From Gekko japonicus (Eukaryota), in the NCBI RefSeq assembly GCF_001447785.1, contig NW_015167064.1:667619-731618 (forward strand): DNA of 64,000 nucleotides, written 5' to 3'. The translations under genes were made by a program, and so were the position numbers. The notes under the pieces are model-generated. The model was not told where the DNA came from and did not search any database. It saw only the letters and a list, made by a program, of their open reading frames with translations. Shown here piece after piece: positions 1 through 64,000 of this stretch (the first letter of the stretch is position 1; every line of letters starts with the position of its first letter).

Positions 1-262
1 ATCCTAAAATCACAATACGGGGAAAACTGTGAACAAGGCTGTATGCAGAGACATGTCAGATGAAGAATGAAATTTATAAATGCAGTTCTTCTTTCCTATG
101 TGGCTACTAATCAGTCTTGGTGCTGAACTTCAATTAGTCGTAACTGCTTCTTTTTCTTGGTGCCTTGAACTGCACATAAGAACATAACTAGCCCATTATT
201 CCTTGTAGCGTCACACATGAGGCCCATGGGAAGACTACATGTGGGGCGTGAAGGTAATAGCT

Positions 263-302
263 NNNNNNNNNNNNNNNNNNNNNNNNNNNNNNNNNNNNNN
301 NN
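263..302. other. Assembly gap (N run)
   Basis: 40 Ns. Confidence 1.
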
Positions 303-334
303 ATCCTGATTCTGAATATAGATATTCAGTTTCA

Positions 335-478
335 CTATCATGGCCCGTGAACGTCAGCCCACCATCCTCCATGATCTCTAATGCACCTTTAAAGTTATCA
401 GAACTAGGGGCAGCGTCTTGTGGCAATGAATTCCATAAATTAATCATATGTTGTGCGATGAAATATTTTGTCAGTCCT
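335..478 (-). mobile_element. CR1 LINE ORF2 C-terminal fragment (degraded)
   Basis: Minus-strand peptide KYFIAQHMINLWNSLPQD...FKGALEIMED matches the CR1 ORF2 end (FFTQRVINLWNSLPQE...FK..LD..ME). Confidence 0.8.
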
Positions 479-1588
479 GAAACTACTGTCAATGAATTTC
501 CCTGGTTGACTCCCCAAGATTCAGTGCTGAGAGAAGAATATTTTTAAAATGGGCACACTGGTAGAAAGAAACAGCCACAGGGCTGGATGTCACCAGGTTT
601 TCTAATGGTGAAAAAGGAGGGAAGAATACCATGTGATCACCAAAAAAGGCTACGCTGGGGATCATGGAACCTTTATGTACAAAAGTCATGCAGAATGCGG
701 GCTGTAGTAAGAAGAATGTATTATTACTTAATCAAATTTTTAGGCTGTCCTTCCCTGCAAGCAGGGCTCAGGGTGGCTTACAACAGAAAGATACATACAA
801 TAAACTAGAAATAAGGCCCGTTGTGGAAATAAATACAACGAGATCTAGAAAGAGGCTCTGGGAGAGTGCTCTGGCTTTGGGCAAACAGTGTCAGTCTGCT
901 TTTAAAACATGAACCTGGGACCTGCACACCACCAGAATACAGCAGATTCCATATGCAACTGACATTCCAACTGCCTTGCGGGGGGGGGAGTTTGAGGTGT
1001 GGAATGGAGTGAAGTCCAATCAGCTTCCATATGCAAAAGACCAGGTTGTCGCAGCAGTTGTGGTGTGGGCGGGACCCGGGCTTTGCCTTCTGATTGGTGG
1101 CGATATATGCTGAGGAGCAGTGCCATCAGCCATACACTAAGGGAGTGCATTTTAGAATTAGAACTTTGGCACCCACTATTCAATTATATATAAAGGAGAG
1201 ATAACTAGAAGTTAAAATCCTGCAATAAAATACATAGTGCATAATTGGGTGAAATACAGTGAAAATACTGGTGGGATCCAACCAGTTATGTTTCAGCATC
1301 CTACATTTGCCATAATCTCAGTCATGCATGTTGCACCAAACCTAATGATGCAATCTATGGATGCAATGTGTGATAATGTGCACAGCACTACCACCATGCA
1401 TGTACCAACATTACAAACTAGGACAGAATCCTTGGGAAACAAATGAGTGTTTCCCAAATGTCTGCTAAGAGGAAAAGTTCATAAATGACAAGCCAAGCCA
1501 TGGGGATACAATCTATCACTAGTTGCAGTATGCATACTGAGTAGCTTACTGGCTGATTATCTACTTTTGCTAAATGCAATTTCAGTCG

Positions 1589-2415
1589 TAAGAGCATAAA
1601 ACATTTCCTGCTGGATCAAACCAGTGGTCTGTCTAGTTCACCATCCTGTTTTAGGCAGGCAACTGGTAGCCCTGGAGGACCAATAACCAGCCATAGAGGC
1701 CAAGACTTTCCCCTAATGTTGTCTCATAGCAGTAGTATTCCGAAATTTACAGCTTCAAACTATGAAGATTCTCTTTAGTCACTATGGTTAGTAGCCATTG
1801 GTGAACATATCTTCTATGAATCTGTCTCACCCCCTTTTAAAGCCATTCATTCTTGTGGCCTTCACTACTTCCGCTGCAGTTAATTCCACAATTTAATCAT
1901 TCACTGGGTAAAGAATTATTTCTCTTTGTCTGTCCTGAAAGTATTGCCAGTCACCTTCATTGGGTGTTCCCACGATTTATTTTTATTTATTAGATTTTTT
2001 TACTCACTGCTCATCCAAAGGGTCTCACAGTGACTTACAACATTAAAATGATATAATAAGGTAAAAACAACATCTTTGAAACATATCGCTGTCTTAAAAA
2101 ATAGCTCTTTAAAAGTACAAAGCTTTGGATTAATTTCTCATTTTTGTAACCACAACCTCAGTCATTGCCAATGTGGCAACATAAAAACAAATAACAAATA
2201 TAAAATATTAATGTTAAATACTAAACTAAAATCTTAAACTATATTAACCTATTAAATCTAGTATTGTAGGAGAGGGAGAAAAAGTTCTCTCTATTCATAT
2301 TCTACACCCCTTGTATCATGTACACCCACCTTTTTTCTAAACTGAAAAGCCTCAGACTTTGGTGTTTCCTCATAGAAAAGGTGTTCCAACCCCTCAGTCG
2401 TTTTGCTTGCCCTTC
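1589..2415 (-). mobile_element. CR1 LINE 3' end, interrupted by an L2-tail-like AT-rich insert at about 1976-2255
   Basis: Reverse CR1 tail (taagagcataa...ctgctggatcaaaccagtggtctgtctagttc), then the antisense ORF2 end (aattccacaatttaatcattcactgggtaaagaattattt). CR1 sequence resumes near 2258 (ctagtattgtaggagagggagaaaaag). Confidence 0.75.
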
Positions 2416-2824
2416 TATGAGAGTGTTTTAAGTGATACAATGCACCAATATTATCAGCATCAACATGCATGCGATATTATGAGTTACAACAAAATGGCTA
2501 GAAAATAGACATACTTTTATCTGAAAGTCTGCCAAGAAAACTCATCACCAGGGATGTTACCAAAGTCTGCAGCTCACACTTTTGACTTGAAACAATCCTG
2601 TTTTGATTTTGTTTCTCCCTTGTGCGTCAGTATTTCTGCACCATTTTCTGTTTTCTCATCAAATATTTCCAATTAAAATAAACATGTCTTTAAATGGTTA
2701 TTTTGAGTTCTTTTTGTCAAAAGTCATACAGCATATAAATGGTATTAAAAATGATGAACATGGACCACTTTCACCCACCATTTTAGATCCTCTTCTTAAG
2801 ACTTGCATTCTGTCCCCCACATGA

Positions 2825-3150
2825 ACAGGTGAGGCATGTGGTGACCAGGGACGAGGCTTTTTCAGTGGTGGTGCCTTCTCTTCGGAATGCCCTCCTTCTT
2901 GAGGCCCACCTGATCCCTACCCTACTTTCTTTCAGGCACGAAGCCAAAAAATATATATTTTTACCAAGGCTGAGAGGTTCCGTCTATTTTAGCTGTTTTA
3001 TTATCTGATTCTAGCCTGAGGACTGCTTTATAAATATCATTTATGCCTGCTCAGGGGTTGTTTGCCTTGTTTTTTAATGGCTTGTTTGGTTTTGTTGTGT
3101 TGTTTTAGTTGTGAGAATGCAAGCAGGTCTCTGGGGAGGCACCATATAAA
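2825..3150 (+). mobile_element. L2 LINE 3' fragment
   Basis: Encodes AFSVVVPSLRNAL (L2 ORF2 motif RAFSVxAPxLWNxLP), followed by a T-rich 3' UTR and an L2-type tail. Confidence 0.7.
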
Positions 3151-4756
3151 TTTTTAAAGTCCATACATAATTACATTAAAATGCTTTAAAACAAATCAGT
3201 AACACTGGCGTCAAATTTGGGTGAAATAGAAAGGCACTCAATGACAACACATGAAACCAAAAAGAAATGAAAAGGAAATATTCATACATCCCTAATATTG
3301 AACCAATTCTTAATTGAGTCCAGAGGCACAGTAAAAATAATTGCTGATAAGTGGCTCATTGGTGAACATTGCCTTGGTTCAGTGATAGCAGGATACTAGG
3401 TAGATAATTAAGACTGCACCAATTTCCACCTATTCCTCCCTCAGAACTTGGAAAACACCCCCCAAGGTGCCAGAAGCAGAGAGAAAAGCCCTTCCAAAAA
3501 TGAACCAGCAACAAACACTATCAAAACAATCATTCAGACAAAATTGCAAAATCCACAAATCAGTAAAAGGCTCTCCTGAAGGCCTAGTTCCTTCTTCTGA
3601 ACACCACCAAGAAAGTGACCTACTAACCACTAAAGGAAGCCCACTCCAGAGCATCAGAACAAAAACTCCGATCAGACCTCTGTTTGAGAGGGGTCCTTGT
3701 CTAGTAATAACAGTTCTGTAAAGTAAATAAAAAGTTAGTTATCCCCATAAGTTAAAAGTAGAGCTATGGCTAGACAAACAGTGGTATGAATAAAGTTGCC
3801 TTAGCAAGTTTGTGGCAGAGGTGAAATTTTAACAGGGGTTCTTTGAGGTTTCCAGCTCAGTCCTGGGGTGTTGATATTTCCTCAACCATAAATCCCATTG
3901 GTTTTAGTGGAACCTACTGTCAGGTAAGAATGCAGAGCAATGCAGTTTTGCTATGCTGGCTCTCATAAGAGCATTAAAACAATAATGTCAATACTGACTT
4001 TTTTTTTTAAGCACAGCGTGCACGAAAAGGCTTGATTTTCAAAACCAGAAAAGGGTTTTTTAAATGTATTATTTATACAAGTTAAATCAAAATGCACTTG
4101 CTATCAATGTTTAATACATTTTCCCTCACAAACTTCTTCCCATATGTCCTACCTGCTTGGTGGTAGAGCTCTAATGGAGTTACTAAATATATCTTAATGG
4201 CTCAGGTTATTTATATTATGCAAATATACTTTTGCCCACACAGTTGTGCCAAATTCCTTTAAACAGGTTAGGCAGCATAAACAACAAGCAGACTGAAAAT
4301 AACAAGTAACTATTGAAGCCCTCTGAACTGCAGAGCTACAAGACATATTGCTATTCAAATTTACAAAGGGCTTTTTTAATACAGGAAGACCACCACTGCC
4401 TGATCAACTCCTGGGCCAGTCTCAACCCTTTCCTCTCCCAGGCCTTTTGTTGTGTTCAGTAAAGTAGATCATTGGGTCTTGCAGGATGTATTTTTTAAGC
4501 TATACCAGTCACATATGACCAAAAATCTCCAGTGAGAATTACCCTACTTTACCCACTTATACTTAATTTGCCCATAGTACTTATAGTACTTTCTTGCCCA
4601 TAGTACTTATCAATTTCTTGTGTTTTATCCTTTTGATGGACAGGAATCTAAACAGTATAATAACATAAGTATTGCCTTGCTACATCTTACCAGTTTTCAT
4701 TTAGTCCAGGATACTATTTCCAACAGTGGTTAGCCTTCAGCACCTGGTATGCAGAT

Positions 4757-5072
4757 TGGGATATGACTGCTCTCTTTAAGTATTTGAAGGGCTGTCTCTT
4801 GGAGGAGGGCAGGGAGCTGTTCCTGTTGGCAACAGAGGGTAGGACTCACAATAAAGGGTTTAAATTAAGTGCGGGAAGGTACTGGCTGGATATTAGGAAA
4901 AACTTTTTTACAGTAAGAATTGTGCTACAGTGGAATCAGCTGCCTGGGGAGGTGGCGAGCTCCCCCTCATTGGCAGTCTTTAAGCAGTGGCTGGACAAAC
5001 CCTTGTCAGGGATGCATGGGTTGGTCTAGATGGCCTGTATGGCCCTTCCAACTCTGTGATTCTATGATTCTA
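4757..5072 (+). mobile_element. CR1 LINE 3' end (5'-truncated)
   Basis: ORF 4763-5029 (FKYLKGC...GRTHNKGFKL...LDIRKNFFTVR...WNQLP) is the CR1 ORF2 C-terminus; it ends in the CR1 tail ccttccaactctgtgattctatgattct. Confidence 0.92.
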
Positions 5073-5469
5073 GAAATGCTATAACTGGAGACTCAGTTTT
5101 GCTATCATAGGTAATATCCATCAAGAGATCTTTGTCTAACATTTTAAAACAGCTATCTAAGCTAGTGACCAAAACCATACTTCTTGCAACTCTAAGTTTG
5201 TGAAATGTCTTGTGAGGAAGCATTTACTTTTGATCAGGAAGCCAAAGTTGCTACCACAAAGGGTTGCTGATAACAAAGGGTTTAAAATTCTTTATCTATG
5301 CTGTTTAAACTGGAAGTCCCCACTTCAGTTTTGGTTCTTCCTTGCATCAGTCAAACCTGTGACTTTATTTTCAGGGCAGTTTCAGAGCTGTTTGTTGCGC
5401 CATACAAGGCATACCCATCATCTCCTGGGCCTGCACCAGCAGCACCCAGTTCCAAACCAGTTAGAGAGA

Positions 5470-5640
5470 TAGATGGTCAGATTCTGACTTGGCTCTTGAG
5501 TGACCCAGGGCCAGGCACATGATAATTCTTGATTCACACAGTTTGGACCCATTTCACAAGGTGGTTGTGAGGATGAAACCAGAAGGGGACAATTATGTAA
5601 GCCACCCTGGGGTCCTTGGAGGAAAGAAGGGATGAACTGT
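5470..5640 (+). mobile_element. Old MIR/Squam3-like CORE SINE remnant
   Basis: CORE motif tcacaaggtggttgtgaggatgaaa and L2-type tail tgtaagccaccctggggtccttggagg. Confidence 0.55.
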
Positions 5641-5668
5641 GATCTAAAGAAATTGAGAACATTTTATG

Positions 5669-5867
5669 GGGACACCGTAAAAGCTGGCCGTTCCGGGCTG
5701 TTCCGGAGGCATTTTGGCCTGGAAAGGGTTAATAAAAGTGTGAGAGTTCCCTGTTTCCACTTCTAGAATATGGTTCTGGAGTGCCTGTAATGCATGCCAC
5801 TGTTTTTTTGCAGTACTATTGTGTGTTTAATGCCCGTTCCGGGCCGTTCCGGCTTTTACCGTGTCTC
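5669..5867. mobile_element. 199-bp MITE with 9-bp TSD (MULE- or Merlin-like)
   Basis: Left end GGGACACCGTAAAAGC pairs with the reverse complement of the right end, GAGACACGGTAAAAGC. Identical flanking 9-mers cattttatg at 5660-5668 and 5868-5876. Confidence 0.85.
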
Positions 5868-5876
5868 CATTTTATG

Positions 5877-6003
5877 CACTTTCACACAGGCTGAATCAAT
5901 GCACTTTGCTACTCGATTTTACTGTGTGAAATGGCAAAATAATCCATTTAAAAGTGACTGCTAAAGTGGGTTGAAAGTGCATTATTCAGCACATGCAAGG
6001 CAC
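5877..6003. mobile_element. Palindromic MITE (probably PIF/Harbinger type)
   Basis: Inverted arms gctgaatcaatgcacttt ... aaagtgcattattcagc; a related partial copy lies at about 20105-20205. Confidence 0.55.
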
Positions 6004-9000
6004 ATTCATCCCTAGCTGATGAGTTAAAAGAAAAACCCTTCCCTTCTATGCCTTTGACAACAGCCTGATAACAAAGAAATTAAATGAGGCTTTGCCCATG
6101 TTTGAGTCTCCTTGCCACAAAATGCTAGATCTGTTCACATCAGGCTACTGTTTAAACACACAGGAGCAGGGCTATTAATAACAGTGGCAAGCCTAGCTTT
6201 GTTGGCAGGAGTGGCATTTGGAGTAGGTCAAACCTCTGCATCACTCCAGACTCTACAGAAACACATCTCAATACTGATGGTCAGTTTTTTAAAAATCAGA
6301 AAATAAGCTGCATCGGATTTCTTTTGAACTGCCTTGCTAGTATGGTTTTCATATAGAGCAACTGCATGATAATTCCATATTTTCCGATATGTGTCCTGCA
6401 AACGTCACTGTTCCTGTTATTGGAATTTTTCTGCACAATTTATGTGCTCAACTTGTTATTCCTTAGGGTTCAGCTCTTCAGAATTTCTAGAAGTTACATA
6501 TAGAAGTGGGGAAGGCAAACGTATGAATACTAGGGTGCTAAAGGAGTGCACAGCCTGACATTTCACACACTGGAGTAGGTTGTGGGACAACTGCATTTTT
6601 CAGGGTTATCTTTAAGGGAGAGAACAAATACTTGCATGGTTCTTACCACAGGGTAAATGAACACAGTGGGAGGAGTCAAGCCTTCAGCAGTGAGTAATCG
6701 CCAGTGTTCAGGAAGCTTGGGTGGTATAAGGATCACAGTGTTACAAGCCCATCCCTATTTTTATCCATGACATTGGAGAAATTCACTGTCGTGAGCAAAG
6801 TTCTACTTATCTCAAGCCCGGCTTGTTTTTTCTTCAACCTTTTCAGACACAGCAGCTGGTCAATGTAGCTTAACAGGACCCAGACCCATCTGTTCTTCAA
6901 CCACTTAACCCCTTCTTAGCTGATTACAGATCTCACAATATAAATTGGGTTGCAAGCTGTCTGGGAGACCTCTGGCACCCTCGTGGGCAGCTGATGCCCT
7001 CTCCTCCCAATCCTGTCTCTTGCAATCATAATGAATAAAAGCAGCACAAAACAGAGGAGGGGAAAAAATTACAAAAAAAAAATCATTCTCGTTGTATAAA
7101 AGAAATGAGAAGGGATTTCAAAAGGATGAAAATAACCTTTGGAATTTTTATGCATAAAGATCCCATTTCTTTGTTTAAAACAATGCTACAGAACATTAGG
7201 GATCATATCTTGAAACTTTGCAATCTTGGATCTTTCATTTGGAAGTGTAGCAAAGAAGAACAGGGCTCCCATATTGATAATTATTGTGTAGACGTGGGTA
7301 TTCTCACAGGTGCAGGTGCTTATCCCCATGATAACTACACCTGCTGAAATTCCTATATTTACACAACTACTGAAAGGACAACATATTATTAACAGCATCT
7401 CAGATCAGTTGCTACACTTATAGGATTAGACCACAAGATACAAGAATGTCTAACACCCTGTTTCAAGTGTGTGTTGTGCTTTCTACATACCGTTGGATTT
7501 AAATAGTGTGTTAAAAATGTTTCTTCCTGGGGTTTGTGGAATATTTATAGATAAAGAGGTGACTATTTTTAGGCCCCTGTGACATCAGTAATAACTTTTC
7601 TCCTCCATAACACTTATGAAAGGAATCCATTAGCAGCTTCATAAAAATATTTAAATATTTAGTTATACTTACAGTTGGATCGAGTTAGCAAATTTTAGAT
7701 GTGCTCTCTTTAATAGCTGATAGTTTGTTCATTCTCCTGTCAAAATCCAGGCTCTTCCTGATAAGAGAGACCCTAACAAATTAGGAGGTCGACATATATC
7801 CAAAGCATGTTTAGTCAAAAGAGTTCCACTAAATTTTATGAGACACTTTCTTAGGATTGAATAACATGGAGATTACTGAGTACCTGCTCAGGATTGCTCC
7901 TTTAATCTTTAGTGAAGGTTGTTGTCTTAGAGGTCAAAGATGAGATTATCTATGAAACAGTTGTGAAACTTCTGAATATTCAGTGCACATGCAACAGACC
8001 TTCAGACACTCCCTCGTTCTGTCCCCCCCCCCAATCTTAGGAAAATGTCATGGGGGGAAGTTGGAGCCTTTTCCCCCCATGTCATGGTCCCAAATTGAAC
8101 TGGGCCCTGGTACTCTTGGAGAAATGTGCCCCACAGCTGTCAACTGGCTGTGGGGAACTCAAGTCTGGTCAGAAGAATTTTGAACTGAATCATGGACTGA
8201 CATCTCATCTGGTTCAGACCTTAGTTATCCTTCTGAGTCACCCAGTAACTTTATTACTTATAGCCCATTCCTCATGAACAAATCAATTTGCAGGAAAAGT
8301 TTTGCATTGTCAATTCATTCTGCACCCATTTTACAATATGAGCATTAACTACTCAGTGTAGTTTGGCAGACCTGCAGTAGCACAGTATAGGTGCATTGAG
8401 TTGTGTGATGAGGGCATTTTGATACAATCCATAGCACTTTAAACATGCTCATCTCTGTGAGAATGGTCTCCCATTATCAAGAGGCTGAGAGTGTTGTCCA
8501 AAAAGCCCTCTGTCTTTTCTGATTCTCTCTGCATTCATCAGTCTGTAGTGAGACTTGACCAGACATATCTTAGCATTCACAATACCAGTTCTACATGCCG
8601 ACACAACTCATTCCATCTCAAAATAACCACAAACTACTGAGATGCTAGCAAGGTCGCTGAATGTCATTTCTTACCTTTCATGCCTTGCTTGTCTATTCTG
8701 AGCAAGACCCAGAATAATTTTTGCAAAAATAGTTTTTAAAATGATGTATATAAAATTGTAGAAACAAAATTATGTACGTTTTCTTAATTTAGGCAGGTTG
8801 CAGAACTGGGATTTGTCTGGATGCAGAATCTTTATTTTATTTTAATTTCTTTATTAGCCTGGAGAATCCACAACTCAGTTTATAGGAATTAAGGCAGAGG
8901 AATAAAACTAGAAAATACTATTTGCATCCCCCCTTCATCAGATAGCTTACAACTCCCCAGAATTATGTTGTTTGGAAACAACTTGATCAAAACTGATTTC

Positions 9001-9956
9001 TTTTTTTTAGAGAAAACATTTTCCCCCCAGAGAAACTTTCTTTTGGAAATCATGAATAGTTTGCCTAGCACCACCCTACTGTAATTTATCCCTTCTCCCG
9101 GATCTGCTTTTCTCACCAACAGGTCTTTCTGTTGATATATTAGCAGAATGCATTGTGTGCTTTTTCAGCTGGTTGGGCAGTCTTTCCTGAACTGAATGCT
9201 TTCTTCACATCTTTTATGCTTGGATGCTCCCTCAGATGAGATGCATAGAATTCATTGCTTCATGATGTGCTTCTGACCCAGGCAAGCCCCTGAGCCAGGA
9301 GATTTGCAGACAGCTGTTAGTTTAGCAGAAGCTGCCAGGTTTGCTGAGACTCTGCAATGGATCCAGAACATCAGCAAAAGCAGAGAACCCTAGGGGGCGG
9401 GGAGAGAGAACTTACATCAGGTCAGAGAGAAGGAGGAGAGGTAAAGGAAGGGAAGGAATCAAGAGGGAGAGGACTGGTTAGCTGTGCCTCTGTTAAGGAT
9501 GAGCGAATATTCTGAATTTTTTTTTCTTCATATTCATTTATATTTTGCCAGTAGTTCTTTTCTCTCCATTTCATTGTTAGTTTTGAACTTTGTCTGTATT
9601 AGATATACATGTACAGTTTTTATATGTGATTTATACATATAACCCATGTATAAATATCATATATCTAATTCTGAACTTGTCTTCACTGTGCGGTTCAAGA
9701 AATCTGCACAATAGGGCCACTTACGGGTAAGGGAGAAAAATCCAAAACGTTTTACAGAGAGATAGAGCAACACAAAGTAATGAGCAACATCTATACATGC
9801 AAAGCTAGTCACACTTTAAAAAGCTGCAAAAGTAAAACAAAAAAAAGGAGTGAACACGTTAGGGAGCAGAAAGTATGCAAGGAGAGCATTGGGGAAGAAA
9901 CACTGGCCGGGGGGCAAAACAAGGGAAGAAAGTGGGGACTGTTACATAACATGTAA

Positions 9957-10027
9957 TGCTGATTTACTGATCACAAATAATGTTGAGATAACTTATCTCA
10001 ACTTTATTTGTGATCAGTAAATCAGCA
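9957..10027. repeat. Near-perfect 71-bp palindrome
   Basis: tgctgatttactgatcacaaataa-t-gttgagataa-c-ttatctcaac-t-ttatttgtgatcagtaaatcagca: 35-bp arms with one mismatch. Confidence 0.97.
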
Positions 10028-10217
10028 CATTTTACAAGAAGATTTGTTGTGAGGAACAGAAAATGAGATGAAAATAGGTAATAGTGGGTTTTAGTCACAC
10101 AATGGAAAAGCAAAACTAAAATGATTTTTTTCAGGTCAAGAACTGCAGGGCAGAGAAATTTGAAGTCAACCCTAGACTGATTGCATCTACAGAACTGGTA
10201 AAGTATATTTGTTTCAG

Positions 10218-10460
10218 GAAGAAGAAGAAGAAGAAGAGTTGGTTTTTATATACTACCTTTCACTACTCAAAAGAGTGTCAGAGAGGCTTACAATCACCTT
10301 TCTTTCCTCTCTGCACAACAGATACCCTGTGAGGTAGGTGGGATTGAGAGAGCTCTAAGAGAATTGTGACTGACCCACATCACGCTTCATGTGGAGGAGT
10401 GGGGAAACAAGCCCGGTTCTGCAGATTAGAGTCTGCTGCTCTTAACCACTAAACTGGCTC
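10218..10460 (-). mobile_element. Squam3-type SINE (tRNA head, CORE, L2-type tail)
   Basis: (GAA)n tail, ccctgtgaggtaggtgg core, and reverse tRNA head ...cttaaccact..aaactggctc. Confidence 0.88.
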
Positions 10461-10514
10461 TCAAATGTAGGGAGTGTATTCATAACACTGGTTGTGTTTC
10501 TGTTTAGTACATTC

Positions 10515-10700
10515 TAATCCCACCCATCCTCCAAAGAGCTCAGGGTTGCATTCATACTTCTTCCTTGCTCCATTTTGTCCTCCCAGCACCCCTGTGAGGT
10601 ACATTATGCTGAGAGAGAGTAACTGGCCCAAGGTCACCCAAGCTTCATGGAAGGGTGGGCATCTGACCCTGCACCTCCTGAATCCCTGTCTGTAGACTGT
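10515..10700 (-). mobile_element. Older MIR/Squam3-like CORE SINE
   Basis: cccctgtgaggtac...gagagagtaactggcccaaggtcacccaagcttcatgg. Confidence 0.65.
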
Positions 10701-11044
10701 ATCCAGGGCTATTCTGAAATACAAATGAATTCATACATACATTTCTGTGTCCAGGAAATCCAAGCCCAACCAAAACAGTTTCAAAGTATGGTCATCTATA
10801 GCTAAATATTGAAAAAGCTGAAACTTGTTGCCAGTATCACAGGATGGTAGCTTATAAATTGCTTCACTGTATCTTCAAATGTCCAAGTAGAACACCTGGG
10901 AGTGGAATAAAATGAACAGGCCAACAAGTGGTGACATAAATCTTCTGGTTTCGGGGCTCCACGGATGCATAGATGCTGATTGACTGGTTTTTGTGTATAG
11001 CATCCTGCAAGCATGACAGTTGTACTGTCTGGAAACAAATAGAT

Positions 11045-12058
11045 GCCCCCGCCAACCCAGCGGTTCAAAAGTAACACAAGTAGATAAATGGGTACCTGCC
11101 CTAGGTGGCAGGGGGCACCCTCCTCCGGGTCTGTGCCAGGAGTGCGGTCGATGGTGGCAGAGGCAACAGGCGGGGCGGAGCGGCGAGAGCAATGGCAGCG
11201 GAGCAGCAGCGATTCCAGGAGACGGCGACCAATTTGAGCGGAGGCGGAGCCGGATGACGCAGCGACGAGGGGACGCAGCACGGCAGGAGCCCGATGGGAC
11301 GCATAGCCGGAAGCTGCACCCCGGAGCAACTGCGCATCAATGGAAGTCACCAGAGCCTGCCCAGCAGTCATCCGGATCGTCAAAGAACAATGAGGCCTGC
11401 CGAAGAAAGAAAGATATGCTGCATGGGTGCTGGTAGGGAATCCCACCCCCGTGGAAAAATTGTGACCCTAGCTAGGTATTCAGCTACGCAAGTAGTTCAC
11501 TGTAAACCGCTCTGAGACCCATTAGGGGTCATGAGCAGTATAGAAATCAAAATATATGATCTATAGATGGTACATGACACCTAAGAAAATAGCAAATATG
11601 AACCAGAATATGTCTAGCAAATGTTGGAAATGTAAAAAACATGAGGGTTCATTTTATCACATGTGGTGGACATGTGACAAAGCTAGGGACTTTTGGACAA
11701 AGGTCCACAGCGAAATGCAAAAGATTCTAAAATGTTCTTTCAAGAAAACACCTGAAATTCTGCTATTAGGTTTAAAAATGGAAGAACTGAATATAACAAA
11801 AAGGACTCTGTTCTGGTATTTGATAACAACAGCAAGAATGATATATGCCCAATACTGGAAACAATATTAAGTACTGGATGTTATCCTGAGTTTATCTATG
11901 TGGGACATGAGGGAAATGCATTGCGGGAAGCCTTTCGGGGGAGGGAGGGAAAAGGGAATATTCAACCAATTGATAAAAAGATGTAAAATATGATAATAAT
12001 GGAAAATAAAAAGTCTTTTGACCTAAAAAGAAAAAAGAAAAAAAAAGAAATCGAAATA

Positions 12059-12089
<31 letters not shown>

Positions 12090-12090
12090 A
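11045..12090 (+). mobile_element. Unclassified CpG-rich non-autonomous retroelement: Sauria-SINE-like segment, unknown body and L2-type tail with (AAAT)n; split by an L1 insertion
   Basis: 11049-11110 aligns to the Sauria core in this window (gccaacctagcagttcgaaagc...caagtagataaa..ggtacc). 11500-11555 is an L2-type tail (gtaaaccgctctgagacc...gcagtatagaaatc). The (aaat)n terminus is at 12061-12090. Confidence 0.65.
11556..12045 (+). mobile_element. L1-clade LINE 3' fragment (ORF2 CCHC zinc-knuckle region, 3' UTR, poly-A)
   Basis: ORF 11556-11870 YRWYMTP...KCWKC...GSFYHMWWTC...FW is the L1 ORF2 C-terminal knuckle. aataaa and an A-rich tail lie at about 12005-12045. TSD agaaatc(a/g)aaatata at 11542-11556 and 12046-12060. 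Confidence 0.9.
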
Positions 12091-12704
12091 GGTTGAACGC
12101 AGTTTGTAGAAGGTAATTTTGGACAGTGTGCCCTAGAATGATCCTTTTTAATTAATTTAAACCAGGAAGATAATTTAGTACCTGAAATAACTTGCCTGTC
12201 AAAGGCAGCATCATGTGCATATACCCAGGCCTGGCAATTAAAAATCGGCCAATCCACATAGTAGAATCATGGGTGACAAACTACAAAGAAAAAAGATGGC
12301 AAAATGCACAGCACATCATGGTATCTCCCTTGAACCAGCTGCCCAACAGAGAGAGATCCAATCTTTTCCTAGCACCGAGGTACAGCAGAGGCTGAAAGAG
12401 CTTTGGCTGATTAATTTATTTTTTCATGCAGCTGATAAAAGTACAGGAGTCCAGCCAAGCAAAAGGTGGCAACTTAGCAACATAATTCATCAGTCTTCTT
12501 CCTCTCTATGTATATATAATATAGGGGCTGAATAACCCATCACATTAATCTGTATGAGTATTTCCAAGGCTTAACCAAAAAGCAAAGCTTCTGCATGGAC
12601 AGGCAATGCACTTTCATCCCACCCTCTATCACGGGTAGGGGAAGGACTGGAGATGTCATCTTATCTGACCCTATGTGACCACCCATAAAAGAAAGAAACC
12701 TTGT

Positions 12705-12900
12705 TAATATTAATAGCACTTACCAAGGACTTTCAGAAAGTTCTTCATGCACATTCTCAATAATCTTTACAAATAACCTTGCAGGGTAGACCGGTATTAA
12801 CATCCCCATATGGCTGATGTGGAGTTGAGTCTTAGAGTACCATAGCTTCCCTAAGGCCATCTAGTAAGGGTAGCTTCCCAGCCACTGCACTGCGCACTAG
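12705..12900 (-). mobile_element. MIR-like SINE remnant
   Basis: aatctttacaaataaccttgcagggtag...tattaacatccccata is the antisense MIR core. Confidence 0.6.
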
Positions 12901-14433
12901 TTGTCATTTGTGACAACTGAGAGAGCCCATCACTCACTGCAGCCCATTTCTTTTGCCCACCACTTCCTACATGACCTAATCACCATGTAGCTTTTTATTC
13001 ATTTTTCATCCCTTAAATATTTAGATCAAAGCATTCCCGTCCTACTGATCCTTTGCAGTACATAGCATGCAAAGGTTAATAGTTGAAGGTCACCGGCCCT
13101 CATCTCTCAGCACCTTGTCTGCTTTCAGAGTTGCTAATAGTAAGTGTCCCATCTGGTCCATGTATGTGTGTATGGAGGGTGGTGGTGGAATGAATTTGTA
13201 TGGTTGGGGGTGCTGAAGACTGTCTGTGTGCTGGCAGATGTAAAGAGCTTGGTGCACTGAGCCGAGTGCACCTGTTGGTTTGTTACCATCTGCTAGTCAA
13301 AATGTGAAAAAGCCACACCCTTGGACAGCCAGCTGAAGAGAACTTAATCTCTTCCCTGCAGGCCTGAAAACCCAGGCCACTGATCATGCCTTACAATAGA
13401 GGGAAGTGAAACACAAAGGCTCAAACTGTCTGAACTAGGCCTCAGGGGGAACCTAATCTGCTATCATTGTAAGGGTTTTGTTTCTTTTGAGAACAATAAG
13501 AGGGCTCTTTAAATAAATCCAAATAGCTATTACCTGATAGGAAAGTATGTTATAGACTGCTACACTAGAAAAAAAAAGTATTAGGTTAACATGGATACTC
13601 ATATTAAGCAAATTGAACCACCGTGCTATTTTGCTCTCTCTTCTCTCCATGAATGGTTTAGCGAAGTGGAACTCCGGGAAAGGAGTCTCAGTGTTATCCC
13701 TGGCTAATAGAGATGACTTGTACGTTGAAGAGTGCAGCACTTTCAAAAGCAGAGACTGGTTTTAATGCAGGCTGTGGCTTTTCCCTATAAACAATTACCT
13801 GACTGTTTAGCATGGCTCAAAGCAGTTCATGCCTCAACACCCTCTAAGAAATGTACACTATCTTTTATTTAAAAAAAAAAAACCCAAAAAACCCCTGTCC
13901 TGGAGAGACATAAAAATGCCTTTATAGTCCAACAAGTTCTCTCCTAACAGGAGAAAATACACAGAACACATTAGACAGGAATATTTATTTAGTTTGAAAA
14001 TGCTCTTAAAACATGTGGAAAGTTTCCAGTCTGGTATCATAATGCATAAGTATGTATTGCATTTAAAACCAAAAACCATGGACTTGTTTAATTTTTAAAA
14101 CAGATGTAGAATCCTCGAAATGTGTGGGTCCTGTTTGAAAAGTAAGGGTGTTCTCTTTACCTGTGGCATTCTGTGATACTAGTAATTTATGAATTAGATT
14201 TTAAATCCTACTTTTCAGCACAAATTGGGTCCCGGAATGGCTCACAGGAATTCAAAACAAATACAAACTACATTAAAATTCAATGCAAATGTTTCTTGGG
14301 GAATGGATCCTCAGCTGAGCAGGGTCCAGGCGCAATGGAGCTCCTTCCTGCCCTCCCCTTGATAGCCGAACAATGGTACTCAGAAGCTGGAGGAAGGGAC
14401 TTCTTAACTGATGTTTATATTTCCTCGTATATA

Positions 14434-14590
14434 GGTAAAGGTAAAGGTTCCCTTGCTCGAAAGCCAGTCGAGTCCGACTCTAGGGTTGCTGTGCTCATCT
14501 CCGTTTCAAAGCCGAAGAGCCAGCGCTGTCCGAAGACGTTTCTGTGGTCATGTGGCCAGCATGACTAAACACCAAGGCGCACGGAACGCT
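14434..14590 (-). mobile_element. Sauria SINE (Squam1), 5'-truncated
   Basis: (ggtaaa)n tail and gtgctcatctccgtttcaaagccgaagagccagcgctgtccgaagac...catgtggccagcatgact. Confidence 0.9.
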
Positions 14591-14629
14591 CTAGTATAGT
14601 GAGAAAGGGCATATAGAAAGAATGGACAG

Positions 14630-14861
14630 AGGTTAAAAAAATATCTTTGAACTGAGCACAAATCCTGGCGACATCTGGTGCTTCTCAGAAGTTTTCTGTT
14701 TTCACAAATGTCTATCATGGCTTTTAATTATTATTTCATATCCTAAGGTTAAAAAAAATATCTTTGCACTGAGCACAAATCCTGGCAACATCTGGTGCTT
14801 CTCAGAGGTTTTCTGTTTTCACAAATGTCTGTCATGGCTTTTAATTATTATTTCATATCCT
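14630..14861. repeat. Two-copy tandem duplication, 116-bp unit
   Basis: 14630-14745 and 14746-14861 differ by a few substitutions. Confidence 0.95.
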
Positions 14862-15183
14862 TTTGTCCTCCTGCTGTAGCCCACTGAGCCCCCGCCCAGT
14901 TATTCCTGGGGGTTAGAAACAGAATAGGGGGCAAAGTGCAGTAGGAGGGGTTGCAGAGGCAGGAGAGAAACAGCACAAATTGCTATTCCTTCTTCCTCAA
15001 AAAGAAGTGCTGTTCCATTGGAGGAACAGTGTGGCCACTGGCTCTAAAAGTGCTTTACTAACTTGTCACAGGAGATAGGTCAATAATACTAGGATAAAAG
15101 CCAACTGGTATCTACTTTCTGACTACTTTCCAAGTTTGCATTGTGCCATGTAGTGAGTCCATTGACTGAGCAGTGATTTCAAC

Positions 15184-15500
15184 CCATGTCTTTATGGCAC
15201 TGTTTCACACTGTCTCTGGCATGTCTCGTGATCAAGTCATGGGACGGGAAAAAATCTGAGGTTGCTGCACTACAGGTAAGGGATGCTGCCCTTACCTGCA
15301 GTGCGGCAGCAGCCTCCATCCAGAGTAATACTAACAACTTTAACCATGTCTTTATGGCAAGACCTAATGCACTGTTTCACACTGTCTCTGGCGTGTCTCG
15401 TGATCAAGTCATGGGACGGGAAAAAATCTGAAGATCTTTGAGTCTCCCCTTACCTGTAGTGCGGCAGCATCCTCCATCCAGAGTAATACTAACAACTTTA
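15184..15500. repeat. Two-copy tandem duplication (about 160-bp unit) with an inverted insert in copy 1
   Basis: Units start with ccatgtctttatggca at 15184 and 15344; hairpin at 15261-15310. Confidence 0.93.
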
Positions 15501-15834
15501 GTCTGAACTCTCCCTTGCATGCATCTAATGGGTGACGAGTATTGCCTACCCAAAACCCCATCAGAGTTTGGCAATGCAATTGGTAAAAGGCGTTTGCTGT
15601 ATTCATGGTTTGCTGGATGGAGTCATTTTTAGATTGGTGGATTTCGGCATTTTATGGTACATCTAGGCCCAAATGACTGTGGTGACTGGCTTTACCCACC
15701 AAGCTGAAATTTTGGGACTGGAAGCTCCCAAGGCATTTTGAAAAAATTGAAGTAGCTCCAACAAACATAGCCTGCCTTCCCTTATCTAGGCCATACTGAC
15801 TCTAAGTTCATGCATAAAACTTACCTGTTGTCAT

Positions 15835-16090
15835 CAGGGGTCGTTTAGTAGAAAAAGAGCTAGGGGAACTCATTAGCATAACTCATTAGCATATGCCACA
15901 CCCCCTGACATCACCGGAAGTGTGTCATAAGGCCACACACCCAACCCCCACCGGAAGCAACTTACCCTCCCCCTTCTCGTGCCTCCTCCTGGCTGAATGA
16001 GGGCCGGAAGTAGGGCGGCCGGAAGCCCCGCCCCCGTACCTCACCCGGGGGAACTGCGATCCCCCGCGATCCCCCCTGAAATGACCTCTG
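15835..16090. mobile_element. hAT MITE
   Basis: TIRs caggggtcgttt / aaatgacctctg; perfect 8-bp TSD gttgtcat (15827-15834, 16091-16098). Confidence 0.9.
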
Positions 16091-18669
16091 GTTGTCATCA
16101 ACAAAGCCCCATTAACTCCTAAATTGTTGTTGAGGCTTCGGGCTTTGTATTAAAGTTCGGACCAACTACTTATTATCACCAAAGTACATATGTGGCAATA
16201 AGCTTGCAAGGACCAAACAGCACCTTGCAGGATTGGCCCGTGTGTGTGTTTTGCAAAGAAGTGATGAAGAAAGCGTTATTCCTTGAAAATCTTTTTTCAC
16301 TTTATCTTGAAGGGGAAGCATGGGAAAGGCACTGAGGCTATCCGAAAGCAAACAGTAAGTAGAAGTATATTACATTACTGCCTAGAAATCCAACTTCAAA
16401 AGAAGTTTAAATATTAAAACATAAATTACAACTTCCCTCTTTAAATATGCACAAGATAATCCCAAACAAATGTTATAACAAGCTCCTCTGTTAAATCACT
16501 TCTACCAAGAGAACAGTCACTATTTTATTTTCACTAATGCTTAGATACAGGGAAATCTTGATTGGTAATTCAAAATATTCTTGTTGAGAGGTTCCAAGGA
16601 CACTTAGGCAAAAGAAGCCTTCCAGTTACTGTTTTCTTTTTTTCTTCCCCCCCGCCACTCCTCTTTAATAGCACAATAAAATTACCTGTATTATGCTCCC
16701 GGCCCTTTCATTTTGATTTCTTCTGAATTGTATGCCATTTTAAAGAATGCTGGAGGAACATAGAACCAAATTAACACCTTGAAAACCAACCATATTGTGG
16801 TCTTTTAAATAAATGGTTTCACTTCTGCCCTGAGGCAAAATGTGGCTTGTAAACTTGAGATGCGCTACCTTTAGGCGGTCGGCAATCACTTTAGAAACAT
16901 TAAAGGAGGCAACATATGGTGCCACGATGCAATCTTGAAAATGTTCTAAAGGTACACGTTTCTCGCCTCGGTGGTACAAGCCCTACTTTTAAATAAAACA
17001 TAGTATCATATGGCTCAGCCTTAAAGATTGTAACAGAAATGGCTGCCGATCTGGTCATCTCCGTCGGAAGAAAAGCATTATAAGTCTCTGGAAATTCACA
17101 TTCATAATTTCTTTTCAGCATATAGGGAGACTTGCAAACCAACTACCAAGCCTCTTTCCCACCCCGCACACATTTCCTCATGCACACACACAGTCTCATT
17201 CATACAAACATAAGCCCTCTGTTTTTCTAAAGCTCCCTCTCATATCTTTCTGGCTGCTGCTATCAGCAGGGTCATATTATTCACATTGAAATATATATCT
17301 TATTGTGGAATATAACGTGAAAAATTATTCTGTGCTCAAGAACAGATTTAAAGTGTTTTTTTTTTTACGATCCCCCCTGAAATGACCTCTGGTTGTCATC
17401 AACAAAGCCCCATTAACTCCTAAATTGTTGTTGAGGCTTCGGGCTTTGTATTAAAGTTCGGACCAACTACTTATTATCACCAAAGTACATATGTGGCAAT
17501 AAGCTTGCAAGGACCAAACAGCACCTTGCAGGATTGGCCCGTGTGTGTGTTTTGCAAAGAAGTGATGAAGAAAGCGTTATTCCTTGAAAATCTTTTTTCA
17601 CTTTATCTTGAAGGGGAAGCATGGGAAAGGCACTGAGGCTATCCGAAAGCAAACAGTAAGTAGAAGTATATTACATTACTGCCTAGAAATCCAACTTCAA
17701 AAGAAGTTTAAATATTAAAACATAAATTACAACTTCCCTCTTTAAATATGCACAAGATAATCCCAAACAAATGTTATAACAAGCTCCTCTGTTAAATCAC
17801 TTCTACCAAGAGAACAGTCACTATTTTATTTTCACTAATGCTTAGATACAGGGAAATCTTGATTGGTAATTCAAAATATTCTTGTTGAGAGGTTCCAAGG
17901 ACACTTAGGCAAAAGAAGCCTTCCAGTTACTGTTTTCTTTTTTTCTTCCCCCCCGCCACTCCTCTTTAATAGCACAATAAAATTACCTGTATTATGCTCC
18001 CGGCCCTTTCATTTTGATTTCTTCTGAATTGTATGCCATTTTAAAGAATGCTGGAGGAACATAGAACCAAATTAACACCTTGAAAACCAACCATATTGTG
18101 GTCTTTTAAATAAATGGTTTCACTTCTGCCCTGAGGCAAAATGTGGCTTGTAAACTTGAGATGCGCTACCTTTAGGCGGTCGGCAATCACTTTAGAAACA
18201 TTAAAGGAGGCAACATATGGTGCCACGATGCAATCTTGAAAATGTTCTAAAGGTACACGTTTCTCGCCTCGGTGGTACAAGCCCTACTTTTAAATAAAAC
18301 ATAGTATCATATGGCTCAGCCTTAAAGATTGTAACAGAAATGGCTGCCGATCTGGTCATCTCCGTCGGAAGAAAAGCATTATAAGTCTCTGGAAATTCAC
18401 ATTCATAATTTCTTTTCAGCATATAGGGAGACTTGCAAACCAACTACCAAGCCTCTTTCCCACCCCGCACACATTTCCTCATGCACACACACAGTCTCAT
18501 TCATACAAACATAAGCCCTCTGTTTTTCTAAAGCTCCCTCTCATATCTTTCTGGCTGCTGCTATCAGCAGGGTCATATTATTCACATTGAAATATATATC
18601 TTATTGTGGAATATAACGTGAAAAATTATTCTGTGCTCAAGAACAGATTTAAAGTGTTTTTTTTTTTTA
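16067..18669. repeat. 1301-bp tandem duplication, copies essentially identical
   Basis: 16067-17367 and 17368-18669; three ORFs in the track recur identically at +1301. The only difference I see is terminal poly-T length. Confidence 0.97.
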
Positions 18670-18979
18670 AAGGTAAAGTCAGAGGATCATTTATGACAGA
18701 AAAAGGTCACCACATGGTGAAACTATCTAGCGAAGGCATCCCCATATGGATGGGTTTATATTTAACAGTCTTAATGGAAGGCTGATAAACTGGCAGCCCA
18801 TATGATCACTCTAACCTACAATGCCCTTTCATCCCACCCACCCCACTGGCAACAGTTCTACTACCAAATGAAACAAGGGCTGGTTATCAAATACATTTTA
18901 TGCACTTCCACTTCTAAGGAAAACGCAATGATTTCTTAAAGCTAAGGTATTAGAGATATTCCAAGAGTGTAATCCTACA

Positions 18980-19056
18980 CTCCGACAAAAGGGGCTTTGA
19001 CTCTCGAAAATGTATACCCTGAAAATCTTGTTGGTCTCTAAGGTGCTACTGGACTC
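18980..19056 (+). mobile_element. Penelope-like element terminal fragment
   Basis: ...gactctcgaaaatgtataccctgaaaatcttgttggtctctaaggtgctactggactc, homologous to the 44.6-kb copy. Confidence 0.7.
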
Positions 19057-19129
19057 AGGTCTCACTATGGTTTTTGGAGGGGTTTTGTATGCAATAGCCA
19101 GTGGAACTTTAGCTCATATGCAGCATATA

Positions 19130-19655
19130 CACTGATACTAAGTAAGAGATTATTGATCAATCTAGTTCCGGTTGTCTCGAGGGTTCTTACCAAAGAAATG
19201 TCTTTCCAAGTCCTGCTGCCTGAGATCATTTAACTGGCAATGTCAGCAGTCAAACCTGGTAAGATAAAGGTTCCCTTGCTCAAAAGCCAGTCGAATCCGA
19301 CTCTAGGGTTGCGGTGCTCATCTCCGTTTCAAAGCCGAAGAGCCAGCGCTGTCCGAAGACGTTTCCGTGGTCATGTGGCCAGCATGACTAAACATCAAGG
19401 CGCACGGAACGCTGTTCCCTTCCCACCGAAGTGGTACCTCTTTATCTACTTGCAATTTCTTGCTTTCGAACTGCTAGGTTGGCAGGAGCTGGAACTAGAG
19501 ACAGGAGCTCACCCTGTCTTGTGGCACCCGGGTCTTGAACCGCTGAACTACTGACCTTCCACAGCCTGCAGTTCAGCATCTTAACCACTTGAGCCACCGC
19601 AGCTCCTGGTACCTTTCACATAAAAAAGATGTACTCTACTGCTAAGCCATGGTTC
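19130..19655 (-). mobile_element. tRNA-derived SINE with CR1-like tail (Squam2-like), split by a Sauria SINE
   Basis: tttaactggcaatgtcagcagtcaaacctggt|acctttcacat...actctactgctaagccatgg is an antisense B-box/A-box head. Related copies lie at about 49420-49550 and 61565-61975. Confidence 0.6.
19258..19606 (-). mobile_element. Sauria SINE, full length
   Basis: Tail through to tRNA-like head (cttaaccacttgagccaccgcagctcc); short TSD tggta. Confidence 0.93.
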
Positions 19656-20293
19656 TGTCCAGAAAGACAGGCTTTGTCTTGACTGTGGTGGGATTCAGCC
19701 CTCCGTCTCCTGTTTCTCTTTGTAGTATTCCATGTCACCAAGCTACTAGGTAGCTCACAAGAACATGGCAGTCCTCACATTTATGCCAATTGTCATGAAT
19801 GTGGAGGCCTGCATAGAGACTGGGCCCGTAGATTAAGGATCTGAGATAGCTCTACTGATTGAGCTACCCAGTCCCATAGTTGTGATTGTTGGGGAGCACT
19901 GATTTTGACTTTAAACTCTGACTACCCATATCTGAAGAGCTGAGTGTCCCCAACAGAGCAAAAAAGAACATTTGTCCGTTAACTGCTTTCTAAGTCTGTA
20001 GCTAAATATATATCTTGACTCTGATGAGTGTGTGTGAGTAAAGTGCTGCCAATTTGCAGCTGACTTATATGACCCCAGAGGGCTTTTAAGGCAACAGTCA
20101 AACACAGGCTATGATCACACACTAAATAATCCACTTTCAATGCACTTTCCAATTGGATTTTGCCAGTTCACATGCTAAAATCCAGTTGGAAAATGCATTG
20201 GGCACTATTTGAGACAGGATGCTGGACTAGATGGACCAGTGGTCTGATCCAGCATGGGTCTTCTTTTCTAATGTGATATTCATTATTTTTTTC

Positions 20294-20566
20294 TTTGGTG
20301 TCGTGGTTAAGTGTGTGGGCTCTTCTGGGAGAATCGGGTGTCATTCCCCACTCCTCCACTTGCAGCTGCTGGATGACCTTGGGCAAACTATAGTTCTGTT
20401 AGAGCTGTTCTCTCAAGGACAGTTCTGGAAAGAGCTCTCTCAGCCCCACCTACCTCACAGGGTGTCTCTTGTGGGGAGGGGAAGGGAAAGGAGTTTGTAA
20501 ACCACTCTGAGACTCCGTGGGGTATAAATCCAATCTCCTCCTCCACCACCACCTCCTCCTCCTTCT
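20294..20566 (+). mobile_element. Squam3-type SINE
   Basis: tttggtgtcgtggttaag head, ctctcagccccacctacctcacagggtg core, (CCT)n-like tail. Confidence 0.9.
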
Positions 20567-20796
20567 CAATAAACGTAATAATTACTGGTACATCCTTAGC
20601 CTTGCAGAGAGATGTTTTAATTAAAATCCAAAGCACTGCTATGGGAAGAGCTAATCGATTATAAGAAACACAGTTCTTGAGAGATCCCCCCCTTCTGCTG
20701 GCTGGGGCTTGCTGTGGCCAGCAAAAAGTTGGAAGGAAACAGCTGGCTGCTGTTTTCTAAACTGTCTTCTGCAGTCACATGAACTGTGTTTAAAAC

Positions 20797-21690
20797 ATAA
20801 ACGGGCACTAAAGTTCATCATGAATTTTGGCCTTTTCAGTGTTCACGAACCAAAGTTCATGAACTGAAGAACTAGGATGAATTACCATGAATTCTGGGCA
20901 CAATTCATGGTAGCTCATGATGATTCATGAACAGCAGCTTGGAGCAGTTCTTTCTGCTCTTCAGGAGAAACAGCTAAGCAGCTTAGAACCATTTAAACTA
21001 CTGCTGCTTTCTGCTCTCTGCAGCTTTCTGTGGGGAACAGAAAATAGGGTTTTAAATGGCTCTAGTTTCTGCTTTCCATGAAAAGCCATGGGGAGCAGAA
21101 AGTAGGGTTTAAAGGGAAGGGGTGAAGTCCCTTCCCAGGAAATCTTCTCTCCCTCCTTTCTGCTGGCAGCAGCTCCCCGGGGCCAGCAGAAAGGAAGGGG
21201 GGGGGGAGATCTCCCTTCCCAGGCCAGCAGAAAGGTAGAAGGGAAGTTCGTTCTGCTGGCCAGGGCTCATCATGGCCATCGAAAAGTTGGAAGGGAAGTC
21301 CTTTCTTGGGAGGGACCTCCTTTCTGCTGGCTGCTGTTTCTTGGGCTGTCTTCAGTCCTTTTAAAGTTCATAGGGACTACAGAAGATAGTGCAAAACAGC
21401 TGCACAGTGAGAAACACCTCCCCACCTCACAGCTGTTTTTTGTGCTGTTTTGCAGTCCCTTTAAACTGTCCTTTAAAGGGACTGCACAAGACAGCCTGAA
21501 ACAGCTGAGCTCAGCTGTTTTTCAAATTTTCTGCAAATCCCGTTTAAAGAAACTGTGGTCCCTTTCAATGGGGTTTGCAGGGCCATGAACTGCAGAAACC
21601 AGTTTGGTTCATAAATGAGCCTCCCCTTTTGGTTCAGTTAGGAACCACAACCGAACTGAACCACACTTTCCCGGTTCTTTCCCATTCGTA
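20797..21690. mobile_element. Degraded non-autonomous DNA transposon (hAT-like) with gaacc/ggttc subterminal repeats
   Basis: Clusters of gttcatgaac / gaaccgaac motifs at both ends; decayed ends cgggcac ... cccattcgta. No clean TSD. Confidence 0.5.
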
Positions 21691-22850
21691 TATGAGGAAC
21701 AGAATTTCTAGTGCTGCCCTGTTATCAGCAAGCTAAAATCCCAGAGACAACTAGAAAAGGTCTGGAGAACCAGGAAAGGTCTGGAATAAGGGAAAGTGAG
21801 CTGGATTCAGACTGTAGCAAATCAAGTGCCAGTAGCTGGTCAGGGGCTAGAACAGTAGAATTCAATCCAACAAACTTGAGTCCTTCCTCATTTTCTCAAA
21901 GAACGGCCTGATGACTACAGACTATTCAGATTTATCCTATGAATCAAAGTTGCAATCAAAGTTACAATAGATTAAATAGGTGGTGCTAGAATACTGTGTG
22001 AATTCTGGTCCCATTGAATGGACTTTGATGGCCCCCTGCATTCTTGGGGAAAGGAGGAACAAAATCTGGAGAAGATGGCAAGCCCAAAGGGTTTGGGTAG
22101 AACAACCTTGGGATGGAATTATGAATTGTTCTGTTTTGAAAGAGGATGACTGTTGAGGAGCACGGCCTCAAAACACTTTTCTCCTGGGTTGTGACTTTTG
22201 TCACTGCCTTCAGTTACTGCGTTTATTGGGACTTCTCTTGCCTCTGTCAAAGCAGCATAGTTTAACAGTGGAAAAGACCTGGGCTCCTGGAATCCTGTTG
22301 TTTCAGACACTTTCAGCAATGCTACATACACATCTCCATCTGGGATTTCCGTCCCCCACTCCCCCCCCCCCCCCGGTGCTGCTTTCTTGACAAATCTCTT
22401 GGGGCAATTCCCAGCTGTCTGTTTTATTTTTGAGGTGCCGTTTTCCTTGGTGGATCTGTTCAAACATCTGAAAAGTCTGAGCTGTTATATTAAAAGTATA
22501 AGCTGCTTTCCAAATTGAAGAAAGGGGCTTTCAAGGAATCTCGTAACAATACATAGTCACATCACTCACTGCTCTTCACTTTCAGACCATGCTATCTGAG
22601 CTGTTAAAAGGACGACACCTCAAAACCCTGTATGATCAATGTATCTGTCTGTGCGGGATTTAGAATGCCCTCTGTATATTGGCCCCAGAATCAAATTTCT
22701 TAACCCAGTCCTAACAACTTTACAATCCACATCAGGCATTGAAATAGTAACCCTTTTGCTCTCAGACGTCAATCCCACTATCTCCTATAGAATGGCACTT
22801 TATGCTCATGCTGCAAAGAAAATTAGAGATAAGGCTATGGAATGACTGTA

Positions 22851-23074
22851 CATAAGAACATAAGAGATGCCAATGTTGGATCAGGCCAAAGGCCCATCCA
22901 GTCCAACACTCTGTATCACACAGTGGCCAGAAATACCAGTGCCATCAGGAGGTCCACCAGTGGGGCCAGGACATTAGAAGCCCTCCCACTGTTGACCCTC
23001 CCCCCCAAGCACCAAGATGACAGAGCATCACTTGCCCCAGAGTCCCTATCTATACCTTGTGGCTAATAGCCACT
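22851..23074 (-). mobile_element. CR1 LINE 3' UTR
   Basis: cataagaacataagaga...ttggatcaggcc...cccatccagtccaacactctg; same subfamily as 47140-47358 and 61741-61890. Confidence 0.88.
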
Positions 23075-24102
23075 GTACTTTCAGAATGTGCTATTTGAGA
23101 AACCTGATTTTAAAACATATTCATACTTCATCTATATATTTTAATTTTCTTTTAAATGTATTGTCAATCTTTGTACTGTTTTTTTACATGCAATAAACTT
23201 TGAACTGAACTGAATACATAGTCACATCTAATGGTTACAAGTATTAGCTTAGTCAAGACAAACTCTTTAAATGAATTTGAAAAACTATACAGTTCCACAA
23301 AGAACTATTTAAAAAACTCACTGACCTAAAGATTTCAATAGAACGGGCAAGCAATACTATGCATATTTGCCTCCGTGTAAGCCCCAGTTTTGTCTGAAAA
23401 CATACTTTCCTACACAAATATAAATCCTATTTCCAGAAACATACTTGATGGGGAAAAGCTGCCATTTCATTCTTGCAGTAATCTGGAATCTATAGAAATG
23501 TTATGATGATATTTAGGAATCAAACCAAATATGAGACTGGGAGATCTTTTAAAGCAGAATGATATTAAGTATTGGCTTCAATATTCTGGAAGATGCTGTG
23601 GGCAAGGACAGTCACACCTGCATTGCATGGTGCTACCTAGAAATAACATCATTGTGTCAGAGTGGCATTCTAGGATTTTCCCAAAACTCTATGGTCGAGT
23701 ACATTTTAGAGCACTGCCCTGACACAATGATATCACTTCTGAAATGGTGTAGCATGTCAGTGCAAGACTGTTAAGCTCCCTCCCCCTCCCCCTCCATTCC
23801 CCCCCCCCTCACTGGCCTATGAAGCTGGATTCCCCCTACTTCACACAAAGGTATAATGAAGTCTCAACTAACTTTATCAGAGACCAAAGTTAGGCCTAGA
23901 GCATACTGTTAACTGCAGCCACCAACCTGGAACTGCTAGGCCAGATACACAGAGTATGTCTTATAGGTACAATAACAGTATTAGTGACTGACTCCCCTGT
24001 TACTAGTCCTGTGAGGGGATGAAAAAAAATCACCCTGCCATTTTTCAGGAATAGTAGCAGCCCAGAGAGAGAATGACAAAGATCACCAAAACTGCACACA
24101 GA

Positions 24103-24431
24103 TAAGGCAGCCAAATGTGGGCGGGGGGCGGGGAACCCCCCATTTGAAGCCCCGATTTCCGATGCGGCGGAATCGGGGCCTGGGGGAACCCCGCCCCCTG
24201 TGTGTGCGTCACTAGCATCCCAGGCACCAGACAACCCCCTTGCAAGCCGGGCCCACGGCCATACAAGGGGAAACTCTATGGTTTTCCCTTGTATGGCCGT
24301 GACCCCGCCCCCAGCATGCCCAGCGTGCCTACGTTACTTCCGGGTGATGTGCACGTGGTGCGCGCGCACACACAGCCCCAACGCTGGCCAGGAGCCCCCT
24401 GCTCCCGGCGAAGACGGATTTGGCAACCCTA
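24103..24431. mobile_element. hAT MITE (TAGGGTTGCC family, CpG-rich)
   Basis: Ends taaggcagcc / tggcaacccta; perfect 8-bp TSD cacacaga. Confidence 0.9.
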
Positions 24432-24621
24432 CACACAGATCTGCATCCCAAATCAGAACCAGTGTCCAACACAATGCTGTTGTGCTCATCCAGCCTTTAC
24501 ACCATTGAAAAAGGCAACGTTTCCTCTTGCACATCCTGAGTCCTGTACATTATGAACACATGAAGCAATCACAAATGCATAATGTTGGAAACAGCACCAC
24601 TAAGCAAATGTAATACATTAT

Positions 24622-24972
24622 ATAGTAAAGGTAAAGGTTCCCTTGCTCGAAAGCCAGTCGAATCTGACTCTAGGGTTGCGGTGCTCATCTCTGTTTCAAA
24701 GCCAAAGAGCCAGCGCTGTCCGAAGACGTTTCTGTGGTCATGTGGTCGGCATGACTAAACATCAAGGCGCACGGAACGCTATTACCTTCCTACCGAAGTG
24801 GTACCTATTTATCTACTTGAATTTCTTGCTTTCAAACTGCTAGGTTGGCAGGAGCTGGAACTAGAGATGGGAGCGCACTCCATCATGCGGCACCTGGGTC
24901 TCAAACTGCTGAACTACTGACCTTCCACAGCCTGCAGTTCAGCGTCTTAACCACTTGAGCCACCGCAGCTCC
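24622..24972 (-). mobile_element. Sauria SINE, full length
   Basis: Full body with 11-bp TSD taatacattat (24611-24621, 24973-24983). Confidence 0.95.
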
Positions 24973-25026
24973 TAATACATTATCTAACATTATACATATC
25001 TTTTTATTGTATATACTCTGTTGACT

Positions 25027-25237
25027 GGAGATGTGGAATAGCTTAGTACAGTCTGATCTCATCAGATTTCAGATGCTAAGCTGGGACAGTACTTGGATAG
25101 GAGACTACCAAGAAGGCTTTGCAGAGGACAGACAGCAATGGGAAACCACCTCTGCTTAATCACTTGCCTTGGAAACCCTATGGGGTCACCATAAGTCGGC
25201 TGTGACTTGATAGCACTTTACACACACACACACACAC
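25027..25237 (+). mobile_element. 5S rRNA-derived SINE (SINE3 type) with RTE-like tail
   Basis: gtctgatctcatcagatttcagatgctaagctggg..tacttggataggagactacc matches the 5S rRNA A/C-box region; tail gtcaccataagtcggctgtgacttgatagcac followed by (CA)n. Confidence 0.82.
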
Positions 25238-27210
25238 TCCATTGATTGCACTAATCTCACAATTTCTCTGCTCTAGCATGTAAGCAACTGGGGAATCCAT
25301 ACAAAATCGACACAGGTATGATACGGCTCATGGGAACTGCTTGTGCTAACTCAGCATTCCTCAGACCTGATTCTCCTTCCACTCTGCTGGATATGCCTTC
25401 ATTCACCTGAATTGCTTACTTACCAAACTGTGATTTGCAAAGCTGGACCTCGAAACCTGCTGTGCACAGCCTGGTAGGAAAGCCGTTCATTGTGCATGGT
25501 TGCTTCACATTGGCCCTATTTCAGGCCATCCAAACATTTTCATCTCACCGGAGAAGTTCCTGTGGCTCAAAAATGCAGCCTACAAATTGGTCCTGAGATA
25601 ACTATTAAATTGTAGTTCTATTAGGGATTTCACAGCTTGCCCCTACTTCTCTACACTCTAGAAACCTTTATCACTTTCTGGACACGCATATTCATCTCTG
25701 TGGTTTGTTTGATTTTTTTTTAAAATGTGAGCATTCCAAAGCGACTAAATTGGTATCAGCAAAGAATATTCTACAAAACAGAAAACACAATCTGGCTGCT
25801 TTAGTTTATTTAATTTTGGGAGGGAAACCAAAAAGTTGTCCTTCATTTTTTTTAAATATATATATATATTAATAATTGGACCGCAAGACTGAAATTCCAC
25901 ACCACCCATTCTTTTCTTCTTTTTCTAAAAAAAAAAGTCTGTTAAAAATGCACAGCTGGTTTGACAATGAGTGACAAATCAGAAGTCAGAGTGAAACTTC
26001 CCGATCATCTGAGCCCTTGCCACCCGATTAGCAGAAGAAAAACAGGGCAGATGGAGGGAGACGCAGCAGTTCGAAGGGAACAGATGGCCACTGTGAACTT
26101 GATATATGAAATTAATAACACTTTCTCAAATACAATTAGTAGCAGGAAGACATTACCTGAATTTTCATAACTGTGAGCAAGCTGACATTAAATGAGGGTT
26201 TTCAGATTAACAGTTGATATGGCATTGATATTTAGAGGGAAATAAAAACTATATATGAGAAATGACGACCTTATTGCTTTTGGGTGTAGTAAGTGATTGT
26301 AGATGAATGCTCCAGGAGGATCCTACCCTATAGGGTGGAAAAACCCAGAGAGGGTATTTTTTGTTTTTGCTGTTGTTCATATTGACTCAACCTGCTGCTA
26401 TTTTGACTTTTCAGGAACAAAACAAATACAATATTCATTCTTGTCATTGTGATATTTGGAGTGCAAGGAAAGCTGAGAGGAAAGGTTACATTGATCCTTT
26501 GTGTTATTTACAAGAGTGGTTATCAAATACCAGTTTGAGCAATGTGACTAAATCATTTAAAGCAGGGAAATGCACATGTCGGAGAAGGTCAGCACTTAAC
26601 GAAAAGTAGCACTGGAGATTTCCCCAATCTAATGATCTATTGCAATCTCACGTACCATGTCTACACAGAGAGTTTCCCCATTCAGTTCAGTAGTAGAGGC
26701 AGTTCCACATACAGGTATTTTGTGTGTGTGCGAGTGGATGGAAATACAGTATCTGCTGAACAGGCTGAAGGCTATCCATACAGGTGGGTATCTTCGTGAG
26801 CACTTTCTTGAGATTAGACCAAGTGTCTATGAGATCCAGCAGAAGGGATCCAGTGGCACAAACAGCATATGTTCCCTGCCAACATTGACTTAGGGAAGGT
26901 CCCTATTTTCTGATTCTTATCCCTATTAAATTAGAGTTCCTATTCTGTCCCCACTTTTGCCTTTGAGGTGTGCCTTGCTCAATGTTATACCTTGTTCAAG
27001 CTGTTCATTTTCAGGATTCAGATGGCTGCCCTGGTCTCTAGCAATTCAATCTCTGAGGTTCAGAGGGGAGGGGAGAAAAATATGTATCTTGACTTTAGTA
27101 CACATGCCCCACATAAAGCACACACACATGAATACCAAAACCTCCATGCATCCCCATGTAGTAACCAGCCTGTCACTTGAAGGGAAACTACTTTTGGTCT
27201 GCCAGTAATA

Positions 27211-27557
27211 CAGTAAAGGTAAAGGTTTCCCTTGCTTGAAAGCCAGTCAAATCCAACTCTAGGGGGCGGTGCTCATCTCTGTTTCCAAGCTGAAGAGCCA
27301 GTGCTGTCCAAAGACGTTTCCGTGGTCATGTGGCTGGCATGACTAAATGCCGAGGCACACGGAATGCTGTTACCTTCTCACTGAAGCGGTACCTATTTAT
27401 CTACTTGCAGTTTCTTGCTTTCGAACTACTAGGTTGGCAGGAGCTGAGGCCAGAGACGGGAGCTCACTCTGTCACGCGGCGCTAGGGTCTTGAACTGCCG
27501 AACTACAGACCTTCCAGTCTGCAGCTCAGCATTTTAACCTTTAAGCCACCGTGGCCC
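27211..27557 (-). mobile_element. Sauria SINE, full length
   Basis: Complete body; TSD cagtaata. Confidence 0.92.
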
Positions 27558-27814
27558 ATCAGTAATATACAATAGGTCAATTAGGTATATCCCAATTAGG
27601 TATATCCAGAGTAAATAAATACATCAGACAGGTAGGAAAGAGTCTTCAAAAATATCTAAGAGGAACTCAATGTGGCTTGCAAAGTGATCCTCTGTATGAG
27701 ATCAGAGAGTTTCCAAGCATGTCTCTATAGTCACCTCTGAAGTACTGGACACTATGAAGCATAATTTGTCTACCGTTGCTTATGGACAAAGGGTTAAACT
27801 AGATGACAGAGAAG

Positions 27815-28023
27815 CAGTGTTCCCTCTAAGATGAATTAGTATGAGCTAGCTTACAGTTCTTTAGCCTCTGCCTCACAGATTTTTGTCTTCGCTCAGGAAG
27901 GATGGCTCCAGAGCAAACTAATTTATGCAACAGCCAAATTGCTTGCTCACAGCAACTTTAATGCCAGTAGCTCACAAATTAGAATTTTTGCTCACAATAC
28001 TTCCCATCTTAGAGGGAGCATTG
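27815..28023. mobile_element. hAT MITE
   Basis: TIRs cagtgttccctctaagatg / catcttagagggagcattg; 8-bp TSD cagagaag / catagaag. Confidence 0.88.
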
Positions 28024-30354
28024 CATAGAAGCTGAAGATCTCCCCACCTCTTTTTAAGCTATCAAGATATTTGTCTCCCCTCCCCTTTAAACGGTTAATA
28101 ACAGCATGGGAGAGGATGATTTCAATCAGCAAAACCACGTAGGAGTGGGTTTCAACCCCCTCTCCCCTTCCCATATATATACCTGAAAATGCTGTCTAAA
28201 AATTGCTTGGAAGATCCGGTCATGAGTTGTCTCAGTATCTTCTCTGTTTTGACCCACAGAAAGAAGACCACAGGTGGTAATGGGACACCTATGCATTTGC
28301 AGGATCCTAATCAGAATAATTGCTTATATTATAATTATAATCAGAATGATTACTTACTTCTGGAAATCTTGCTCCTGTTTTTGAATGGTTCTGGGCATAT
28401 CTTACATCTAAACACCCAATTCAGAAGTAAATTATAGTGAAAATAAATTACTTTTTAATCATCATGTTGTGTGATAGCATGGAGGGGCCCCAAGTCTACA
28501 GCCTGCAGAATGCAATGATGGGTTACAGGATGCATTGCAATCCTAAGGAGTGTTACATCCTTCTAAGTCCACTGAAGTCAAGGGACATAGAAGGGAGAAA
28601 TTCTGTTAATTAAATTCAGAGGTGCTGGGTGAAAAAAGTTTCAAGTTGCCTCAAAGGCTCCAGTGACAAAAAACCAAAACAAATCAACAAACAAACAATA
28701 AATAGAGACTGTAGGGAACTTAAAACTTTGCATACCATTCTAGTTGGTCCTAATAAAATATGATTTTCCTGTGTGGGTGATCTTTTCGAGTCTTTTTGCC
28801 AGGGTGCAAATTCTGAGATTAATTTTCTCAATTTCCCCCCCAAAATAAATTTAGTGTGACCACTGTGGTCATGTTCATGGCTTAGAAGAAACATAAAGGA
28901 ACCAGCATATAATCATATTATTGGAACACAAGCCCTTTCGTTGTAAGCGACATTCAACATTTAACCCTTTACCCCCAAAATTAATAATAATTAGTGTATG
29001 GTTCCATGGTAACCATGACCTTTTAAATATAAGGACTGACTCTGGGTACTCATGAACATTATTTAGGCCAGTGCTGACCTTGGAAAACTAGAGTACAATG
29101 CAGGAGCAAATCATGCATTAAGACATAATTTCAACACATAAGAATTGCATAAAAGTACAGCTAAACAGAAATGTCAGAATTAAGGATTTTGTTAGGGGCT
29201 TGCAGATAGTCATTGTAAACAATATAGGATATAAATACAATGTGTTCCTGTGTGTACATGCACACTCATGTTTCCAATGGACAGCATATTTTATTTAGGT
29301 ATTAGTATCTCTGGTATATGTTTGTTTTAATTCATGTAGAATTAAATCTGCTTTTCTTTAAAAATAACGCGGAAGAAAAATTTGCAAAAGACACATAAGC
29401 AGAAGCATAAAGAAACCACTCCTTGGATGGTCTGGAATTCATAATGCCATTCTAATCTATGCACGTTTAATTGTCTGCTGTGTTCAGAGGCTCTTGAGAA
29501 GTTTCCTGGATTTGATAGACCCCTCACTTCTCTATTCCTGAGACGCAGCTGAAAGAAAGTTGTGTTACTTTTCACTGGGATGCTGCATGAATTAGCCCAC
29601 CTTCTGTCTTCATACATGTAGTTGATTGTTCTTTTCCTAGGCACAGACCACATGTGGAAATGTATTTTGTTTATGAATGAAAGGATACATTTGCAGCTAG
29701 GAAACTGCACCAGAAAGGTATGGTATCTATTTGCAAACTTGCTGGAATTTCACACACACACACACACACATGGTATTCTGAATTCACACACACACACACA
29801 CACACACACATGGTATTCTGAATTTGCATTTAAACCATAGAGCTGATTTTTGAGGGGGGACAACAATGTGCTTTACATAACATTGAATTTTACAAGAAAC
29901 TTATTTCTTTTGACCCAATGAGCTTTACTTGTGTTGCTAATCTGTATTTGTGCACAATTATTCACGTTGGCCCATTATCAAATATGGCTGGCACACTCTG
30001 GCACAATCCTCATTCCCTAGTAGACTTTTACAGAAAATTGTTCTCTCTCTTTTGCCAGTGCTGAATACCAGGGCCTGTAGAGGAGTGATTTCTGGATCAC
30101 AGTTTGTTATATTTGAGAGGGATGGCTGAGAGCAATACATTGTGTCCAGTCCAGTGCCTACACATTGTACAGCTGTGAGGCAATTGGTGGTTCTAGTACT
30201 TGCAGATTTCAGCCACATTAGCCACAAGGTGGAAACCAGAGGTGGAAACCAGAGCAGTGACTCAGCCAATGAAGGAAGGAATGTGGAAGTGAGTAAATGA
30301 AATAATCATGATATGTCTTTTCCTTCCCAAACCCAGGGATATCTATCTTACTAC

Positions 30355-30552
30355 CACCACTACCAACCCCAGTTGGAGATCTCCTGCTGTTACAATTGAT
30401 CTGCAGATGATCCCCTGGAGAAAATGGCTTCTTTGGAGAGTGGATTCTATACATTATACCCTGCTGAGGTCATGCCCTCTCCAAACCCCTCCCTCCCCAG
30501 GCTCCACCCCCAAAATCTTCAAGTATTTCCCAACTCAGAACTGGCAACCCTA
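30355..30552. mobile_element. hAT MITE (TAGGGTTGCC family), partial
   Basis: Reverse-complement homologue of 39346-39564; ends ctggcaacccta. Confidence 0.8.
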
Positions 30553-30651
30553 AATAAACATGACTGCAACACAACTTTGTTTTTAAAATGGAATGTTCCT
30601 GGGAGACAGAAATGAAGTTTAAAAATGGCACTTTAACTTTGTACATAAAGC

Positions 30652-31039
30652 CAGGGCTATTTTTGGGCATGAATGCACGGAGTTCCAGCTGGCTCCCAAG
30701 TTGGCCACACCCAGCAGGAAGTCATTAGCATAATAGGCCACTCCCAACAGCAGAAACTCATTAGGATTGGCTACATTAGGGGTGTGTGGTCTAACATGCA
30801 GAGGAGTTCCTGGTGCAAAAAAGCCCTGGGTTTTGACAACAAACAAGGTAAACAGAATAAGAAGCAAAAGGTGGGTGTGGCTGGATGACCACACTTCTGG
30901 TAACATGGGGGTGCAGCTTAATGTGCTAATGAGCTGTGCTGTCAGGGGTGGGCCTAATATGCTAATGAGTTTCTGCTGTTGGGTGTGGCCTATTATGCTA
31001 ATGAGTTCCTGCTGGGCTTTTTCTACAAAAAGAGCCCTG
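30652..31039. mobile_element. hAT MITE (CAGGGCT family)
   Basis: TIRs cagggctattttt / aaaaagagccctg; internal inverted ctcattagcat/atgctaatgag repeats shared with 15835-16090. Confidence 0.85.
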
Positions 31040-31126
31040 CAAAGCCATGCTATGATCTATGTGTTCTAGTGTTAATAGTTGTGATTTAAAGACATGTAGC
31101 ACTTAACATTTATTTTACAAATTGCA

Positions 31127-31235
31127 GATGTGTGTAGCTGTGGACTTTGAGTTCTCTAGTGGCATCTTGTTAAAAACACCCTGATATGTGTAGCTGTGGA
31201 CTTTGAGTTCTCTAGAGGCATCTTGTTAAAAACAC
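31127..31235. repeat. Two-copy tandem duplication, 56-bp unit
   Basis: tgtgtagctgtggactttgagttctctag.ggcatcttgttaaaaacac occurs twice. Confidence 0.95.
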
Positions 31236-32263
31236 ACAGCATAGTGTGATGTAGTATGAGGCTGCAGTGATACAGCTTCTGGTATGTTCTGTTCTGATAC
31301 AGAAAGTAGGATTATTAAGAAATGTCTTTAAATTGGAAGGAGGCGTCTCCTTCCTTCACCATTCTTTTTATTGACAGAGTACCACTGGTGATTATCATGT
31401 ACCAATACACATGTGTGTGTTATATATTTATGTGTGTGTTCTGTGTATATAAACATGTGTGTTTATATGTGTGTCTGTGTGTAGGTATGTGTATTATTTG
31501 ATTTTTTATATGTGTGTGTGGTTAGCTTGATCAGCCATTGTCCAAAATAGCATTAACCAGTTCCAGGCAATGCAGACACAAATTCCTTTCATTCATCAAC
31601 AGATAAGGAGTTTTGACAGCTCTCCCTCGGGAGCAAGGAGTGAGTGGGCGTGGGATGAAAGGAGAGATTACACCATAGGAAGGCAAATAGAACATAAAGG
31701 AGCCAAAGAAGGAAGCAAGAAAGCTTTGGGGCTGGTTGGGCAGACAGGGAGACTGCTATCAGAATTAAACAAGACACAATCCAGATCCCCTTTCCATTCC
31801 CCTACCTGTTTCTTCTCAATGTCACAATTGGTGTACACACTGATACAAAACATGCCCAACAAGTATTCCAGTAACTCTTTGGGACCACCAGGGCAAAACT
31901 ATGAAAAAGAAAACCCCAAGCAGGCTTTGACACTTAACCAAGGCAACATGCCAAGATTCTAACATCTGGAAAAAGATTCTAGAAGAAAATAATCATTTCC
32001 AGGGCTGGGATTTTAACTCTTTGTATGTCTTCTAAATATCCAGGTAAATATGCTCAGAATAATGCCGTTTTAGCAGAACTTAAAATGTCTGCCAGCTCCA
32101 AGGGAACCAAATTAGGGAAGAAACATTCAGCAAGCATTTGGTGAATTCAAAAGGACACTGGGACAGTCTTTCTGATTTATCACACTGAAAAGCAGGTTTA
32201 GGCAGGTTACCAGTCAAGGTATGCCTTCCTATGCAATCCTAGAATAAGCTCCAATGATCTAAA

Positions 32264-32546
32264 AGCCAGTTTGGTGTAGTGGTTAAGTGTGCGGACTCTA
32301 ATCTGGGAGAACCAGGTTTGATTCCCCACTCCTCCACTTGCACCTGCTGATGTGACCTTGGGTCAGTCACAAGCTCTGGCACAGCTGTTCCTGAAAGAGC
32401 AGTTTGGGTCAGAGTTCTCTCAGCCCCACCTACCTCACAGGGTGTCTGTTGTGGGGAGGGGAAGGGAAAGGAGTTTGTAAACCGCTCTGAGACTCCAAGT
32501 GAAGGGTGGGGTATAAATCCAATCTCTTCTTCTTCTTCTTCTTCTT
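32264..32546 (+). mobile_element. Squam3-type SINE, full length
   Basis: agccagtttggtgtagtggttaag (A box), ggtttgattccc (B box), CORE, (CTT)n tail. Confidence 0.93.
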
Positions 32547-33280
32547 AAAAGGGGCTTCCTCCTGAGTAAACATATGTAGTTTGTTTACTCTGTGAGATTT
32601 GGGGTCTTCCTTCTCTCGTCACTCTGCATGAATGTAATATTTTTTTCAGTTGAAAAATAATGGATTTGTAATGTTTTTAGTCCCTATCCATACTGAACCT
32701 CAGAAATCAATACAGCAGTATGTTAATATTTATGCATTCAAGATGGAAAGACTCTCAGTCAACAAAACCCTACTGGATTATCTTACAAAATATAACATTC
32801 CTTCTGCAAACAACATATTTCCACTCATAATGGTTTTTAAGAGTTCAAATGAGTGGTATTCTTGAGGAGAGGAAAGAAGTTACCATCACTATCTGAGCCA
32901 GAGGGAATTCCTTTTTGGTATGGATTGGGATGACAGTTGTCAGCCAAACTATTTTTTTTTTCCTGCCTGGGCACATGAGGGACAGGAGGAAAGTTGGTAA
33001 AGGACTAACTGTTGTGTAAAATTACAAACAGAACAGGACAATAAGAGAAGATCCCTTAACTGAAGTCAGTGATATCATATTTGGGCAAACCCAAATGACA
33101 GATGTGACATGAGATCCTGGATCTGCTTCTTCCCAGTGTTACCTGCCTTGGGATGAAAAAGATCTGATTGTTTCAGACTCTGAAACCTAAAACTGTTTGT
33201 TCATGTGGCCCAGCCCCCTCTTGGAGTCTCAGGTGAACTGCCCCAATGGCCCTCTCTTTTAAAAATATCTGGATGCCATA

Positions 33281-33362
33281 CAGTGCCGTCCTAAGCAAAC
33301 TTACTGCCTTGTAAGCATATCAATGGATTTAGAAGGTTGTAATTCTGTTTAGGATTGCACTG
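33281..33362. mobile_element. About 85-bp palindromic MITE (multi-copy in this window)
   Basis: cagtgccgtcctaagcaaacttac...gtaattctgtttaggattgcactg. Relatives at about 28535-28610, 34538-34980 (split), 35548-35635, 45163-45236 and 54009-54096. Confidence 0.75.
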
Positions 33363-34109
33363 ATAGCATACCATAGACTACCTCTGTGACAAACTACCCA
33401 GCTGTTGGCTATGAGCTTCAGTGCAGTGAGATTTTTAGACTTGCCAATCTCCAGGTGGCACCTGGAGATCTCTCAGTATTATAATAGATCTCCAAATGAC
33501 CACAATCAGTCCCCCTGTAAAAAACTGCTGCTTTGGAGTGTGGACTCTATGCCATATTTATTTTTAATTTTTCTGACCTGCAAATTTATGTTTTTGGTTG
33601 AGCAAAGAATTTAACTGTGCTTTTCAGTATTTGGATTCTATACCTGAGAAAACAGGAGATGAGAAAAGTCAGGTTGTCTGCCCACTCAATCAGATAATAA
33701 GCTATTCTATGCAATTAGTAATTGCATAGGAATATTGGATGTAACTGTATATAGAAAAATCTGATCTAGATATTTGTAAAAGTGAATACAATTTAATGGG
33801 ATGCAAGAAAGCTGTATACTATTGTTTCATCCAGTTGAGACTCTGCATGTGCGCACACGCACACATGTGCGTACAAACACACACACACACAGAGTTGTAT
33901 TCAAGAGAGTGAAATTAGTAAAAACATAGTGATGAGAAATCTTGCCAGAAAGCAGAAAGTTACTGTAAAATGCTGCCCCCTTCATTAATATACTTTGACC
34001 TGACTGATATAACAGCCTTCACACTATTTTATCTAAAGTGAACTAACTCAAGCTTAAAGAACATTCCTTTCCCCAGTATCACGGTGCATTTGCATTCATA
34101 ACATCATCA

Positions 34110-35140
34110 GAAGAGCCCATGGTCCATCTAGTAGCCGACAGCTAGTTGATTTTTGATCTAGTCCAGCATGCTGTCTACAGCAGTGGTCTATGAGATACCC
34201 AGGAAAAACAGCAGCAGCATGCTGTCACCCCACAACAAGAGGTATTCTGCCTCTGAACATGGAGGTCCCGTGCCATTCAGCCAACATGGCTAATAGGCAT
34301 TCATGTTTCTATACTTGATATATTTGTATGATTTGTCTTTTAAAGTCCTTACCTAAACTATATCTTTACCACCTCCTGTGATAACAAATTCTACAAATTA
34401 GTTATGCATTGTGTGAAGAAGTACTTTCTTTGGCTTGCCTGGTATCTACTCCCCATCAATTTCATTGGGTGGCCCTGACTTTTAGTACCTCGGGGAGAAT
34501 AGTTCTCTTTATCCATTTTCTCCAAATAATTCTACAACACAGCAATCCCAAGCAGAGTTATACCCTTCTTAATCTGTTTATTTATTTATTTTATTTCACT
34601 TATACCCCGCCCTCCCTGCAAGTGGGCTCAGGGCGGCTTACATAGGCACAACTGTGCAATAAAATACAACAAGATTAGAACAGTTAAGGCACCAAGTGCA
34701 ATAAGAATAGGACAAGTTAAAACAATTAAAACAAAAACTCGCATCTTGCGGGATACATTAGGAACTAAAATACTCACTCCCTATTGTATATCGTGGTGGG
34801 ATCAAAGAGGGGGGATGCCATAGGCCAAGATGTTCCAAGTGGCCAGTCGGCCCAACCTGGCGGTCCTGCTCTGCAGTTACTCAGTGGTGGTGGCGGCAGC
34901 AGCTCCTACTCAAAAGCCTGGTGGAAGAGCTCTGTCTTGCAGACTTAGAAGGGTATAACTCTGCCCAGGATAGCCCTGTAAATGTCTATTCTGCCTCTCC
35001 TTAGTCATCTTTTTTCTAAAGTTAAAAGTCCTAGAATCCTGGGGAAGCTGCTTGAACCCCTTGATTAATGCACCATTTTCAAGCTCCGCAATATCCTTTT
35101 TGAACTGGGATGATCAGAACTGCACACGGCATTCCAAATA
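34110..35140 (-). mobile_element. Degraded CR1 3' end containing a nested MITE, which itself contains an L2 3' fragment (about 34578-34942)
   Basis: CR1 tail and antisense ORF2 at 34110-34520, resuming at 34985-35140 (gatcagaactgcacacggcattcca). The MITE halves flank (ttta)n...gggctcagggcggcttaca...aaagcctggtggaagagctctgtcttgcag. Confidence 0.72.
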
Positions 35141-36226
35141 GCAATTATTGCTATTGTTATTGTTATTGTTTATTTAATTTATAACCTACCCTCCCCTGTG
35201 TGGCATGGCTCAGGGTGAGGAACAACATTTTCGGTACACAAATACAAATTAAAACAATTAAAGCAATCTAACAATTCAGCAACAGTTTACAGATGGCACA
35301 TACAGCACAGGTTAGTATCATTCCCCAGTGGGGAGAGAAGGAAAGAGGAGACAGCCAGGTTAGAAGGAACCCATTTTGGTCCTCAACCGTGCGCCATAGG
35401 CCTGCACACTGGCTGTTTCATTTTTAATCTCATCCCTGCAATCCCTCACACAGAATTGGGATTTTTGCAACAACTGCATATTATTGTTAGGAGATTAACA
35501 CTTGAAGAAGAAGGTGCTCAGAACTGAAAAGGGGAACAAATGTCTGGCAAAGGAATCCTAAACAGAGTCATACTCTTCTAAGTCCATTGAAGTCAATGGG
35601 TTTAGAAGGATTTAATTTCATTTGGGATCATGTTGCCAGACTCTCATTCAGTCGAGAGGGATGTCTGAGTGCCTAAGGCCCTCAGATACAACTCTGATGC
35701 AGAGACTACAGATAACTTGTGCCATATGAAATCCAAATGGGACCAGGGCATTTGCAAATAGATACAGTAAAACAAATTGATCAGCCATGCAGAGCAATAG
35801 CTGTTACTGTACCCCGATGAAAAAAATCTTTCTGGGAGGGGAGAGAGGATAAATTCACAACATGCATTATATCATTAAGAGCAGTAGGAACATTTAAAGT
35901 ATTTATTTAATCATCACTGTCTAACATCAGCAGATTTCAGAGCTTAAACTGTCATCAGGACTAAACGGCATGACATTGACAACCACAATTGAAAATAATA
36001 TAGATTTGTAAACTGGACCTTTGTTAAGTAAATAGAATGCAAAAACAAAGAAGCAAACAAGAACCCCCTTGTTCCAGAAGGAGTCTGGGAACTATAGAAT
36101 GTGGATGTATGAACAAAGTATCTAATTTGTATATTCTGAATACATTCAAGAATGCTGGGTGAGAAACTGAAGTATGACAAAATTGAAATGGTATTCTGTG
36201 AAACTGCATGCAAGAACATAAGAAGT

Positions 36227-36521
36227 GCCAGTTTGGTGTAGAGGTCAAGTGCGTGGACTCTAATCTGGGAGAACCAGGGGTTTGATTCCCCACTCCTCCA
36301 CTTGCACCTGGCTGGATGACCTTGGGCAAGCCGTAGCTCTGATAAGAGCTGTCCTTGAAAAAGAGCAGTTTCTGTCAAGAGCTCTCTCAGCCCCACCTAC
36401 CTCACAGGGTGTCTGTTGTGGGGAGGGAAAGGGAAAGGAGTTTGTAAGCCGCTCTGAGACACCTTTGGGCAGTGAAGGGTGGGGTATAAATCCAATCTCT
36501 TCTTCTTCTTCTTCTTCTTCT
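36227..36521 (+). mobile_element. Squam3-type SINE inserted in a CR1 tail remnant
   Basis: Full SINE; flanks aagaacataagaag | catcataccagtggtcagtcttgtccagcatcctg join into a CR1 3' end. Confidence 0.92.
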
Positions 36522-37372
36522 GCATCATACCAGTGGTCAGTCTTGTCCAGCATCCTGTAGTGGCCAATCAATTCCCCCGGAGGGCCAACAAATAGGGCAT
36601 AAAGGCTAAGGCTCTCCAGACCACATCCAGAGGTTGGTAAACCTAAGGAGAACCATGCTAAAGGTAAAACCACACTGGAGACTTTTGCTCTTTAGTTTGC
36701 AGCACTGAATGGTCAGAGAAGAGCCAGAAGGACACACTGGCACCTAAGCACCAGCGCCGGGGAAATGACTGGAATCAATGAACCAGTGCAAAACCAACAC
36801 TGGATACCACTAAAAAGATCAGGCTCTAGCCTTCACACCAGAAGCATTTTCAGCAAAATTAGGCATGCCACTTGCCCACCCTTTGATTTGTAAACTCCTG
36901 CCCTTGGCCCCAGCCCCCCACCCTCAAGAGAGAACCAAGAGAAAAAATAGCCAGAAAATGGCCTCCATTGCAACACTCTGGTAATTTAATCCATGTCTCT
37001 ATGGTCTTTACTGCCCTCACCAAACTTCACTATCTGAAGGGACCACCTTCAAAGTCTCCCAGTATTTGTCGATGTGCTGCTGGCAACCATAAGCTAAATT
37101 CAGCCCTTCCGTTTAAGTGAATAATTGTTAGTTTAAGTGAATCATTGTTATTTAGGGCTGCCAAATCACAAAAGAAGGTTTAATTCAATTTTAGTGCAGA
37201 ACTACTGGAGGACACTGCAGTGAACATGGATTAGAAGGAGAGTGCAGAAAGGGCCATGGAAGGAGGGGAATAAAGAGTTAAACTTGGGGGATGATTGCTG
37301 CAATGTTCGGCCCATTGGCATTTGTCATGGGATAACTTTATGACTGCCCCTAAAACAAGAAACTGGTTTCTT

Positions 37373-37495
37373 CCTTGCACCTGTTACAGACAAATGGGAT
37401 ATGCCTATCCTTAAGTCCTAACAGGGTCAAAATCTGACCTTGCACCTGTTACAGACAAATGGGATATCCTTAAGCCCTAACAGGGTCAAAATCTG
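37373..37495. repeat. Two-copy tandem duplication, about 60-65-bp unit
   Basis: ccttgcacctgttacagacaaatgggatat...cctaacagggtcaaaatctg occurs twice. Confidence 0.95.
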
Positions 37496-39345
37496 GCTGT
37501 ACTCTGGCTTGTTCCTCCTGTTCCTTTTAATGCCTCACTTCTTTGTGTTTGGAAAGAGGATGATTTCCTAGCTATGATTCAAACTGCTCAGTAGCAGCCG
37601 GGCATGTGGTAGCAAGAGGAACATTCAGACCTTCTTTCCTACCTCTCTGCCTTCTGTGTGCTCACTGTCTGGCCCATATGCTGTCTCCCTATACATGCCG
37701 CAAAGGGCAGCAGATGGGCAATAATCATGCACACAGACTCGCATACACAGTTATGCACACAAAGGCAATTGGAGACCATGCGGAAGGGGAAAGCAGCTCT
37801 GTGGCAGTGCATGCTGGCAGAACAAAGCTACCACTAGCCTTCCGCTGTGCTTATACTACGGAGTCACCAGGTGCTAGAATGGGCTTATGGATTATTGAAA
37901 GAAGACGAGTTTCAGCATCGTCTTTTTATGCCATTTGTTTCTAATGGCAAACATTACAATTTGCAACTGAATGAACATCAACATTTACCTTTGCTGCAAA
38001 TAGCAGTGAGCATCTTCTGTTTGGAGAGTCATCAATATCCAGCGCCTGAAACTCATTAGGCACTAACTGTAAAGTTTCTGCCTAGTGTGGGACGTAAGAG
38101 ATAACAGCCATTTTCACTACCTGTGGCACTGAACATCTATGAGCCCTTGGTAGGAGTCCAGTATGATGAACAATCATGCTCTTTGTTCTGATATGCTCAT
38201 TGGCCAAAACATTTTATCTGGCATTACTCGCAATATCCAAGAGACATTTGACTGCATTCATTAAAGAAAGAAGTCTTTTTTTCTGCTTTCACTGTTAATT
38301 GGCATAGCTTCTTTAATATGCGCAGTTTGCTATAACCATGATCTTATCTTGTAAGATCAGATCACTGTTATTGCAGAAGCAGAGAAATGAGAGCAAAAGA
38401 GTGACTTATCCAAAACTGTCAAGTCAAACTCTCATTGCAGTGGACCCCACTGGCCCTCAGTGCACTTCTGTTATTGCCTGGCAACCAAAAGCCAACAAAG
38501 CAGCTGTCTATCCACAGATGTCTTCTTCGGTTTCCTTTTCCAGTTTCAGTTCTTCATGGTGCATGGGTAAAAGCTGTTCCATAACAAGTTCCTCTGAGTT
38601 GCAGTTATACTTTTCAGGAGTCAGGACTGTGTCCATGCACAAGGTTTCTAGTCCTTCGTATATTATTGTATATAAAGTCAATTCAAACACACATGACCAT
38701 CATATGTTTTCATCACTCACTTTTATTACGTGATGATTTTAGCTCAGTATACCAGCTGTGTTGGAAAATGTTACTGACTTTGGATGAAATGGATGTTTTT
38801 ACCTGTGATAAACCATCTGTGATGGCACCTTTCACACATACAAGTCACTATTTGATTTTTATCAAGTAATAAACATGCACTATGGATGCTGAAATGCTGT
38901 TGGTTCGTCTCATATCCTGTTTCCCTATTATGAAAAGGGCGTCAAATTTTTTGATGGACCATTTGTTCATCAGTCTCTTCATGGGTGCTCAGGAGGTTGC
39001 TTCACCATATTCCTTCTAAATTTGTATATTTATTTCATAATTAATTACAACAATTGCAAAAAAGGTTGTTCTACAGCGTATAGCAAAAGAAAGCCATGAT
39101 TTTGTTATATTTTGTTCTGGTTTCTTTCATTGTTGCAGTCTTTGCCTCTATTGTTTTACAAGGCATGCAGCATTCTCCTAATAAGGGCATGGCGAGAGCC
39201 ATGTTCCTTAGGGAAAGGGGGAGAAAAAGCAGCCCTTAGGCTACTTTGATTGACTGCAAGCAGTAGCTGTTATGTGCTAGAATGTTTCCAAGTGAAACTG
39301 CAATCATGTTTCACTCAGTCGCTTGTTTTTTTGAATCTGCTGTTC

Positions 39346-39564
39346 TAGGGTTGCCAGGTCTGGGTTGGAAAATACCTGGGGACTTTTGGGGTGGATCCAG
39401 GAGAGGGTGGGGTTTGGGGAGGGGAGGGGCCTCAGCATGGTACAATGCCATAGAGTCCACCCTTCAAAGCAGCCATTTTATCCAAGGGAACTGATCTCTG
39501 TCAGCTGGAGATCACTTGTAGAAGCAGGAGATCCCCAGGCCCCACCTGGAGGCTGGCAACCCTA
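39346..39564. mobile_element. hAT MITE (TAGGGTTGCC family), complete
   Basis: TIRs tagggttgccag / ctggcaacccta; 8-bp TSD tgctgttc / tgttgttc. Confidence 0.92.
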
Positions 39565-40754
39565 TGTTGTTCAGTGTTTTGCATTAGCTTTACCTTGAGT
39601 TTGTGTGTCTTAGTAAAAATAGTTAGTTCCCAGTTCGGCCTCTGAGAGTCTTCATGGAAGATCTGCTGCCATTGCAAATATCTTACAGTAGTCACTAGGA
39701 TTACATACGGCATTCCAGTCCTAAAGGATGGAGGGGGGACTTTTCCTTCCTGCCTCCTCCCTAGGCTAGCACTGCTGTGCCCAGTTTTCCCCTTCAGTTT
39801 ATACTCCCCTGCTTGCCTGCTGCTCTCCATATCTCATCCTTCATCCCAGCAAATCTACCTGAAGGTCCTGCTCCTGCTGCCTTCTTTGTGCCACCAAATG
39901 TCTTTGCCTTTTCGGTCTGCTTATTCCTCATGCTACAGTTCTTCAAGCTAAGCGGCCACAGTGCTTTGGAATCTTTCAAGTCAATTTCCCCATAGACTTT
40001 GTTAAACCTGGGTACCTTGCATTGCCTCAAAAGGGGAGGGGGCTTTATTCCAGCTAAAATTGGGCAGTGTGGGTGTCCTCACAAATACAACAACCCCCCG
40101 AAATTTGTCCAGTTTGGATGGGAAACAATGAAGGTACAGACCCAACAAAAAGGGGAGGGTGTCCTCCATTGAAACCAATGGAAAATAATTACAAAAAATG
40201 AAATTGTGAAAATGAAACTACAATAACTACAGAAACAATGATGAAACAAATAGATATAAAACAACCCAATTAAAAAAACAGTTCCTTTTGGAATTAGTAA
40301 CAAAAATGAAAGAAACTTAAAAAAAGGCTCCCATACAAAAATCTACTTCCTTTCCTTATGCAGTTGGCTTTTGCACATGCAGATACTGAGACAGGCTGAC
40401 TGAGTTCTACTGTCCCCATTCTCGCTATGCTGCAGGCAGTTATTTAAATGGACACTTAAATCAGTGACAAGTTCATTTAAGTAATCCTTAGCAACATTAT
40501 TAGCTGCCAATATGTTTGGATCAGCCACGTTTGCAGGCCCAGGGCCTAATTGGAAGACAGAGGAGAAAAACACAACTCCTCTTCTGTGGAAGGACATGGC
40601 CACAGCAATCATATCCTATGGTAAGTTATGGCTGGTAATTTCAAGCATGCACAGTTTTTAAAAACTTGATGCAAACTGTTCAGCAGAGTCATTCAATGCC
40701 AAACAGAACAGACCAGCTGATCAGCTTATATTTGACTGTCACAGTTATATGTTA

Positions 40755-40845
40755 GAACAAATTTAGAGTCCAGTGGCACCTGTAAGACCAACAAAGTTTT
40801 ATTCAAGGTATGAGCTTGCACACTTTTTCAAATACATTGGAATGG
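40755..40845 (-). mobile_element. Penelope-like element terminal fragment
   Basis: gagtccagtggcacctgtaagaccaacaaagttttattcaaggtatgagc is the reverse complement of the 44660-44710 motif. Confidence 0.75.
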
Positions 40846-40875
40846 TAGGTAAGGTTTAAACTTATAGACAGGGGC

Positions 40876-41315
40876 TAGGGTTGCCAAGTCCTATCTTCAC
40901 CCCCAGTGGGGGACTTTGGGGGGCGTTCCTGGAGGGGGTGGGGCATCCTCAACATGATGATGTCACGTTGGGGACGTCCCCCCTGCTTCCCCGCCCGACA
41001 GGGGTGCCGGCTCCCTGCAGTTAAAGGGGCCCCTTTAACTGTAGGGAGCTGGCGTTTCCCCGTGCACCTGACCTCAGCGGAGATCAGGCATGTGAAACAC
41101 AGGCTCCCTGCAGTTAAAGGGGCCCGTTTAACTGCAGGGAGCTGGCGTTTCTTCACGCCCAATCTCTGAGTGGAGATCGGGTGCGTGGCTGGCCCGCAGC
41201 CACCCCTCTCCCTCGGGAGAGGGGTGGCAGTGGGTGTTGGGGCTTGGGGGCAGGGCTTCCCCTGGCGGCCAGCTGGCCGCCAGTGGGCAGAAGCCCCCCA
41301 AAAGTGGGAGACCCC
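40876..41315. mobile_element. hAT MITE (TAGGGTTGCC family), GC-rich, right end degraded
   Basis: Left TIR tagggttgccaag; two internal palindromes. Confidence 0.7.
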
Positions 41316-42525
41316 TTACCATTACATGTTACTATAGAGCTTTTGTGTTTGCAAGGTTGAATATTTAGTATATCTACAATGGTTTTACAAGGGAGATTTT
41401 GCATAGGCCCTATTCTGACAGAATCTGCCCTTGTGGCCTCAATAGGACAGCTATATCCTTCCATGCACTGCTTGAATGCAGGTTCTTTGAGATCACTATA
41501 TTAAGCCTTTGATCAATCAACCATCCCCCTACACTCTGGAAACCCTGGCTGTTTTGCTCAACAGTAAGGATCCTAAGTTTTACTCTAACTACAAAACTTG
41601 TCTCAGTCCTTTTAGCCCTTGCATCAAAAAAATAAGAAGCAAGTATCTTCTGTTGCTCAGAATCTGTGAATCAATGAGCTTCTAACAGTATAAAAGGAAA
41701 GAAAAGGAAAGACAATCCTACACTTTTATTGAAATGGAGATAATTTTCACATTGGGGATATGCAATTTGTGGGTTGCAGAAAGGTGTGCTTCTTTTCATA
41801 TCACAGCTAGGTTTTGCTATACTTTCAAAATTAATGGGAAAAGGCTATACCTGAATTTTTGTGGATGGCATGGTTTCTATGATAGTACTATCGAGACAGG
41901 GATTTTTTGGATATAAATTTTGTGCTCCTAGGACATTCATAGTTTAATTCAATGAACATTTGGAAGCAAATTATCATGAGCTCTACAACCGTTTGATTTG
42001 GTAGCCCAGTTTACATTTTGCTATCCTTCTTTTTCCTTGTGAGGCAATCTGTGCTGTAAAATGTTTGCCTTTCTAGCTACTTTCCAAGAATAATAGCTTC
42101 ATGTGTTTAGTTTGGCTAAAGGGAGAATATTGGCCACCTGTAAGGAAATAAAACATTCCTCTATATTAAGTTCTTCTTAGCTGTATGTTCTGGAAAACAG
42201 AAACTAATGGGTATTATATAAGATGTTACTTGTGAACCAGTGGAATATCTTGTTCGTCTAACAATCATAAATACATGTATTGCCATTTACAAGGGAGGCT
42301 CTCAGTACATACTCAGCTGAAATGAATGGGAACACTACTGTTCTTTTTTGCTGTTCCCATTTGTTTCAATGGGGGCATGTGCCAAAGAGCATCAGAACAG
42401 GATTACAGTACAGAACTGTATGCAAAACCATACAGAGAATACAGAAATAATAATCAGATACTAGCAAACACATTAAAGTTAATATTAGGTTGAATCCACT
42501 AAGCAGTAACTTTATCTACATATAC

Positions 42526-42808
42526 AAGAAGAAGAAGAAGAAGAAGAAGAAGAAGAAGAAGAAGAAGAAGAAGAAGAAGAAGAAGAANNNNNNNNNNNNN
42601 NNNNNNNNNNNNNNNNNNNNNNNNNNNNNNNCCGCAAACAGAAAAAAAAAAAAAAAAGAGGTAGGGCTGAGAGAGCAACTGCTCTTTTTCAAGAACAGCT
42701 GTGCCGGAACTATGGCTTGCCCAAGGTCATCCAGCAGGTACAAGTGGAGGAGTGAGCAATCAAACCCGGTTCTCCCAGATCTACGCACTTAACCACTGCA
42801 CCAAACTG
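42526..42808 (-). mobile_element. Squam3-type SINE with expanded (AAG)n tail, spanning a gap
   Basis: (aag)n at 42526-42587, gap, then gaggtagggctgagagag...cttaaccactgcaccaaactg. Confidence 0.8.
42588..42631. other. Assembly gap (N run)
   Basis: 44 Ns. Confidence 1.
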
Positions 42809-43126
42809 TTTGACATATTACAGACCTTGATAGTAAATATTCTTCACAAAACAACCCAAGTACATAGGTGCACACAGTGAAGGACTTTATATAATGACAT
42901 ATAAAGGCTTTGTACAAGACTCCCTACAGACAAAAACAGGAGTGAGCAATCAAACCCAGTTCTCCCTTATCTACGCACTTAACCACTGCAGCAAACTGTT
43001 TGACATATTACAAACCTTGATAGAAAATATTCTTCACAAACAACCCAAGTACATAGGTGCACACAGTGAAGGACTTTATATAATGACATATAAAGGCTTT
43101 GTACAAGACTCCCTACAGACAAAAAC
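42748..43126. repeat. Two-copy tandem duplication, 190-bp unit
   Basis: 42748-42937 and 42938-43126; includes the SINE head. Confidence 0.95.
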
Positions 43127-44197
43127 TGAATAATAAACATTTGAATTCCATACATTCTTCCATGATTGCTCTATGACTGCACTAACATGAATGGCACATA
43201 CTTCAGTTTCATATGTTCTGCTTGGAGCTGCCTTTGACGACTGTTCAGAATCTTCCATTGGTGAAAGAGTGAGCTTATGGGAGCATATTAGTCTGTGCTA
43301 TATCAACTGCACTGGATCTCTGTTGGGTTTTTGTCCCAATTCACTTTAAAATCCCACAGAAACTTGGCCCAGGAGCGATTCTTTCTATACCAGCCTCTCC
43401 TTATATGAAGAGCTCTGGAGGAGGCTCTGCTCTGACTCCCTCTCCATGTGAGAAACAAGGTTGGTGGAAAACAGGGGCAGAGCTTTGAGTGGGGATGCCT
43501 ATCAGGCTTGTATTCTCCTCTATTTCTGAGTGAAGACCTTTCTACTTCTGTAGGCATTTGGATGATGGAAGAGCTGCTATTTTGACCAGGTAGGCAAGTT
43601 ATGTTGCTGCCACCATGAGGTTATGGTTTCTAAAAAGATATTAATACCTTGAGGCATCTATTGATGAAGGAAGTTTGGCAAAGCCAACCACTTGTTGCCT
43701 GTACGTCCAGAGTACAAGGGGAGGTGTGGGGTCGTATTTAATCCAGTCTTAGCAGCTGTACGGCATGGGGTTATGACAGTGGGATCTGGCACCTCTCAGC
43801 ACAATTATTTACAGGAAATTAAAAAATATATATTAATATTGTGTTGTTATTGAATTTGTTGCTTTGATTTACTTCATTAGGTTTATTATTGCAATTTTGT
43901 TAGTCAGTTTGAGAGTCATGGGCCATGAACCCAGGATACAAATATGGAAACTCAATACATAAATAACATTGCCATCTTAAGCAGTTTCACCCTTCAAACT
44001 CTGTTGACTTCAATGAGCTTGGGTGGAACACTATCCACTTTATTTATAGCCTGCCTTGCTTCTTGAGTCTCAAGGTGAATTACAAAATACAGAACAATGC
44101 AATCAGTACAAGAACCCACAAACAACACAGGATTACAAAATTAGAAAACAATGCTAACAAAAATACAGAACATGATTTACCATAAATAATGCATAAA

Positions 44198-44750
44198 AAC
44201 AAAGTTTGAGTCCAGTGGCACCTTTCAAAGCAACAACGTTTTATTCAGAGTCAGTTTGGTGTAGTGGTTAAGTGCGCAGACTCTAATCTGGGAGAAATGG
44301 GTTTGATTCCCCACTCCTCTACTTGCACCTGGCTGGATGACCTTGGCCAAGTCATAGTTCTGATAAGAGCTGTTCTTGAAAAAGAGCAGTTTCTGTCAAG
44401 AGCTCTCTCAGCCCCACCTACCTCATAGGGTGTCTGTTGTGGGTAGGGGAAGAGAAAAGGAGTTTGTAAGCCACTCTGAGACACCTTTGGGTAATGAAGG
44501 GTGGGGTATAAACCCAATCTCCTCCTCCTCCTCCTTCTCCTTCTTCTCCTTCTCCTCCTCCTCCTCCTCCTCCTTCTTTTTCTTGGTATGAGCCTTCATA
44601 TGCATGCACATTTCTTCAGATACATTGAAATCTGAAGACGTGTATGTGCACACAAAAGCTTGTACCATGAATAAAACTTTGTTGGTCTTCAAGGTGCCAC
44701 TGGACTCAAACTTTGTTCTACTGCTTCAAACCAACACAGCTACCCACCTG
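44198..44750. mobile_element. Penelope-like element: inverted pseudo-LTR pair with decayed hammerhead cores
   Basis: Arms aacaaagtttgagtccagtggcacct... and ...aggtgccactggactcaaactttgtt are reverse complements. 10-bp TSD aatgcataaa at 44188-44197 and 44751-44760. CTGAAGA cores at 44632-44638 (+) and 44613-44619 (-). Confidence 0.8.
44247..44584 (+). mobile_element. Squam3-type SINE nested in the Penelope element
   Basis: Full SINE with (CCT/CTT)n tail splitting ttattc|...|ggtatgag. Confidence 0.92.
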
Positions 44751-46664
44751 AATGCATAAACAGCAATTGCAAAAATATAATACAATGCAGTAAAAGAAAG
44801 ATAATACATAAAACAAACAGTGGAACAGACCACAATCCTGTTACCTTTACAAAAGTCCCCTCCTGGACCATTTTATTATACCACGACTCTTGTCCCTTTT
44901 TGCAGATGTTCTCCTGAACATTTCTGTTGTGCACAATCTGCAAAATATTCAAGTGTGGGAGCCCTCCTGGCCTCCTGAGGCAGACCATTCCATAAAGCGG
45001 ATTGCAACAGAGAATGTTCAGATGTAGGCAGTTGTTGGTTTTACCCGCCGTCAGAAGGCTTTGCTCAGATGAATGTGGCTGTTTTGGGCTGGCAGAACAT
45101 AGCAGGAGAGGTGGTCCTACAGATGTGAAAGCTTAAGTTCATGAAGTAGCTTGCCGGTGATAAGCAGAGTTACAACCTTTAAAGCCCATTCACTTCAGTG
45201 GAGTTAGAAAGGTTTACATCCATTTAGAATTGCACTACGAAACTCTGTTTCTTTGGAGGAAGAACATCATTTTATTCTTCAGCTCTCAGGCAAGTTCTTT
45301 CTTAGATGTATAAAGCTGCATATTATTTATTTATTTACAACCCACCTTTCTCAAAGTGGATTACACAGTGTAAATTGATACAAACAATGGAATGAGACAT
45401 CTGATAAGCAGTATACCAGGACTAGATTACAGAATCTAAACAAACATAGGATGTTAGAAATGATACAGAGTGAAAACACAATGCAGAAAAATGGTCTTAC
45501 ATCAGTAGAAAATAATGCAGTGACAACAGGATAATGCATTCAGCAAACAGACAATGCATTGTATACACAGTGGTACAATCCTCAGTCTCTTTTCCTTTAT
45601 AAAGCACCTTTCTGAACCAATTTGGTATATTATAGCCATATAACCTTTATAGACAAGTCTTCCTGAATGACTTCATTTTATATAGATTACGGAATGACAG
45701 AAGCATGGGAGCCTTTGTGACCTTTTCAGGCAGGCCATTCCATAGGGTGGGGGGGCACTACAGAGAAATCATGTGTACCGGTGGTTGTTGTTGGTCTTGT
45801 CCATTTGCATAGTGACCCCTACAGCAGGCCTTGAACAGATGAGAGAAGCAGTCTGGCTGGAACACAAGAGGAGAGGTGGTTCTGCAGGTACTTATTTATC
45901 TGGGATCTTTTGGCTATCTGGGATCTTTCAAACTGAGAATACCAGTAACTGAACCTATATCCCATTGCATGGAAAACTTGCATTCTATCACTGAGGTACA
46001 GGCCTCCCTTCTTGAAAATTGATGTGGTGTCCCTGAAGTCATCAGTAAAACCCAGGCCTCTTTCCAAATTATGAGCTATGGTAGCATAGCAGTTTTTCCA
46101 TAGGATATTACCTACTTTCTCTGCATAGGGACATTGAAATTTATTATTCTGGGCATACAGTGTGTATTTAGCATTCTGATTGTTATTTAAATCAAGGATT
46201 GTTTTCACCACAGGAACATGAAGGATTACTGCGTGTCTAAGGATTCCAGTTTTCCCAGGCTAGTATATTTGCTTATTCATAAGAGGTAGATGTTTTATAT
46301 AAGCAGTGTAGGATTTCTAAGCAGACTGTGATGTGCTTTCATTTCTTGTTCATATAAGGTGCAGAAATGTGCTTTATTTTATATTAGGAATGAATCCATC
46401 ATCTCATTCAGTTGCTCAGCAGGATGTTTACATAAAAGTGTTACAAAACAACTCTGTGTCTGAACACAGAGAGATGGATATTAATCTCCAAATTCCTTTC
46501 TTTTTTTCCCCTTACTCTACTCCTCTGACCTATCAGTCTTAAGTAGTATTTATCAAACATGACTGGGGATATGAGAAAGGAAGGAAGAATTTAGGCCAGA
46601 GACCCTAAACTACAAAACCAACTGTTTTAATCCCCAAATTGCGTTTGGCCACTATGCTACCAAG

Positions 46665-46850
46665 GAAGGAAGACGGCATGGTATAGCCCAGTATCATCAT
46701 ATCTCGGAAGGTAAGGAGGAACACTACTTGGATGGGAAACCACCAAAGAAGACTCTGCAGAGGAAGGCAATGGCAAACCACCTCTGCTTCTCATTTGCCT
46801 TCAAAGCCCCTTGCTGGGATTGCCATAAATCAGTTGATACTAGACAGTAC
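46665..46850 (+). mobile_element. 5S rRNA-derived SINE
   Basis: atctcggaaggtaag...tacttggatgggaaaccacc, then gcagaggaaggcaatggcaaaccacctctgctt; homologous to 25027-25237. Confidence 0.8.
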
Positions 46851-46884
46851 TCATGTATGTACTATGCTATCAGTTTCTGTCACT

Positions 46885-47358
46885 GAGGTTTACAAGATTA
46901 TGCATGGGATAGAGCAGGTAGAGAAAGAAGTACTTTTCTCCCTTTCTCACAATACAAGAGCTCATGGGCACTCAATGAAATTGCTGAGCGGTCGGGTTAG
47001 AACAGATAAAAGGAAGTACTTCTTCACCCAAAGAGTGATTAACACATGGAATTCACTGCCACAGGAGGTGGTGGTGGCTACAAGCATGGACGGCTTCAAG
47101 AGGGAATTAGATAAGCATATGGAGCAGAGGTCTATCAGTTGCTATTAGCCACAAGGTATAGTTAGGAATTCTCAGTCTGAGGCAAGTGATGCTCTGTATT
47201 CTTGGGGGGGTGGGGACAACAGTGGAAGGGCTTCTAGTGTCCTGGCCCCACCGATGGACCTCCGGATGGCACTTGGTATTTTTGGCCACTGTGTGACAGA
47301 GTGTTGGACTGGATGGGCCATTGGCCTGATCCAACATTGGCTTCTCTTATGTTATTAT
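46885..47358 (+). mobile_element. CR1 LINE 3' end (ORF2 C-terminus and 3' UTR)
   Basis: EVYKIMHGIE...HNTRAHGHSMKL...RKYFFTQRVINTWNSLPQEVV...FKRELDKHME; tail cttctcttatgtt. Confidence 0.95.
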
Positions 47359-50181
47359 GCCTTTGTGTATGATCAATTATGTGATACATATATTGCTTAT
47401 CAGGGCATGATTCAGCCAGGGTCATATACTTCTGGGTCCCATGGATTTCAGGGGAGAGAAATGCAGATGTTCTTAATCTCATTTCAGTCTCTAGGACCCA
47501 GAAGCCATTTCCATTGTTCAGATTGTGCCCTACCTCTATGATGAGGTAGCTTGTGTACCATAACAGGGGTATAATAGGAATTATATTTAAAATTGCATAG
47601 AATAGAGTATCATTGTTGTCTTGTAATGGAAGCATGTCTATTTACGTAATATTAATGTATATATCTATTGCTATGCCCCATCATTGTTACAATTGGTTGA
47701 AGTGCTACAAAGAAATAAAAAGCAATTTTATGCCGAATGATGAAAAGTACATTAGACCCTTTGAGATCAAGTCTGCACAACTTCATTTGATTTCTTTTCT
47801 TCTCCAGAAAATTATGTCTCTTAAGCAAATGAAAATTCTTCATGAGAGTCTTTGGCAGCATCAAGTGTAAAGACAAATCTGTGTTTAGCTGCCTGCACTC
47901 CCTTTGAATGTTCTTGTAAATAATGCTACCAGTGATAATCTAATCCACAAGGTGAAAACAACAACAATGCTATTTTGGTATTGGTTCAAAAGCCGTAAAT
48001 GTCTGTCTGTTGGAAAGAGGCAGGAAATTTTATACTTGGATACAAAGGAAAGAGGGTGAAGTTAGGAGATACTATTTTGTGAACTGTCATATGTTTTCTG
48101 AACTTTTCGTAATGGAACAAAGTCTCCAAAGAGCCCTTGTTCCTCACTCCTCACACAAAAGCATGTCCCAGTTTATTAAAAAATCATACACAACAGTGCT
48201 GCCTGCCAGATTTTATAGTCCTGAAGAAAATTTGGTCCAGAGCATTAAAAAAAAATCTGGAATAATGCCTGAAATTTCCCTGTCGCAGATGTTTCAACAG
48301 AAGGTGCTTGCATACTATTCGTTAATACATCGCCATACGGGACTCGGTATGACCACCGCAATAACCAGTAAGTAACACACGCAGTATGCACTTTGCTGCG
48401 CCAAATTTTCCGTCTGTTGTGTGGGGCTAGCATCCTGCGGATTGAGACGTACCTTGATGAAACTGTATTGTCATTGAATGATAATATTTGTGGATCACTC
48501 TGATAGAAAACATCCCGTCAAGGATGTGGGAGGTCTGTTTAAAAATTCTGTGCAGCTCGTTTGGCATTTCCATCACTGAGAAGGAAGGTGAATGTTAGCA
48601 TTTAGACCTTCTCTCTCTCTCTCTTTTTTTTAAAAAATGCCAATTTGCAAGAGAAGCCTTAGGGGTATGAGAGCACTTTCTCTTTGAGAAATGCCATTGA
48701 ATTTTAATCGGTACCACCATGTAATTAAAGGGCTCTGTGAAATACAGTAATTACAGTGCTCTGAAAAAAGAACTGCACAGACATAACATTCTCTTCCATT
48801 AATTATTTTTTTCTGTTGTGCCTTAAAGTTTAAAAAAGGGGAGGGGAAGCAAAAGGAAAGTTGTTTAGCATACTTGACCCTATCAGTAATAATTTGGATG
48901 TCATATTGTTAAAAATAGCTAACTATCAGATTTGCTTTGTTGTATGCTTTTTTCTTTTACTTTGTATTAAGAGAAATGGTATTGCTGTAATATCCAAAAT
49001 CAGGTTGTGTACAGCAAAAAATCTCACATACTGTTGAGATCAGCATAAGTGTACGTTACACACAAGACTAATAATGACAGCTGTCAATTAAAGCAGATTG
49101 CAAAATGAAGCTAGCATGACCAAAGTTAAAGGCTGCTTCATATGTTCATGTCTGGAAGAAGGCATTTCAGTGGTTCCAAGATTCACAGCAACAGCTTGAA
49201 GGTGTCTAGTTCAAAGACATTGCACTTGAAGATTAATCACATGTGGTCTTTGCCCTTCTTAAATGATGACCCTGCCAAACAGCTTCTGTGGTATAGTAAC
49301 TTGCTTGTCAGACTAGAAATGAGAAGGCCTGAGTTCAAATCCTTACTCAGAGCCAAAACAGACAAGATATTGAGAGATCTGTGTATAGAACTTTCCAAAA
49401 CGTATTTGAAATAATAGATATTCAGTTCTACAGACTGTCATGCAGTGATCTTTCACAACACCTATGATATGATCATTTTAACTAAAGATGCCGGGATTGA
49501 CCCTGGAACCTTCTGCAGGCCGAGCAGCTGTTTTACCACTGGGCCACAGTTCTTTCTTTGAGGAAGAGTTTAAACTTGACCCGTCCCATGTTATCTTTCA
49601 AGCTGAAATGGTCCCATAGAGAGCCAGTTTATCCACAGAGAGAAAACATACTTCTATGAAAACCTGTATGCTTTCCCAAAAGGGGCAAATCAGTCTTTTT
49701 CAGCATGAAAAGCCCTTCACCACAGTCTAGGCTGGTCAGGTTGCCTGCCAAGTCAATAGGTGGCGGCAGGCGGACGAGAGGTGCAAAACAGCATCTTGCA
49801 ATGCTGCAACATCATCTCTGGCTGCATAAATGGAAGGGACATAACTGCATTGTGGGATGTGCTAAGATTCAGGGGTGAATCCCAGAGTATCCCATAATGT
49901 GGTGATGATAGTTCCAGTTACACAGCCAGAAGTGATGTTGTGGCATTACTATTCCCTACTTTTATAGTAGAAAGCCTTGATCCACGTAATATTTGTCTTT
50001 CAACACAAACCATGGCATTTCTTTCAGGGGAGTCAAGCAAGTTTTACCCGGTTTGCTCATGAATGCTTCTTCACAGTGTTTGTGTTTTCCCTCCCCTTTG
50101 CAAGAACATGAACCAGGACTAGTGCTGGTGCTTGGGCAACCTGCTACACTGATTTTTGAGAGTTATCAATGGATTTAAGGG

Positions 50182-50460
50182 CTAAAACTGCTGCGAGCAT
50201 GACTGGGTGTTCCTGTCCATGGCATCTTTGAAAGTCTGCCAGTCCATTCTAGTCTCTTCCAGCATGCAGTCATATTGCTTCCCCTCAGCTGCCATCAACT
50301 CCCCATGATTCTGTGTGGAACTCTGCTCTTCATGCTCACATTGGTGAAGCATCTGCTGTGTGACATCTGTGAGCAAGGCAACATGCATTCTTCTGTTCCG
50401 GGCACTGGACAAACATGTGGCTGGAAACATCTGTCCTAGTGGCATCTCCTTCTGTCCCTC
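50182..50460 (-). mobile_element. Possible relic of a PIF/Harbinger Myb/SANT accessory-protein C-terminal coiled coil
   Basis: Peptide PATCLSSARNRRMHVALLTDVTQQML...EETRMDWQTFKDAMDRNTQ resembles, from memory, the SPAERL..R.RRR-plus-coiled-coil tail of reptile Harbinger accessory ORFs. Not database-checked. Confidence 0.4.
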
Positions 50461-51372
50461 AGGGTTGTCAGCTATAAGCAGAACAAGTGTTTTCTTTACA
50501 AATGTTGCCCACCACAATGTCCAAGGTCAGCATAAAGTCACCATCCATGGCCAGGCAGCCTCAATGCAGGCCATAGATTTCATGATGGCTACATTGCATT
50601 TTCACAAATGGAATACATGTGTCACAGGTGCTTCAAAGTCATTCCCCATTTTTGTGTCTAGAAAACCAAAATTGACTAACCAATTGATGAAAGTGTCTGT
50701 CATGCTCACCCAACCAAACTCTACTATGTAGTAGGATGGGGTGGAGTGCAGAGATGAAAAGAACATTGCTTCAATTACATAATTTCAGGGTATCATGACT
50801 TCAAGCTGTGGGAAATCCAATCTCATAAGGCAAAAGCAAGTCTGACCTGGAATTTCTCCTGTGTTGGTATTTGCTGGCAATGGTTGCGGGGTGAGCAGCT
50901 GTACTTGTCCTGTTTCTCCTGACAGGCCTCCTAAATCTATTTAATTCCATGTAACATGCATTTAGAACTGCAAGGTAATCCCTACCCCCACTACCACCAT
51001 TTGAACATAAGCCTGTAGATATACTAGCACTCAAACTTCTTTAATTTGGATTGCCTATTCCTATTTATCTGTATATTTTCCTAAGGAGTATATTTCTTGG
51101 GGTGCAGAGATGATCACAGAATGAGCGGAAACATGAATGTGTGTGCAGGAGAATCTTCCATTGCATTTAAAAGGTTATTCATGATTCTTTGGAGTCCACT
51201 TATCTTACATTGGGGTGTGAATGTCAATTCCTTTTGATCATGGCCTCAGCAGTAGCCATAGCCCATTACATAGGTAATATTTGTTTCTGAGGAAAGCAAC
51301 TGACTGGTAAAGAAGATTTGTCATAGAAGTCTAAAATCTTCTTCCTTTAGACAGTTGTGTTTAATCTTTCTT

Positions 51373-52062
51373 CTCTGTCTTAAAAGATACCTAAAGAGCT
51401 TAGATAGAATCTAACCAAAGTTAAGTACTTTTAAGTCTTTACCAATTTTATTCATAGCATCAATGCTTAACAGTGCAATGCTAAACAGCGTGATATCTTT
51501 CTAAGTCCATTGAAGCATATATTTCCTACTGAGATCAATTGGCTTAAAACAATGACATTGCGTGGATCGTGCCATATTTGGAAGTGTTTTTCAAAAAAAA
51601 CCCCAAACCATTGTTGGTTCCCCCAAACACCTATATTCCTCACTTTTATAATGTCTTTCCTTTTTAATATTCCACCTGGGAAGATAGTCCCCATCTTGAC
51701 ATGGCCAGTCTGACCACTTGGACTCTGTCTTAAAAGATACCTAAAGAGCTTGGATAGAATCTAACCAAAGTTAAGTACTTTAAAGTCTTTACCAATTTTA
51801 TTCATAGCATTAAGTGCAATGCTAAACAGAGTGATATCTTTCTAAGTCCATTGAAGCATATATTTCCTACTGAGATCAATTGGCTTAAAACAATGACATT
51901 GCCTGAATCATGCCATATTTGGAAGTGTTTTTCAAAAAAAACCCAAACCATTGTTGGCTCCCCCAAACACCTATATTCCTCACTTTTATAATGGCCTTCA
52001 TTTTTAATATTCCACCTGGGAAGATAGTCCCCATCTTGACATGGCCAGTCTGACTACTTGGA
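51373..52062. repeat. Two-copy tandem duplication, about 350-bp unit
   Basis: 51373-51722 and 51723-52062, with several substitutions and an indel. Confidence 0.95.
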
Positions 52063-52680
52063 TCCATGCAGTGGTAACATCGAGACTAGACTACTGTAAT
52101 GCACTCTACATAGGTCTCCCCTTGAAGTCAGCTGAGAGACTCCAGCTGGTGCAGAATGCTGCAGCTCAGTTATTATCAGGAGCTAGGTGGAGCATGCCTA
52201 TTACTCCATTGGCTGCCCATCAGTTACTGGGCTCAATTCAAGGTATTGACTACCACAGAGAAAGCCTGCATATCTGTGGGACCATCTCTCCCCTTACACT
52301 GCACCATGACAGCTTTGCTCATTGGAGCAGAAAGCCTGCATATCTGTGGGACCATCTCTTCCCTTACACTGCACCACGACAGCTTTGCTCATTGGAGCAG
52401 GCCCTCCTGCAGGTGATACCCTGCAAATGAGCAAAATCAACACACCTGGAGAAGTTGGCATAACAGTCCTCCTGCAGGTGATACCCCGCAAATGAGCAAA
52501 ATCAACAAATTTCTGTACATGCGCATTCTCTGTAGTGTTCCTTGCCTTATGGAATGATGAGGTCAGGAAGGCTCCCGCCCTCCCTGGCTTTCTGCAAACT
52601 GTGCATTCTTGAATTATTTAGGAGGCCTTTTTTACACAGGTAATTAGGTCTGCTCTGTAATGCAATTTTGCAGAAAGATG
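52015..52680 (+). mobile_element. L2 LINE ORF2 fragment with internal 70-bp and 40-bp duplications
   Basis: TWIHAVVTSRLDYCNALYIGLPLKSAERLQLVQNAAA..LHWLPI is the diagnostic L2 post-RT region. Confidence 0.92.
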
Positions 52681-52697
52681 CTTTGATAATTATATAG

Positions 52698-52997
52698 GGA
52701 GCCCGTTCGGTGTAGTGGTTAAGTGTGTGGACTCTAATCTGGGAGAACCAGGTTTGATTCCCCACTCCTCCACTTGCACCTGCTGAATGACCTTGGGCAA
52801 GCCATAGTTCTGGCACAGCTGTCCTTGAAAAAGAGCAGTTTCTGTCAGAGCTCTCTCAGCCCCACCTACCTCACAGGGTGTCTGCTGTGGGGCGGGGAAG
52901 GGAAAGGAGCTTATAAGCCACTCTGAGACTCCTTTGGGTAGTGAAGGGTGGGGTATAAATCCAATCTCCTCCTCCTCCTCCTCCTCTTCTTCTTCTT
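52698..52997 (+). mobile_element. Squam3-type SINE
   Basis: Full head, CORE and tail. Confidence 0.92.
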
Positions 52998-53674
52998 GGT
53001 TGTCTCATCCTGTCAACTTACTTTGTGCAAACCCCTTGAGTCTGTGAGAGAGGTGGACTATAAATTACATACAAAAAATAATTAATGTTAATGTGAATTC
53101 ATTGTATTAATGTTACATCTAACCACCAACTGCAGGGTGCGAGAAAGCTTTTTCTCAAACCATTTGCCTCAATGAGACTGCCTTCCGGACAGATTGTGGC
53201 ATGTGTGTTTTTTAAGGAACACCTTTAAAAATATGTGTTCCTCTGTTCATAAAATGATATTAACTATCAATAGATGTTTCCAAACCATTGGCTTTGATCA
53301 TTTACATTCAGACCACAAACTAGCACAGCCCATTGTAATCAATGGCCATCAACAAGACATTGACTTTTGTGCCGGATTGCAATCAGACACCTACATGCTC
53401 AAAAGTAAGTCCTGTGATAAAGGCCTCACTCTCCAACAAGCATGCCTAGGATTACAGCCCGACACAGCTGCAAATGGTTTTTATGCAGCCTTAAGAGAGG
53501 AGGCTTCCTGTGCCCTTAGAGATGACCTGGTCAGTCTGCTGCAGCAGACATAAGGCTTTGGCACAACATATCAGCAATATTGTGGATGGTCAAGGAGGCG
53601 CCTGTTATAAAAATATACACTGAAATACAACTGGAGGACTGCTTTTTCTCAAAGGCTAACGTAATGCATTCCTT

Positions 53675-53862
53675 NNNNNNNNNNNNNNNNNNNNNNNNNN
53701 NNNNNNNNNNNNNNNNNNNNNNNNNNNNNNNNNNNNNNNNNNNNNNNNNNNNNNNNNNNNNNNNNNNNNNNNNNNNNNNNNNNNNNNNNNNNNNNNNNNN
53801 NNNNNNNNNNNNNNNNNNNNNNNNNNNNNNNNNNNNNNNNNNNNNNNNNNNNNNNNNNNNNN
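53675..53862. other. Assembly gap (N run)
   Basis: 188 Ns. Confidence 1.
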
Positions 53863-55067
53863 GAGACGCTAAGCAATTTAAAAAAAACATGCATGTAATA
53901 AATGTCTTTTACAAATTACAGCACTCTTATTTTCTTACAGTAAATCAAGCTGGGCCATAATGTACAAGTGGTCTCATTGCTGAAATGTCAAAAATAGAAC
54001 CTGCCTTACAATGCAGTCCTAAATAGAGTTACACCCCTTTAAGCCCATTAATTTCCGTATGTTTAGAAGGGTGTAACTCCATCTACGATTGTACTGTTAT
54101 TCTCCTATGGTAATTCCTCAAATCTAAACCAGCAGTGTGGCACTGACAGTCTATAAACCATCTACCTGGATACTGATCAGTTTTAAGGTAATTGTCTGTG
54201 TTCCAATAGACATATTTTTGAAGTCAGTGGAGGTGAACATATATTAAAACCTACCAAAGTCCTCATTCTGAATTTCCTTGAATAATTTCTGGAGTCAATA
54301 AGGAATTGGTATTCAACCCAGCTGAAATGATTGCTGAAGGTGGTCTGTTGCATTTACCATAGAATTGTCAGCTGGCCTGTTCCAAACAGGATTCAACTCC
54401 CCATAAAGAAACAGGTGGCATTCAACAGATTGCATCTGTGGCCAGGAGCACTTTTTTGAGGCTCGACCAGGTGCCCAGGTTTTACCAACTTTTTGTTATG
54501 ATAAACTGATCACAATGCTCTCTAACCTTGTTCACAAGTTATATTGGACACACATACAATCCGTGTACAATGAACACTTGATTTTTATTTATAGATGTGT
54601 TGAATACAGGGCCGTAGTCAACGATGGGGTTTTAGGGGCAAAGTACCCCCGCAATTAGGGCAAAGCCCCACTGCACCACAAACTTTCCCCACCCCCACCC
54701 TCCACCAGCCAGTGAGATGGGCCATCGGCTCTCTGAGAGCCTCCAACCAGCTAGAGGGCCCTTTAAATCTAGCAAAAGGGAGGGAGAGGGGTGTAATATG
54801 GGCTCTAGAAATCACAGCTTAGACTTTTTGGAAACTGGAAGTGGTTAGAATGTTTATTAATTGGGAATAAGTAATTATTTGGAATATTTAAACCTTTGGT
54901 CTTGAGAATATAAGAACATTTTCACCTAGCACTTAAAATCCAGTAATCTTGGCTCCAGACAAAGAACTGAAGAGAAGTAGTTGTACAAAGTACCACAACA
55001 GAATATGCTCATTCTTGTTTGCTACCCAGCTTCTCTAGCTGGGGGGCACACATAGCAGGGACTATGT

Positions 55068-55364
55068 TAGGGTTGCCAAATATGTTTTGGCCGGGAGCAG
55101 GGGGCTCCCGGCCGGTGTCTGTAATGTGCGCGCGCACGTCACCCGGAAGTGACGTCGCACGCTGGGGGCGGGGCCACGCCATTTGAGGGGAAAACTCTTT
55201 GTTTCCCCCTCAAATGGCATGGCCCCGCCCCCAGCGTGCAACATCACTTCCGGGTGACACGCACGCGGGAGGTGGGGTTTCCCTGGGCCCCGATTCCGCG
55301 GGAGTGGAAAGCGGGGCTCGAAAGCGGGGGGAAATCCGCCCCCTGGGGGCATTTGGCAGCCTTC
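55068..55364. mobile_element. hAT MITE (same subfamily as 24103-24431, opposite orientation)
   Basis: Ends tagggttgccaaat / atttggcagccttc; perfect 8-bp TSD gactatgt. Confidence 0.92.
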
Positions 55365-55436
55365 GACTATGTTCAAAATTTTGGCTGATGGGCCAATTCA
55401 TATGGGAGGCTTTAAAGGTAAGAAGAACCAGCATTT

Positions 55437-55870
55437 GTGTATTTATTTATTTATTTTATTTTAAACATTGTTGAACTCAAGGCAGCTTACAATATAAATA
55501 AAATATTATAAAAACACAATAAAACAGTAATGATAAAGCCCATAAAAGTCACCATTTAAAAATTCTAATTAGGACTGCCAATAATTAAAGCTAAATCAAT
55601 CAAAATGCAGTCCTAAATACTTGACCTGCATCCTAAAGACTGAGAGTGAGAGGGCCAGGCACACCTCCCTGGAGAGGTTGTTCCATAATTGTGGGGCTGC
55701 CATGGACCCAACCAGATGAGCATTTTAATTGGTGGGACAGACAGGAGGGCACCTTCCCACAATCTGAATTCCTGGGCAGGAATGTATGGGAGAAGACAGT
55801 CCCTCAGATACCCCACCCAAGTCCCAAACCAGGTAGAACTTTAAATGACAAAAGGACAGTTGTTTAAATA
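55437..55870 (-). mobile_element. L2 LINE 3' fragment
   Basis: (ttta)n tail and ctcaaggcagcttaca; minus-strand peptide GYLRDCLLPYIPAQEFRLWEGALLSVP. Confidence 0.8.
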
Positions 55871-57040
55871 CTGGAAAGATAATTTGGGTTGGATCCAGAC
55901 TAAACTGGCTAAGTCTGCTATTTCCCCCTTCCTCCTGCATATCCCCCCATAATTCCTTAGAATCCCATATCTCCCAGGAACAACCTTCTACAGAGACTAG
56001 TGGGTTGCTGTAGGAAGGGACAGGCAGGAAAATTCAATTCAGCCACTGGAAAATTAAGTCTGGATTAGGGGTCCAGGTCTCCCACTTCCTTCCTTGGCTC
56101 TCTGTTCCCCATCACCTCTTGAAAGCCCAGTGGGGGGAATGTGATGATCTCCTCCAAGCCACCCCAATGTGTGACATCACTTTTGGAATCAAAATGAAAG
56201 TATAGTCATTGCACTGGGGCAATGCACGACATCAATTCTGGTGTCATGTTGGGGTAATGCTCTAGCATTCACCCAAAGCTCTACGGTTAAATCATGGTGA
56301 CTCCTACAGCATTGCCCCAACATGACACCAGAATTGATGTTGTATATTGGCATGATGCCAAAAAGATCATTCTCACCCATCAATTTTTCTCCCTTCCCCC
56401 AATTTCTCCTACTCTGGATCCAATCTATTCTTTACCATCTATCCTAGCCAGCATTTTGAGGTTAAGAACCAGCACTTTCAATTGTGCCTGGAAATTAATT
56501 GGTAGACAGTGCAGATCTTTCAAAGTGATGAGATATTTATCTTTAAAACATATGTACACTACAGCTCACACCAGTCATGCTGCTGTGTTTTGAACTAATT
56601 GAAGCTTCTGAACGATGTTCAAAGGCAACTCTAGACAGAATTCACTGCAATTATTTAAGCATGCTGAAGGACTGGCCTAAACAGGCAGCAGAATGAGGTG
56701 TCAGAGTGCTGAGTTCGTAGAATGGACTACATCACTTCCCAGTGTAGAAAAGGGATTTTGGTTCTTTAAATTCCTTGAGATTAATAATTCTCTGTAAGGG
56801 GAACCCTCTGATGAGCTGTGCTAGAAATTTTCTCCCTGATAGTGCTATTTTTTAAATTTCCTTTGAGTTTTTGCATGGGGAACATTAAAAATGTGATCCT
56901 CCCCAGTCCCCACGTGCAGCCTGAAGTGGTGCAGCACATTCAGTTGCCACAAGATTCTACCACTTTTTCCTGTTGCATCTGTACCAACTGTGGGCAGATC
57001 CTGATTTTCACGGAAGGGCTGCAGAGCTGCACCAATCAAA

Positions 57041-57331
57041 AGAAGAGAGAAGAAGAGAAGAGATTGGATTTATACCCCACCCTTCACTACCCAAAGGTGT
57101 CTCAGAGTGGCTTACAAACTCCTTTCCCTTCCCCTCCCCACAACAGACACCCTGTGAGGTAGGTGGGGCTGAGAGAGCTCTTGACAGAAACTGCTCTTTT
57201 TTCAAGAACAGCTCTTATCAGAACTACAGCTTGCCCAAGGTCATCCAGCCAGGTGCAAGTGGAGGAGTTGGGAATCAAACCCGGTTCTCCCAGATTAGAG
57301 TCCGCACACTTAACCACGACACCAAACTGGC
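57041..57331 (-). mobile_element. Squam3-type SINE
   Basis: Reverse complement of the 36227-36521 type. Confidence 0.92.
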
Positions 57332-59360
57332 AAAGTTCACTAAAAATACTAAGGAATACAAAAGAGACCTGAGCTCCCCCTAAGCAGCTGTGCTTGCCAC
57401 AGGGCTATGTAGTATACAGAACTAAACAGCAACAGATTAAGGGTTCTAATCCTCCACATGTTTGACTCTCTTGAGTCCATCAATCTATCATTTCCTAGTC
57501 AGAAATTGCATTTAGCCATCATAAACCATCATGAATCTGGTTAATTGCTTGGCCTACCAAATTCTTCCTTCCCCTCGTCTCATAAAGCACACTGAGATTG
57601 AATGCAGAAGTCTTCAACTAACTCCAGTCAGTTGTGTGACATCCAGCCATCACCTGATCAAATTGAAGTTAGTAAATAGGTTAAAATCCAAGTTACTGGG
57701 AAGGAAACATGCCCCAAGTTGTACAGACACCCCCTTCTGACATCACAGTTAATAAGAGATAATTGAAAATATCTTTCTTCTATCTTGGTGCCTTGCGCAA
57801 TTTGGGGGGGGGGCAGAAATCTGACAATCAACCAACCAAGGTGTGCTTGTCATGTGCAAATGCATCACAAGATGAGATCCTGTTATAAAATGCCTTACTG
57901 TCTTACACCTTGGCTTAGTACGTCCATCAAAGATGGCCCATCTGCCTCAGAACCATTTCATCTGTGCTCAGGTCTTTCATATTAACTTTGTAATGTAAAA
58001 ATTGCCAGCACAAAGTCCTGAATGGGGGGGGGGGATGTAAAGCTATTTCCAACCCATAACAGGAGTCTGAAATTCATCTCCCTCTCATCTTGGAGTCCCT
58101 GGTGCCATTTAGGTTAGGAATCAACTTGCATTTCTTATTTTTAATACCACTAACCCTTTCCCATAAGCGAAGCAATTGGTTGTGAGAGGTACTGAAAAAC
58201 ACTTGACAAATCATCAGGCTGACTCTTCTGGCAAGTTGCCCATGCCTGTGATACTTCTGGACATTAATTTGAATGGAAGAACCTGTAACAAATGGCTGAT
58301 CTGTGTTTGAAGGCAATTTTTTTTAAAAAAAGCCACTCATTTAGCTCACCGTAATTGAGAGCACTCCTCCTTTCTATCTCGTTGAGATTGCCCTCCAGGA
58401 AATCAGGTACAGAAATCCTCCTCCTCTTCAGCCTGGCTCCACTGGATAGTAGTAGCTGGAAATTCATTGGTGCAAATCCCCATGGAGGCCAGGAAGAGGT
58501 TTGCTATGCTAGGGAAGAGAGGATTTGTATTCCCAGCTGCCTTGGCAAAAAGACAGACTAAGCAATATTTCAGGAAATGGGGAGTTTAAATGAGCAGCTG
58601 ATATCTTGCTGTGTTTTACATTCTTGTAGATTAAGCCTTTCCTTCCTTACCGAACCACAAGGAAAAGTATGCTTCGCCTGCCAACAGTTCAGCGCACCTG
58701 CAGATTGTTATCATGTGGGGTGACAAAAGAAACACCTGGGCAGAAAAGCTAAGGGAGTAAGCAGAGTTCAAACAGGTGTTGCTGTCTGCCGAGCACGTCA
58801 TCCTCTGGCTGCAGGATGGAAACCCAAGACAGCTGCCAAGGATTGCAGAGTCATCCACACATCAATTTTGTGCAAAGACACCCTCACTCTATAACATAGA
58901 AAGAGCCAAAGGGTTTGGGAAGAGATCTAAAAGAAGCAGAACAACATTTTGCTTAATGCATCTGGGGTGCCTTCTGCTTACAGGTATAGGGGAGCTTGGA
59001 AGGATCTCTCTGCTTGATATGGCAATCTTCACATATGTGCCAATGCCCATGTGGTTTGCAGGTTCAAAACAGCAAACTGTCCCTCTGACAGATACGTCCT
59101 TCTTTCTTCTTAGCACTTTCAGCCATCTGTATATGCTGGAAATAATCACATCATTCTCATCTAGTATTTTGAAGTCCTTATAATGCACTATGCACTGCAA
59201 TGCAGTCAGTAGTAGACAAATTTCTGGCTAAAACCTTATAATCTAAATTTGTGGCTGGACATGGGATTTGACAAGCCTGTAGTACTCTGCAGAACTGTCT
59301 GTTTTCCATCAGTGCTTCAGTGTAGCAATAGCGCTATCTGAAAAAGGTTGCTTGAGATAA

Positions 59361-60093
59361 TGGCCCATTACGCACGCACATCTTACTGCAGATTTTCAGA
59401 GCAGTAAGCCTTTAATCTTGACTTCAGATTCTGAGCCCATCTTATGCACCATTATTTTCCCTCTGGTGTATTTATTCTGCAGCTACAATTTTATAAACAC
59501 ACTTTTCTAAATCAGGGTGGAACATCACTTGTGACATGTGGAGGGTGGTGACCAAAGTTGTTGTTTTTTAATTACACAATTTTCCTGTTGCAACTGCACA
59601 GTAGCGTCCAGCAAGCGCCTTCCATTTAAATGCTTGTGGATTCTTTTGCACATGCATTTAGTGTTAATACACATGCATTTTAGTGTAAATCCTTTTGCAC
59701 ATGCATTTTAGTGTTAGTTTGCTGAATGAAAGGGAACAAAAAAGAATTCAGGCAAAGGGGGAGAACCCAATGTTGAAATTGCAAGACATTTTTTAAAAAA
59801 CAGACAAGCAGCTGTGAAGCCCTATTTTCCATATTGTGGAGTACCAGGGGATTCTCTGCTGTGTTACCAGCCACTGCATATTATGATCTCATAATATGGG
59901 GGGACATGTTTACTGTACAGAATGCATGGTAGAACCCACTGACACTGGCATTGCAAGCTGTGATAATTGGCAACATGTGTGTGTGCACGCGTGTGTGTGC
60001 CTGTGTAAAGTCAGCTGCAATTCCACCACAACTACTTTGTTCACTAAAGCATGAAAGGGAAAAAATGTTTTCAAAACTTTAGGCTTCCCATCC

Positions 60094-60132
<39 letters not shown>

Positions 60133-60580
60133 AACCTTTTTTTTTTCCACTGGGGATGCTGCCGTTTGCCTCCTCTCCAATCTCCCTTTCAAGTCAATAC
60201 CAGCAAGGAACCAAACCTCACTCAGCTCCTTTTAAACTCCCCCCTTGTTGCTTTAATTTTTTTTATTCAGTGATCTGAGACTAGTAAATAGTCTCATGGT
60301 GGATGGTAGAAGGTGGAGATTGGGCAGAATGACCTCAATGTGGGTGGGGAGTAAGCTTTGAGGGGTGGCAAAAGGGTGGGGGGAAATCTGAAGGAATCTG
60401 GATGCTTTTGAATTACCTTCAGCTTGGAAGCAAAGCAAGGGAAAAAACGGCACAAAAGCACTCTCAGAAAACCTGGAAAAACAGCAAACAGAAGTGAGGA
60501 AAATCAATGCAGAATGACAAAGAAAACCCGACAGATATGCACAGTGAAAGTGAGGGAAAACACCTGTGCATAATAGGCCA
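59361..60580. mobile_element. Probable non-autonomous PIF/Harbinger element (about 1.2 kb)
   Basis: Inverted termini tggcccattacgcac / gtgcataataggcca (13/15 match); the TSD is not clean. Confidence 0.5.
60097..60131. repeat. (CT)n microsatellite
   Basis: Direct reading. Confidence 0.95.
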
Positions 60581-60619
60581 GTGGGAGAAGTTCCACACAC
60601 AATGTCTACAACAGGACAT

Positions 60620-61540
60620 TTCCAGCCTACTTAAAGTAGGTTGGTCAGACTTTCTGGGTTAGAACACTGAACCAGCACTGGGGGAACTAGCCAAGAGATA
60701 ACATTATAAGACATTTCTGGTTGAAAATGAATATCAGGACCCATTTCCATCAAGGTTCCATACAGGTTGGCTTGGCCACTCAGATGGTGTGGGAAGCAGA
60801 CACTGTTGATCCTTCTGGACCTCTCAAAAGCCTTTGATAACATTAACAGTATTATCCTGGAAGGATTGGAAGTGGTGGTCCTACATTTCAGTGGGGTTTT
60901 CCCCCTACTGTATTGAGTGTATTTCCCTGGTTTCATTTCTGTATTATTCCAGTATGCCATAATTATGGTTTACCCAGAGGAGTTTCTAAAAGTAAATTCA
61001 GAAGTGGAGCACATGCACTGAACCCTATCAGTTTCTTCTTTCATTTGCATACAAAGCTCCACATTACAATGAATCAAGATTCCTTCAAGCAATGTTTTAT
61101 GCATGCAAGTCTGTTGAAAATACAGAAGAGAAAAGACACAAGGTAAAGTTGTGGTGAAATCCACATGCCTAATGTTTTGTGCATAATTCAGAAATGAAAA
61201 ATAGAACATCTTTGGAACAGAAGACCAGAAGAGAAGACCATTTTTGGAATTCAGAATTGCAAAAATTGGAGGAAAAAATCAGATGAGGACCTTTTCAGAA
61301 GGATCACTATTTTCTACCATTCAGGAAGGTTCCAGATGATGACGCTTGGGGTAGCAATTGTCTCCCTTGGAAGCTGTTTTGTGGGGCATCACAGGGATCC
61401 ATCTTATGCTTGTTAACCTCTATACTTAAAACTACTGGGGAAAGTTGTGTAAGCCTTTGGAGAATGAAGTGTCATCAGTGTACTGATGTCCAGAGGTATT
61501 AAGGTGCTGAATGAGGGCTAACAAATTGAACTGCAGAGAA
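60620..61540 (+). mobile_element. Degraded L2 reverse-transcriptase fragment, interrupted at about 60890-61320
   Basis: TLLILLDLSKAFD at about 60800-60840. CGASQGSIL (GVPQGS motif) at about 61380 and CHQCTD (HQYADD motif) at about 61470. Confidence 0.75.
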
Positions 61541-61564
61541 AAGAGAGTGAGATACACATATATA

Positions 61565-61975
61565 CTCAACATGAAGCTGCCTTACCCAAATATCTCAAGA
61601 CTGTTGTCTGTCCAGTAGGCAATGCATGAACACCTGAAGCTGCCTTATACTGAATCAGACCATCACTCCATCTAGGTAGTGTTATCTACTCAGGCAATCT
61701 ACTAGGATTATCTACCCAGGATCTCAGATGGAGGTCTTTCACATAAGAACATAACATAAGAACATAAGAGAAGCCAATGTCGGATCAGGCCAATGGCCCA
61801 TCCAGTCCAACACTGTCACACAATGGCCAAAAATACCAGGTGCCATCAGGAGGTCTACCAGTGGGGCCAGGACACTAGAAGCCCTCCCACTTCTAGTAGT
61901 ACTTGGCCCTTTTAACTGGAGATGTCAGGGATTGCGCATGCCAAGCAGATACTCTACCATTGAGCCATGGCTCCT
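61565..61975 (-). mobile_element. tRNA-derived SINE (Squam2-like) split by a CR1 3' UTR (61741-61890)
   Basis: gaagctgccttatactgaatcagacc...ggaggtctttcacat | CR1 | ttttaactggagatgtcagggattg...ctctaccattgagcca. Confidence 0.75.
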
Positions 61976-62251
61976 CCATGAAGAGGATGCTGACTTCTCT
62001 TGGACTAGAAATCATTGGTGAAACAGAAGGACAATTTCTAGACACAGTATTTATCCCACCACCCAGTCCTTCTTGTGTATTTATAAAACGTACATGACTA
62101 AATACACTGCAATAGCACTATCAGAAAAAAAGTTTCTTAAGATAATAAGAAAAGTTGCACAATAGGACAATGCCTAAAAAAAACTGAAAAGATTCAGGAA
62201 TTCAGTGCGGCAGCAAAATAGAGAGGGTTGAGGGTGGTAAGGGAGACAGAT

Positions 62252-62503
62252 GAGCCAGCATGGTATAGTGGTTACAAGCAGCAGAGTCTAATCTGGAAAA
62301 CTGGGTTTGATTCCACAGGCCTTCGCACGAAGCCTGCTGAGTCATCTTGGGCCAGTCACAGTTCTCTCAGAATTCTCTGTGTCCCACCTGCCTCATAAGG
62401 TGACTGTTGTGGGGAAAGGAAGGGAATGCAATTGCAAGCCACTTTGACTCCTTAGGGTAGAGAAAAGTGGGGTATAAAAACTAACTCTGATGATGATGAT
62501 GAT
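62252..62503 (+). mobile_element. Squam3-type SINE (older copy)
   Basis: gagccagcatggtatagtggtt head, CORE, (GAT)n tail. Confidence 0.82.
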
Positions 62504-62675
62504 CCTGAACCAAGAGGGAGGGAGAGGAAGTTTGCTTGTCTTTTGTTTCTTTCCATGATTCCCAGCTAGGGTTGTAAACCAGCAACTGGCAACTAGTGTA
62601 AATCTGCAGGGGAGGGGCAGGGAGGCACTGGCTGTGGTCACACGGAGCATTAGGCATGCTAGAGAGATGGAAGAT

Positions 62676-63125
62676 AGGCGGATTTTCCGGGAAGCGTAGA
62701 GCTCCTGTGGCTCACCCGAGGCTTCACTCCGAAGATGCGCTGTAAAAAACTAGTACCTCCGAGGTACTAGTTTCCGGAAACAGCAGGGCATGGGCGGGCG
62801 TCTGATCGAGTTTCCAGTGGTAGTTCCGGCGCCCGCCCATGTCCCCTCGCAAAAAGTTTTTTTCCCCCCAAGTCTCCACGGATGTGCACAAGCACCCAAC
62901 GGAGTATGCGCACACTTTAGTTTAATAAAAAAACCCCACAACCCTGTTTGCCCCGCTGCCCCACTTCTTTGCAGCACCACAGGAGTGTCGGGTGATCGGC
63001 ACCTCCCCCCTAACCACGGGACCTCCACGGGACGTCTGCTTGTGCAACCGCGTGTTATTTTGCCCTGGGGCAAACAGCCACGCTTCCCCCCCCCCCATTT
63101 TCCGGCCCGTATGACCGGGGCCAGA
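62676..63125. mobile_element. CpG-rich unclassified DNA-transposon-like segment nested in an older MITE (about 62568-63310)
   Basis: Abrupt CpG-rich block with an internal palindrome at 62747-62773 and a right end ...tatgaccggggcc. The flanks resemble the TAGGGTTG MITE family. Confidence 0.45.
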
Positions 63126-64000
63126 GTTGTTTTTTTGCCACTTCTGGGGAAAACCCAGAAGCAATGCCATGCCTCTGTAGGAATCACCAGAAACCATAGT
63201 TTTACCATAGAATTTCTGGTGGTTCCTCAAGAGGTGTGAGGTAATTTCTGGGTTTTCCTCAGAAGTGATGTAGCACCATGGCATCAAAGGATTTTTCCCC
63301 ACTTTATTTTTCTTCCACCAACTGCAGCAGGGGCCACCAGAGCTGGAGGTGAATGATATCTTATCCCAAGCAGGGAACTGACAAGCCTGTTCCTATCCCA
63401 TATATGGCAGCTAGGCAAACAGTAAGTGGCTTACACAGTGAAGGTTTACCAGCAGCCTGGCAATGCAAGGGAGCTTGGGACAGCATCTGGGGAAGGAAGC
63501 AAGCAGCAGACTAACTAGGATTGTACATGTGGTAGGTTAGCCAGCTTTTGTGCAGGAAACTGTGGCTTATACAAACCAGATTTTATTGTGACATCAATAA
63601 CTTATCAGCACTACAGTCCTATAGAACAGGCCCAAATACTAGAGTGGCTGAGAGGGAAGTGGATTGCTGCACTGACAACTCACATTGTTAGCCAGTACAA
63701 CATGCCAGTTCATAATTAGTCACTACAAATATAGTGATTGAATGTACAGTTTACAGACATACCGTTGCATTTTACAGTGCTAAGAGACTGTTAGTTTGTG
63801 GTCTTGTCCTAGCATCACTTGGCTGTAGCCAGTTTTAGAACAGGGCTTAGAGACTGATGTTCCAGATGATTTAGTTGCTGTACATATTAAAGTTGTTTTA
63901 AGCCACTCCTCATTCTCTTACCTCTTTATCTGTGGACCCAGAAATATATATATATATAAAAAAGCTTTTGTAAAAAGATAGGTCTTGTAGTGGCCAGCAA

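Follow-up and report, generated by a model that had tools for sequence, protein, structure and literature searches.

How does a remnant of a Sauria-type SINE come to stand in front of CpG-rich sequence and an L2-type tail? This question is raised by positions 11045-12090 of a 64,000-nucleotide stretch of Gekko japonicus DNA, which was analysed as a whole and is called the window here. A preliminary description offered two answers: a 5′-truncated copy of a young non-autonomous family with the Sauria core and an L2-type tail, or a LINE that has lost its interior and whose 5′ UTR is related to the Sauria body. The first is borne out by linked modules, a tRNA-like head, the lack of a conserved ORF and an L2-type end. 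We propose, with a probability of about 0.83, that the locus belongs to a dispersed SINE-like family composed of a tRNA-like head, a Sauria-type core and an L2-type end, which is likely transcribed by RNA polymerase III, likely copied by L2 and likely split from Sauria by an old exchange.

The window copy and its dispersed relatives

The locus is a 5′-truncated copy of a dispersed repeat of 580-740 bp with the 3′ fragment of an L1 nested in its tail (Table 1). Over 56-57 columns, positions 11045-11096 are 75-77% identical to three Sauria-type SINEs found elsewhere in the window (E 1e-5 to 4e-5). The Sauria match claimed before for 11049-11110 is real, but the Sauria-like stretch stops at 11096; that the element then leaves the Sauria path and lacks a Sauria 3′ half, as already noticed, was confirmed by comparison with the Sauria copies of the window. 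The CpG counts per 100 bp across 11101-11400 are 8, 12 and 5, and the observed/expected ratio of CpG in the window is 0.22. The unrecognised stretch behind the core is indeed CpG-rich, but of its formerly assumed 400 bp only about 300 bp (11121-11424) are variable body and the rest is a conserved 3′ block. The L1 piece is likewise a true insertion of 489 bp (11557-12045): the 15 bp before it (11542-11556) recur behind it (12046-12060) with a single mismatch. The range first given for the L1, 11556-12060, takes in the second copy of this duplication. The open frame of the fragment resembles the C-terminus of LINE-1 ORF2 (residues 1110-1184, E 1.2e-4), and a zf-RVT match in this frame (E 0.002) stays under the Pfam cut-off. 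Two DNA contig sets, whose contigs tend to end at repeats, showed no junction that would mark an empty allele at this locus.

Table 1. Features of the repeat copy and of the nested L1 fragment, in positions of the window.
Feature	Position	Strand	Remark
Sauria-shared core remnant	11045..11096	+	copy starts near position 113 of a complete element and lacks the head
Conserved post-core hairpin and G-run block	11097..11120	+	hairpin covaries across subfamilies
Variable CpG-rich, T-poor body, subfamily-specific	11121..11424	+	CpG counts, body comparison
Family-specific conserved 3′ block and short variable hairpin	11425..11500	+	without match among the examined LINE 3′ UTRs
L2-type terminal stem-loop region, LINE-derived end	11501..11556	+	11542-11556 is at the same time the left-hand duplicate made by the L1 insertion
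Later L1 3′ fragment, 5′-truncated (ORF2 C-terminus, 3′ UTR, A-rich tail)	11557..12045	+	
L1 target-site duplication, second copy, 15 bp, one mismatch	12046..12060	+	
Tail repeat (TAAA)n ending the SINE, 8.2 units	12058..12090	+	

The window contains further SINEs. Sauria-type elements lie at 19256-19606, 24628-24972 and 27216-27551 (minus strand) in full and at 14438-14590 in 5′-truncated form; they are 8-15% apart, and the three full copies carry short target duplications. Squam3-like elements, about 270 bp each, were seen in six places, at 20294-20543, 32241-32540, 36227-36513, 44249-44533, 52700-52980 and 57048-57331, together with fragments. At least five of the six end in (CTT)n or (CTC)n, and a (CTT)n-tailed Squam3 has been described (PMC7983390; articles are cited by PMC number and stand here for excerpts of their text). 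The (CTT)n tails fit a lizard host that is likely a gekkonid gecko.

A search of the genome with the body only gave 553 candidates. The 40 that were scored are all dispersed over many contigs, and their flanks revealed a common start about 112 bp upstream of the truncation point of the window copy as well as the same tail. Exact matches to a family-specific core 19-mer numbered 3,183, to a head 22-mer 163 and to a tail 26-mer 103, with none for the reversed controls. Starting from the head (30 of the 163 matches) the 3′ block of the family was reached within 1 kb in 28 of 30 loci, starting from the core (first 30 of 3,183) in 27 of 30, and two of the five misses run into N gaps. A Sauria 3′ half on the same strand occurred in one of these 60 loci, positioned behind the family tail. 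In the tail-first sample (first 30 of 103 matches, two of these loci being one local duplicate) the body was found upstream in 27 and core or head was reached in 16. Here 12 copies extended to the head and four to the core only, 11 were truncated within the body, and three consisted of the last 47-101 bp.

The three modules, whose co-occurrence elsewhere the preliminary description had left to be checked, are thus linked genome-wide. Unlinked modules, which it had named as the outcome that would speak against a family, are contradicted by the linkage at nearly all sampled loci. That a Sauria fragment, a CpG island and an L2 tail met at this locus by accident, an idea suggested by nothing but the repeat density of the window, can be set aside because of this linkage; moreover, the window copy and the family majority sequence are 92% identical over 527 columns.

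The exact core motif is present in 26 of 30 heads, and the core is missing from 14 of the 30 tail-first copies, so that 3,183 represents a floor and the family would comprise several thousand copies. Loci unrelated to the family contained 4 heads in 394 kb, but a density based on so few is too noisy to use and may also be skewed by L2 neighbourhoods. From 106 distinct core-bearing copies we obtained 67 of full length without gaps, measuring 579-736 bp and arranged as tRNA-like head, about 80 bp shared with Sauria, CpG-rich body of 280-400 bp, 3′ block, and L2-type end of about 55 bp. In size (below 1 kb), dispersal, non-tandem arrangement and copy number (at least 100) the family agrees with what SINEBase asks of a SINE (PMC3531059).

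Some individual copies deviate. Three (L035, G000:C8354; L078, G000:C2765; L098, G000:C43) carry internal deletions which join the head directly to the late body or the tail; they may reflect single template jumps or define small subfamilies. Two others, L004 and L006, have identical 5′ flanks on different contigs, that is, a segmental duplication or assembly redundancy.

Head, core and L2-type end

An A-like box was found in 61 of the 67 full copies and a strict B box in 48, so the tRNA-like head that the preliminary description proposed to look for in longer copies does exist. Among 19 tRNA-like sequences of this genome, a set smaller than the full tRNA complement, tRNA-Leu matched the head best with 56-61% identity, which none of 200 shuffles equalled. 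The top values were 56/92 = 61% (L015) and 58% (L175), the SINEBase threshold being 60% over 60 nt. ARAGORN reported a tRNA in none of six family loci, and Rfam models of tRNA, ribozymes and structured RNA gave nothing relevant in four copies at E up to 5-10. Likenesses of the element to a 7SL/Alu head and to an HDV-like ribozyme, which were also considered, are unsupported. A different and very abundant SINE in the genome (L130-L150; 451,162 candidates) has a head scoring as intact tRNA-Ala in both Rfam and ARAGORN, and would inflate tRNA gene counts.

The boxes, together with the lack of T4 runs in the sense strand, are the argument that the family is likely transcribed by RNA polymerase III, in which case the transcript would start from the tRNA-like head. 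TTTT is missing from the sense strand of all 56 elements with defined module borders (11 of the 67 were left out). It is also missing from 33 representatives, where 4.3 occurrences were expected, and their bodies contain 4 TTT and 121 AAA. This fits polymerase III read-through, though the copies are related. In three RNA runs, reads occurred on both strands, 62-86% of them continued into other sequence, and neither starts nor ends piled up. No conserved ORF exists among the 33 representatives, in which the frame from the core ATG runs over 5-147 codons; a coding body was therefore ruled out, and the check for LINE ORFs in longer copies, also suggested at the outset, returned none that is conserved.

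Homology to Sauria is firm over approximately positions 88-165, with 75-83% identity over 63-82 columns to the window copies. The head has a mean z of 4.7 against tRNA-Leu, 2.5-3.7 against Sauria heads and 0.6 against Squam3; because it scores equally well or better against tRNA-Leu than against Sauria heads, only the core is regarded as firmly common. The predicted fold of the 5′ part, analysed in the family plus three Sauria rows, shows double changes in 11 of 27 pairs, and 0 of 500 shuffles reach its score, a control which ignores relatedness while some of the changes separate only Sauria from the family. Covariation of the terminal stem within the family is weak (one of nine pairs; score matched by 37 of 500 shuffles).

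In a tree of the 5′ parts (unrooted, midpoint drawing, no outgroup) the 33 representatives form one group and the three Sauria rows stand apart. The split therefore predates all sampled subfamilies. An old template switch or recombination right behind the core may have parted the lineage from Sauria, and everything downstream of the core would have been exchanged at this point. The separate grouping of all 33 representatives, and 5′ parts as deeply diverse as 71-89% identity between subfamilies, would also suit the reverse order of events, in which an L2-tailed ancestor came first and the Sauria SINEs then gained their RTE/Bov-B 3′ half. We consider this order unlikely, as Sauria SINEs occur broadly among lizards and snakes (PMC13295347) and the present family is known here from one genome; the tree, moreover, has no outgroup to orient it. 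Sauria insertions occur in two family copies: in L182 (~900-1500, G000:C17) with an unusually long flanking duplication of about 70 bp, and in the 3′ block of L275. Sauria was therefore active after these subfamilies.

Compared with two LINE 3′ ends, seven family ends reached z values of 3.7-11.4, against -0.7 to 0.9 with the Sauria end; with the end of a Squam3-like copy of the window they reached 4.8-9.3. The assignment of the tail to the L2 type, as in Squam3, is supported, with the LINE-end match spanning only about 45-65 columns at 70-79%. LINEs with such an end terminate in a stem-loop and (TAAA)n, amount to 87,132 candidates in the genome, and include one with an open ORF of 1,005 aa containing endonuclease and reverse transcriptase domains. 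From their protein motifs we take these LINEs to be L2. The name stands on these motifs and on the resemblance to the end of the Squam3-like copy, which is assigned to L2 in the excerpted PMC7983390, rather than on a reference tree.

L2-type LINEs that are nearly complete and have one long ORF were seen at L329, L332, L335, L336, L342, L345 and L346. They carry 1.2-1.9 kb of CpG-rich, repeat-containing 5′ sequence, which differs strongly by lineage and has no obvious ORF1. Family copies lie inside or adjoining L2 copies at L091, L197 and L257, possibly by target preference or just by L2 abundance. A LINE with exactly the family end was not found among 90 loci selected by the stem; L2 ORF2 pieces lay upstream in five, all at least 600 bp off. 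The search for such an exact-end partner by three stem patterns yielded family members (29 of 30) and no LINE body.

Target duplications of at least 10 bp were detected in 2 of the 67 full copies and in 5 of the 335 pairings that served as control; at 6 bp or longer, the counts were 12 of 67 and 35 of 335. The earlier proposal to test whether the modules recur together with target duplications thus gave linkage of the modules, but no excess of duplications of at least 10 bp. The terminal stem-loop, the (TAAA)n, the 5′ truncations and the few target duplications are the reasons to regard mobilisation by an L2 reverse transcriptase as likely. The L2 ORF2 protein would recognise the terminal stem-loop, and 5′ truncation would be frequent.

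Body and subfamilies

Across the 33 representatives the 5′ part has a median identity of 78% and the 3′ part one of 68%, but the body reaches only 55%, where shuffled bodies give 49%. The bodies are near saturation while the ends stay alike across subfamilies. Among 61 copies with defined modules, a sample enriched for diversity by the search patterns and with a body border that included the post-core hairpin, bodies fall into 40, 31 and 27 clusters at 15, 20 and 25% distance. Thirteen clusters of two to six members have non-CpG distances of 0.6-4.9% within and 5-32% between them. The values within are partly circular as members were grouped by similarity, and the two members of one pair, separated by 1.4 kb, may have arisen by local duplication.

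At least a dozen subfamilies are similarly young, and the small distances within many of them are an argument that numerous source copies were probably active at about the same time. The subfamily of the window copy has a pairwise non-CpG distance of about 3%. The attribute "young" given to the family before is accordingly valid for this subfamily, but the lineage as such is old and highly branched. Selection might hold the RNA fold of the ends, whereas the body would drift freely or be pushed to change in many source copies in parallel. Numerous subfamilies of similar youth whose bodies hardly align offer a test case for host silencing as a driver of SINE cargo turnover.

Scans of the body for functional elements gave little. 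A CTCF-like site at one mismatch is contained in 9 of 56 bodies, compared with 6.3 in shuffles (maximum 10), which is no enrichment. Such motifs were noted in the bodies of some older subfamilies (L270, L271, L274 and L289). CCAAT and GC boxes are not enriched in the bodies either. Blocks complementary to each other exist around the body, but they are without double changes, and RNAalifold favours local pairing.

A possible hint towards the origin of the body comes from L2 itself. Six L2 copies have a CpG-rich and G-rich 5′ UTR opening with AGATGGCG; 12 of 33 bodies contain a motif like it, versus 1.3 in shuffles. Local scores between bodies and these UTRs (mean 25.0, maximum 38) lie slightly over those of shuffled (22.9 and 31) and antisense controls (21.1 and 30). 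The part behind the core could on this basis be an internally deleted, bipartite L2, with the body as a captured L2 5′ UTR and maybe a Pol II promoter. This would account for the body without contradicting the SINE reading, and the family would then be a bipartite-L2 SINE, a type missing from the excerpted survey of Kojima 2018 (PMC5786205), where the SINE middles are from RTE and Vingi only. We nevertheless judge it improbable. BLAST of the 67 full copies against 20 long L2 loci gave no match in their CpG-rich UTRs, a body profile (nhmmer) found nothing in L2 5′ UTRs at E up to 10, and common G-rich repeats would yield as much as the slight excess in score. The second answer of the preliminary description, a LINE lacking its interior and carrying a 5′ UTR akin to Sauria, also goes unsupported, as the six L2 5′ UTRs compared provided no alignable match.

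Returning to the SINE reading, it may be extended to an undescribed reptile SINE lineage at the upper end of SINE length. In this extension, a conserved RNA scaffold of Sauria core and L2 end would carry a captured, LINE-promoter-like CpG-rich cargo, which underwent near-complete turnover among dozens of concurrently active source genes, in the manner of LINE 5′ UTRs under host silencing. We offer this as speculation that is rather unlikely to hold in full. The few thousand CpG-island-like inserts are of practical relevance, since consensus-based annotation would split or miss them, and the insertions could serve as low-homoplasy markers for lizard phylogeny.

Comparison with known systems

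RepeatMasker presumably has a class label for tRNA-Sauria-L2 SINEs. With thousands of copies, the family should be caught by repeat-finding pipelines, and it is quite possible, if slightly less so than the contrary, that Repbase, Dfam or SINEBase already lists it under another name. Neither "tRNA-Sauria" nor the label had a main-text match in the articles searched, and the three squamate SINE families of PMC10702118 measure about 190-350 nt against 579-736 bp here. A description of such a family was not found in the literature searched, which included excerpts of PMC7116210, PMC3899998 and PMC7805219.

Sauria/Squam1 is a close relative. The likeness consists in the core of about 80 bp (75-83% identity), in a head of tRNA-like type that has A and B boxes, in a 5′ end predicted to pair with the core in the same way, and in a compensated core helix. 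In contrast to Sauria/Squam1, the family lacks the Bov-B-derived 3′ half and the (ACCTTT)n, has an L2-type end with (TAAA)n instead, is about twice as long, contains an extra variable body of 280-400 bp, and has a head which matches those of Sauria at a mean z of 2.5-3.7 only. Long target duplications are not in excess, whereas Sauria SINEs have target duplications (PMC13295347). SINEBase separates families that differ in their LINE-derived region or by a long insertion (PMC3531059), and under this definition the repeat is distinct from Sauria/Squam1. With an RTE end in Sauria and an L2 end here on one core, and with compensated pairings, both provide a natural experiment on the role that a SINE central domain plays apart from the partner LINE.

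The family is not Squam3 either. Squam3 is tRNA-derived and, like the present family, ends in an L2-type 3′ terminus; its subfamilies A and C possess (TAAA)n, and target duplications of Squam3 occur at a very low rate (PMC7983390). But Squam3 is 217-271 nt long with a CORE fragment (PMC7983390), compared with 579-736 bp here, its head is unrelated (mean z 0.6), and it has neither the Sauria core nor the long body; the Squam3-like copies of the window match the family in the last motif only. Among lizard SINEs, Anolis SINE 2 is also paired in a published table with a LINE 2 element, Anolis LINE 2 (PMC3747384); it is known by a table entry, and the excerpt contains nothing on a Sauria core or a long body. 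The MetaSINE domain, for which the consulted part of PMC4824008 names no reptile member, was set apart by description and not by sequence.

Exchange of tails between SINEs and LINEs is already known, and the architecture reported here represents a new example and not a new principle. ERE4B, IdioSINE2 and WALLSI2 (PMC5786205), and Ther-2 compared with Mar-1 (PMC3531059), are tail-replaced SINEs that combine a common head or core with another LINE-derived end by module exchange. In the gecko family, by contrast, the Sauria core is the common module, the new end is of L2 type, and a long hypervariable body is placed between them.
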